DNA of 61,623 nucleotides, filler included, from Sphacelaria rigidula (taxonomy: Eukaryota), in assembly GCA_964200075.2 (NCBI GenBank). It is 9 parts of 9 records of this genome, joined end to end, with 100 filler letters (N's around TTAATTAATTAA, not from the genome) between each part and the next. Parts side by side here need not be neighbours in the genome. Positions count along the whole stretch, not along the records: positions 48,008 to 54,765 come from CAXNAA020018226.1; 8 more parts are not named here. One strand, given 5' to 3'. Every line of letters begins with the position of its first letter. Within the stretch, counting starts at the first letter, position 1. A program made the position numbers and the translations under genes. This document shows, one piece after another, positions 1 to 61,623 of this stretch. Under the pieces are notes generated by a model. That model worked only from the letters and a program-made list of their open reading frames with translations. It did no database searches and was not told the origin of the DNA.

Positions 1-619
1 AGATTTTAATCCTCCGGGTTCTCATCCTCAATCAAAAGCACCATGCTCAACACAGATGATTGGCTGTTTAAAGTCCGACGTCCAGAATAATTGGTCGCGA
101 CAGGATAGGTCCGCTGTCTTTCGTGGCTCATGACTTCGGGGTTTACATTTAATACTGCGGAAACCGAGCATTGGAGAGCCGGGAAAAAATCATTTTCTTC
201 ACGAAAAAGTAAAAAAAATCGAAAAAAAAGAAGCCCCGTTATTTTAGTAATACCGCCAACGTCGTACGGCTACTTCCCGCTGATGCTGACTATCCTCTGT
301 AGATATTTCGATATTTTGTCTGTTGTCTTTCCATGTACAGTAGTACCGTGTACCGTGCTTCATGATCTTACTCCTAAATCCAGATGAAAGGCAAGGGTCA
401 AAATTGGTGAGAAACTGGCAGTGATGTACAGTTCACGTACGGTATCAACACTTGTCACATGGGGATATTTCATACACCGGGCAAAGGGACCAACTGCCAA
501 AGACGATGAAGGATCTCGTGGAGTGCATATACCATCTCGTTTGCAGCGGAATCGCCTTCCTCCCCTCGATTTCCTGAGCGTGTTGTCCCATCTATTCCGG
601 ACGCCGGTCTACACCTTTG

Positions 620-875
620 GGTATAACTGGGGTCAGTAACCGGGGCTACACAGGAGGAAGGTCAACACAGGAGTTTTTTTTCTTTTTTGTTTGTTTTTAG
701 TTCTCCACCTTCCCTCTACGATCCTTGTCTTTATTTTTTATCGCGAGAGGGGTTGAGCAATCTCTTTTCCTCGTCGACCGTGACGTCGAATTTCATGTAC
801 CCCCGAAGTTGTCGCTCTCCCCTGTTGAGCATGGTGTGAGAAAAAATCCCACATCGCCCCGAGGGCGACTCGCTT
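620..875 (-). mobile_element. SINE-like dispersed repeat (same family as 11600-12050 and the fragment at 4775-4830)
   Basis: 720-860 is the reverse complement of about 11670-11800 (tcgcgagaggggttgagcaatctcttttcctcgtcgaccgtg...gttgagcatggtgtgagaaaa). Confidence 0.55.
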
Positions 876-1035
876 CAGATAATCAAAATTGAAATGATCT
901 CAGATCATCATGCTGCACGGCACCTGTGTCCTGTAACATAGCGCCGACAGAATGCAAGCATACATTATCGCATGTATACAACACGAACTGGGCAGCCATC
1001 TAGATATAAATATATACTGCTCGTCTCTTGTAAAT

Positions 1036-4000
1036 TCAACGACAAGTTCCATCTGCTGGATGACGGGAGTACAATGTATCAGCACCATGCGGTGAGCAGA
1101 TGAGAGCGACGAACTGATTTTGAACTTCTACATCATACACTAGTATCACTCCCAAAAGTATTCGTCTTTTGTGACTTGAGAGTGCTGTTGCAGGAGGTCC
1201 GTTCACGCTGTCAACCATTACACTGGTACTACTACTACAGTGTCACCGCTGATTTTATTCCGAAATCAGGAAATAAATAATGTGAATCTTTCTTTCCAAC
1301 GGGCAGAAAAAACTACCGCGCAATCGTGGGTCGGTATTATGCCGACCGTTGTGGAACTACTGACATAATCCATGTCGGTACGCATACCCCGTACAACACT
1401 TCCTTCATCAAGGACATCTGGTGTGTACGTGGCAACACCGAGGGCCTGGAGGGAGTCAGGCGCACTTGAGCTCTTCTGGAGGACGTTCGATTTTGCGCAG
1501 CACATCGGTCGAAGGAAAGACGACAGTCGTGCGTGCTTGTGGACCTTTGGAACAACAACGAGCTATCTTTGCGAAAGCTGAACCATACCTGATATACTGG
1601 CAGCAAGAACATGTCTGCATCATCGCGTGGACCATTTTTAAGCTCCACTACGAGTGATCCTGAAGCAGCCGACGTTGTCAACACAACTACAGCAACCACA
1701 GCAAGTACGAGTGTCGGCAGTAGAGCTGCAAGGATACCTCTGGGCGAGCGAAGTCCCTCGCGGAGCAGCTTAGGTGGAATGATGGCATCGTATGGACGGC
1801 GGTCCAGGATGGGCACGGTTTTGAAGACGCTGCGATTGGGAGGCAAAGATGCAAACATTCCGCCCTTGCCTGTGAGTAATGGGGCACTTTTTGCCCTGGA
1901 ATGTCTTGGGCGTGTTGCCGATGTAAGGAGGAAGGAGGTGAATCTTGCCCAAGTACACTTTCTGCAAGTCCCCCGTTGTGGGCAAAGCACTGAGCCCTGC
2001 ACGTTTGTGCCGTTGCTCTGGTTCGCGTGCCGTAACGTTCCTTTTACTTTCTCTTCCATTCAATAGATCCCGCCGTGTTGCTGGAAATGTGAAATGACGT
2101 CAACGTTCGTTTGTGAAAATATCATCAGTTGCTTCGTCCGTTGAGCATCATCTGTAGCCCAACGTTAGAGAGCTCTCACTCACAAGCTTCTGGGTGCGCC
2201 CATGAATCGGCCATGGGCTGTACATTGCTCCATTACTGACTTTTGGCAGTTCGTTGCACAGATTTTAGTTTTGGCTGCTTTCTGTTGCCGCCCATTGTGG
2301 ACCTGCAGTTTTCCACAGGATGAGGGTCGTGCAAACCTTGCACACACCTATACGTTTTTCTAATTCTGGAGTCTGGATTTTGTTTGTAGTTTGTAGTTTC
2401 TAGTCCTGGAGCAAGCATGGTGTTGGGGATCTTAAATCCATACCCGCGCGAAGTCTTGTCTTGCACGGTGTATTTGTCTCCACGTACCCGAGCTTTTTGG
2501 TGTAAGCCGCAACATGTGAACTCCGTATGTCCCTGGCGTGAACACCCCAGTAGCCAGTAGAGTTTGAGCTGCTGTCGTTGATTGCGTACCACATTCCCAA
2601 GACACGAACATGTCCATCTAGCCCTCTCAGTATCCTCTAGACATTCAGAGATATAAAAAAGGTGTACAAGGATAGACGCCAGCCTCGAAGAATCGCCTGT
2701 GCGAGAGTACTCTTTGAGCTGATCACACCGCGTTCTGATGAGGCATGATACGACCCCTTCGCTGAAGCGTCGGGCGTAATCACGAAACAATTCCGCCCGC
2801 GACAGGCACTCTGTACAGTAGTCTGATACTGCCTTTTGCAGTACGTTTTGACGAACGAAAAACGAGTACAGTACAGCACGTGCATTCAACTGTTCTGTGG
2901 CTTTCTTGGGTACTGTACTTGCACCTCACGTCCTGAGAGTAGGAGTTTGGAAACTGGAAAGAAGCTAATTTCACATATGAACGGTTCATCAACGTACCTA
3001 AACTTCTTCCATGTTTCTTGGGATGGTACTACTGCACTGTTGTCATCATAATACACGTATCACGTCCGACCTTTCTTCCGTTTCAGGTGAAGATAGGGAG
3101 AGGCAAGTCGGGAAAGCACCAGAGGCGAAAACTAGGAGTATCGCTGTGCGGAGCCGCCTCGTCGAAGGGATCCCCTACGAAGTCAGACGAAAACGAGGAC
3201 CGATATGTGCATGTGCGTGACTGATTTACGTTCACTTTTGTACCAGTCATCACTAAGGAGATTTGTTTTTTTACGATCATGGTATACTTCCGGACCATAC
3301 GGACTGGATTCGTAATTTTTTCGTACGGCGAGGGCTGATGACCCTCTAGCAGTATCTACCGATGACCGTTCCCTACAAATCCATACGATGACCACTTTTT
3401 TTCTCCTTCCTTCCGATAATGAACCATCACACGCTCAGATGAGTGAAACATGAGCATCAGCAGTGGGACTACTCGTGCTCCCCCTACCCCTTCCCTGATG
3501 CAGTAAACAAAACAACTTGTATCATGTTAAAACATCATCAGAATGGTGGATTTCACAAGCAACAAAATGTGACCGTCACAAGACGAAGAGAGCGGGCCCT
3601 GTAAACGACAGATCATATGTGAAGGATCGGAGCGTAGCGGGACCTGCGATTTGTGTACCGGTACGAATCGTTACGTAGTGCAACGGATCAAGCTGCCGGA
3701 TAACAGCGAAGCAAGAATCGGATTCAGCGTAGTAGGGAAAATGAGTGGTGAGAACAGCACAAGGCGGCATTTATTCAGCAAAATCGTCAGGCAACGCAGC
3801 AGGCGATTTCGTTTTTAGAGCAGTTATCTCAAACTCGAGGTTCCAGATATATCATCTGAAATTACCGTGACATGCTGGAAATCTCGAGCTTCGTATAACT
3901 CTACTCGTGCCCGACCAATCACTTGCGGTTGGTGTTGGGTTAAACGGCGCTTCATTCAGAGGCGACACGTGTAGTTTGCTGACAGTCCAAGCTGTGGACT

Positions 4001-4410
4001 GTTTCAGGGCGACCGTCACATTGAACACCATGTACTGTATGAGCTTGACCGTAAACATTCTCCACCAGTTTCTGTTCCGATTTTATCTTGTGATGACATG
4101 ATGTCAAATGTGTTCCACATTTTTCATGTCTCATCTCATCCTGTACATGGGGATACGTTGCAAACGCAAGTTCGAACGTGAGGAGTTGAGTCACGTTGTG
4201 TGAATCTGCAATTTCTGCACGGTGGCGGTGACAGCGTATGATTCTGCACGGAACGCATGCTATTGTACGGATCCCCGAGTTCAAACCATTCGGGGTTCGA
4301 AGTGCCCGAGTACTTGACCCGTGGGCGCGTCAGATATGAATCACTTGAGTCTGACATACATTTTTCAAGTGATGATGATGCCGACCCAACATAATCGTCA
4401 CGCACCAGCT
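1036..4410 (-). pseudogene. Degenerate spliced gene fragments, possibly a multi-C2-domain (ferlin-like) protein
   Basis: Exon-like pieces with GT/AG borders: LVRDDYVGSA...PEWFEL (about 4270-4410); ...DMFLLPVYQ|gtatgg (donor near 1589) joins ctccag|ALGVATY...DMDY (about 1445); ILVYDVEVQNQFV (about 1140). The motifs resemble C2 strands but frames are broken and the family call is weak. Confidence 0.3.
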
Positions 4411-6759
4411 GTCGCAGGACGAACTCTAATCAACAGCTGCTCACCGCACATAGCGCTTGTCTCTACTGTCTGTCTTATACTGAACTGAAGTTTGCTGTTG
4501 GTGAGGTTATGTGCAACGGGCAGATTGAGTTTTGTCGCAGAAGTTCTGGTTCATGTTTTACCCGTGGATGTCATTCACGGCGAGGGAGAGCCGGGGGGAG
4601 ATGTAAACTTGATCTTGATGACTCGAAGATATGCTAAATAAAACTCAGGGCGAGCCAAGGGTCCTGTTAAGGGCGGGTGGTGCATCACGTGGGAGTCTAG
4701 CACACCGTATTTTGCAGCTCTGCTGCTACAACTGCATTGTTGTACTAATGCGTGTTGTCATCTGATTTTTTTTGCCTTTTATTTTTATCGCCGAAGGGGT
4801 TCAGCAGTCCCCTTCCCTCGTCGACCGTTATGTAGAGCTTTACTATATACTATCTATAGGAAAAAGTGCATCTTCAATGTATCATGGTCATGACCTACCC
4901 TTCGATCGCGAGGGTAGGTCACCTGCGGAATCGGCATCGATGTTCACTGGGAGAAATTGAAAAGAGTAATCGTGATACAGATGGACTACTTGCACCACGG
5001 TCCAAGGGTCGACCCTTCAGCCGCGAGGGTAAGTCATCTGGTCATGGATCCATTTTTCAAGTGAAACTGATGCTGATTCAACAGTCAGTTGACCAACGCT
5101 CGCGGTCGAAGGGTTAACAAATCCGGAGATGTGAAATCTGCCCAGATATCGGGGCATGGGATCTACCAGTGACATGTGGTAGGCTGCTATTGGAGATGGC
5201 CCACTCGGAAAGCAACAGTCCATGATAGCAAAGGGAAAACGTACCTGCTCACGGTTTCGCAATAGGTTCGTTGCGCAGCTTGTCTTTATCAACTTGAGCG
5301 ATGTGGAATATCGAGGCCGTTTGTAGCGGCCGGCTCGAAAAGCAACAGTCTTACCATATGAAAACAAAGACAGGACGTACCTGCCCACGGGTTTGCATTA
5401 GGTTCGTTGCGCAGCTTGTATTTGATAACTTGCGCGATGTAGCGAGGCCATGAATAAGGCGAGTCGGGCCATGCTCTATCTGTATAATGATGAATTCGAT
5501 GTTTAATCACTGCTTTCTACTTGCACTACTCGTATTGCTCCCGTGCAACATGAATCCCCAGATGTGCTGGAGGCTGTCTCTCGCGGTAGTTTATTGGGGG
5601 TAAAACGAACAACGATTTGCTTTTTCGAGACGACGACAGATTCGAAATTATTTCAAAAGTAAATCCGCTGTCTCATTCAAATTTCAGTTTTGCACCTCAA
5701 CAGCTGTGGCAGTGTAGAAAAATTCTAGCGCGTTGTACAAGGCCGCCGGCCACGGTTATCTTTACATCAGAGGAACGCAGTGGATCTGGGTAGGTTCAGG
5801 GACAGAATTTTCGACGTTTAGGCGAGTGCGAGAAAACCGTAGACAAATGTGGCGATCTCAAACAGGTATTAAGCGCTGAAATGGCATCCTTTGAAAGATT
5901 ATCCGTCTTCTCTCCCGAGTTTTGTCATCCAGAAAGCCCGTCAAGAAGAACGAAAAACCACCGAGAAGCGATGAAGTACTTGTCTATCGTGTCTGCTACA
6001 ATCTCCTGCAGGGCTCAAATATAATACGTTGCATGTTGCCGGCGGGGGTGGGGGGAGAGGCGGGGAAGCGGAAGAGCGGGTTTCGTTGCCTTCCATGCAG
6101 CATGCCCAGCCTCTTTCAGTCTCACGCCACAAGAAAAAAAAAAAAATTCGGAACATAATCCGACACATTTTCACCCCGATACGCACGCACACACCGCGTA
6201 ACCCCAGATTCAGCAAGATGGGGTTGTTGTCGGTAGTCTACATGACATGTGGTCGAAATTTCAGTACGTGAAAGCACTAACAGCGCTTGAACGGCCGTGT
6301 CTCCCGAAGTGAGCACCTCTACAGGCGATACCAAGATAGGTACCGCGTAGAAGGCATGCATCATCCAGAGTGTGCGCAATACGGATCGATGTGCTCGTTT
6401 TCCGGGGCAGGAGCCACCCAGAAGGAAGTGAGCGCATCCGCGTGTCAATACATGCATCCACTGACGTCTCACGCAGTCCGGGCCGAAGGGACTGCGTTTT
6501 GAGGGCGTATCGATGGCATTGCCCAAAATCCGTATTTTGCTTCGTGCTACTACTATAGCGCACCCCCTCAAACGTGCCGCCGCTCCGGGAATATGATGTC
6601 TGTGTTGTGGCCTACCTCCGTGCCAAGTTTCAGTCTGGTTGGAATAGACCCGGCGGAGAAATCCACAAGTAAAATAACCCTTGATTTGTACTGAAAATAC
6701 AGTACTTAACCCTGTTGAACCGTCGAAAGATATATGAGGTGCGTATGATTTTTGTATGC

Positions 6760-6859
6760 NNNNNNNNNNNNNNNNNNNNNNNNNNNNNNNNNNNNNNNNN
6801 NNNTTAATTAATTAANNNNNNNNNNNNNNNNNNNNNNNNNNNNNNNNNNNNNNNNNNNN
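6760..6859. other. Artificial contig-joining spacer (44N + TTAATTAATTAA + 44N); identical spacers at 13618-13717, 20476-20575, 27334-27433, 34192-34291, 41050-41149, 47908-48007 and 54766-54865
   Basis: Eight identical 100-bp spacers lie exactly 6858 bp apart; TTAATTAATTAA gives stop codons in all six frames. Confidence 0.98.
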
Positions 6860-7122
6860 GTCTGAAACGACTAAAAAGCGTTTTCCGAAACTCTCAATTT
6901 CACGAAAACGTTGTTGATAATGGAGAGTTTCGGAAAACGCTTTTTAGTCGTTTCAGACTGCAAATATCTCAGGATCAAAGTGCAAAATAATGAAAAAGAC
7001 CTCATCGAAAAAAAGACAAGGGGATACCATACTTGACGGAGGGGGGAAATAATGTTTTGTTTCACTCTGATCCTGAGATATTCGCACTCTGAAATTACAA
7101 AAACACGTTTTCCGAAACTCCC
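6860..7122. repeat. Fold-back / nested inverted repeats (MITE-like)
   Basis: gtctgaaacgactaaaaagcgttttccgaaactctc (6860-6895) is perfectly inverted at 6923-6958; about 6923-6985 is imperfectly inverted again at about 7063-7122. Confidence 0.75.
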
Positions 7123-8252
7123 TAATCCCTAAATATCAATCATATATACTGTACCACGCGCGCGCGGGGGGGGGGGGGGGAAAGACAGCACGGACTTGAT
7201 ACCAGTATATATAGCGGGTTGGACTGGTGACAAGTGAGTGGGTTCGACCGCACTATGATGAGACCCACGCTGCACTACGGCAGAAGCAGTAACTTGGAGT
7301 TGAGACGAGTGAGGTCATATCACCATTGGGTCGACATATAACTCTCTCGGAAATTTATAATAACGAACTAACGCTAACCCTAACCCCAACCGAAGGCATA
7401 TCGAGTAGCCTCGAGCAAGAGGGGTGAAAAGGGTGCCGTAGGCGAATTGTGCGCGTTGGCAGACCTCGAGTCGACGCCTGTGGCGCCGATTTGGATAGAA
7501 ACGCGTTCTGCGCACGCCCGGAGCACTTGGAGCTGTCAGCTATCAGCCCCACTAATGGTTCAAGTATCGATGTGCACACTCGAGAACGAAACGCCGCCTG
7601 CGCTGCTTGACGATGTCGCTGAATAAATGCTGCACTCTACTGTTGTTCTGTTACGTCCTTGGTGTACCTGCTTCCCTTTCTCCTGTTCCTATATAGTATC
7701 GACCATTTTTATCCGACTATGCTGGATCCGATTCCTGCTTCGCTGCAATCCGACAGCTGGATACGTTGCATCATGTAACGATTCGTCCCGATACACAAAC
7801 CGCAGATCCCGCTACGCTCCGATCCTTCACATTCAAGTAGTAAAACTTCCGGGAGAGTTCTGATCGACCAAGTGGTAATATATGCGGGCGACGCGACGCG
7901 AGTTGGCGGCCAAGTTCCATGGTTGAACGAATGCTGCTGTACTGCTGATTTCACTCAAGACTTGGTCGATCACACCCAGGTCTTTCGGGGGTGGCATGGC
8001 GGTTCCCACGTGTCCTCGACAGACAGCGTGCGGCAGCTTGTCGGCTAACACGCGCGAACCCTTTGGTCGCTAGGAGGGCGAGTAGTCAGCTGAATCGCGA
8101 CGATTTTTAGCTTGAAACAAGGAATACAGGTCCCATGTTCCGAGGGCGTGTCGGATTGGGTATACCCAATAAATTGTGGTGTTTTGAAAAGTGGAGATCC
8201 GACCCACGCCTACAGCAGCAGCCAGACCAGCCCTGTGCCATCGTTCCTCTCT

Positions 8253-8509
8253 GAGCAATGCTACGGTAGGCGTGCACGTTTTTCGCGAAATCATGTCTAG
8301 TTCAGGGGCCCCTAACGATTGTAGATGCACAAAAATATGGATCAGGACATCCCCGTGCGCAAATTCATTGGGAATATCTCCAGCACATTGGAGTAGTAAT
8401 CCTGGAGTACTTTCACATATTTTCACGGGTCGTGTTTTGCATGAGATAAAGGGCTCCTGACAATTCTACCCTCAGAAAATATTTCTGCACCCCTACCGTA
8501 GCACCCCTC
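8253..8509. mobile_element. Non-autonomous DNA transposon (GAG...CTC termini, 4-bp TSD; Sola2-like)
   Basis: TIR GAGCAATGCTACGGTAGG / CCTACCGTAGCACCCCTC; TSD CTCT on both sides; homologous along its length to 59982-60239. Confidence 0.8.
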
Positions 8510-9908
8510 CTCTCTAAAAGCCCGCACAAGTCATTGTGACTGATCTAGGCAGGCCATGCGCTACGTGTTAAAATATCAAAATATCGGGTATGACCTACCC
8601 GACCTGCCCTTGCCATCATACATATACATATGACCCACCGTGGCCGTCACATGACAGGAACCCTTTTACTACCAGGTTGTGTCATTTGTTGCGTTGACTC
8701 GGCGTCATGGTTGTCACTTGAAAATTTGCTATGAACCCCAGATCGTCCGCCGTCGTAGCGATCAACGACTCAACCCTTTCATAAATGCCACGTTGTGGGG
8801 CATCTGTATGTCGTCGGTGGGTCATCTGTGCAATGGGCAGAGTATTTGCGATTGAATGATGAGAAGGACGGCCCAGATTGCCCATCCCAGCGATCAAACG
8901 TTTCAACTTGACCCTTAGACCGCGAGGAGGGTATTACAACAATCCACCCATCTGTATCATGCATTCATTTTTCAAGTGAAATTCAAGCCGATTTAACTAA
9001 TGACCTACTTACTACTCTCAGCGTCAAGATGTTGAAACGTTTGTGATCTCACATATGGTACAGTACTGCGTGATTGCAGCATGGGACAGAGATGCCGGTC
9101 CACTGAGTTTGCACAATACTCTGCTGCTGCTTCCACAGCACACGCATGGTAGTTCAAAGTAAGTGCGCCATTCGTTCAGCTGGCCGTGTTACAAGCGAAC
9201 ACTACCGCAGCAACTCCCTAGAAATAAGGGTAAGAAGATTTCGCTCAAAACCTCCGAAAATATGCCGGTTCAGGAGGAATGTTCTACGTAGGTCAAGTCA
9301 TTTCTTTCGAGAGAGGGGCAACAGTAGTAATAGGGATGGTTAGTAGGCGCCAAGATGGGCCTGATATAATATTTGACGTATCGTGAAGTATCAACACTAC
9401 AGGATCATGATATCCCCCCCCCCCCCCCCCAGACTCCTACATAACTTTTGATTGATTACTGGTTAATTGATTGTTTCTCGCACATTAACTGACCCCCAGG
9501 GATCCAGCCGTGGTTACATGATGGACGTACCCGTTACATATATATGAGCAAAAAAATAGGCCTGATGTGATGAATATAATTACATTTTCGTCACATGGAT
9601 ATTATTATTATATCGATATCTGCTGATACCCGACGATCCACATCCCTGTACAACAGTCGCCCGAACCAACTGCCATGTTCCATGGCTGAACATCATGGCT
9701 GAACAGACACTTATCATTTCAGTGGCGACAACAGTTACTCATGGATCGTTTTGAGGGGACTGAAGGTTCCAAACGCCCAGCAGCTTGCGCAGCAAATAAT
9801 GTGGTATGTCCTTCTCCGCTAGTCATCTCCTCCGATGCCGGTCTGAGCACTGCCAACAACGCACCCTTTGCCCAGGGCACCCTCCCTCTGCACCCCCGTT
9901 CCCCAAGG

Positions 9909-10177
9909 GAGTCATGCCACGGTAGGGGTCATGCAATTGGGCTCAAATGCTTTTCCTTGAGAGGCTCCTCAAAGTAGGAGCTCCACAACAGTTTAGGTCG
10001 GGATATTCCGGATTCAAAATCCAGCCGATGTATAGTATCCCTAGCCCGCCGGAATGATGAATCTTGGCGTGCTCTCTTCTCGTATTTCACATAACTCGTT
10101 TTTCTGGATGACATAGAGGGCTCGTAACACTCCAAACCTGAGATTTATTTTTGAGCACCCCTAACGTGATACAACTC
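9909..10177. mobile_element. Degenerate GAG...CTC MITE (Sola2-like)
   Basis: Starts GAGTCATGCCACGGTAGGGG and ends CCCCTAACGTGATACAACTC; flanks AAGG/GAGG form an imperfect TSD. Confidence 0.5.
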
Positions 10178-11599
10178 GAGGGTTCCCGGTATATTATGCC
10201 CTAGGCCATGGGTGAGGTCGGGGGGTTGAGGTTAGAATAGGGTTCGGCAGAAAACATTCATCATGTACAATGGGACAGGGGTGTGGGTCCGACATGTGCA
10301 TGCACCGACAAGGGAATACACATCATAATCACTATGGTCAGTCGTTTGCTCAACATGAATGCTCGATGTTTGTACCCGGTGGCGCTGTCATGGTATTATA
10401 CACTCGCCGCAGGATCGAATAGTGCAATGATGGTGGTGGTAATAGTGCGCCGAGTAACTACGGAACCCGCCCCCTGCGAACACAGAAACACAAAACCTGA
10501 TCGCTCCTGTCCAGTTAATGGTTGTACTTATTGTGTCACGGCGGTTGCTTGGTATGTTTGGACACTCTTTCTACGATAGCCCCCCCCCAAAATGTTTTGA
10601 AAGTGGCTGGTTTCCGGAAGCAAAATCTGCTTGTAAATCGGGATGGAAAAAACCGAGCACAACGAGCAGCTGGGAACTCCCACGCTTGGGGTCGTTCTCG
10701 CCGATGTCACACATATGAGGCGCTTCATGCACAGCATGAACCCAAACATCAGGCGCTACACGACCATTTTTTTCGTGACACTTTTGGGCTGTGTTTGTTT
10801 TTGGGGGGGGTGTATCGTAGAAAATGTCTTGGTGTTAATCGTCCCCTCGAGCATACATGCGTCCTGCTTTCTGCTAGCTCACCTACCGACGGTCGGCCAT
10901 ATTATAGACGGCTCGGTGCGATCCAAAACTAAACAAGAGCAAACTCTAGAATAGTCGAGAAACAAGAAACATGTCGTTACCATCAGAATACCGTTTTTTG
11001 CGGCTGGAATTTTCGGGAGGGCGTGTTTTAAACGCTCGGGAGATTTGACACGGATTTTGGCCCTCAGACAAGGAATATCGCCATCATCACACGTCTTGAA
11101 AACCTTGCATCGCCGCGAAGAGGAGGAGTCCAGCCCACCTTTCCGATTCCTCGGAGTCAAGCGAATCCGAGAGATGGGCAAGACTCCTCTCGGTAGGGCT
11201 GATGCTCGTGAATAAACCTGCAGACGGCGCGTGTTGTCGTTCAGCTGCGTTTTTGTCCAGAAGCCATTTTCGAAACCTCGGAGGCAAGCGAATCGGAAAA
11301 GTAAGCTGGACTCCTCTCGGTTGGGCGATGCAAAGTGCCCTCGGCGTGTGATGAAGATATTCCCTGTTTGTGGCCAAAAACCGTGTCGAACGTTCCAACA
11401 AGTGGAAAAATCCCCCTCCCGAGCGATACCGACCGTAAGAAAATCTCTCAATAGTGGTATCTCAGGATTGAGATTCCCGCTGTATTTATTTCACAGTAAT
11501 ATACGGATAAGTGGATCGAGAATAACCTCGAGTTCATAATACCTCTTCTCGTCATCATGAATTCATTATCGGGAAAACATCCTAGTCTATTACTTCCGA

Positions 11600-12050
11600 A
11601 GGATTGTAATATCGTCGGTTGGGGCGTGCATTCGAATCTCACGGCGTGGGTTTGAATCTCGGTAAAAAGTCACACGATCTGGGATGTTTTCTCACATCAT
11701 GCTCAACAACAACAGTGGAGAGCGACTACAAGATATCGTGAATACAAAATTTCGACTTCACGGTGGACGAGGGAAAGGGACTGCCGAACCCTTCTCGCGA
11801 TATAGAGGGAAAAAGGCAAGCCCCCGCGGAAGAGAGGATGGTGTGCTCAATAAAGTAAAAAGAAAGTCCTTGTGTGTGACCGTCCTCCCGTGTGACGACC
11901 CCGACTGCTGCGCCCACATACTGTACACCGAAAGGTGTAGACTGGCGTCCAGAATAGATGGGATGACAACACACAAACACAACACATCGAGACCTTGAAA
12001 ATCAAATGAACACACTCGTATTCATGGTTACTCCCCGGTTATTACCCTTG
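11600..12050 (+). mobile_element. tRNA-derived SINE-like element
   Basis: B-box-like GGTTTGAATCTC near 11650 is followed by a body shared with 620-875 and 4775-4830. Confidence 0.5.
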
Positions 12051-13185
12051 GACCTTGACTTGTGCCAGGAGATCAAGACACTAGACTGACGCCGCGATTC
12101 CCCCCCTCCCAGAAAAGTGTCTAGTTTGAGGAGGCAACATCTACATGTCGGTCAAAATGACAAAAGCCGAGCATGCCGAGCAGCTACCTGGAAGCTCCCA
12201 TGCCTAGGATCACGATGTCGCCCATATAAGGCGCTCCATGCATGGACAGCCTGAAACCAGCGATCACGTGCTGTATGATCAATTTTATTTGTGACAGTTT
12301 TGTTGCCTTTTTTATTCTTCGTCTTTTTTTTTTCAATTATTTTCACGTCTTAGTCTAGCATATCATTCTGTTGGGCTTTTTTCTTCTGTTCCTGCTTTTC
12401 TTCAGCGTGCGTTTCAGTTTTTTGCTTTTTGTTGGGTACGTCTATCATGCGACCACGGCTGGAACCCGGGGGGATCAGTTAAAGCGCAACAATCAATCGA
12501 TCAATCAGTCAGTTTTGGGGCTGGTTTGATGGGAGGGGAGGGATGGGCGGGGGGGCGGGGGGGCGGGGGGGGGGCTACCGCGGCATTACTCACCAGCCCA
12601 TCTCCCGTAACCGTTGACCAAAAATGCCATGGTTGAAGAATTAATCTCGCTTCCACGACGGTAGTATTGTCAACAGTCACCATTCGGATATCTTCATATA
12701 TATGTACTCTGGCGATGATACGGCACGAACGTCTCGTCTCTTTTTCGAGGGCTGCCGTATTATACCATGTCCGGAGATACCACGGGAAACATTCCTGGTG
12801 GTCCGCCCTTTTTTTTCAGCGGCAGTCGTAGTACCTATATGCCCTAGCATCCAGTACCACATTCTGAAGACACGCCCGCACTTGCTTTTACGAAAGCCTT
12901 CCTAACTGCCCCCCTCCGCTCTGCTGCCACCTGATTATCCCAAACTTCAGGTATCCGCAGCAGCAGACCACCCCCCCGCCCCCTATATTTCATTTGCTGA
13001 AGCCTCGATCTTGGCCCCGAGAGTAAGCAAGGCACACGTCGCCTACACTGTAGCATCATGCCGGGACCTGGACGACACGGACATGGTCATGGCCACGGCA
13101 GGGAGCACGGAGCCGCCGTAACGTTGCAGAGAATTGCTCGTGGATTTATCGGGCGCGGGTGCGTTTGTTTTTTTATCGCCCGCGC

Positions 13186-13191
<6 letters not shown>

Positions 13192-13252
<61 letters not shown>

Positions 13253-13256
13253 TGTG
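13192..13256. repeat. (TG)n microsatellite
   Basis: Direct reading; it produces the spurious VCVCVC/THTHTH ORFs. Confidence 0.95.
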
Positions 13257-13269
13257 CGCGGGGGAGGGG

Positions 13270-13450
13270 GGGGGGCGTACATATTTGTTGCTTACCTTAG
13301 TCGTTTTACCATTGACCACCCATCCCTTTCGAGACGGAGCACAGTTCCTACCCCTAGTAGAGACACCTTCAACATTTAGTTGCTCATTACGTTTTTTCCA
13401 TACATTACACAAAACCTTTTACCTATCTTATCCCCATCCTGTTTCACGGG
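13270..13450 (-). mobile_element. LINE 3'-end fragment
   Basis: Homologous to 58760-58940 and 43520-43690 (cttagtcgtttgaccattgaccac..atccctttcgagacggagcac); encodes ...NVWKKRNEQLNVEGVSTRGRNCAPSRKGWVVNG. Confidence 0.7.
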
Positions 13451-15126
13451 GGGGGAATCTCATGATTTTCCATGCCATAGTCATACCTCTGTGATCATTG
13501 ACCTCGTATCCCTACAAAGTCGGGACGGAGCACGCCGGGTTCTCGCCGGACCAGGCTCGCAATCAATCACCAAGCGCGAAGCGCCGTGGTGTGTTCGGCG
13601 AGTCGCATGAAGGGTGANNNNNNNNNNNNNNNNNNNNNNNNNNNNNNNNNNNNNNNNNNNNTTAATTAATTAANNNNNNNNNNNNNNNNNNNNNNNNNNN
13701 NNNNNNNNNNNNNNNNNGGCGTGCACTGTCCCGGAATTGTAGGGATGCGAGGTCAATGGTTCTATGACTATGGCATGCATGATCATGAGTACACCCCTCC
13801 CCCCTGTCGTAGCATGACTCAAAAAAATCCCCAGTTTCTTTCCGGCTAGCCAGGATGTGTGTGGATCCGGGGCATTTGTTTGTAGTATCCCGTGGCGAAG
13901 ATATTTTACCCACAACTTCTGAGCATATGGTGCCTGCAGTTGTATCAATATATTTTGGCTTGAATATGAAAAGTGAAGTCACCCCACCTCCAGGGTGTTT
14001 GACTCAGATGTTTGTGTATCGTCGTTTAACGCCCTGCTGGTGCGAAATGACTCGTATCACTCACACCGATGTTGCCGTGTGAGCCGCCTTATAACATGAC
14101 AGTAGACGAGCTTCTTATCTTAGTGGCCGATCGTTCTCTAATCATGAGATATATGTGACCGAAGAGGAATGCATTTCTTGCAACATGTCAGTGCGCTAAA
14201 AATAGAAAACAAAATGCCCGGTTTGTAACAACATAACCTTTGACTTTCCACAGCAGCTACAACTTGATTATGGTCGGAAACGGCAGGGCGAGGCACAAAA
14301 ACAAGCATATGAAACACGTCTACATCAAGAACAGCCGAGTCCGTCCAAACTTCAAACTTGGTGGGGAAAATAAATGGTCGCAACGATATGTGCGCAGGCC
14401 ACCAGCAGATGCCCTGTGGACACAAACAATGCGTGGCATCTCTCCGCACGCACACATTCACCACGCAACATAGGTCCGCTAAAAATGCTCTCGCGGACAA
14501 GCTTCCACAACAAGCTCCAGTGGTGCGAGTGGTCTACTTATGACGGCACTACATGGGGTATCATGCGGTGGGAACTGTCGGAACACTCGTATGCCCGCAA
14601 CTGGCATTACCGTGTTCCGAGATTGATGAGTCTTGCCAATCCAGATCCAAATCTAAAATTCCGTAGTCACTTCTAGCGCTCCCAGAAATTTTGGACCACT
14701 CCAGAAAAGTCATATCCAATGATCGCGCTCGTCAAAGACATTGTCAGAAAATCGAGCCCTCAGTGTCCCGGGAACCATTCATGGCAAGGTTTCGATATAC
14801 AGTATTCCCTGAACTGGTCGGACCAATCGGAATAGAAGAAGCCATCTTGCCCCAGCCCTTTACTTGTAGCAAGTCCCCCGTGCTCTCCTCGTCCACTACC
14901 CCTTGCAAATAAATCATCGGCTTTGAGCCCATGAGAGAGAAGGCATTGCAACTCAATGAGAGGAGGGGGATATTAACGATCGATCATCTTCATGTAGTAT
15001 ACAACGATCAATTATCAACGCTATACGGTAGGCCGGCGAACTTCGGTGGTAGCCATTGGTCACCGCCGCAGAAACGTCGAAGCCATTCTGCCTCCCTTCG
15101 CCTAACTCGAAACTTCGTGTTCTTGA

Positions 15127-18100
15127 TCATGCGGCGGCAGCTGCCGCCGATTTGCTTGTCACGCTGCTGCTGCTGCTGCTGCTGCCGCCGCTGTTTCCTC
15201 GTTGCCTTTCCTGCATCGCAGAAATGGCCGCGTTCAGGACGCGCTTTTTCTCCATCCGGAAGGCCACGGCTGTTCTCTTGTTGACTGCGGTCACCGTCAA
15301 GTAGCATTGTTTGACGACGTGCGACAACGAATCAAAAACGAATCCCATGCACAGGGCAGTATCGACGTGTAAGCGGGATTATCGGGAGCGGGCAGCATCT
15401 TGACAAAAAATGGCGGGTGCGAAAGAGGATAGCGGGAATGGCCAAGCCTTTCACCCTTTCAGAACGGAAGCATAGAGCCGTTGTATAGAGTTGATCGCAG
15501 CTCAACGCGCGATCTTCGACTCAAGAGCAGGTCTCCTCTCGCAAAACGACGTCACATGAGCGAACCTGTCTGTATCCTATACTGTTCACCACAGTTGTGA
15601 GCATCTTTCACCATACATCCATACGAAAAATAAGGGTAATGTACAGTGCGACATGGCGTATCACAAAACGCCGCGCTCCGATGGTCAACCCAGCACATCA
15701 ACACTGATTTGGGTGAATTACGTAGGGTATGGTCACAACAGTAGACCCTTCTATGTTGGTTCCCACTGTCCGGACAAGTGCAAACGAGATTGGACATAAT
15801 GCTTCCATGCAAGTGGAAGGGCTGCGGCATTACACATCAAACGGTTGGTAATTACGTGCAAGGTAATACAGAGGAAGGGATGCGTTGGTTCCTTGTGACA
15901 TGCTCCGAGGGAATGGGAGGGGGTAGAACCACTCGGCGCCGAAGCATAGCATGGTTACAACGCCGTAGGTGCTCGCATGACTACAGTACCTACGCAAACT
16001 TCGGGAGGTTGTGCTTCGGTGATGAAGCGGGAGGGAGAAGGTAAGGAAGGAAGGACACATACGCACCTCCGTACGACTTGCCGACAAGTTCCAACGCCGT
16101 TTCGTCCTGATACAAACTCGTCGGGAAGCCTTCGCGCTCTTTTACGCACAGCTGCGATGGCGCAACGACAAATAAGGAAGACGTTCAGGAAAGGGCAAAC
16201 ATTATTGGAAACAGCAGGCAACGTCGTGGATGAAAGCGTTGCTTCGTTTCCGTTCGATTATCCATGACGTCACACCTCGTTCATCGAACATCGAAAATAC
16301 CCAAGAGCAAAGTTAGTTTCATACGATGCGGTGGCGTGTGGGAGCAAAGGCTGGTGCAGCTATCCTGGAAACAATGCACGGTTAGGACGAATCATCGCCG
16401 ATTCGATTCACCAAACCTACGATTTTTCGGTCCTGATTGCTCGAAAAAGCGAAAAAAGGTGACTACTGGTCACAAAGGTCTCCACGCAATATTTTCGCCA
16501 TTCCACGTGCCTGGGCTGCGCGTACCTGGGTTGCAGGGCTGAAAACAAAGCGCAAGGATTGATTCGTACGGTACGAGTCGATTACACCACGATCAAGTAA
16601 TTTCCAGACGAATCACTCATTCGTCTGACCCTTGAAACCGCGGTCTTGACACATGATTCAACCCGGAAACAACTTGACTCGGTGGAGACGTTTTTGCAGT
16701 GGACATGTCCAAGTCGTGGCACCGTGCCGAAAATTGCACACCATATTGTTGATTGAAGCAAGACAAGGTTGGGCATGGCGTGTCACAAGATCTAACCTGC
16801 CGTGGAGGGGTGCGCAGTTTGCCATCCAATTCTACGGCGCACACTCACCTGCAATAACGCGTTCAGGGCCGCCTGTTCATTCGCCGGCGATATTTCCTTC
16901 GAGAAATCCTTCAACGATATACTGCCCATCTTGTCGTTGGGAAGCTGCAATACACGAAAATACAGACGATACGGACCACCACCATCACCACCACCAGCCA
17001 CAGCAACAATAAGAACGGATGCAAGATCAGCGTGTACATCGATATTCGGGTGTGCCGGGTGGGGGGTATGTACGCCAGGTGCAGAAAACGTCGGGGAGGC
17101 GATGCGCTTAGTGGAGATCGTTTTCATGCTGAACTGCCAGGCGTTTTCGGACTGGTGGACTGACTGTAAGGTCACCATCAATGATACTCTTGGGCTCTTG
17201 TTGCAATAGGATGGCGGGGTACATGTAGTGCGCGACAACGTCTTGAGGGCATTCATCCGGCAGTGATGAAAGCACGACTTTGGGAGGACGCCAGCCAAGG
17301 ATGCTGGCTCTTTATTCGGATTATTTTGGAACACGTTGCGTACACGACATTATCCTTGTGGAATCTCCCTCGGAACAACGGTGGTAGTACACGTCAATTC
17401 AAGTCAGTTGAGGGTGAACACACTCATCCGGGTGATCAACCGCTCTGCATACCGAGATATTCAAGCCCCCTCGAGACACACCAGTATCAAAACGTACTCC
17501 ACCTCTGCTGCTTCCAAGAACAACACGCTGCACGTTCAAACGGTGCTGACAACCTCCTGCTACTTCTGATTAATAGTGCCAAACCTGATTGTCTTGAACG
17601 ACAGCTAATCGCAAGGCCGGCATGACCCTCGCGTATTCCTTGTCATCCTTGAACCCCGCCCTCCCGATGGCCACAGAATCCACGTCCTCAGCGCCCAAAG
17701 TGGTTCCCGACCCTCGAAGCACCTTCACGCTATCCTCTCCCAGGACCCCCGCCAACTGGCGTTGTGTTTGATGCGTTAAGCACGGGCAAAAAAATATATA
17801 TTTTTTCATTCTAGTGAGTGTGCAAAATATGTTTTCTTATATTTTTCTAAGAACACACCCGCGGCGTTTGAAACATCAAGGAATTTGTTTTGTGCCTCAT
17901 GAGGGTTTTGGGTTGCATGCTAGGTAGCAATGGGTCCACCGTGGGACAACGCCACCTGGTATGACAGCAACCTTCCATGCGCGTCCCTACGCTACCTTCA
18001 TTGTTCAGAGTATTCGGTTGCTGACGTCCCCGCGAGATTGGGGAGAAAGGGGGGGACAGCGTGTGTGTGTGTGTGAATCTGCGAAATCATCAATACTAGG

Positions 18101-20398
18101 ACATGGACCATGCCGTAGGCATGGGCATGCCGTAGGCATGAATGGACTCCAGTTGGATATGAACGATTAGAAAATAAATCTGGAATGATTGGTTTCAGAC
18201 GGTAATCTCGCAGGAGTGTTTGTATGATAATCGAGGGAGCGGGTACCACGGGCCGTTGTTCATGAAGCATGCTGTAGGCGTGCTGGCGGCTCAATGTTAC
18301 ACCATGGCTGCACCTACTACACCTCCGTTCCCCGCTACGTACGCTGTCGATACGGACTTGGAGGTATGTCGGACCCCATTTCAATGTAGGTGTCGGTCGT
18401 CTATTGCCCCCCAACACAATTTTTTTGAAACCTCGCAAACGCTCGTTTAAATGAGGTCCAACCGGAGACCTGGGTACTTCAAGGGTTGGAAGTAAAGTGC
18501 GACCGGTAGGATTCGAGTTTGATTACAACCGTATGGTTAATCGACGCAGTTGGCGTCTTAATGCTCCGACAGCAGGTTGGCTGAACAATGCAATTTGACT
18601 TTCGCGCCCGCTGTTCGAGTGTTGAGCCATTCAACCACAAGAAGGGAATGCTCCCCGTAGCAAAGATCCCGAATAATCGCGCGGGGGGTGGTCACAGGTC
18701 GTGATGATTGCCTTTCACGGAGGCTGTGATGAGGCGACGGAAGCGCGACTTCTGCGCCATCCGATGAATCTAATCAGCAATGGGAAAACCAAGGAAGATG
18801 ATGCATTTGATCCGCAAGTTTCAAACCTCGGAGATTGTCGAGAACAAGCAGATGACCACGCACGCGTGCTTCAACAAAGAAAAAAAACACACCCAAGTAT
18901 GTGGTCCACAAGGACATCCTCGACAGCACAAGAGTACACGGACACACACACGCACGTAGACACACACATGGACGCACATACAAATCGCACATACTCATAC
19001 ACGCACGCATAATCCGCACAGAACGGACACGAAACACTCACAACACGCAGCGTGCAGTACGAACGGGAAAGATAGAAGCACATACCTTGTCGACAAGTCC
19101 CGTAAGGCGGTACACGTCGTTACGGTTCTCCGGCTCGACAAATCCGTATCGCTGCAGCAGTAGGTCGTTGGACCTAGCCCCGTAGCTGATGAAAACTTGG
19201 TCTCCCGCCTCCCACGCGTTCTGCCCCCAAGAAAAGAGCATCGAAAATGGTTTGCATTTTTGAAGAGGCGGGTATGCGGGGCGATGGGGCGACGGCGGGA
19301 CGGGGGAAGGGGGGTACGTGTGACTATTGGTGTAAGCTTCAATCGCTCGCTGGGTCGTGTTCAAGCCGACCCTTGGTGACTCAGTAGTATTTGTCGGTTA
19401 CGGCTCTCCCAGCATGCCCCCTCCCCCCCCCCCATTGCATCTTTGGGGGGCAAAACGATTATCTCTCACGTAGGCCCAAAAGCAGCCTACAAAGACTTTG
19501 ATGGAAACTAGAGCTGCTGCAGGCATCAAAGCTACCTCAGACACACAGTTACTTGTGGATGACCTAGTCTGTCCTCAGTTTTTTTCTATGGGGTGTGAGG
19601 TGATAGTCAGGCAATTCCGCCATTCAGCCCATTCCTTAAAACAGAGTCCTTGCTTCAAGTCCAAGAAAAGATTCTCGATGTCTCCATTCAACTCCGGCTT
19701 AGGGATCTGACAGTCATTAGCAGCTCGACAACTTAAGCTCACAGTAACTCTTCCTACTTGGGCTCAAGTTCAAAGCGGGGCGTTATTCAATTGTTTAAAT
19801 GAAATGAATACTCTCCTCTGCCCATGGCGGACGTCACTTTTTCATCAGCTTGCATCCGGTGCGGCTATTGGTTTGCTTCAGCATCACTCGTCAGTTTGAA
19901 GAGAGGCTTCTATCGCCAAGCACCGACCTCTTGCACGCACGATCGAGGTAAAGTGAGAATGCGAGAATCTCTTGCTGACCAGAAGGCGGTAAACGCCGAG
20001 CGACACAATCTGTAAGAACATAGCGCGGGGTTGTTCTCTCCCGCTGTTGCTACTTCGGAGATGCATGGCCACAAGTCATAACAGACGTCTATTGTGGGAA
20101 ACGTGTCTCCGCTTTGGCCGTTGGGAGAATGGTGTCATCTTCGGCATGTAGCCAAGTAAATAGACGTGGACCGACGCGCCATAAGTTTGCCCTTGGCGCC
20201 CAGCCCCGCACCCCCAACCCTTCATCCCCGCCGCTTGGTGCCGACAGAAGAGCACGCACCTTGGTTGTCACCGCAATGTACCCGTAGAAGTAGTTGTACG
20301 ACACGTCACTCTCTACGCCAGTCCTATGGTTGATGAGGTCCACCACCGGAGTCAACATGTACCGCTTGAGCTGGGCCATTTTCGTCATCAAGAAATCT
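15127..20398 (-). CDS. SET-domain protein-lysine methyltransferase, Rubisco LSMT-like (SET C-terminal part plus LSMT substrate-binding domain); 5' end missing at contig edge
   Basis: Six phase-compatible GT-AG exons: 20260-20398 (MLTPVVDLINH, SET motif), 19086-19220 (AGDQVFISYGARSNDLLLQRYGF), 17585-17755, 16849-16944 (ISPANEQAAL), 16067-16151 (LCVKEREGFPTSLYQDE) and 15127-15284 (AVAFRMEKKRVL...stop). No internal stops. Confidence 0.92.
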
Positions 20399-21089
20399 CT
20401 GCGTTGAATTGAAAAAAAAAGGGGGGGGGGGGGGGGGGGGGGGGAGGAGACAAAAAGAAAGAGGGGGCGTGGGGGNNNNNNNNNNNNNNNNNNNNNNNNN
20501 NNNNNNNNNNNNNNNNNNNTTAATTAATTAANNNNNNNNNNNNNNNNNNNNNNNNNNNNNNNNNNNNNNNNNNNNTTTTTATGGAAAAACTCTCAAAAAC
20601 TGAGACGCGATATCCAGATTCAGGGCATCTAGAGCCTCTGCTCGTAATATATTGATTTTAGTATAGAAATTTATGTGCGCCATATCACGGGATAGATAAC
20701 GAATTAGGTGAAGGTGAAGGTATCTGTCGTCTCCCCTTGCTCCCAGTAGCCTTTACCGTTTTGACGCTCTTATTATACTGTGTACAGAGACTCGATTGCA
20801 AAACCGACCGCACATTATTACCGACCGGCAAGCACCGTGGAGTATGATATGTACTGTACCGCACCGTATGACAACATACTGTGATATAGTGTACACAGCT
20901 TCACGAAGATTCAGCCGTTGATACTTACTTGTGTGTAGCTTCACGAAGATACATGGGCTGTTAGCTGGATCTGTAGAAGATTTGCCCAGAGAAGGTGTCG
21001 GTGCGGGTAGTGCATTCCGGGACGACGTATCGAGCAACCATGAGCAGCACCAATCGTGCTTCTGCTGCACAACACGCAATTAATCCGTC

Positions 21090-24000
21090 ATGGACATCGG
21101 CGAAGACAAGAACCCTTCCGCCAACTCGCCAGCTGGCGGCCACACTTGCGTGTACAGCTGCAAGGTGGCGGCCAACTTCGTCGCGCACGGCTACTCCAGC
21201 TGCAGCCATCGTGCCAACACAGCCAGTGTCTGTGCCTGGTGTGAGGTCTGCCGGGACGGCAAGACTGGCTCCTGGTCGAGATACATCACGCCCACAAAGG
21301 AGCAGAAGTTCGTCGGCAGCAGACGGTGGAGACTCATCTTCTCGAGCGCCTGCAGCAGGCGCTCGAGTGGGAGTTGGGTCGGCGCCGTCGGCAGGCGGTG
21401 TATATTAATCTGAGCTAGGGCTGGCGGGACGCGACCGAGGTGTGGTAGTTGGGCAAGCGCCGGCGATAAATAGCAATAATTCGTTCGGTGGAGGGTCGGC
21501 GGGGAGCGGTCGAGGGCTGGCGGGAGGTGGCCGAGAAGGAAGTAGGCGGACACCGGTGGCAGGTGGGAGAGACTCACTCGGCCGAGCGCCGGCGGGAGGT
21601 GGCCGAGAAGGAAGTGGGCGGGCACCGGTGACAGTTGAGAGGAACTCGTTCGGTCGAGCGTCCGCGGGGGGTGGCCGAACGCCTGCAGGAGCCGACCGAC
21701 GCTGGTTTGGGCGGTCCCCGCTGGCAGGCCGAGGTGTGAGTGGGCGGGTGCTGCTGGCAGGTGGGAGGGACTCGCTCGGCCGAGCGCCAGCGGGAGGTGG
21801 TCGAGAAGGGACTGGGCGGGCGCCGCTTGCACGTGGGGGAGACTCATCCGGACGAGCGCCGACGGCAGGTGGTCGAGCGACTGCTGCGCGGCGCACCCCA
21901 GGTAGAGGCGGTCGAGGCAGGCGCAGCCATGCAGCAACTTTAAATATGCACTGCTGTATATGCCACCGTGAGTACAACTCCATGCACCTAGTAAGGCAAA
22001 CGCGGAGGAAATTATATAATGGCAACAAGTGCGGGCGATGGGCTTGCAGCGGCTGCTATAAGGATTTTAACCGTGACCTCAACGTCAAGTGCTGCCGATG
22101 CGACAAGAGCATCTGCCAGTTTTGCGAATGCCGAGGGTAAGTCTGTGATGGGTAAAGTGCGATTCCCTCCCGTATCGCTGATCCCTCCCTGTGTTTCAGC
22201 GTCGTAGTGTTTCCGTGTGAGTACATGTGTGCGATGTTTTGGCGTCAGGTTTAGCGTTTCCAAGTGGAACACACGGCCGAAACAGACGGCGGTGGATACG
22301 ACACACATGAACCGAAAACTCTGAACACGACTGTGGCAATGAACACTTTAAAACCGAAGCCCGTTTACATTTACTGTTCTAATTGATGTGCAATCTCTTG
22401 TATGGTACCACCAAAAGGTCCAGGAAATTTGTGTTGAAGCATTTCGGCGGAATACTGATGTGAGGTGGAGGAGTGTGTACATTTTCTTACACCATACCCT
22501 CCAGACCCCCTCCCCCACCCATCCTCCCCCATCAATATACTGCTTGTTGTCGTTGACATTCTACATGTTCTGTTTCTGGATGTGACGGACGCCCTCATGG
22601 GATCGGTAGGGGGGATGGTGCAGCATCGAAGCGTGCATCGCCTCATGTGATCATCATACTACCGCTTGCTGCAATGTACAACCCGTTGGTTGGACGTGAA
22701 AACAGGTGTAAGCGACGGAGGGCAAGGCACGCCGCAGTCGACGAAGGCAGCAGTAGTAAGCGACTATATATGCGTGTGCAGCGCTCGGATGGCAATAGAC
22801 ATGTGCGACCAACCGTCTTCAAGTTTCCTGCTAGTAAGCACGATGCCGCAACCAACACCGTAGTGTCAGTTTGCACCTCTTTCTCCCAGAACAGGGTGGT
22901 GACACTGGTGGATACAGACTCAGGGCGGAGCAGCTGCTCAAGAGAAGAGTGTCACACGTGAGTCCGCCTCCTGCTTTGTTTCATTTCGGAGTCCAACACC
23001 AGGTAGCGACATGATAAGGTGGTGAGGGAAATAACCCCAAGTCGAGGCTCGCGTTGCCGTCACCGTTTCGTCCTTCGAATGTGATTCGGACAGTCAAACC
23101 GGGATTGTCGTGGCCGCTCATGTGCTGTCGTCGGTCATGCCAACATATCTGGTGCTGGACTGAAAACTTGGTGATTACTAAATTGTGTGAGACGGACCAA
23201 GCTAAAAACTATCGAATGCGAAGGGCTAGGGTTCCACAGTCGATCCATGGAATCTGCTCGGTGGGCGTTGAGTTTCAGCGACGTGTTCTCCTCTGCGCCT
23301 TTTTCACGTCAATCTTTCGCACGCAGGTAGCGGACGGCGACAGGTCGGAACCAGAGGCGGCCAAGTGGAGAGTGTGGCCGACGACGTGTGCAGTCACGCT
23401 CGCGCAGCCTTCAATGCCCTGACTGAGAAGACCATGCAAGTTGCCGAGAGGGTGGCATTTTGCGACACCGAAATCTTCACGAAACATGTGTGCGAAGCGA
23501 CGGGGAAGGGTATGTTGTCGCAGGAGGACGGCAGGACGTTGGTTGAAATGGCCAAGAATGCAGGGCTTGTCGGAGTGCCCCCTCTAGTACGAATAGGTGC
23601 AACGGGGTTCTTTGCCGTGCGAGAGAGCGTGGGTCGTACGGTTGAGCACCGGTGGGCGCACGTGAAGAAAGATGACAACCAGGAGACGCGATTAATGTGC
23701 AAGGTAACGTGGTTATACATACGGCAATTGCACAGCATAGTGGGGCTGAAATATTTGACGTCGGTACGCATGTGCTGGAACTCTATCTGGTACACTAGCT
23801 ATCGGTACTATCTCGCTCAGTATCTCAATATTGCGAAACGACATATTCGTGCGTGACATGAACGGGGAAGCTGTCGAGGCCCATGGCTAGCTCACTTTCC
23901 ATGTATCGATGTTCATATCAACATGTCGGTGTACACTCAGGAGTACGAGGCCGCCCATATATCGTGAACCCCACAGGCTGCCAGAGGGAAACGGTGCACA

Positions 24001-27000
24001 AAAAGTATACTGCGAGGAACTGGGAAGTGCAAACACACGAACATGGTAGCGCTGGGTTTGTGCGTACAGGGAGATAAATGGGTGGGCTCTGGTGCGGAGG
24101 TGGATGCTGTGAAGGCGCCTGCGGATAGCTCTGATTCTCAGAGGCCGCGTGAACAGGCGGGGGGGCGATCAGCCTTTGCTTTTCTGCAGGAGAGACCCGA
24201 AGCGTTCCGAAAAAAAAATCGGGACTCCCTTAACCTCATGGCGGCAGTCCAGTTTCCACCACGAAAACCGGCTGGACTCCCTGCATACAACAGAGAGTTG
24301 GAGCAATCAAAGTTCACAGCATCGCAGGAGCGATGTAGTATGTGCAGGGGATCATTCACGCCGGCAGGTTCGGTCACAGCGAAGTTGCTGAGCCGGATAA
24401 GGCAACGGTGGGAAGAATTGGCCGGTAGTGTGACGTTTAGTGTTTTCAGCACGGAAGGTAGCATGTGGTAGGTCAGGCGTCTATTGATATTGTTTTAGAA
24501 TTTTCTGCGGGACCTCGTCAGGGCATAACGAAGCAAAAGAAGTGGGTCAAAAACAATTCACTGGTCTAGGACGTTTCAGTGCGGTAAACATAGTTTTTGC
24601 ACGAGAACGCCCCAACCTGTCTCTCAAGAGGGAAGTGAAGGTCCATTTTTTTCTCTTCAGCATGCCTCTGCGATTCACCATTCTCGGTTTCAAGTCACAA
24701 TTGGAGAAACTGAGGTGAAAACTGAGGTAAGGTCCAAGAGCTATTGTTAAATCATTTTTTTTCTCAATCATCATGCACTACGACCTGGGCCAGCCAAGAG
24801 TGGGTGTAAATCTCGCTCAGGCGACGCAAGGCGCGATATTAGGAGTTGGACGCTGAAATGTTGACAACAGCTTTTTATAATCGGAATGCAGAAGATCACG
24901 TGAGCAGCAAAGAAAAAGACAAAAAGTTAAAGGCATTTCAAACTTCAGCGCAAATAAGATAATGTCGTCAGTCCAGGAAAAAAAATGAGAATCTGCAGGT
25001 GGACGCGTGAAGCATCAGTGCCGTGGATGTAGAGGGTCCTCCCCAATCTTTCAGCTCAAGAGTCGTCGAATTGGGCCGTGCGTTCAATATTTTCTGTGAC
25101 GCTGCTGCACCACTATAAATCAAGTGATGGGAGTCTCCCATCATGGAGGTCACGAGTTCGAATCCCGACAGATTCTCTTTTTTTTTCATCCATCGTTAAG
25201 GTCATACATTGTGCAGCACATTTACTTTCATTTTTTTTTTCATTCATGCATTTTGATTATTATAATTTTTCACATATAATTGTTTCAGTTTCAGGCTTAA
25301 GAATCCTCCAGCCCAGTCTGCAAGGTTGCAATGAATGTCGATTGCACAACTGGCAATGATAAGGCAGCACAGCAGTATTTAGAACGGCGAGTGTACCTCT
25401 TTTTCTCCTGAGGCGGGAAGCTATCTCCAAATGTAGACAAAGTAGTACAGAGTTCCTTTCGATCCCATAATTTGGGAATGTAGAGGGATGACTACCCGAC
25501 ACAAATTAATAGATATATTCTACTTGTTCGCAGCGACAATTTGCTCAATACGCTCAAGAACGCCTTCCTAGCATTCTTGGCGCTGATCGATTTTCCGATG
25601 GAGTTCCGGTGCTGGCAGTGGGGCGACTTTCCCGATATTCTCACCTTCGACGCCTGCATGAAAGTCGGAACCGATTTCATCACGAGCACCCACCTGTATG
25701 CGTCGCGGCCAGAGAAGGACATCGGCACAGACCTCGTCTCTATCCTCTTAAAGCTGACGTTGGTGTCACCGATCTTCTTCGGAGGCCTGAGAGTGGCCTT
25801 TGTCATGGTGGACGGGGCCAATACCGGCAACTCGCCAACCTGGATAGAGCCTCGCAACCGCATATCGGAGGTTCTCCACAAGTCGGCACGGGGCAAGACG
25901 GCTGCAGAGGATGTCCACAAGACGGGGAATGGGCAGGCGTTGGTGAAACACTTGAAGGATAAAGGAGGGATAGGTGCTGTCGAAAACATGGACAGGAAAA
26001 CGCTACAAGCTCTGCACAGGAAGTGCTTCTCGACGGGAGTCTCAAAGTGAGTGCAGTACGCCGCAGATAAACAAACATCGTTTGGGTTCCCACATTCACC
26101 TCCCACGGAACGTAAAAGGGATTTCGCCAGGCCTCAACTGTGAGTTGTCGCCATTTGTTTTAGTTCATTGGGCCCTGTCACTCTTCACTATGGTAATTCA
26201 CGCCTGTCTCCCCCGTGTTATATTGCGCGCTCGGGCCTTCGGGAGGGGGGCGTCAGGGTCGGGACGGTGGCAGCATTGAAGTCGCTCTTCAAGGCCCTGC
26301 ATAAGTTTCACTATTCGAAGGAAAACCCCAACTTCGACGACTGCTCGAACTTGTTTTTCGGTAGGGAGGCCTCGGCCGTGACCGCGGGAACATTCGCCGG
26401 ATTCGCACCGTCGGATGTTGTGGTGACCATGAAGCTGCTGCTGACGCAGGAGAGTGAGAGGGATTCAGCAGATGCCCTTCTCGGGTTGAAGGTATCTAGG
26501 GTGCGAGAATAGTCACCCCTCTCTCACTTACTCGGGGAAAATGAGTGAGGATGCCAGTGGACGTCGGTTGAGACGACGAACTGGTGTCATTCTAATGTAC
26601 TATTACGATTGGTGTTTTCGCCTTCCGATTGCAAGTTTTTCGGCCTTCCGCTTGTGTGCTTACCCTCCCAGGGAAAATCGTGACTGACGCGTGCAGCACG
26701 CGCGGGGGGTGCTGTCGGGTCTGCCGGTTGCGACAGACGATGGTCATTCTGTTGGCACTTGAGTGTTTGATGCAAATTAGCCACAGAAGCAGAAGCGCGA
26801 ATAAATTAGCGCGTTTCCATGTGATCTTGCTTGCGCGTCGACCGCGGTGACGTCCAAAAATGTTCACCATGCTGTATGCACCACTATACCTGTCCGTTCC
26901 CGTCTCGCCCACCACACCCGCGCAGTGGCAGCCGATACTTGCCGTGTACAACTTTGCATGCGGGCTCGCGAAACAGCTGGAGGAGATGGCGCCAGGGTTG

Positions 27001-27333
27001 CTACACAACAAAGGTATCTTGCCTCGCCTCCCCATGACAGAAGGCGCGGCTGCACACGGCGGAGGATTCGGTGAAGGGTCTAAAGATAGAGAGATGACAG
27101 GGGGGGGTGCTGGGGTGACGACAGAGCGAGCGGTGCCGCTCACGCCGGCACTTGTGGATGCGAGAGTGGAGGATCCGCGACACAGGACGACGGCCACAGG
27201 CGACGCGGTGGCCGGGGTTACCACAAGGTCTACTGTGTCGAACCCGGCAGCGCTGGGGACACGAGACGGGGCGGCGCCGGTAAACGGGGGCGTGGCGGAA
27301 ATAGCGGCGGTGGAGGTTGCCGTGTCAAGATTC
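21090..27333 (+). mobile_element. KDZ (Kyakuja-Dileera-Zisupton)/HMGXB3-like transposase gene, spliced and degenerate, 3' truncated by contig end
   Basis: Exon 25534-26046: LKNAFLAFLALIDFPMEFRCWQWGDFPDILTFD (KDZ FxCxxCGxxPxxLxxD) then a SAP-like MDRKTLQALHRKC. Exon 26257-26491: VVVTMKLLLTQESERDSADALL. Exon from 26926: PILAVYNFACGLAKQ. Upstream SWIM-like C..C..CxH motifs (about 22900-23400 and 23650-24040). Stops and frameshifts are present. Confidence 0.8.
21320..21900 (+). repeat. Coding minisatellite (Gly/Arg/Ala-rich, ...GRAPAGGGREGSGRAP...) in the N-terminal region of the KDZ gene
   Basis: Imperfect repeats of ggccgagcgccggcgggaggtggccgagaaggaag. Confidence 0.8.
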
Positions 27334-27695
27334 NNNNNNNNNNNNNNNNNNNNNNNNNNNNNNNNNNNNNNNNNNNNTTAATTAATTAANNNNNNNNNNN
27401 NNNNNNNNNNNNNNNNNNNNNNNNNNNNNNNNNGCTGATGCGCCCACATATCCCGAAGGGGGTAGACTGGCGCCCAGAATAAATTGGACGACAACACACA
27501 CACATATAAGTCAGCAGCAGTCCTCGCTCGGGCTGCCCAACTCTGTTCTAAACATCTTAAGACACAGTGTAATGCGTGAGAGTACCGCGTGCCTAGATGA
27601 CCGCGCCGTAGTCCAAAACACCCCAGGATCGACGTTTTTCAAAACCAATTGGGCCAGTCCCTGAAGGGACCACGTCCCTGACCCTAGCGCCAACA

Positions 27696-27723
27696 CTAAC
27701 CCTAACCCTAACCCTAACCCTAA
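27696..27723. repeat. Short interstitial (CCCTAA)n telomere-like tract
   Basis: ctaaccctaaccctaaccctaaccctaa; degenerate versions occur near 7370 and 10220. Confidence 0.8.
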
Positions 27724-29813
27724 TCATACGGGTGTTCAAATCCCGATGCGGTCCTCTAAGCACGCGGCCCTCTCACGCATTACAAACAGCACCCCTAGCA
27801 TCTAATGCAGCAACTTGGTTTTTCCTCGCACCGCTCCGTCTTTGCTCACTCTCTGCGTGGCTGCTTGCCTCCTTTAGGGTTCGTTATAGCAATATTCAAT
27901 CGTTGTACCGTCAGAGCGCGTGATCGAAACCCGTAGTTTTGAGCTGGGACCTGGATTTGAGTCGAATAACCCGCAACTATACTATCAATTGTATAGGTGT
28001 TGGTCCGTTCGCTCGCGTACGTGGCAGTACTTTTATGCCCGCCACTCATTTCATTTGTTGCACGCATACAAATAGCCCCCCGCCCGAGCAGCTATTGTGT
28101 GCCTTGAGGTTATGCGCGACATTACCACCACGCATTACAGCCCAGATGATCCCCCTTTACACTATCGTGCGCACTTCGGCATATGATCATATGGTTTGCT
28201 TGTTGGTTCTGTTCATGCGCAAGCTGGTTAGATTTGCCCACGTTTTGCATTCTGAACATAGCTCCCGCAAGTGGGTGCCGATAGCAATCACCCGGCATGA
28301 TATACTTACAGCTTCGCCCTGTTGGTCGCTTTCTCGAGGTCTCTTTCTCAAACGCTGTCAGCACGCATGAGTGGGTTGACCCACGCCACCACAATCTGAA
28401 ACGCGAGTGACCACTGCAGCCGTCCTCGTAGTTTGCTTCCTACTGTACTGGCGCAAAACGTGAGCGCGTCGCTTCTAGCGCGCATCATGAGAGTTAGTCA
28501 CCTTGTGAGGTTGTTATCTCCACAGAAAAGTTGCATCCTGGGATGAAACAAAATCACAGTTTGTTACCTTCATTTTCATATGGAGATCGAAATCTCCCAT
28601 CGGTTGCTGCACCTTACAACCTTTTTTCTCTCAAAATTTCGCGGAAGTATCATCACCGAGAATGATCGGATTCGACGCAATAATTTCGGTTTCGAAGCAC
28701 CATGTTACAAACATAGTGGATTGCGCAGGGTTGTTATCAATGTTACATGTCTCTACCGTGCCACCGACGATTCCACACATGAATTCATTCATACAAGTAC
28801 CGAAGTTTCGCTATAATCTATACACTTCCAGACATCGTTCCTCATCTGCAGCTGATTATCCCCCAGCAAATAAAGTCTCCAGGAAGCACGTCATACTGTT
28901 TGCTCACTAATTCGTACATACTACTTTTATGTCGACTTACATCACCTAGATCTACCGCTCATGATTATTTCATCCTCACTGGTTCACCGTGATTCCGCTA
29001 ACCAACCAGAAAACGCACAGCACGAGGGGGAAGTCCAACGCAGAACAGAGCAACGCTGAACGTCAGGGTATCTTGATCACAGCTTCAGAGGCGATTCAGT
29101 TTTTCTTTCTCAATGGTGGCTTTGAGCTCGTTTCAGGTCACTTCGTTTCCTTCCTGAGGACTAAAAACCAGTGTGCCGGTTGAGTTCGAATTCTCAAAGA
29201 ATCGAGTTCAAGCCGGATGTAAAGAAACATGTTTATGTAACCGTCTTCGTACGGGCTCAAACATCCTCACCCCTGACTGCAGCACATTGCCGATTCCCGC
29301 AGTCAGCCCTCCAGGCCTTTTCCATCAAATCGACGGGCCCATCATCGTACTGCCCTACCATCACTTACGCCGCGATCCATAACATTATAGCCAAACTCAA
29401 TCGGGAGATAAACGGGATGGCTGCCCGTGTCTTCCAACAAAATCCTCAAGTTCGCTCCGCTACTGGGTACGCGGAGTGAATGGGCGTTGTAGGTGCGGAT
29501 TGAAGACCCGCCATAGGTGAGGTTTTGAAGAAGCCTGGGAGCAGGGAGCTGATGGGTTTCATGCTGCTGATGTTTCGCACAGACGCGCACTTGATAAGAT
29601 GTTTCGCTGCGGTAGTTACTTTCGGTACTATAACGGCTGGTCAGCGGTACATGATGCTCTGGACGCCATGCACTTTGGTCTGTTCTGATGAGAACGAAAC
29701 ATGTCGATGTTTGATTATTATCTCGTTGACACTACCGTACAGTAAAAATGATCATACCTTATTGTTGCTATCGCTGCCGAACTGTGTTGTCTATGTGCTG
29801 TTTCCCGTGTGCT

Positions 29814-30063
29814 GAGTCGTGCTACGATAGGGGGGGGGGATTCTGGGCCGTTTTCTTCCACGAAATTCCACTTGTAATCGTCGTTAACAGCAGCAACTGT
29901 TGTTTAAACGCGCTTGCTTCTGATAGATAACGCTCATTCATACTGCTTGACGCCGCTTTCACCCAAATACAAGCGCACCGCGAGTGTGTCGGGTCGTCTG
30001 AAGCGTTTTTGAGCCCATTTTTTCGTGGCATCAAACACCCCCCCCCCTATCGTAGCATGACTC
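29814..30063. mobile_element. GAG...CTC MITE with G-run subtermini, 4-bp TSD (Sola2-like)
   Basis: TIR GAGTCGTGCTACGATAGGGGGGG / CCCCCCCTATCGTAGCATGACTC; TSD TGCT on both sides; single termini of the same family at about 13795-13820 and 54722-54765. Confidence 0.85.
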
Positions 30064-31799
30064 TGCTATTGAGGGCAAGTAGCGTGGAAGAGGTCATGTG
30101 AAGACACAATGACTTGGTAGCTGCGTGTACTGTTAGGAGGAACGCACAGCGGTCATACAAAACGATGACTTCGACTGTTTGCCAAACGCATTGGATCAGG
30201 TGGACGGTAAACAAGGGCAGCTCCTTTTGTACAGGGGGGGTCATGTTTGTCGTGCTGCTTCTGAGTTCTCTATTTGCGTTCACCGAGAAACAACCGATTT
30301 ATTTGCTTGTGCATGTGTACTTGCAAAAGCCACGTGCCAACAAACTGTGGACACAGTACTGCGGACTTATTGACTGGCCGACAAAATAAATGGAAACGGT
30401 AGAAGTGCACGGTGCTTGCCTATAAGCTTGTCGAAGCAAGGTGGTACGCAGCATGCTGACCTATTTGTGTGTTGCATACGATTCGCACTTTTCCAATTTG
30501 TGCTGAACGGCATGTGAAAGTACACAATGCACTTGCCACCAGACCCGTCCAAATAAATCGGAAAAGTTACTTGTGAGTGAAATGCAGTTATCCCGGCATC
30601 AAGCAGTTATTCCGGCGTGGGGCAGGTCATTAAAGGTACCTCTGCCTGTTATAGAGCCCTCCTGGACATAGAACAAGGTCACAAGATTCCTCCAAGGGCT
30701 TCCTCCCTCACTAGGGCCTGGAGACTTCAAGAAAGTTGTTATTCATAAACACACAGCCTCCGTTATCGGAAATAACCACTTGCGTGAAGCATGTGATGTT
30801 CAAATCCACATCGTCTGCCGATCAGACCCGCAAGTCCGTCAACCAATAGAAAACGCCTCCAGCAGATTGTTCCACTGGTAGATCATCATGAACCTGCACG
30901 TACGTGTACTGGAGGTGGACGACTCTACAGCACCCCCAAAACTCCGCACTACTCGAAGTAGAAAGCGAGTTTGACAAACAGTAGACACCGCAAATACGTT
31001 CATGCTACCTTTGTCCGTCTGTTGGTGACACATGACCATGCTATGTTATGTTCACAAAGATAATGATCATTCGTAAAACACTGAACAAGGACACTTGAAC
31101 ACAGCGTGTCAATCGAATTTAGTGGAGTCAATAATTCATTCAACGGTAATTTCCAGTCGTGGCATGCTCACACAAAGCAAACGCGCCGAGGATAATACCA
31201 TTTCAAACCGTAGCATTCGATCATACCATGCACTCAAAGCTTGACACCGTACTTTGCCGACAACCGTGCCCGCACCTTTTGACTCAGTTCCAACTGACGC
31301 AGCTCAGAACAAATATGCGGTGCTCCTTCCAGAAAAAGGGGCACACCATCCACATTCTCCGTTTTCCAGATGCGAAACACCACCTATGCACTTATCCAAA
31401 CACATGACAAGCCATCAAAGATGTACCACAGTAAAAGATCACTGTATTCGCGCACGATTTCTTTTATCGTCAACCTCTGGAAATACTCACGTTATACTTG
31501 TTCACATACAAGCCTACGCATTTCGTAGTTTCCGCTCATTTTCACGCCAGCAGCAGCAATCACCATCTCTTACAGTCAGTTTCTGCAACCGCACAAAGAT
31601 GATTCCACTTTATGCGCGAACAATAATATACGAGCTTTATTACATTCAGCACACAGCAGTGTATTTAAAACTGCCTCACCCTGACTCTTCATCAGACACC
31701 ATGCACATCAGTCACACTTGCATGCTCATATTTCACTCAGCAGCTTCTTTGCAGAAACCACCCTGTATCATGCGTGCCAACCAGCGCAACACAACAGAC

Positions 31800-34191
31800 A
31801 GATCCAGGAACCACACCACCACCACCTACAATCGCCCGCAAGAAGATTCAGGTATACAAGTCACAATGTGCTTCCTCATTCTTAACAAGCAATCCCACTA
31901 GCACTTGCTCCTTAACATCACCCAACCCGGCGCTCGCCGCAACATCGAGCACCTCAGGTAATGCCTGCCTTGTAATTCTCTTGCGCTCCTCCTGAGAAAC
32001 AGCAGCTCTCCGGCTACAATCTCGTCCACACCGTAGAGTAGCATTTCCACTCCAATAGTCGCTCCTCGCATCATAGATGAAGCTAGAGCTCTCACAGCTG
32101 TCCCGAAAACCAGTGTGCAATGCCTACTGCACGGCAGGTACCAAACCCACCCAGGCGTTGGCATCGCGTCTTCCTCTCTACATTATAACCTTCAAGGTAC
32201 GAACAATGTCACGCACCATTCGCTCACTTTCACGATGTGACAACCGCGAGTTGGCCACCACGAATCTACGATCCATCAGCACCTTCTTGAGCACTCTCAC
32301 CACACGATTCTCATATTGCGATACCTTATCGCTGACCCCCCCCTCCTGCGGCCCCAGCACTTTGCACCATGTCAACAGATGCTTCACCGTCGTTGCCGCC
32401 GTACAAGACTCAGCGGGCGTCAACCGCACAAAGTCGCTAAGTTCATCCATCCTTCCCAATATGTACTTGAACGGATCTCCTTTGTCCAAGCCATTATCTC
32501 CCAGCAGACCACCCTCGCCAACACTGAGAAAATTGGAATGAAGCACCTTCCCTGGGCGAGCACCATGCACCACCTCCTTCTGGTGACGGGAAACTTCCTC
32601 CCCCGCCTTGTGTGCACTCATCCAGCGAAAACAGGACTTCTTGGGGGTTGCAATCGCCGCTCTCGCCCATTCTACCTGCAAACTGCAGTACACGAGCCCG
32701 AGCGCCACCAATGTTGCGATGCAGCGTGCCAACCGCGCCATCCTGACCGGAAAGTACGCCCTCGGCCGAGCCTTTGCCTCCACAGCAGCAGGTTTGAATT
32801 TCCCCTTCAAGGGCTCGACGCGATCAGGCGGATGACCATGCAGCACTCGCCTGAAAATGCTCGCTCTGTTCCGTACAGGCTCACGAATCTGGCTCACGTC
32901 GCTATCCGATATACCGTTACCCGCGGCGGCTTGTACTGCCTCCTCCGGCGCAACATCAAGCTCAGCAAGCTCTTGTTCCGGGGATATTCTCATCGCCGGA
33001 CTTCTCGACAACAACCGCTCGACTGAGGAATAAACGGGCTCCGCCCGACCTCCTGGTTGCTGTAAAGCGTCAACCGCCGTACTGACACGCCGACAGTCCG
33101 TAAAATCAGGCGTATTTATACCTCGTACCGAAGTGTTTCTTCCACGTGCACAGGCACCAAAGCTACTGTACACGTCAATGCCCAGCACCCCCAGCGTAGG
33201 GCTCCCCATGATGATCACATCATCTGTACCCGGCATGACCGCATATGAACATGGGTCCAGCACAACCGGTCCCTAGCTGGTGTGTACAGCGGTTCGGATA
33301 GGGTAAGTTTTCTGCTTCACGCGTTCAACATTGCCGTTAGCCAGTGTCACCAGCTGTTCATCAACCATCGGTGTGACCACTCGAACATCTGGAACCATAG
33401 CTTGCAATTTCGCCGCTACACCCACTGACATGGTCGTAATTACAGATCTCGAGTCGAAAATGGCCTTGACCGGACAAACACCCTTTACCCCTGCACTCGG
33501 GATAGACAAGTCGGCAAGACACCACCTTTCCTCGTTACCTATTTGCAGACCCTCAGATTGAAAACCTGACATCTCACCCGCTTTGAGCGACCTCCATCCT
33601 GGCACCGCCTCAGATTTCGAACCCGGGGACGAGTGCGATGACATGGTCTGCTGCACGCCACCAGTAGAAGCGACCGGTTCTGGTGGCAACGTCACCCCCC
33701 CGCTGGGAGCACTTTGTCCATCGACTGAAAAGACAGCCCTTGTAGGGGCGGGGCTCGTGCCCCCTCCGCGAGGCACCTGTCCAGGGCCCTGCCACAGTTG
33801 CTGTTGTTGCTGCTGCGTGTCGCCGGCCTTCGACTGCCCACCTGTAGTATGTTGTGGAGCAGCATCTTGACTTTGCTGCTTACAATCCTTCACGAAGTGG
33901 CCCTTGTCTCCACATGAGAACCAACCTGCATAGCTTGGGCCCGGTTTCCGAGATTTCCCGGAACTGGCAGTCTCACTGCCAGCGGTCGCCGTTTTTCCAC
34001 CATTCGGTTCACGCTTGGATCCGGAGGTCCCGCTACCGCCCTTTTGTTTCAGCTGCGGCTGCTGACGGCGCTGCTTATCCGCCGCTTCCACCGTCTTCCA
34101 TGCCTCCGCTGCTTCCCGAACCGTGTTATACACAAGCCCAGGGTCCTCCTTCCACCCCCCCTTCATGTTCAACATGTTGAGGACTTTGGTT
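31800..34191 (-). mobile_element. Degenerate Ty3/Gypsy LTR retrotransposon (gag knuckle, protease, RT start, large internal deletion, integrase core, possible chromodomain)
   Basis: SCGDKGHFVKDC knuckle; AIFDSRS protease motif; RT N-terminus KARPRAY...WARAAIATPKK fused directly to integrase (FKYILGRMDELSDFVRL...SDKVSQY...SERMVRDI); order PR-RT-IN. Confidence 0.85.
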
Positions 34192-34291
34192 NNNNNNNNN
34201 NNNNNNNNNNNNNNNNNNNNNNNNNNNNNNNNNNNTTAATTAATTAANNNNNNNNNNNNNNNNNNNNNNNNNNNNNNNNNNNNNNNNNNNN

Positions 34292-37200
34292 CCCCGCCCC
34301 CCCCCCCCCCGCGCGGGGACGGTGAAGGCACTTCGCCCCCTCCACTACTGATGGAAATCTGCGGTGCTGCTCCGCCCCTCCCACTAACGGAACTCGGTGG
34401 GGAGGACGGCGCGCATGAGGAACCGCTGGGCGAAGGGTCCACTGTCGAGCTTTCCGTCCTGTCTTCACCCGCATCCTGACCTTGATCGACGCTGGAATCC
34501 TTCAGCTCGCCCGGCGTCTGGACCGCTTGCTGTAGTGTGCGAGGGGGAGCAGCGAACGGACGTGCCCATGTTACATGTCTTGTCACGGAGATAGTTCCTC
34601 GTACAGTCAGAACTCGCATCGCGTCACGTGGATAGCCTGGGGCTGGGCTCAAGTACCAGCATTTTTCGACCTTCGGCTGTAATTTATTTTGTTGGCTTCC
34701 TCCTACAAAAACCGGACTTCAAGAATGGAATGAGATCATCTTCCGGTGTCGATCCGTACCACATCTCATGCGGTGATTTGTGGTGCGGGTTAGCCGAGGT
34801 AGCGGTACACTTCAGGGCGTGACACGCCCATTTTGCCTCTTCAGCCCACAGGCTGTCACCATTTGGGATGCGCTCATCTGGGTACAGCTCAGACGCTTGG
34901 ATTCTGGCCGCAAGGCCTGCTGTTTCGATAATACCCAACGCTCGCTCTGCAACACCGTTGAACTGGGGTGAGTCGGCAGTTGTCTTCTCCTGCTTAATCT
35001 TTCCCCTGTCGCACAGTTCACTAAATGCACCCTCCGAAAGTTCACCCCCGTCATCGCTACGGACTGTCTCAACTTTTCTCGGAGAGACCCATGCAATGTA
35101 TTTCGCAAAGTATTTCTCTGCCTCATCCTTCTTCCGGAGGAAATACAGTTTTGTGTGCCGTGAGTGATCATCTCGGGCTATCATCGTGTACGACTTTCCC
35201 CCGTACGATTTGACTGGTTTCGGCCCGGAAATATAAACAAACACCCTAGACGCTGACTTAGCTGCTCTCGTGTGCGTCGATCTTGGAATCGGTGCCCGCA
35301 GTCCCTTCGCCTTTGAGCAGCCGCGGCAAGGCTGCCAGCTCCCCAGCGAGCTGCTTTCCCTGCTGCTTCGCCGTCTTCCTCAGTAAATCCTCGTGGACGT
35401 GAGCGTGGGAGTGGAACTCGTTGATGTCAGCGGTCTGGGGGCTAGGCGGAGCCCCCGGGGTACTAACAGCATATGCCGAAGCACACTTGTCACTATCACT
35501 TTGATCGATGCGGCGGGCGTACATTCTGAGTTGACGTGGTTGTCCGGGTATTATCAGTGCATTTCCTGAATTGAGATCTACCCTGAAACCTGTACGAAAA
35601 CCAGTGTAGGTGTGTCCCATGCGTTGAACCCTCGTGAGTGACAAGAGGTGATGACGGACACCAGGTACATGGTCAACATCCACCAGTTTTAGGATTACAT
35701 CCTGTCCATCAGATCTGAAGGCAAGAGACAAATTCCCTCTGCCTACGATCGGATAAGTACTACCTCCCGCGCACCGTAGTACCCTACCCTTGCACTCTCT
35801 GTACTCCGCCATCCCAGGGGAATTGTGGGAGAAATGCTGGGTAGCCCCCGTGTCAAATACCCACGGTTCGCCCTCACCCTGCTGACTATCAGCCCCCCGC
35901 TCAACACTCAATGCATACTCGCGTGTGTCGTCGTTGATGGTGGTGTCAAGAGAGGTGAAAGCCCCCCCATCCGCCACCGAACAGACGGAGGAGCTGTCGC
36001 TGTCGTCGGCCGCGCCCGTCGCCATCACCGCGTCTTCTTTCTTCGCTGTCGATCTCGGGCAGTCCCAGAACGTATGCCCCTGCTGACCGCACCCCCCGCA
36101 GTATCTCTGCGGGTAGTTCCTGGCTCGATGCGTCGCGTTCTCATCGCAAATGTGGCCGCGGAACAGCTGCCCAGTCGTCGGTTTTCCGTCCGACGATGCC
36201 GACCCAGAGCTACTTGAACTCTGGCTCCCGCCGTTTTTCTGACCAGAACCCTGGGGTTTTTCCGGTTTTCCCTTGCGGTGCGCACCGCTCGGTTTTCCGG
36301 TCCCACCCCTGGCAAGGAGAGCCTGGTCGCCCGGGGATGACTTCTTTCCTCGGGAAAGTTTCTGCTTCAAAGATGTTGATTCGAAGCGCTTCCGGATCGA
36401 AGTCAACACAACCTCCCGTGTCAGCGGTCCCTCTGGATCCTCGAGCAATTGCTTCTGAATATGATACTCGAAGGGCAACGCGTTGAGGAGTTTCAAGAGA
36501 AAATGATTTTTACTTAGTCGTTCATGCTCCTCGCATGAATTCAGGTTACGTGCAAGTTCCTCCATCTCGAGAAGCTTCTGCTCTGGATCATCACGGACAC
36601 CAATCTTGACTCCATCGAAATTTTTCAACAAAGCGGTTCTCGCCCCATTTGTTTTGAGGCGAAAGACATCCTCGAGTTTTCTCCAAACCGCAGCAGGTGA
36701 GTGGATTCTAATCAAAATATCTTGCTCCCTCCTTCCTTCTAAACTAGCTACAAGCATTCGTCTGGCCCTTACGTTGGCTGCCACTGTGTCCTTCCCATAT
36801 CTGCTCTTTAGATACCCCATTTCTATCTCAGGATTACCGACGTCTACATCGTAAGACCTATCGCCGGCCATGGTGAACACCCAGCCAACTCCTCCGCTCC
36901 TTGCGAAGTTGACCAGTTCGTGCCTGTACCGAGCATAATCAGCGCTCTTACCTGAAAATTTTGGGACGTTCTGTCGGAAAGCGGGAGCCCCTGACACATT
37001 TCCACTTGTATCGTTTATTTGGATTGATTCACGTGCGGGGACAAAGCCCCTAGCTTCGTCACTGGTGGCCTCATTGTCCATTGCGTCGCGCGCTCCGTCC
37101 TCTGGAACAGCTTGACTTCCAACGTATCGTCGCTCCCATCGAACTCCAGCACCACGTCGCTTCGCTCGCTGTTATATTTATGTTAAATTCCCCCTGTTGA

Positions 37201-37680
37201 CTACGGGAACCTTCACTATCGAGGACGCCGTTGTTTTCTGCGCCCCCGGCCTCTCTTTCGAACCTCATATTGTCCATGTTACTCTGTGATGTAGCTTGGC
37301 TTAGCTGCATATCACGCATGAGCTGAGCCAAGGAACTGATCTGACTACGTACTTCTCGCAACTCCTCAGTAACACCCTGCTCACCCCTAACTGTAGCAGG
37401 CCTATCACCTTGTTTCGCCATTCTGCCCAACCGGTTGTAACACTAGTGTATTCCGTGGCCCGTGGCGAAGGATAGATGGTTTTATCTTTTGTATTATTGG
37501 TGAGTGCCTAGACTGAGTCGACCCTATGACTGAGGGATCAGATGTCGAGTGAGCTCAGCAGGCACCGTGGTAGCTGCCATAAGCGGGGTACTGTAGTCAC
37601 ACACACTCGACTACCAGTACCCGCACGTCCGAATGAATCTATCTGCACATGTGCATGCTCACCCAGTGCACCTGTTCACA
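34292..37680 (-). mobile_element. Ty1/Copia LTR retrotransposon, 5' half (putative LTR 37436-37680, gag, protease, GAG-pre-integrase, integrase); truncated by contig end
   Basis: ORF 35258-37081: Copia gag (LLNALPFEYH), CGGCGQQGHTFWDC knuckle, WVFDTGATQH protease. ORF 34684-35244: integrase (RDDHSR...RSDDGGE...PQFNGVAER). Putative LTR is bounded by TGT...ACA. Confidence 0.9.
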
Positions 37681-37684
37681 TGAA

Positions 37685-37901
37685 CAACCTCCATACCCTG
37701 CCCGACAGTTTCTGTGAGTTCTGTAAGCCTCCCATACCGCACCCGACAAGTTCTGCAATGTCTGTAATATTTTCAAACCGATACCTGGCAGTTTTTTTAA
37801 TTTCTGTGAGACTTTCATACCGGTACCCTATATTTCTTCAAGTTATGTAAGGAGTCTCATACCCTACGGAACATACCCGCTTCCTACAGGACACGGCCTT
37901 G
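37685..37901. repeat. Degenerate tandem-repeat element (ttctgtgagttctgtaag...ataccg units) ending in CCTTG
   Basis: Internal short imperfect repeats; terminus resembles the CAAGG-type TIR. Confidence 0.5.
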
Positions 37902-38122
37902 CATGATTCTGCAAAGCACAATTATTGCTTAATATAGCAGCATCTGACTCCTTGGCTCATGTTTGCGATCATGGTTGTGATTTTGATCGGAATCAACGGC
38001 GCCTACAGTTGTGCTTTTCAAAGCTTGGTACGAGTAATTGTCTCCGACGCTCCCAATTTGAACGGATGAGACTGCTGACCTATTGCATCCATACATCGAT
38101 TTATATCATGTCCTCCGGACAG

Positions 38123-39630
38123 GTGGTACAGCAACTGTATACCTCGGGCCTCCATTCCGCCCAACTCGTACCACATCCGTTGTTGTAAGTGGATTTCGAC
38201 GGACAGACTCCGAATGAGTCAGCCAGATGGGGCGGGGGAGGAACGGCGACGCCGCGGACGGCGGCAACTGCGGCACGCGGAGATTTCGACGGCAGAGGTT
38301 TCGCAGGGCCGACACCGCGGACATATCTTGCGGCGGTGATAGACGGACGGGGGAGCGGGGCTGCGTCGGTGCCGACGACGGTGCTAAGGGTGGGTGTTGG
38401 CACCCGCGCGACGGTTCGGAAGACTCCACCATCGCATATTGCGGTGCTGACAGGCAGCGGGCAAACGGCGGCAGCGGACCTAGATCTGCGTGGTACGGCG
38501 CTTCCCCAGCCTTCCAGTCTTGACTGCCACACCCACCTGCTGTGGTGGCGTAATGGCAGTGGGCCTGATCAGAGTATCCACAGCGCAGCTGGACCCAGAA
38601 CAGGTGAGGGTGAGATGTCCACAGTCCACTTCATCATCCACTCCGAGAGGTTGTTCAAGAAGCACTTGAAGAAGCGGCTGGTGACTTCGATCGATACTGA
38701 TCAGTAGATCATTGTGTTGCTAGCAATGTCCTTCGGGTATATAACGCCGCAGGGCTCCGACGCAGTGCAAGTCACTGTCAAACGATTGTGAGCGGTGGCC
38801 CCCGGTACATCCCCGAGGACAGGGAGTATAGCTCCACCGAGAATCTGACGGATGGGAGTGAAAGTGCTTGGCTGCCCGCCGGACAGTATACGTGGTTGAC
38901 GCCATCTGAAGGTAGCATCATTCGTGTTGACCTACGTTTTGGCTGGATGCGACTTCTCACCATATGTATCCAGGATTCCTTTCCTCAAGCTGTGGGATTT
39001 CGTGCTGAAGGCCCTGCGTACGCCGAATCTGCTTACAACACCGATACTCACGGAAGAGGACGACATCCTGAGAGTGGACATCGACGAGGGCGTGAAGCCG
39101 CCCGCCGCCATTTTCTTTTCCAGGCACGAAAACGCTTCTACGCAAATCGCCACGCTGAGGCTTCTCTTCGCCACGGGGGGGTGGGACTTGAGATCGTATG
39201 TCGACAAGATCCGCCTGTGTATCACCACAGTACATGGGCATATGCCTTCCCGGTGCTGCCCAGGCTTGGTTGCCTGTCGGAAGCACGTGAGTAAGTTTGA
39301 CGCGGTATTCGAACACTGGGCAGGGAGGTTTCAGCAGAAGATGCCCACGGCGGACTTCAACGACCGCGGTTGGGTTGATGAACCACAGAAGAAGACTCAT
39401 CACAAGCGGGGTATAAAAGTGGCGAGCAGACAGGCAGAGGCGCTCACGCGGGACAACATCGTTATTTCTTTATCAAGCCACACGTTTGTTGATGGGTCCG
39501 GGAACGTGCGGACCCTGAGGTGCTCATAAAACCCGGCAAAGGCGCCACAGAGAGACCACCTCTGCAAAAAATGCAGGTGTCTGGGGAACTGCACGCTGAG
39601 CTGCGGTTGCCAGGGTCGCTGCTTGCTGCC
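38123..39630 (+). mobile_element. Academ-like DNA transposon protein, C-terminal half: XPG/FEN-like PIN nuclease plus Cys-rich CXC finger (pseudogenised)
   Basis: Motifs in order: GEGEM, SIDTDQ, RYIP, VLAGCDF, PGLVACRKH...W...RGW, then CS*...CKKCRCLGNCTLSCGCQGRC in the same frame as GCDF. Two frameshifts and in-frame stops. Confidence 0.65.
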
Positions 39631-42418
39631 CCCGCCGTCCTCTGGGGTAACCGAGGCGACTTCCAGTGGTGATGCTGACAGTGGAAATGGCGGTACCAGG
39701 GGCGGATACGCGGCGAAGCGTGGGAGGGTCGGATCCACAGCGAAGCGCGGGAGGATCGGATCTACGGCGAGTCGTGCAAGAGCCAAGGCGAGTGGAGCGA
39801 CCAACGCGTCGAGGGCAGCAGTCAGCGTGAGGCACGGCGATGAGCCGCGCCGGTTTGGCGGCGGGAGTGTGGTGGGAGAGGAATAGGGTCTGGGAATATC
39901 CCCGAACAGCCGTTATTGTCGCAACGGTGGACATGAAGACTACAACAGCGTCGGGTCAAGAAGTGCAGCCGGCATCTGGATTGGGTATTCCGATTTGGTG
40001 TGTAGCGGGTCGGAGACGGATGACCCGGCAACGGAGGCAGAGAAAAACTATGATGATTTCATATTTTGCTTGCGCCTGATGGATAACTTGTAAATATTCT
40101 TTCGGTTTGTAAAGTGGACTATTGCATTTGCGTTATTCAAACTTGTCTTCTCCAGAAGGTGGTCACAGACCTCGCCTCGTGCACATTACAATGGTGCTCT
40201 TTGCATGGTGCAGTGCGCCCTTTGGGTCATAAGTGTGTTGAGGTTGGCGTGCTGACGCCCTTGGGCGAATCTCCGGTCGTGCGTGAGTGCAGGTATTAAT
40301 GAACACCGGACGAGTTTTTATCCAAGATGACTGTAGGTCCAACTCTAAACCTAGCCACGATCTCCAACTTTGCATGTTGTTAATCCTACATGCGTCTACC
40401 ATTGCACAGTCATCGGCGCTAGTCTGTGGCTGGAATGAACGGTGATCTGACATCGAGCAAACCGCCGACAATCGTTGCTGGGACGAGTTGTGATGAAAGC
40501 TGGAGGGAGGGAAGTCCGAACACGTTCTTAAATGCTCCCTTTTCAACAAGCTGAACCACTTTGCAGCGCAGCGGATGGTCGATGTGACCACATTACCTCC
40601 AAATCGTACCACAGTTCCCCTTCGGCAGAACCGCGCCCTTTTGATGCGGAGGAGTAACGGTATCGCAGACGGTGGAAGCTGTTGGCGCAGTACAAATGGC
40701 GACATTACTTGAGAAGGAGAAGCTCTAATCTGAGGCGAGGCTCGTTTCTTATTCTTATCGCCGAGCCAAGTATATTTCTTGGAGCCATTCTCTTACTTTC
40801 CGCACACGTGCAATCAATGATGAATTTCTTAAAGGCCGATTTATTACTTTCCCCGGACTCGTTAAAAAAATGATGGAATTCTCGAAAACAAATGTCTTTT
40901 TTTGCTTTCAATATTGTAGACTCATTGTAGTACTGTACAAAAAGAGTGCGTGCTGACTATTGTACCGTATTCGGCGTGCGCGGGGGGTGTACTCATGATC
41001 ATGCATGTCATAGCCATAAGACCATTGACCTCGCATCCCTACAATGCCGNNNNNNNNNNNNNNNNNNNNNNNNNNNNNNNNNNNNNNNNNNNNTTAATTA
41101 ATTAANNNNNNNNNNNNNNNNNNNNNNNNNNNNNNNNNNNNNNNNNNNNGGGTGGGGGGTGGTTCCCGGCGCCGTTTGTGTTAAGCCCGGATTTTGAGGG
41201 GGGGGGGGGGGGGGAACTCGGGGTGTCACGATCTCCGAACGACTTCTCCCCATTTTTCGAAAGGACACGAGTGGAAGCGCTCCGAGATCGTGACCCCCCC
41301 CGAATGTTTTCAGGGGACGTACGTGCGTTAACATACAATAGTAGGCTACGCTGGTTTGTTATTTTTGCACCGCAGCAAAAGACAGTCTCGTGACAGCGCA
41401 GGGGGTTTGAGAAGCGGATAATAAGTGTTGACGCTATGCCCTGTGGCGATAGTAATATTTTATGCTGCACTGCGCTGCCATATGTATCGCTATCACGAAC
41501 GGTGCTGTTCTCTCCTCGTCTGTTGTCGCTGTGCTTGTGGGGTGATGTACGGCACTGCGCCACTGAATTCTTCGCGCACACCGTTTGTTCACTGTGCTCG
41601 CGATACCAACTGTACCATGATGTACTATTATATCACACGGCATTATCATGTACTGAATTGATAGGGTGTCCGGCAAAGATTACCCTAGGGTGCCACGGTA
41701 CGACACTGTCCTCCAAGAATTTCTCGCCACCTACGTGCTCTTTAACTTCATGCACGGCTATGCATCACTCATGCCAAAACTGTCTGTGTACGAAACTGTT
41801 TCACAAATCTGTACTACTGTCTGTACCATAAAACAGTTCCCCCGATTTTGAGGTCGCGATTTGGAGTCCCCTCCATTTCGAATAAATACGGGTCTCAAAG
41901 AAAGGAGATTCGTTGCCATAAAAGTTGGTCTAAGGAACCTCTCCGAATTTGCACTCAGTGTTGGGCAACCAAGCACGATCCGGACACCACTGTTGTCGAA
42001 TATCGCTGAAATTTCCCATGTCACAAGGGGCTGTCTCATCCCTCGTCGAACATCAGGTTCATTGTTTGTCGCAAACGGGCTCAGGATAGAGAAGAGATCA
42101 CCTGCCGCGAAGTATAGCTCGGCACACAGCGGTGCCTGTGCCGTTCAGTGTTGACGGCGACAAAGAAACGCTGCATTGTTGGCGGCGTTATTTCTTCTAA
42201 TGCTGCCCTGTGTGCCGGGGTGAGATCGGCTCATCCTGTCACGTTGGGGAGTAGTGCCGAGGGAGGGCAATGTTCAAATCGCGATAGATGATAAACAAAC
42301 AAAATATCTAGTATTTGGGGCCAATGCGCTCGCGCGCTATCGCCCCCGATGGCGCCTAAAAATCATAGCGGTGCCCAGCGTTTGCCTGGGCACGTGTTGG
42401 ACCGGCATGTGATTATAT

Positions 42419-42624
42419 CAAGGGCGGATCGAGTAGAGTATACTCATTTGCGGGGTGTTTTTGGAAGACGTACTAGAGGAACTCAAATTGGGGTATAGTG
42501 TTGGGAGTCGTACCCAGAAAAGAACTGGAAAACGATCCCTAAAGTCCTACCCCCAGTTTGTGCACCTCAAGTGCGACTTTCAAAATACCCCGCAATTGAG
42601 TATACTCTACTCGACCTGCCCTTG
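42419..42624. mobile_element. CAAGGG-TIR MITE, 8-bp TSD (hAT- or P-type)
   Basis: TIR CAAGGGCGGATCGAGTAGAGTATACTC / GAGTATACTCTACTCGACCTGCCCTTG; TSD GATTATAT on both sides. Confidence 0.9.
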
Positions 42625-43060
42625 GATTATATTGTTTACACTGAACCTCTCTGGTTGGAGACTGGACAAGTTGATGTGTTTGACAACGCTTCGGCTCGTA
42701 ATAACAAGTGGGATTGATCGCCATCGGTCGGGTATCCCGATCCTGGTACGTCGGGAGAAGTACCCAAGCGACATGCGCGATGCATCTCTGCTATTTATCG
42801 TGCGCTCCCTCCATTGGCTTGTTATCCACATCACGCAACACGTTCAACCTTCCGGGCGTCGTCGTTGCCCTTCATACACGTTCGTAATGTGGTTACTGGC
42901 GATCTCTGCACGCCGGACCTATGAATGTTTGGCATACCGCCACTGTTTTTGCGGGCGGCTTTTGCAACCAATGTGAAGCCATGGGATGTGTCTCTGCCGC
43001 CCCATTCATGGTGCAAAACTCCCATGGATGTTTGCCACTGGTTCCGTTCTTGGCTTGCAG

Positions 43061-46000
43061 ACGAATAACTACGTCGCCTTCTGCACCGCGGGGAAAGAAC
43101 CGACCGGGCATGACGGCAAGCAGCAAAAACGAGAACAGCGACACCGCCGGAAAACCAGAACGCTTGGCAACAACAGTGTACCAGAAGGCGGGTTCCGGAA
43201 AGAACATGTCTATGGAGCGCTAGGAATTGTACTCGAGATGGGGATCACGAGGCTCCCGCGGATGACCATGCATTGGGGGACGGGGGGGAAGCACAACTTT
43301 CCGCATGTCCGAAAGACTATGCCGCGCGATTTTTTTCTCCTCCTCATGTCGCGCTTCTTCCACCTCGCACCTGGTGGCCTTCCGCAGAGAGGGGAGAAGG
43401 GCTACGACGGAAAAGCACATATCAGGTATACATACTTTCAGAGAGTGCGGGTGGGTACATGTGTGGGGGGGAGGGGGGCGCGACAGCGTGTTTCCATGTT
43501 TGGCCCAGACGGCGAAACAGGACGGGCATTAGATATGTCAAGGGTTTTGTAATGTATGGAAGAAACGTAATGAGCACCCGAGCGTCGAAGGTGGCTTCAT
43601 TAGGAGTAGGACCGGTGCTCCGTCTCGAAAGGGATTCGTGGTCGATGGTCAAACGACTAAGGCAAGCAACAAGCGAGTACGCGTCCCCCGTTCCCCCCTC
43701 GACTTCGTGGTAAAACAGCCCAAACATGACCGAGAACCAGAGTTGATATCACATCTGTCCTGGGGTTGCCACCACCGGCCTCTGGTCGTTTTGGACGCGA
43801 GGATGTCTGTGCGCAGAACCCGGGCGCTGGCATCCCCCACCGTAACACAGAACACCACCTCCTAACCCTGTTTCGCTCCACAGGAGACTGGAGGAAATAC
43901 TGAATGGGGCGTGGAGTGAGGCTGCCGAGGTCGGGTTGTGGATAGCCTTCGACGAGCAGATGGTGAAGTGCACTGCAAGGGTTGCCCACTTCCTCATCAG
44001 GTTCAACAAGAACAAGCCCATCAAACACGGCAAGTGCTGCGTGTTTTGTTTGCAATAACGATTACGGTCTCGTTTCGTGCAAGAAGCTCGCACAACGGGG
44101 AGGTGATCGAGCAAAGATGACGTGTGTTGGTCTCCGTTCGCGAGAGCGAGATAAATATGACATCGTGTGGCCTTTACTGCGCATACAGCAGCCCGAGAAG
44201 CCCACGTTCATGTGCAGTCGCCCGGAGAAGGCTTTCTCAGCGTTATGTATACCGCAACTCCTGAGTAGGGTATCTTCTCATCTTTCCGGGGAACCTCCCT
44301 CCTTGTGATTTACCCCATCCGTGTGACTGCAGCTGACGCCGCGACATCGCTGCTCGCCTGTTTTCGTCGCTGGCAAATGTCAAAACGCTTCACACCGTGT
44401 CAAACAATATTTTGGAGGATGGAGACGGCTGCCGGGTCGTATGCTCGTGATGTTTCGTGCCGTAGTATTGACACCGATGGCGGGTGATCGGAGGGGGGGG
44501 ATCCGAAAATATCCGAGGCAAAAATGAACGCATGTCGCTTCATACGGCTCGCAGTCGGCAAAAGTAGGCGACATTTCCACATTGCCAGTCCCAAAACGTG
44601 ATTGCTGCCGTCAAGGGGGGGGGGGGAGTTACAGGACGGATGTGGGGATGTCTTGGTACAGTCATTCACACCGCCGCCGCACTCATTTCCATCTTCCAAC
44701 CGCCGCATCATTTATTCTTGTTTTGCCGAACCGCCATTGACTGGGACATGGGGTGAAGTCAACGTGAGGTGGACGAACATCGCACATGACGGAATTTGAA
44801 GTTTAGAACAGCTGTGTTCGCATGAACACAGCGTGTTTATGTAAGAAGCAATTCCAGACGACCCCTGACCGATTCAGACGCCACACTCGATTGAGTGCAG
44901 GGTCAGTATGTGCGCCGCATGTCTGCGCCGGGCACAACGACGCCAACACCTGGGCATGCCATCGCCCTCTACTGAACGCGGTGTAAGGTCGGGTGCTCAT
45001 GATTTTGCTAAACATTCCGCGAAAATTAACGGACAGAGCTTGTTGGCACAGAAGAAAGTGAGTGACACAGTAAAGTCCAAAATGCCGGTGTGCTACCCTC
45101 GCGCGTCTGGCAGGTATCAAGGTGTGGGCGGTATGTTGCCGGACAGGATATTGTTTCGTGAGCGTCGTGGACGCTGGCTTCGAAGGGGACTGCCACCTCA
45201 GCGACTGGGCCAACTGCCCTCTTGGTCGCACAACCCGAATGGTTCTGTACGTCCTTCTAAAAGCCTGTGATAAGTTCGGGCCGCAGCTCGAGCACACCGG
45301 GGTGCATGTTGCCATGGACAACTTCTTTACCTCCCCTATGCTCCAGCTGTGCCTCCTCACGCACGGCATTTTCAGCGTGGGGACTGTTCGAAAGAACAGG
45401 GCGGGAGTGGCAGGCGCGTTAAATTTTTGGCAGAGCCGCGGGTTGGAAGCGAAGAAGCGAGGGGATATGATTTTCGCGCGCTGTGGACAGCTGTCGTTCG
45501 TGTCCTGGATCGATTCCGTCCCCTTGCTCCTATCGTCGACTGCCCACGTGTACGAGGAACACCACCAGGCCATGGAGTACTCGTGAGTGATGGCGGATGT
45601 GGTGCGGGAGTAGGAGGAAGTTGTCGGCGATTACGTGTCTTCTATTGTGTCACGTGCATTGGTAGAGTGCCTTGTCCATGCACAACGGTTCTGTTTGTCC
45701 CAAAGTGGTCACCTATCTCCATCAGATACTACATGTATCTGTCGAAAATTCGCTGGCTTCCAGTACACTGCTTCCCCGAGGATGCCGTACCCCAGGTCTT
45801 GAAGCTCGGCCGTTTCGAATCGCTCCGGTCTCTGTAGCGAATCGCAAGATATCTCGTCACGAGGAAAATTCCTCACTACGATTTTTTTATTTCAAGCGAT
45901 ATACTCGAGTGAAGGTCGCGGATGGTGTCTGCAAAATCCTCAATCGGGAGAATACCTTACAATTATGATATGTGCAATATGCGTGGATACGGGAATTCCC

Positions 46001-47907
46001 GATATGCATGTGTATATATGCTGTGGCTGTCGTAGTCATGGATGGGCTGCGAAAATCGTTAGTTGCAGTTTTTGGTCGGAGGGTGAAGAAACATGGGCGA
46101 TGACCATTTCTCCCCAGCCAATGCTAGTGGGTATTGTGGCACAAAATTTACACGATGAGCGTTGCAGAATTCCCCCGCACCCAAGAGCACCTGTTGTATT
46201 CCGTGAAATAATGTAACGATTCAATATATCACACTCCAGAGCATCGGACCAACCCTAGGCATATGGATTTTTACTCGTTCCCTGTCTCTTCCTTTCATAC
46301 CAACAGCCGCTGCAGTTTCATGATGAAAGCTAGTTCGGAGCAGTGACTACCGTTGCCCAAGGCCGTGGTGTTCGTTGTGCATGGTTCATTACAAACATGT
46401 CAAAAACGGTATGCGTAGCGTGTCTGGTGTGACATCATTGGTCGTTGGTTTGATGGCAGGGGTCTTGTGGCTACTGTTCACGTGTTTGTTTTGGACTTGT
46501 GCTGATGGTACTCCTTCGCCGTAGGATCACTGTACCCATCGTTGCAGTCGTACACTACCGCTGTTGGCGGGCCCACGTAGCAAAAATCCCAGCAAAAATC
46601 CAAGGGTATGTCGAGTACGGTACGTACTTTCAAGTAGGCGAGTAAAATACTTAGGTATTTCCTTTACTCGACGTTTGAGTAATAATCCACTCAAATTTCA
46701 GTAGGGCGAGTAAGGCCTCCAAAACTCTACTCAAATTTTCGTCGATAGAGTACGACCTCAAATACTTTACTCAAATATTGAGTAAGCACTCCCAGTACTT
46801 CTTCGGTGTCGGGTATCACTCGAGTATGACCTCCATACTCTAGTCGAGTTTCGACTAGATCGAGTACGGCCTGAAATACTCTACTCGAATTTTGAGTAGA
46901 TGGAGTACGACCTCGAATACTCTAGTCAGGATTGGGCAAGCACTCTCCGTAATACTGGAGTACAGAGTATCACTTGGTTATGACCTCATACTGTACTCAA
47001 ATTTCAAGTATGTCGAGTACGGCCTCCAATACTCTACTCAAATTTTCGCAGATCGAGTACGACCTCAAAAATTTCATTCAAACATCGAGTAAGCACTCCT
47101 AGTAATTCTTGAGTGTAGAGTATTACTAGGTTATGACCTTCATACTCTACTCAAATTTTCGTACATCGAGTACGACCTCCAATACTTTACTCAAATATCG
47201 ACTAAGCGCTCCCGGTAATTCTTGAGTGTAGAGTATTACTTGCGTATGACCTCCATACTCTACTCAAATTTCGAGTAGATTTAGTACGGTCTCACAAGCT
47301 CTACTTGAATTTTGAGTAGATAGAGTACGACCTCGAATAATCTTCTGAAGCATTGAGTAGGCACTCTCAGGAATACTCGAGTATAGAGTATCACTTGAGT
47401 ATGACCTCAATACTGTACTCGAATCTCGAGTAGATTAAGTATGATCTGAAATACCCTACACGAATAATTGAGTAAGTTGAGTACGACCTCAAATACTCTA
47501 CTCAAACTTTGAGTACTAAAAGTATGACTTCGAAAATACTGAGTGTTGAGTATACTCTACTCGACCCACCCTTGCAAAAATCGTTGTGCATGGACCAAAA
47601 TGTGACATAACAGCAATGGTGACAGCTACACCAGGACGCACCACTGTTCACCCGGTGCCAACCGCCTTCGCGATTTCCTTCGCGACTCCGTGCTTTCATG
47701 GCTCCCTCCCATCCCCCATTTGCACAGGAAGCATGTGTCCGGGAACAACGGGCAGAAGGTACTCGGCCAGCAGCCACCCCATCGCGCGGACTACGTGAAG
47801 TACATGCGCGGCGTCGACGTGGCCGACCAACGGAACGCCGCCCACGCCACTGATCACAAGCCGCAGAACTACTACTGGAAGAGGCCATTTGAGAACAAGT
47901 TGCGGCA
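43061..47907 (+). CDS. piggyBac-family (DDE_Tnp_1_7/PGBD-like) transposase, spliced, partial
   Basis: Phase-compatible exons 43061-43425 (HW...MPRDFF...FFHL), 43884-44029 (AFDEQM...NKPIKHG), 45114-45582 (IKVW...MDNFFTS...GTVRKNR...SWID) and 47728-47907 (YMRGVDVADQ). Intron 2 has a GC donor (gcaagt). No stops or frameshifts in these exons. Confidence 0.9.
43520..43695 (+). mobile_element. LINE 3'-end fragment in intron 1 of the piggyBac gene
   Basis: Reverse-complement homolog of 13270-13450 and 58760-58940. Confidence 0.7.
46601..47574. mobile_element. CAAGGG-TIR non-autonomous transposon with internal tandem array (about 40-bp units, about 154-bp higher-order period)
   Basis: Termini CAAGGGTATGTCGAGTA / TACTCGACCCACCCTTG; TSD CAAAAATC on both sides; unit gagtacgacctcaaatactctactcaaattttgagtagatc. 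Confidence 0.9.
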
Positions 47908-48007
47908 NNNNNNNNNNNNNNNNNNNNNNNNNNNNNNNNNNNNNNNNNNNNTTAATTAATTAANNNNNNNNNNNNNNNNNNNNNNNNNNNNNNNNNNNNN
48001 NNNNNNN

Positions 48008-50013
48008 CCACTGCGCGAGATTTGCTGCCTGCTGGTTGTTTGCTGCCTGCTGGTTGCGCCGTTGCAAGAAACGGCACTCTTCGTCGCTGTGGGTTGTTGA
48101 CATGTGGAAGGAACACCACTTGCCCTCTGTCCTATTGTTCTTGTCTCCCCCTGTCAGTGCTTGGGCCGCGTTTCGAGCGGGGCACTTTCTTTTGACGTGG
48201 CCTCGCTTTCCGCAGCGGAAACACACTGTGCGATTTCTTCTGCTATCACGACTTCCACTGGTCTGCATGGCGACCCCGCGACCTGCGACCAAGTTGATGG
48301 CATCTGGGCGAGAGAGATTGTCGGTATACATGGTGCTGACCATGTATCGGATATCCGCCAAATTAAAATCACGCCTCTCGCAGCTAGCAACACGAACCCT
48401 TTCTTACTCGGCAGGCAGGGCTCGGAAGATAATGTCCTCGTACCGCTCGTCGGGTATACCTTGTCCCATTTCATCTAGGCGATCACGGTAGCCGTCCATG
48501 ATAAACAGGAAGTCTTCCGGATCATCTCCGGACTGCATCGTTATGTTGTGGAGTTTGTCGTGGAACTCTCTTCCTTCCTCTTTGCTGTTGCCGTCAAACT
48601 TGTTGTGCAGCGCTGCCCACGCTGCTTGTCCGTTCCCAATCCCATCCTGTGGGGTTTTCCCCATGTGATGTCTGACGGTATTGTTTGCTGATTTTACCGT
48701 GCTAAAAAGCAGAATACTAAACAGATCATTGTTTGCACGGTCCCACGCCACTGAAGTTGTCGTATCACAGGGTGGTTGGTCATCATCAATTACGGTGGGC
48801 CTGGGTCTTTGCCGCGCCTGCAGGATTTCTGCGACCGCACTGTGGTGAAGGGACAGGATCACCCGGAGTTTATCTTTGAATTCCCGGAACTCGCTTTGTC
48901 TCTGCCATCAGACTTTTGACAGAGTTTCAGTACTCCTTGAATACCCTCATTGTCCGCCATGTGAATCCTGTTCGTTGCTGTGCTCCAACGTCACGAGTAA
49001 AGATAAAGGATGTTCAAGTATAGGTTCCCCACCACACAACCGGCTTGCTCACCGCCGCTTGAGTTGTCGGTAGCGCAAAAATAAATGTACGCAGATTAGA
49101 AGCAATGGGAATGGTCCCCCACCGCTGCAGCGTCATCCGGAGATGCTGCTTAGCGTTAATATCTGCACTCTTTTCGACAGGATATTGATACAGGATGTTG
49201 CATAAGGCGCAGTGGCTGTGCACTTCGAAAGTAGACGCTTACAATTTCCCCTCAAAAGGATCCGACTACTGACCGTTTCCCCAGGTCAGCCCTGATGTCA
49301 GGCGCGCTGTTGTCGATTCACCTTCCAAACATAGATCACACACACTACTCGGTTCCAGTTGTGGTCTCCTGCTGTAGCGCCAGACGAGGACAGATTCGTG
49401 CCGTCGCTGTTGCAGGGTTACTACCGTACCGTGCTCTACGATTGTCCCGCTTTTTCAACATTACGTATTTTACCGGGTGCGCACAGAAAAGTGCCGTCCT
49501 CACTTCGTGACACACTGTCGCAGTGCCAGTGCCAGATCCACACAGATGTAGTGCCGTCTTTATGTTGACTCAACTCACGTTTTTTCCAGCAAAGATCCTT
49601 CCTTTTTTCTGCTGTCTTCCTTCTTCCAAAGTTCGCTCCGTAAACGCCAGCGACGAGGCTCATTAAACCTGTTAGAAAAGTGTCGCGATTGCCCCTTTGA
49701 CGTGATCGCTAGAGTTGGCGCAATGGCACTTAAGCCAAGCAAGAAGACAAGTTGCTTTGGAGTGTAGACAGAAGATGATGTTCAGGGTGCCTCTTGCGGG
49801 CACGACAGTCCAAACAACCCACCGTGTTGAACGGTCAACCGAAGAGAGTGCTTCATGTATCACAGCTGCTATCCCACATTATACGCCCCCACATCAGACC
49901 AAACCTTCGTGACCGGTACCTGCGATCCCAACACTACATATATATATATATATATAAAGCCAATACCACACGAAGAGTTGAAGAGCATGGCTCCACAGGC
50001 TCATTTTCTAACA
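48008..50013 (-). mobile_element. Ty1/Copia retrotransposon 5' fragment: LTR 49670-50013, PBS and degenerate gag
   Basis: LTR ends TGTTAGAAAA...TTTTCTAACA form a perfect 10-bp inverted repeat; Copia-type PBS GGTTTAATGAGCC is adjacent; gag has GQAAWAAL...IFRALPAE* and a CFRCGKRGHVKRKC knuckle. Confidence 0.88.
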
Positions 50014-50325
50014 GTCAACATCACGGAAGGTATGACCGCTGCAACCTTCTGATTTTCAAAACAACGGGCAGGTGAACCCGGAAGCACCCACTTGTGCGGT
50101 GACATGTCCGCACGTCGCCCCTGAGAGGGAAGGTTGAAGATTTGCCGGGATGTGCACCGTACGTGCTGATGCCTCCACACAACGTAAAAAAAAGACGCCG
50201 GGACATTCCCCCGCGCGCCGACCCCCGCACATCTCCCAGTCCATCACACATCACACCCATTCCATCCAGACAGTCAGTAAGCCACAGCTAGCGCGATCCT
50301 GATACTCGACCTGTAGTACAGCGGA

Positions 50326-53300
50326 ATGGCCGTGGCTCTCAGGGTCGCCGATGAAGGCGTTCCACCCTCCCCCCTCGATACGGCAGGGGTCAACAGTAAG
50401 CTGGAGGCTTGGCTGCACGATCGGCACATTGGTCTTTCAACATCCCTCTGAGCCAGCTGACTCTAACGTCGCTGTCCAGGGAACTGAATCCGCGAGGACT
50501 ACAAGACGTCATGAGGTCTTTAAAGGTGAATGGGTGGCTTACTCACAACCCACCAGCCGTCGTACTTAGCAGCGAGGCAGGTGATTTGGTCACTACTGAG
50601 GCCATGGCAGGCGCTTCTTTTCGCGTTCTTGACGCAACCACCAAGTCAAAGCAGGACCGCGCATCTTCGGGCTGGAGAAGCGTATACCATGCTATGTGTA
50701 CAGAGATATATCGGCCAACGAAATGGGCATTATCGGAGACGGTGAGCCGTACTTTCACACCTGAAATCGCATCTTGTGGTTTGGTGCTCGGCAGGTGGTT
50801 GTTCTGATTTCGCAGTAGTCTGCACGGGGTCAGCCCTTCCCCAAAAATACTCCGCACCTCCCTGCGGTGGGGAAGTGGAATCGATCCGAGCAAACAATTT
50901 TCGTTTTGATGCAGTTGGGTGCATGTGGATTTTCAAGCTTTGGATCCCAAAATGACAGTGCAGCTTTGCAAGGGCAGGTCGGGTAGAGTATACTCGATTG
51001 CGGGATATTTTGAAAGTCGTACTTACAGTACACAAATTGACGGTAGGGTTTTAGCCCGGCTTTTACGGCAACGAATCCCGGTTTTTACGAATAGGAGGAT
51101 TTCAGCCCGTCTACAGGCGATTTTCTCCCGTGGATTGATTTTTCGGACCCCAGTCCGTTGGGATCGCGCTCCAGTTATTTTTTGGGTACGACTCCGAATA
51201 CTCTACCCTAATTTGAGTACCTCAAGTTCGTCTTGCGAAATACCCCGCAATTGAGTATACTCTACTCGACCTACCCTTGCAGCTTTGTACTGCCTGCTTT
51301 GTCCATGAGCGTGCACGCAACTCGGGTGCCCACCGTACTACGCAGTTTCGTCCCTGATGCCTGCCATGAGAGAAGATGCGCAAATTTTCGCCTACATATA
51401 AAGTACACAAAGCACATCCAACTACTGTAGTGCATCTATCCTTGTGCTCAACTCGTGCTCTATGCTGCAGGGTTGCGGTCGTAGCTGAGAATGAGTTGGA
51501 TGGAGTTTGAAAGATCCTGTAAACAGGTGTTATTTGGCGTATCGGCGTGTTTGTGTTGAAATCAAGCTCCATTTTTTTCATAAACTGTTTTTTTTGTTTT
51601 GAAGCCCCGTTTCAAGCTTTTTTAAATCAGGCGTTCTTTATGCGCCTTATTTCCGTCCTTGTTGTGGCGTTGTAGCAGTATCCCCTCACGAGGCGCGCGT
51701 TCTAGCATGAGGGCAAGACGACAAGTTGGACATTCGAAGTTTTGTTGATTATTTACAATTAAGAAATGGAGATTTTCCTCAGTTCTTGAGTTTGGAGCCC
51801 ACAACCTGCACACCGACTTCACGAGCCATCATCCCCAATCAACCGTGTCAAAACGTTCCCTCTCCGCATATCCATGTCGGCACAACGACGCAGCCTTGAA
51901 CGAGGTAGGAGAGACACTGTCAAAACGGAAAAATTACGATAAACTTTATATGTTCATGGAGATCATCGGCTCCATACAAGATCGTACGAAAAAAATAACG
52001 TCGGAGCGGAAGCGATTGCAGAAGAGTTTACGAAGGTGAGGGGGAATCTGAAAAAGTTCTCTTTCGGAGCTTATAATGATTTGCTCTATTCGTTGGGGGG
52101 GTTCCAGGACATTTCCTCATCCTCCGGTGGCCGTAGTTTTTATTTTCACCAAAAATTTTAGTTCAAGAACAGTCGAAAACGGTCAAATACAGAGAAATTC
52201 GCCATATTTCTCTGGACTTGACCCTTCTTGGACAAAAACTTTTCTTCGGTCAATATAGAAACTGCGGCCACCGAGAAAGGGGGAAATGTCCTGGACCCAC
52301 CTCAATGAGTGGAGAAAATCATTGCAAGGTGTCAAATTCCGCCTAGCTCTCTGTTGAGGCGTAAAACTATGCCAAAGCTCCAAAAATGCAGTTTTCCAGG
52401 TTTTGATTTCAGTTTATTATAAGAAGCGGCCTGAGTGGCGTGCTTGTGTAGGTCGGAGTATATCGTTTCACGAGACCGACACTGCTGCTGTACAGCATTG
52501 CTGACCCCACTAGAGTGTGGCGTGCACTTTATGACACAGACCATGATGCTACACCCTACACTACGGTCCGACGCGGCAGTCGGCTGCAGGAAGAGTACAA
52601 ACGCCTGCTCTTTCGGTTCTCACTCCAATTGTTGCCAGGGCTCGGGTGTGAGTATATGTTTGTATCCACATGTGAGCAGGGGTGACCAGCCCATACAATC
52701 CGCACCCCACTGCGGTAGCGTGCGAGAAGCGGCCTCGGGGCAGTTGCTGTCGCCAACACTTTCTTAGGCTAGTTTCTCCCACTCTGACGACTTCCACACG
52801 GTCGCGGCTCGCGGAGAAGTTTGTGTCGCCACCACACCTCGTTGGCACTCGGCATCGCCTCGATTGGCTGGGAATTCCGAAAATTCGATCAATGAAGATA
52901 CTAGAGAACGGTTGATGGCGTTGGATTACGCCCGGTTATTCTGCCCGCCTGAACTCCGTATTGTTCGTCCACTGCGCTCTGTCAGCGCGCGCGGGGTAAC
53001 TTGAATCGCGTGACGATGGCCCGAGCAAAAACAAAAATGCGCGACAGTAACACATGTTTCCTTCGTCCGCCAATGCGTGTCGATACCCCTGCCCCCTCTT
53101 GAAACCGACAGCTGCACGTGCGGGTCCCGTCCATGACGACTCTGCGGCATTGGAAAAAAGCGGTTGTGTCGACATCGCCAGAAGCGATGATGGCCTTCGC
53201 TTGGGCGTTTCAATGCGACAACCGTGGCGTTGACTCAGGAGCCATATCCCCGGCTTTCCTCGAAAGCAACTAGTACACAGACCTGCATGATAAACCCCAG

Positions 53301-54010
53301 GCCCAAGCCATCGCGATCAACATGCTCGTCAGGTACACACCACCTGTCTGATGCGGCCAGATAATCCCATGGCCCTTACTTTATCGCATCTTGCGCTAGG
53401 GTGAATCGCTGAGGACTTCGACGTACGATGCGTAGTGTATCGCACCCGAACCCGACGCCCACAAAAACACAGACGCTGACCTTGCATCGCTGAGAAACGC
53501 GCTGGAGCGGCCTCCCCCCAATCACACACCGCTCGACATGGATCATGGAATCGCTCATTGCACATCGGCGATTATGACCGTTTTCAGACGAGAATGTTTC
53601 TCATCAACATCGGGCTCTTGTACATTCAAGATCCCGTGGAAAGGTCTCCGAAAACGAGAGCACCAGACAGAATTGCTGTTGGGCGGGATACCATCAGTTC
53701 CGCAATATGCGGTTTCCCTTGGTCCCGTCATGCAGCACCGAACGGGTGCAAAGTCTTGTGTACTCTTCACAGCACACATTATATATTCGCGCTGCCTACA
53801 GGTTCTAAACGGCGAACAAGACGAATCTCAAAGCGAATGACTGGGGAAGTATCTTCACGGATGTTGCCTGCAGGTTCTAAACGGCGAACAAGACGAATCC
53901 CAAAGCGAATGACTGGGGACGTATCTCCACAGATGCACAAACAGCCGCAACCCTCCTGGAGCGTTCAGAGAGGCAGATTCCTTGTGAGGCGTGGACCGAC
54001 GTCTTCGAAG
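50326..54010 (+). pseudogene. Spliced ParB/Srx-fold N-terminal domain plus putative HTH protein, pseudogenised
   Basis: Exon 50326-50741 with frameshifts repaired: IPLSQL...RELNPRGLQDVMRSLKVNGW...PPAVV...FRVLD(G)NHQVKA...IPCYVY; it joins in phase to exon 51894-52035 (ALNEVGE...VGAEAIAEEF). Further exon-like pieces at about 53180-53332 and 53800-54010. Confidence 0.65.
50969..51279. mobile_element. CAAGGG-TIR MITE, 8-bp TSD, in intron 1 of the ParB-like pseudogene
   Basis: TIR CAAGGGCAGGTCGGGTAGAGTATACTC / GAGTATACTCTACTCGACCTACCCTTG; TSD CAGCTTTG on both sides. Confidence 0.9.
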
Positions 54011-57000
54011 AGTAAGTTTGCATTAATTGTAACACGCGCGTCGACTGGGGTGGACCGTAACGGTTGTCGCAGGCAACAGTATTTCGAAAGTAAGGATTGC
54101 GTGTGCAGCACATTTTTGTGTCACGCTTAGGTTTGTACCCCTTATGCTAGCACACGTTCTGGCATCATTCCACCTTGCATAAAAAGCGTAGCGTTTCAGC
54201 AGGTGGCATAGATAGCGCAGCGTTTCAGCAAGTAGTGTAATCGATAATAAATTTTCAAATTGGGGGCATAATCGAGCATAACTTTTCCAGTAGAGTGGCA
54301 ACACTGGTCTAAATGTAGACGTGGTGTGATATTTTGGGGTCAAACTCTGCTATCATCGACCGCGGCCGGTCTGAAATACGTGAATGCTGAGGAACCAGTC
54401 ATTGAAACTGCCGGTCTGATTTTCATTTCTTTGATTCACTTCATCTATGTAAATGTATATTCACTGCATATAGTTTATGTGTAATATGCATGTAGTGATC
54501 GGTGGGTCTGCATCCGGTCGAACATGGCGCGCTTGTTGGATATTGCGAGCATAATTGAGCATAAATCCCATCTTGCGAGCATAAATCGAGCATATATTTT
54601 GTGAAAATTCGAGCATAAATTGCACTCCACGAGCTGAGTCTTTTGTGAAATTACTAGCATCAAAAAATGACTTTACTAGCATGAGGGGCAAAAGCATAGT
54701 AACGCTCAAGGAATGTATTTTGAGTCATCCTACGATAGGGGGGGGGGTGTTTTGGGCCATTTGTTNNNNNNNNNNNNNNNNNNNNNNNNNNNNNNNNNNN
54801 NNNNNNNNNTTAATTAATTAANNNNNNNNNNNNNNNNNNNNNNNNNNNNNNNNNNNNNNNNNNNNTGGCGTTACGGCGACCTGGTAACAGACGTTGGCCC
54901 CAGTTGTCAAAGGAGAAAACGAATTATTGGTAAGGAGGTCATATGTATGAAGAAACAGCCTGGATCTTCCACGGTCGCCTCCTCCGGGAACACCGGCTTC
55001 ATCGTGCACTCGACGTACAGGCTCCTTTGGACAACAAGAGACCCCGCATAGACGGTAGAATACCACCACTGGTGAACGTTTTCCTGGTGCTGCCGTACGA
55101 AACGAGTGTGCAGTTCATTTGGCAGATCACCGAGTATCGGTGGAGAGCATAAATTACGGCGAAATGATTCCGTAGCGAATACTGAGTCTCACGAAAAGCA
55201 GAAGTGGGGTACTCGCAGTGATACTTCCTCTTGACTAGTGTTTGCATCATACTACTCTGTGCTGTAATGCCACTGTCTGTATTGTACTGCTGTGCTGTGA
55301 CGACACTGAACCTGCCTGCCGGTCGCGAGGGTGACTCGCTTTGTGTCCGACTAGGGGTGAGCAGGGGATGCGGGGTCAACACGAAGCCGATATATCCCCT
55401 TTCTCATTTTGATCTCTGTTGACTTTCTTCCTTAGCTTGCGACCTTAGAGATGCTCCTAGCCGTGTTCGTGGCATGTTCTGCGTTATCCTTACGTTTTAT
55501 TTCTTTAAGTCATCAAAGTTGCCTTGCCTACACAGAAATGCAACAAGTGACGCGAGATGGGCATTTGGAAATCAAACGATCCAGGTTTGAGCTCTCAGTA
55601 TAAAGATGACTCTGACAGGGACGTACTTTATTCAGGTTCTACGGCGGGTTCGGCGTGTCTCCTGTCGTCTGAGAGCGCATGGGGCGAGAAACGATAGCTC
55701 CTCACAAGACATGGGAGGACTTACGAAATCATCTTCCCTCCACAGGCGCATTCAGTGGCGCGAGTTTCACATTATGACCTGACATTCGGTGTGAAAATGA
55801 CCGTCACAGGGCCGTATTTATTTGGGGATCTGCAGCAGGTTCTGCCGTCATCTGGAAACGCGACATCGACCTTGGCATGGCGCAGGGGACGTTAGCTGCT
55901 TGAAGACAAGTAGAGCTTATGAAATCATGTCGCCTACACAGAGATGCATCAAGTGGCGCGATATTCGCTCTGTGAGCTGAGATCAGTTTTTGAGAGTTAA
56001 TCAATCAACGGGTGGTCCCTCGGAATCAAATCGACGCACTTTCTCAATTTAGGATGAGAAAGTCCACTCCCCTGTCGGAGCTTGTGAAATACACAGAGAT
56101 GCATCGAGAGGGGGAAGATGCGCATTTTCAGCTGAGATCGGAATTATCGATCAAGGGGTAAGGGCCTGGTTTGTCGAGACGAAAAAAGAAGCGATCAAAA
56201 AGAACCGAGCGAGCTAGAAAAGTGTGCTCATTGGTTGGCCACTGCGATACCACCCCCTCCCAAGGAAAAGGAGCGACGCTTTTTTATATGGTGGCGGCGC
56301 TTCTCCAAGAAACAGCGGCGCATTTTTCTCATAACATATTGTGGAGTTCTTCAGGCTATTCTCCGATACATTTCATTGGGCGTTCTTCGCTTCAAAGAGC
56401 AAAATGAACTAGCGGCACAATGGCCCATGCTGTGGTACACACCTGTCACACAGCCCAGACCTGAGGCATATGCTCACAACACATCTGATCTCACTATCCC
56501 AGGATAAACGATGAGCTAGTTGCGCCATATCTGTTTATCAACTGCGCACGACTTTTTCGGCTCCAAAAAACTCAGTTCAAAATTGAATGACACACGGTGA
56601 TTTGTGTCAGAGAGGCGCCGTGTAGCACACTCCAAAATGATGACTTCATCTTGGAACGACCTCATTTGTTACACGCACACGGCCAGCCCTCTTCCAATGC
56701 CGAACGGGCTGCCGCAAATCAAACCGTGCTGTGGATTTATAAGCAAGAGCTGGCGCCATGGTCGCGGCAACGAATCGACATGCTACGTTTGGACGCTTGT
56801 TTCGTGTCTCGCTTCTGTTTTCGTCTCGATGAGACACGGCGTGAGGGCCCATCTTAACGGGATTGAAGAAAAAAGCGTAGAACGAAGCAGCATGATGATT
56901 GGTCGCCGTGCGGGTCTATGGTTGCTGCGACAACGTGCTGCTTTGCGGCGCTCATTTCGTTTTACGCTTCTTTATTTTGTCCCGTTAACCCTCCGATTGC

Positions 57001-57311
57001 GAAGTCCCCTCAAATAGACTCAGATGGACTATGCCTCATTTGTGCTTCAGGACAGCTGTGTTTTCACTACACCACACGCCTTTTTCCATGAACATGTGGA
57101 TGTTGGGCATATATAGACTCCGTATATGACAGAGTCCCGGAGAACCCCAGCCCAACTCTTCTCCTGTATTCAAGTGCGTGCAAGGTCAGTACGCATGTTG
57201 TGTGTCTTGGCTGGATACAACGGCAAGTAACAGTCTACGTGACATCGCTCTTTACCGAACACAGTCTCCTGCACACTGCTGATGTCTGCTTCATCGATTG
57301 GTCATCGCACA

Positions 57312-57426
57312 TTAACCCTTTTACAACCCACAGACGGTTTTTATTTTCGTGAATCGACATCGTTTCAAGTCAAAATTATGTCGATTCACAGAAACAAACA
57401 TCGTCTGTGGGTTCCAGAAGTGTTGA
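57312..57426. mobile_element. Short hairpin MITE with TTAA-CCC terminus (piggyBac-like)
   Basis: ttaaccctt..cccacagacgg...gtgaatcgacat is inverted as atgtcgattcac...cgtctgtggg...gttga; other ACCCTT...AAGGGTTAA-type elements occur at about 5012-5116 and 8911-9036. Confidence 0.55.
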
Positions 57427-58754
57427 CTGATATCCGGCCGTGGTCATATAATAGACGCCCCTGAGTTTGAGGCAAAACGGAAACACTCGATGAAGAAAAT
57501 AGTAGAGTGCAGAAAGGAGAGCAGACAGAAGACTGAAAGGAAAAAGAAAGAACAAATTACAACAAAGAGAAGACAAAGTCAAATGTAGAGAGAAAATGGC
57601 CGGCTTTTGCAACAAGGCTTCGGTGGAGAAGGTCTTGCGCAAAAGTACACGCTCGGCATATCGAAAAACACATTGTGTTCAAAACACTGCTACAGAAAAT
57701 GTGAAGCCATAGTGGCAACACAAGAGGGGTCAGGCAGGCGGAGAAGACTACGGGCAGAGTAAAAACCACATCGTTTGTGCCTATGCTTCTATGTTTGAAT
57801 GACCATGACCCAAATAGTAAAACACTGCTAAATTTCGAGGTAGCCCCTCGCAGTTCATCTGGGGTGACTATTCTGACCAATCGTAGCTATCAAATGGCCA
57901 CTCGGCTACCCTCGGGCCTCATTTGGCTTCGAACTCGTCGAATCTTCCGTGGGAAAATTCCAAGTACACATGGTTGGCTTAGCGAGTCACTCACCTGTTC
58001 TGCGAACAGGTCCCCACTCCCTCTCGAAAACAACTCCTCCGCCCGCCGGAACCCCCCGGATGTCCCTGGACTTCCACCTTATGAAACTATTCCGAGGCGA
58101 CGCTCGCAGTCAAAGAGTAAACCCGTAGGCAGCGAACCCCCCTAAAATGGACTCAGATAGCCTATAGTAGTTTCCCGCTGAATCAGGAGATTTCTAAAAA
58201 CATTATGTAGTTGACGATCCCCAATAGGTTTTTCGTGTGCCGCCCCTCATCGCAGTGAACGTCTGATACTAAATTTCGGAGATCGATTAATGTTAGGCAT
58301 ACGCTCAACACTCCGAAACAGAAATCATATCTGCACTTCATACCGGACGACTTAACGGGCTGACCGGTCCTTGGGGGTCCTATGATTACCCAGCCACAGG
58401 CTCTGACCCTTGGGTATTTTTGCTCGATCGAAGCAACCCCGATTGTCCTCGTGAACAGATGGATTTTTTTCTAATCCATTTTTTTAATTCATACCTATTA
58501 ATTGCGCTAGAGCCGAAAAACTGTGTTTTGTTTACCAGTGACGGTCGATAGCACCCCCTGATAAACGAGGCCCTCACTCTGTATCACCCCGACAACACCA
58601 ATTCGAGGATCGTGTCTTGAGCACCACCTGCTTATTTTTCCCAGTATCTATCGACTCTACGACTTTAGAGTGCTCAGGAAGAATCGTCTGCGAGAGAATT
58701 CAGAAGAAGTACCCGATCACAAAAATTGCTCAACCGAGCTCTGTATAGCACGGG

Positions 58755-59165
58755 AGGGGGGGGGGCGTGCTCACTTGTTGCTCGCCTTAGTCGTTTGACC
58801 ATTGACCACGCATCCCTTTCGAGACGGAGCACCGTTCCAACTTGTGATAGAGACACCTTCAACATTCCGGCGCTCATTACGACGTTTCTTCCATACATTG
58901 TGCAACAACAGTTCGCGTACCTTATCCCCGTCCTGTTTCACAATCTGTGGCCATCATCCATCTCCTATCATGGCCATCGTTCCACCTCCACTTTCAAATG
59001 CATCAAACGATTTCAAACCACCTTCATTCGCGTCCCCCGTTTCCCTCTCTAGCCCATCCCGTTCCTCCTCGCGTAGTTCACATTCTGCCACTATATGAGT
59101 TCTGCTCTCGATCGCTTCGCCACAGGGGCAATTCTGTGCATCTACACATGAGGGGGTGAACCCAT
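58755..59165 (-). mobile_element. Non-LTR retrotransposon (LINE) ORF2 3' end with CCHC knuckle
   Basis: CPCGEAIESRTHIVAEC knuckle followed by ...NVWKKRRNERRNVEGVS...APSRKGCVVNG; shorter 5'-truncated copies occur elsewhere in the window. Confidence 0.8.
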
Positions 59166-59658
59166 TCCCGTCGTTCTCGTGAGAGTATCCCATACTCATA
59201 CTATTAATTATCACCCAGTCATTGCACTAGAGCCGAAATACGCATATTTTCGACCCAAAAAGGTCAATAACACCCGCTGTCAATTCAGACCGGCATCTAT
59301 TATTATTAGTGCCCTTGCTATTATTCGTCGCACTTTGAATCCCTCCGCTTACTCGGGACGAGTCCGTGGTCTCAAGGGATCAACCCAACTCTCCCCGGTA
59401 CATTCCTTGCATTTTGGCCTAGCGGATTGGGTCACCACTCCCCCACCGCATTAGCTCTCGTCAAATACATTTGACTGATTTTTGTTTACTCACGTACTAG
59501 CGCTTTCGACGGTGGAAATCAGATAGTTCGAATAAAACACCCACCGTATCAGGGTTCGAACCTTCATTCTCTCCACCCTAACGGTGACGGTCGGACCATT
59601 ACACCGCCGGGGCGAGGCGGCATCGTAAGTCGTTTAATATTGAGCACAAGGACTATTT

Positions 59659-60580
59659 CAAGGGTAGGTCGAGTAGAGTACACTCAATACTCGGTATTAA
59701 TGAAGAGTCATACTTTCAGTATCCGAAGTTTGAGTAGAGTATTTGAGGTCGTACCCAACCTACTCAATTATTCGAGTAGAGTATTTGAGATCATCATCAG
59801 TCTACTCGCAATTTGAGTAGAGTATTGAGGTCATACTCAAGTGATACTCTATACTCAAGTATCACTGAGAGTGCTTACTCAACATTTGAGTAGAGTATCT
59901 GAGGTGGTACTCGATCTACTCCAAAGTTGAGTAGAGTATTGGAGGCCGTACTCAACGCACTCAAAATTTGAGTAGAGTATTGAGCAATGCTGCGGTACGG
60001 GTACACTTTTCCCGCAAAATATTGTCTGGTTCAGGAGCTCCTAATAATGACTCTAGATGCACGAGAATATGGCCAGGGCATCCCCGTTTGCGAATTCATT
60101 CGGGATATCCCCAGCACATGGAAGTAGTAATCCTGGCGTACTTTACATATTATCATAAGGGGTGTTTTGCATGAGATCAAGGGCTCCTAATAATTCTAAC
60201 CTCAGAAAATATTTGTGCACCCCTACCGTAGCATCACTCTATTTGAGGCCATACTCAACGTACTCAAAATTTGAGTAGAGTATTGAAGTCATACTCAAGT
60301 GACACTCTATACTCAAGTATTACTGAGAGTGCTTACTCAAAATTTGAGTGGAGTATTGGAGACCGTACTCAACCTACTCAAAACTTGCGTAGAGTATTTG
60401 AGGCCGTACTCAACCTACTCAAAATCCGAGTAGAGTATTGGAGGTCGTAATCGACCCACTCAAAGTTTGAGTAGGGTATCCGAGGCCGGATCCGATGTAC
60501 CAGAAACCTATAACTTCAACTTCAATATTCAAGTTCGTACGCAAGATACTCAAACTCGGGTAGAGGAAATACCGAGTTAT
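59659..60580. mobile_element. CAAGGG-TIR tandem-array element (opposite orientation to 46601-47574); right end not found; more array at about 61310-61510
   Basis: Starts CAAGGGTAGGTCGAGTAGAGTACACTC; units tactcaaaatttgagtagagtattgaggtcg. Confidence 0.8.
59982..60239. mobile_element. GAG...CTC Sola2-like MITE nested inside the CAAGGG element
   Basis: Homolog of 8253-8509; TSD TATT on both sides, cut from a gagtatt array unit. Confidence 0.85.
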
Positions 60581-61623
60581 TTCTAGAGTTGTCCACCCAT
60601 GATGAGTGTTGATTCAAGGTCAAACTTCAGCAAACACTCGGATCAGAACCAAATGGTACAAAACTAGGGTAGAATGAATGTCGGGGTATTGTCGAAGGGC
60701 GTTCGGATTGTAACGCGTAAAACTGGCGGGGGTACTGCAAATCGTCAAAATCATATCGAAGGATGGGCAGTCGAAGTCTTGTGTATAGTCCATACCCGGG
60801 CATCCGGACACGTCACTGGGGGTGTGACGCGTTTCACTCGCCTGCAAGTAGGGAAAAGGGGAAACAGCTGATGATGACGAAAGGGGCCATGAAGCACATG
60901 ATGACAGCGCCACAGAAAAAAAATCAGGATTCACAATCTGTCAAGCACACACGACAAGAGACGAAATACTCATTTTGATAATACCTACCTACTCGACTAC
61001 TCGGCTACTCGATTACTCGACGATGATGAGTAGCGCTCTGTACTGAAAGTGATTTCGAAGGCATTGCGAGGTATGGAGTATGAACTGCCGTGGGTGGGGG
61101 CTGGTGAGATGGGGCGCTGGGGCAGGTAGGTTTATTCACCTGCACGCTTTCTTTATTTTTTTATGACCATCATTCGCTCAAACTTCTTGTTGGCTGTGAT
61201 GTAACGCCGCCCGTCTGATTGATGGTCATCGTTCGCCCATGTATTCAACATTGTCTGTGAAGTGACGTCAGGAAGTCGCCGACTGTCAGGGATATTCACC
61301 ATACCCAAGAGGTACTCTATACTCAAGCATTTACGAAGAGTGCTTACGCAATATTTGAGTAGAGTATTTGAGGTCGTACTCGATCTACTCAAAATTTGAG
61401 TCGAGTATATGAGACCATACTCGAGCTACTCAAAATTTGATTAGATTTTTCGAGGCCTTACTCGACCTACTCAAAACTTGAGTAGAGTATTGAGTTCATA
61501 CTCAAACTTGTGCTTATGGCTGTCCCTCGAGAGGCCGCCAGATGGAACGTTGTGATTCTTAGTTATTTGGTCGGCGGTATTTGGGGCCTTGAGTCTCGCC
61601 CCCGTAGTCGGACCCTGTGTTCA

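Follow-up and report, generated by a model that had tools for sequence, protein, structure and literature searches.

A dead ParB-type gene, probably the accessory gene of a giant Sola1-type transposon, in Sphacelaria rigidula

The gene at positions 50326-54011 of the window, the whole stretch of 61,623 nucleotides that was analysed, is very probably a dead accessory gene of a Sola1-type element, whose ParB-type product would bind DNA and act in trans. The element is a giant (about 17 kb) cut-and-paste DNA transposon of the Sola1 type, and the window copy is a dead, doubly truncated relic of its accessory gene. The window consists of unrelated contigs joined with N spacers about every 6.8 kb, and the gene lies on contig CAXNAA020018226.1 (48008-54765).

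The gene in the window copy

The gene has the ParB/Srx fold and starts with an ATG at 50326; four of its exons, with GT-AG splice sites, are found on the plus strand. They lie within a transposon fragment that has been interrupted by other repeats, and the features of the contig are as follows.

48008-48907: gag remnants, belonging with the Copia-type retrotransposon
49670-50013, minus strand: Copia-type LTR (TGTTAG..CTAACA), an insertion lying 312 bp before the ATG and parting the gene from the transposase half
50014-54722, plus strand: internal transposon fragment (4.7 kb out of about 17 kb), interrupted at either end by another insertion
50326-50741, plus strand: exon 1, encoding the N-terminal ParB/Srx domain, with 1-nt frameshifts following 50434 and 50633 and with DGNHQ for DGNHR
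50742-51893, plus strand: intron 1, GT-AG, phase 1, with a high-copy inverted-repeat insertion (about 50956-51292) seen as a read-depth peak
51894-52035, plus strand: exon 2, GD/ALNEVGETLS junction, conserved Asn (ALN), first helices of the HTH-like region
near 51988-51994, plus strand: 1-nt frameshift in exon 2
52036-53111, plus strand: intron 2, GT-AG, phase 0, containing an inverted repeat inserted at about 52070 to 52330-52400
53112-53332, plus strand: exon 3, putative recognition helix TTLRHWKK and a helical region; in-frame TAG at 53271-53273
53874-54011, plus strand: exon 4, in-frame TAA at 53878-53880; acceptor doubled by a 72-bp tandem repeat (53793-53935)
54012-54722, plus strand: intron 4, cut off at 54722 a short way before exon 5

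The initial annotation had proposed an intron-containing ParB/Srx gene at 50326-54010 with a phase-1 GT-AG intron, and both proposals are borne out. All seven splice sites checked keep the GT or AG dinucleotide, both in the window and in the paralogues that could be mapped at the site, the exception being donor 4 in one of seven. A genome search with exon 1 returned 41 candidates, of which 35 match at E ≤ 0.001, and exon 1 is open in several; thus the gene call is not due to chance. The window copy was also rightly called dead. It carries two in-frame stops and three 1-nt frameshifts, each the loss of one base relative to two paralogues (following 50434 and 50633 and around 51988-51994), and its nucleotide-binding motif is broken by the second of these frameshifts together with an Arg to Gln change (DGNHQ). 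Intact paralogues had been anticipated as well; open first exons were recovered in several copies, but no fully intact copy was found.

In other copies the gene continues for at least five further exons. The Cys/His exons, the methyltransferase-like exons and the right end of the element are missing from the window contig. Parts of the gene are covered by contigs from three presumed-RNA runs of a single study, and two of these contigs stop at 50739-50741 with unaligned tails; no joint of exon 1 to exon 2 was present among the 15 joints listed (136 further) in these contigs.

A probable giant Sola1-type transposon

The window fragment is 84-92% identical to many contigs, which run on beyond both of its ends. 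Positions 50014 and 54722 had been considered as element ends and were shown to be insertion points, the latter being where a second repeat insertion cuts the window copy; a candidate left end, located 2.3 kb before the ATG, turned out to lie inside the element. In longer copies the ParB gene lies head-to-head with a DUF7869 DDD transposase gene, about 1 kb from its first exon, inside terminal inverted repeats. A divergent second conserved exon is found upstream in 28 of the 35 exon-1 contigs, and the ParB and DUF7869 exons occur on opposite strands in four contigs (C20587, C5190, C4772, C4463). The DUF7869 (PF25273) matches range from E 2.6e-23, in the window's own subfamily, to 6.5e-19. The transposase exons hold ..ADA.., DNC..EN.N and GH[TN]H..ID, a motif set which we take to be of the Sola1 type; the literature search returned no paper naming DUF7869.

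The inverted ends read AACAG..CTGTT. At the right end, all 29 non-self loci share a single boundary, and a 26-nt end pattern has 618 matches in the genome against none for the control. This end is identical at the right ends and beyond the transposase, where at least five contigs, among the 100 matches listed, carry it facing inward 2.7-2.9 kb beyond the DUF7869 exon. The length of about 17 kb is a sum over three overlapping copies, no single contig covering the whole element.

Flanks of the ends follow ANNT in 15 of 42 cases against a background of 5.9% (A at -4 in 27/42, T at -1 in 26/42). A perfect 4-bp target duplication flanks two of four short two-ended copies and is lacking in the other two; the perfect duplications were seen on short copies, not on a full-length element. 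Sola1 elements are described as having 4-bp target site duplications with an AWWT preference (PMC3845634). Assignment to Harbinger, suggested by right-end flanks fitting a 3-bp TNA target, was dropped because copies with both ends have AACAG termini and 4-bp duplications. The suspicion of a mobile element in the initial annotation is therefore upheld by the inverted ends, target flanks and transposase.

Protein domains and their origin

An AlphaFold2 model built on a paralogue alignment (A1) of open paralogous exons (pLDDT 73.7) supports the conclusion that the N-terminal domain has the ParB/Srx fold. The top Foldseek match of this exon-1 model is the ParB structure 6sdk (E 7.8e-6), with PadC and Srx also matched, and VIA-align places it on PadC with Z 10.0 (rmsd 3.7, 96 aligned). 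The 12 best of 13 VIA-align rows are, judged by title or known family, of the ParB/Srx type. PHROG ParB-like phrog_4715 (E 8.8e-4) was the only profile match for the ParB exon, Pfam gave no ParB_N match on window or paralogue exons, and PDB sequence searches gave nothing significant. Thus, the ParB match foreseen in the initial annotation was obtained with the structure of the paralogue-exon model, but not in Pfam.

The ParB/Srx nucleotide-binding motif is G-x-x-R-x-x-A. Among 165 homologous proteins examined, 103 bear the motif, as DGNHR in 85 and with Ala three places later in 71. The ParB domain is followed by an HTH-like region: in the Atlas model of P0001 (pTM 0.54), residues 19-301 align with HTH_ParB clusters of the Spo0J type at TM 0.58 and 0.59, values below the threshold at which the tool names the family, and an HTH profile search gave no match.

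The Srx structures among the fold matches could be read as pointing to a host gene, for chromatin or redox (sulfiredoxin-like) functions, with the repeats as segmental copies; endogenous phaeoviruses occur in brown algae, and an endogenous giant virus could be invoked in the same way. Sulfiredoxins carry their catalytic Cys in G-C-H-R, however, and the present family has DGNHR, with only one DGCHR among the homologues, so that sulfiredoxin identity was rejected. Against both sources stand the sharp common end with unrelated flanks, the inverted ends, the target duplications and the transposase, and the scan of viral contigs gave one 34-residue match to the motif only. A host or viral gene is thus largely refuted and very improbable. 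Donor searches of prokaryote genomes (0 of 106 candidates), metagenomes (0 of 586) and phages (no match at a useful E) were likewise negative. The prokaryotic or viral ancestry proposed in the initial annotation is accordingly plausible from the fold neighbours, while no donor was found at the sequence level.

Full copies run on into a Cys/His-rich region and then into an N4/N6-methyltransferase-like domain, for which a methyltransferase fold is weakly supported. Three exons align collinearly, if weakly (E 2e-4, about 0.06 and 0.045), with the C-terminal domain of a homologue from Cladosiphon. The ESM features of that homologue give a match of 0.92 on 160 of 256 features, below the tool's mark of 170, and its ten best family matches are all PF01555 or its clan. 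The assignment also leans in part on what we take to be the motif layout of these enzymes. The methyltransferase-like region gave no Pfam, PHROG or PDB sequence match, protein searches with it returned the query alone or nothing, and the AlphaFold2 model of the full-length homologue P0042 (6-row alignment, pLDDT 41.6), an uninformative one, had no Foldseek match at E ≤ 0.001. The initial annotation's expectation that a DNA methylase might accompany ParB is to this extent weakly supported.

Beta-class methyltransferases canonically carry a catalytic [DS]PP[YF] motif and a SAM-binding F-x-G-x-G. Across two subfamilies, [DS]PP[YF] was found in none of 26 readable segments (30 found), 20 having SLDA or SIDV, and F-x-G-x-G in none of 35 (37 found), with L/M-G-V/I-G-x-E in its place. 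Alternatively, the protein might be an active enzyme, a ParB-methyltransferase placing 4mC or 6mA on the DNA of its element through altered catalytic motifs; this is possible but doubtful. Such activity would fit the conservation, across the two subfamilies, of Ser and Asp in the catalytic strand (S-I/L-D) and of a G-x-G at the SAM loop, the purifying selection on the methyltransferase-like exons, the phage ParB and N6_N4_Mtase fusions among the structural neighbours of P0001 residues 19-301 (TM 0.52-0.56), and the N4mC/N6mA product predicted for the Ectocarpus protein in PMC12477816. The absence of the canonical motifs argues against it, as do their different loss in the Cladosiphon homologue (CLNRAP; TFTAES) and the genome search for PF01555, which found nothing while 13 of 14 controls were positive.

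Selection, mechanism and known systems

Between subfamilies that are 40-55% identical in protein, the position, introns and motif of the ParB gene are kept, and the gene is kept in other brown algae too. The dN/dS ratio is 0.14 for the ParB exon (6 pairs), 0.39, 0.13 and 0.17 for three methyltransferase-like exons between subfamilies and 0.10 for the transposase, from pairs that are not independent and with dS near saturation for two exons. As the canonical motifs are gone and yet dN/dS is 0.13-0.39 between subfamilies, the sequences suggest that the methyltransferase-like domain is a conserved pseudo-enzyme. Within subfamilies, singleton ratios of 0.43-0.87 indicate near-neutral private changes in some exons, and most copies are broken. 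This decay would also be expected of passive cargo, a ParB gene captured once and copied without helping the element in the manner of Pack-MULEs, and PMC12477816 describes giant elements some of whose genes have no known use. Such passive carriage is nevertheless improbable, given dN/dS well below 1 between subfamilies and the conservation of position, introns and motif among subfamilies and other brown algae.

For the preferred reading of an accessory gene with a trans-acting product, the following mechanism may be proposed. The ParB and transposase genes would share one bidirectional promoter, and the spliced protein would bind the DNA of its own element through the HTH, with the ParB domain acting as a nucleotide-gated dimer or clamp. 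The protein may then aid the element in trans, in transpososome assembly or by keeping chromatin open; such help would account for purifying selection while the element spreads and for the neutral decay of individual copies like this one. The C-terminal domain would derive from a beta-class N4C/N6A methyltransferase and may now be a DNA- or protein-binding module. Within this explanation it probably no longer methylates, a point held with little more than even confidence. Against this mechanism, no parS-like array of palindromes was found: their counts lay mostly within shuffled ranges in 11 element stretches, being somewhat above them in two without a recurring word, and no dispersed 11-mer (up to one mismatch) occurred in any of four stretches, where decayed copies could hide a weak array.

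A bolder and rather unlikely proposal is that Sola1 elements encode a ParB-type sliding clamp with a pseudo-methyltransferase and a PHD-like Cys/His finger, which shields the element from histone-based silencing. The clamp would load at the element ends or promoter and spread along the element, in a lineage without DNA methylation. If true, it would make the protein a ParB clamp in a eukaryote, and an anti-silencing factor of another kind than VANC.

The genes nearest in fold are those of bacterial ParB/Spo0J, Noc, KorB and PadC and the phage fusions of ParB_N with N6_N4_Mtase, which share the N-terminal fold and the G-x-x-R-x-x-A motif. The present family differs in its 9-25% identity to them, below Pfam detection, its spliceosomal introns and its added Cys/His region; unlike bacterial ParB, it has no ParA partner in the copies examined and no parS-like array. 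In eukaryotes, the 'chlorophyte-type Dam' methyltransferases of chlorophytes and chytrids also join a ParB-type module to an amino-methyltransferase of prokaryotic or phage origin (PMC4738411; Iyer et al., 2016). They fuse a ParB-type HTH to a group-2 (DpnM-like) enzyme, whereas the present family has a ParB N-terminal domain, and its nearest methyltransferase family is PF01555 (beta class). A parallel in red algae is PAG3, an accessory gene of Plavaka (EnSpm) transposons whose product has a ParB-like domain at its N-terminus and a domain of a nucleic-acid-modifying type at its C-terminus, and is proposed to bind the element that encodes it (Petroll et al., 10.1101/2025.02.11.637652). There the C-terminal domain is a 2OG oxygenase rather than methyltransferase-like, the transposon superfamily is another one, and tandem inverted repeats adjoin the gene; no such repeats were found here.

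The closest system is Sola1-1_Ec32 of Ectocarpus (Dinatale et al., 2025; PMC12477816), with a ParB-like and N4C/N6A methyltransferase gene opposite the transposase. This kind of gene is thus already published, with a predicted function, and the system is not uncharacterised as the initial annotation had it, since the ends, flanks and transposase found here are of the Sola1 type. Sola1-1_Ec32 is similarly a giant brown-algal element with a 4-bp target duplication and the ParB-like and methyltransferase-like gene on the strand opposite the transposase. Its termini are AACCG..CGGTT and those here AACAG..CTGTT (both AAC-x-G), its length is 21.5 kb against about 17 kb, and its duplications are 'biased towards ending in A' where the flanks here are A..T-biased. 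An N4mC/N6mA product is predicted for its protein, which is 1104 aa long, and the motifs are eroded here, a comparison that uses the published description.

The present family extends the Sola1 ParB-methyltransferase accessory genes to another brown-algal genome and several subfamilies, all below Pfam detection. Its 'methyltransferase' may have lost catalytic function while staying conserved, a point relevant to the proposal that proteins of this kind would methylate the transposon encoding them. DNMT1, DNMT3 and DNMT5 are reported missing in brown algae (PMC13076208), so that any DNA mark or clamp encoded by an element should stand out there on a blank background.

Structure and decay of the gene copy

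The feature is real: it is a fragment of a dead transposon accessory gene, of a type already known. The window joins unrelated contigs of ~6.76 kb by N spacers (6760-6859 and seven more, the last at 54766-54865), and therefore only 48008-54765 is real context of the gene. The gene starts with an ATG at 50326.

Exons of the window copy
50326-50741, + strand, exon 1
51894-52035, + strand, exon 2
53112-53332, + strand, exon 3
53874-54011, + strand, exon 4

The introns are GT-AG, with phases 1, 0 and 2 in order. The peptides quoted in the initial annotation are present in the window sequence, and its phase-1 intron behind exon 1 is borne out by splice sites kept in paralogues; seven sites checked in seven paralogous contigs were conserved wherever mappable, with a sole exception at donor 4. 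The copy is indeed dead, as proposed: relative to two paralogues one base is missing behind each of 50434 and 50633 and another near 51988-51994, stops occur at 53271 and 53878, and the nucleotide-binding-site motif reads DGNHQ.

The exon-1 peptide matched 35 of 41 candidates in the 244-Mb genome (identity 88% down to 40%), which fall into at least four subfamilies. Many paralogues have an open exon 1 with DGNHR, in line with the suggestion of intact paralogues as far as exon 1 is concerned. When 1.84 billion representatives were searched with a profile, 153 hits came back, two of those scanned being low-complexity noise. Ten hits were looked up, and all six that carry a name are brown-algal (Sphacelaria, Pylaiella, Ectocarpus, Cladosiphon). 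DGNHR is found in 85 of the 103 homologues carrying the motif. Database gene models read through the exon 1-exon 2 junction as GD/ALN, AD/ACN or AD/NCN (slash, junction), and genomic ORFs terminate just past the same G-D. Exon 1 of P0001, a database protein of exons 1-4, matches locus L011 letter for letter; P0001 is thus not independent support and, judging from this identity, may be an annotation of the same genome. No spliced reads were seen for the gene among the joints listed from sequencing-run contigs.

Fold of the N-terminal part

An AF2 model of exon 1, built from eleven open paralogous exons (pLDDT 73.7), has ParB 6sdk as its best structural match (E 7.8e-6), followed by PadC, Srx, Noc and KorB. 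By VIA-align the Z score was 10.0 for PadC and 9.0-9.6 for each of SerK, Srx and KorB. These matches agree with the ParB/Srx fold first proposed. A PHROGs search also returned a ParB-like family (E 8.8e-4), and most of the length of the P0001 Atlas model aligns with clusters of Spo0J-type ParB+HTH proteins and phage ParB-MTase fusions (TM 0.52-0.58). Pfam gave no match for the ParB exons of the window or its paralogues.

The surrounding transposon

Window positions 50014-54722 show 84-92% identity to many contigs, which run on past both ends. The fragment is cut upstream by a Copia LTR (49670-50013) and, where the contig ends downstream, by a further repeat. The Copia-type retrotransposon 5' part (48008-50013, - strand) has a 344-bp LTR (TGTTAG..CTAACA ends), zf-CCHC and, left of the LTR, gag remnants; for many genome copies the similarity is confined to the LTR part.

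Other copies share a sharply defined right end: all 29 non-self loci break off at one boundary, in most reading ..GAATCCCCTGTT, with unrelated DNA beyond, and the end pattern has 618 genome matches against 0 for the control. Among 100 end matches listed, the same end faces inward 2.7-2.9 kb past the DUF7869 exon in at least five contigs, one of which (C7706) also carries DNA homologous to the window. Summing overlapping copies gives an element of ~17 kb. ANNT flanks occur at 15 of 42 ends (background, 5.9%), and perfect 4-bp duplications in two of four short two-ended copies, the other two having none. AWWT targets are described as the hallmark of Sola1 (PMC3845634).

In 28 of 35 ParB contigs the ParB exon is preceded, ~1 kb upstream and on the opposite strand, by a conserved exon; beyond it, on the same strand, are exons with three acidic DDD-transposase motifs and Pfam DUF7869. 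DUF7869 and ParB exons stand head-to-head in four contigs, among them C20587 of the window's own subfamily, and transposase dN/dS between subfamilies is 0.10. Shared sharp ends, inverted ends and a transposase in the copies support the suspected mobile element.

Related and other repeats
L009:872-1285, L036:6339-6762 and L198:702-1119 (genomic loci), non-autonomous elements of ~415 bp with the same AACAG ends, probably a good part of the 618 matches
58752-59065, 43559-43699 and 13257-13398, repeat also found within an intron of several full-length copies (e.g., contig C4249, 10855-11180), where it is a nested insertion common to several copies
45074-45586, + strand, piggyBac-type transposase fragment (PF13843, E 1.8e-10), on a different contig from the gene
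46682-47515, 59732-60488 and 61345-61503, arrays of a 41-42-bp repeat (TACTCAAAA..GAGTAGAGTA) recurring across contigs

The 3' half and known accessory genes

Longer copies of the gene go on with one helical and one Cys/His exon, followed by three MTase-like exons. The last three correspond, in order, to residues 594-650, 654-723 and 777-812 in P0042, a Cladosiphon homologue of 843 aa, each alignment being weak (E 2e-4, about 0.06 and 0.045). The Cys/His pattern (L054:3320-3580, - strand; P0042 residues 425-469), which separates the helical from the MTase-like part, resembles that of a PHD or RING finger; Pfam gave no match for this region and the RING match was non-significant (E 0.61). Language-model features placed the P0042 C-terminal part at 0.92 to PF01555 N6_N4_Mtase clusters, a kinship that is a lead only. 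Profile searches of the MTase-like region (Pfam, PF01555 in the genome, PDB sequences) were blank, and the full-length P0042 AF2 model gave no usable structural match. The gene models P0004, P0161 and P0164 (Ectocarpus, Pylaiella) end in an acidic or basic tail and have no MTase-like domain, possibly through model truncation; all three are labelled partial.

The catalytic motif and SAM loop are taken to lie where the beta-class layout would place them. In two subfamilies the former reads SIDV or SLDA ([DS]PP[YF] in 0 of 26 readable segments) and the latter G-V/I-G-x-E (FxGxG in 0 of 35). Between subfamilies dN/dS is 0.39, 0.13 and 0.17 for the three exons and 0.14 for the ParB exon (six mid-distance pairs), calculated from stop-free copies alone, with non-independent pairs and dS close to saturation in two cases; private changes of the accessory gene within subfamilies give 0.43-0.87. 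The domain is thus eroded in its motifs yet constrained between subfamilies, which is the point most deserving follow-up. No report of motif loss in these algal proteins was found in the literature covered, which was thin for subscription journals.

Around the gene layout, first-domain fold, constraint and window-copy decay observed here, a mechanism can be proposed. The ParB and transposase genes would share a promoter, and the HTH would bind element DNA, with AAATGAGGTT sub-repeats in the element ends as candidate sites. The ParB domain may act as a nucleotide-gated dimer or clamp, the MTase-like domain would be non-catalytic, and the protein could work in trans, for transposition or anti-silencing.

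Related accessory genes include ParB-HTH-Dam fusions (PMC4738411) and PAG3 of red-algal Plavaka elements, which is flanked by tandem inverted repeats (bioRxiv 10.1101/2025.02.11.637652), whereas no dispersed recurring palindrome was found in the Sphacelaria element copies. The first reading was largely correct on fold and mobility, but the system is not uncharacterised: Sola1-1_Ec32 (21.5 kb, AACCG..CGGTT ends, 4-bp TSD) is described in PMC12477816 as carrying, opposite its transposase, a 1104-aa gene of the same kind, with a ParB-like domain and a predicted N4mC/N6mA MTase.
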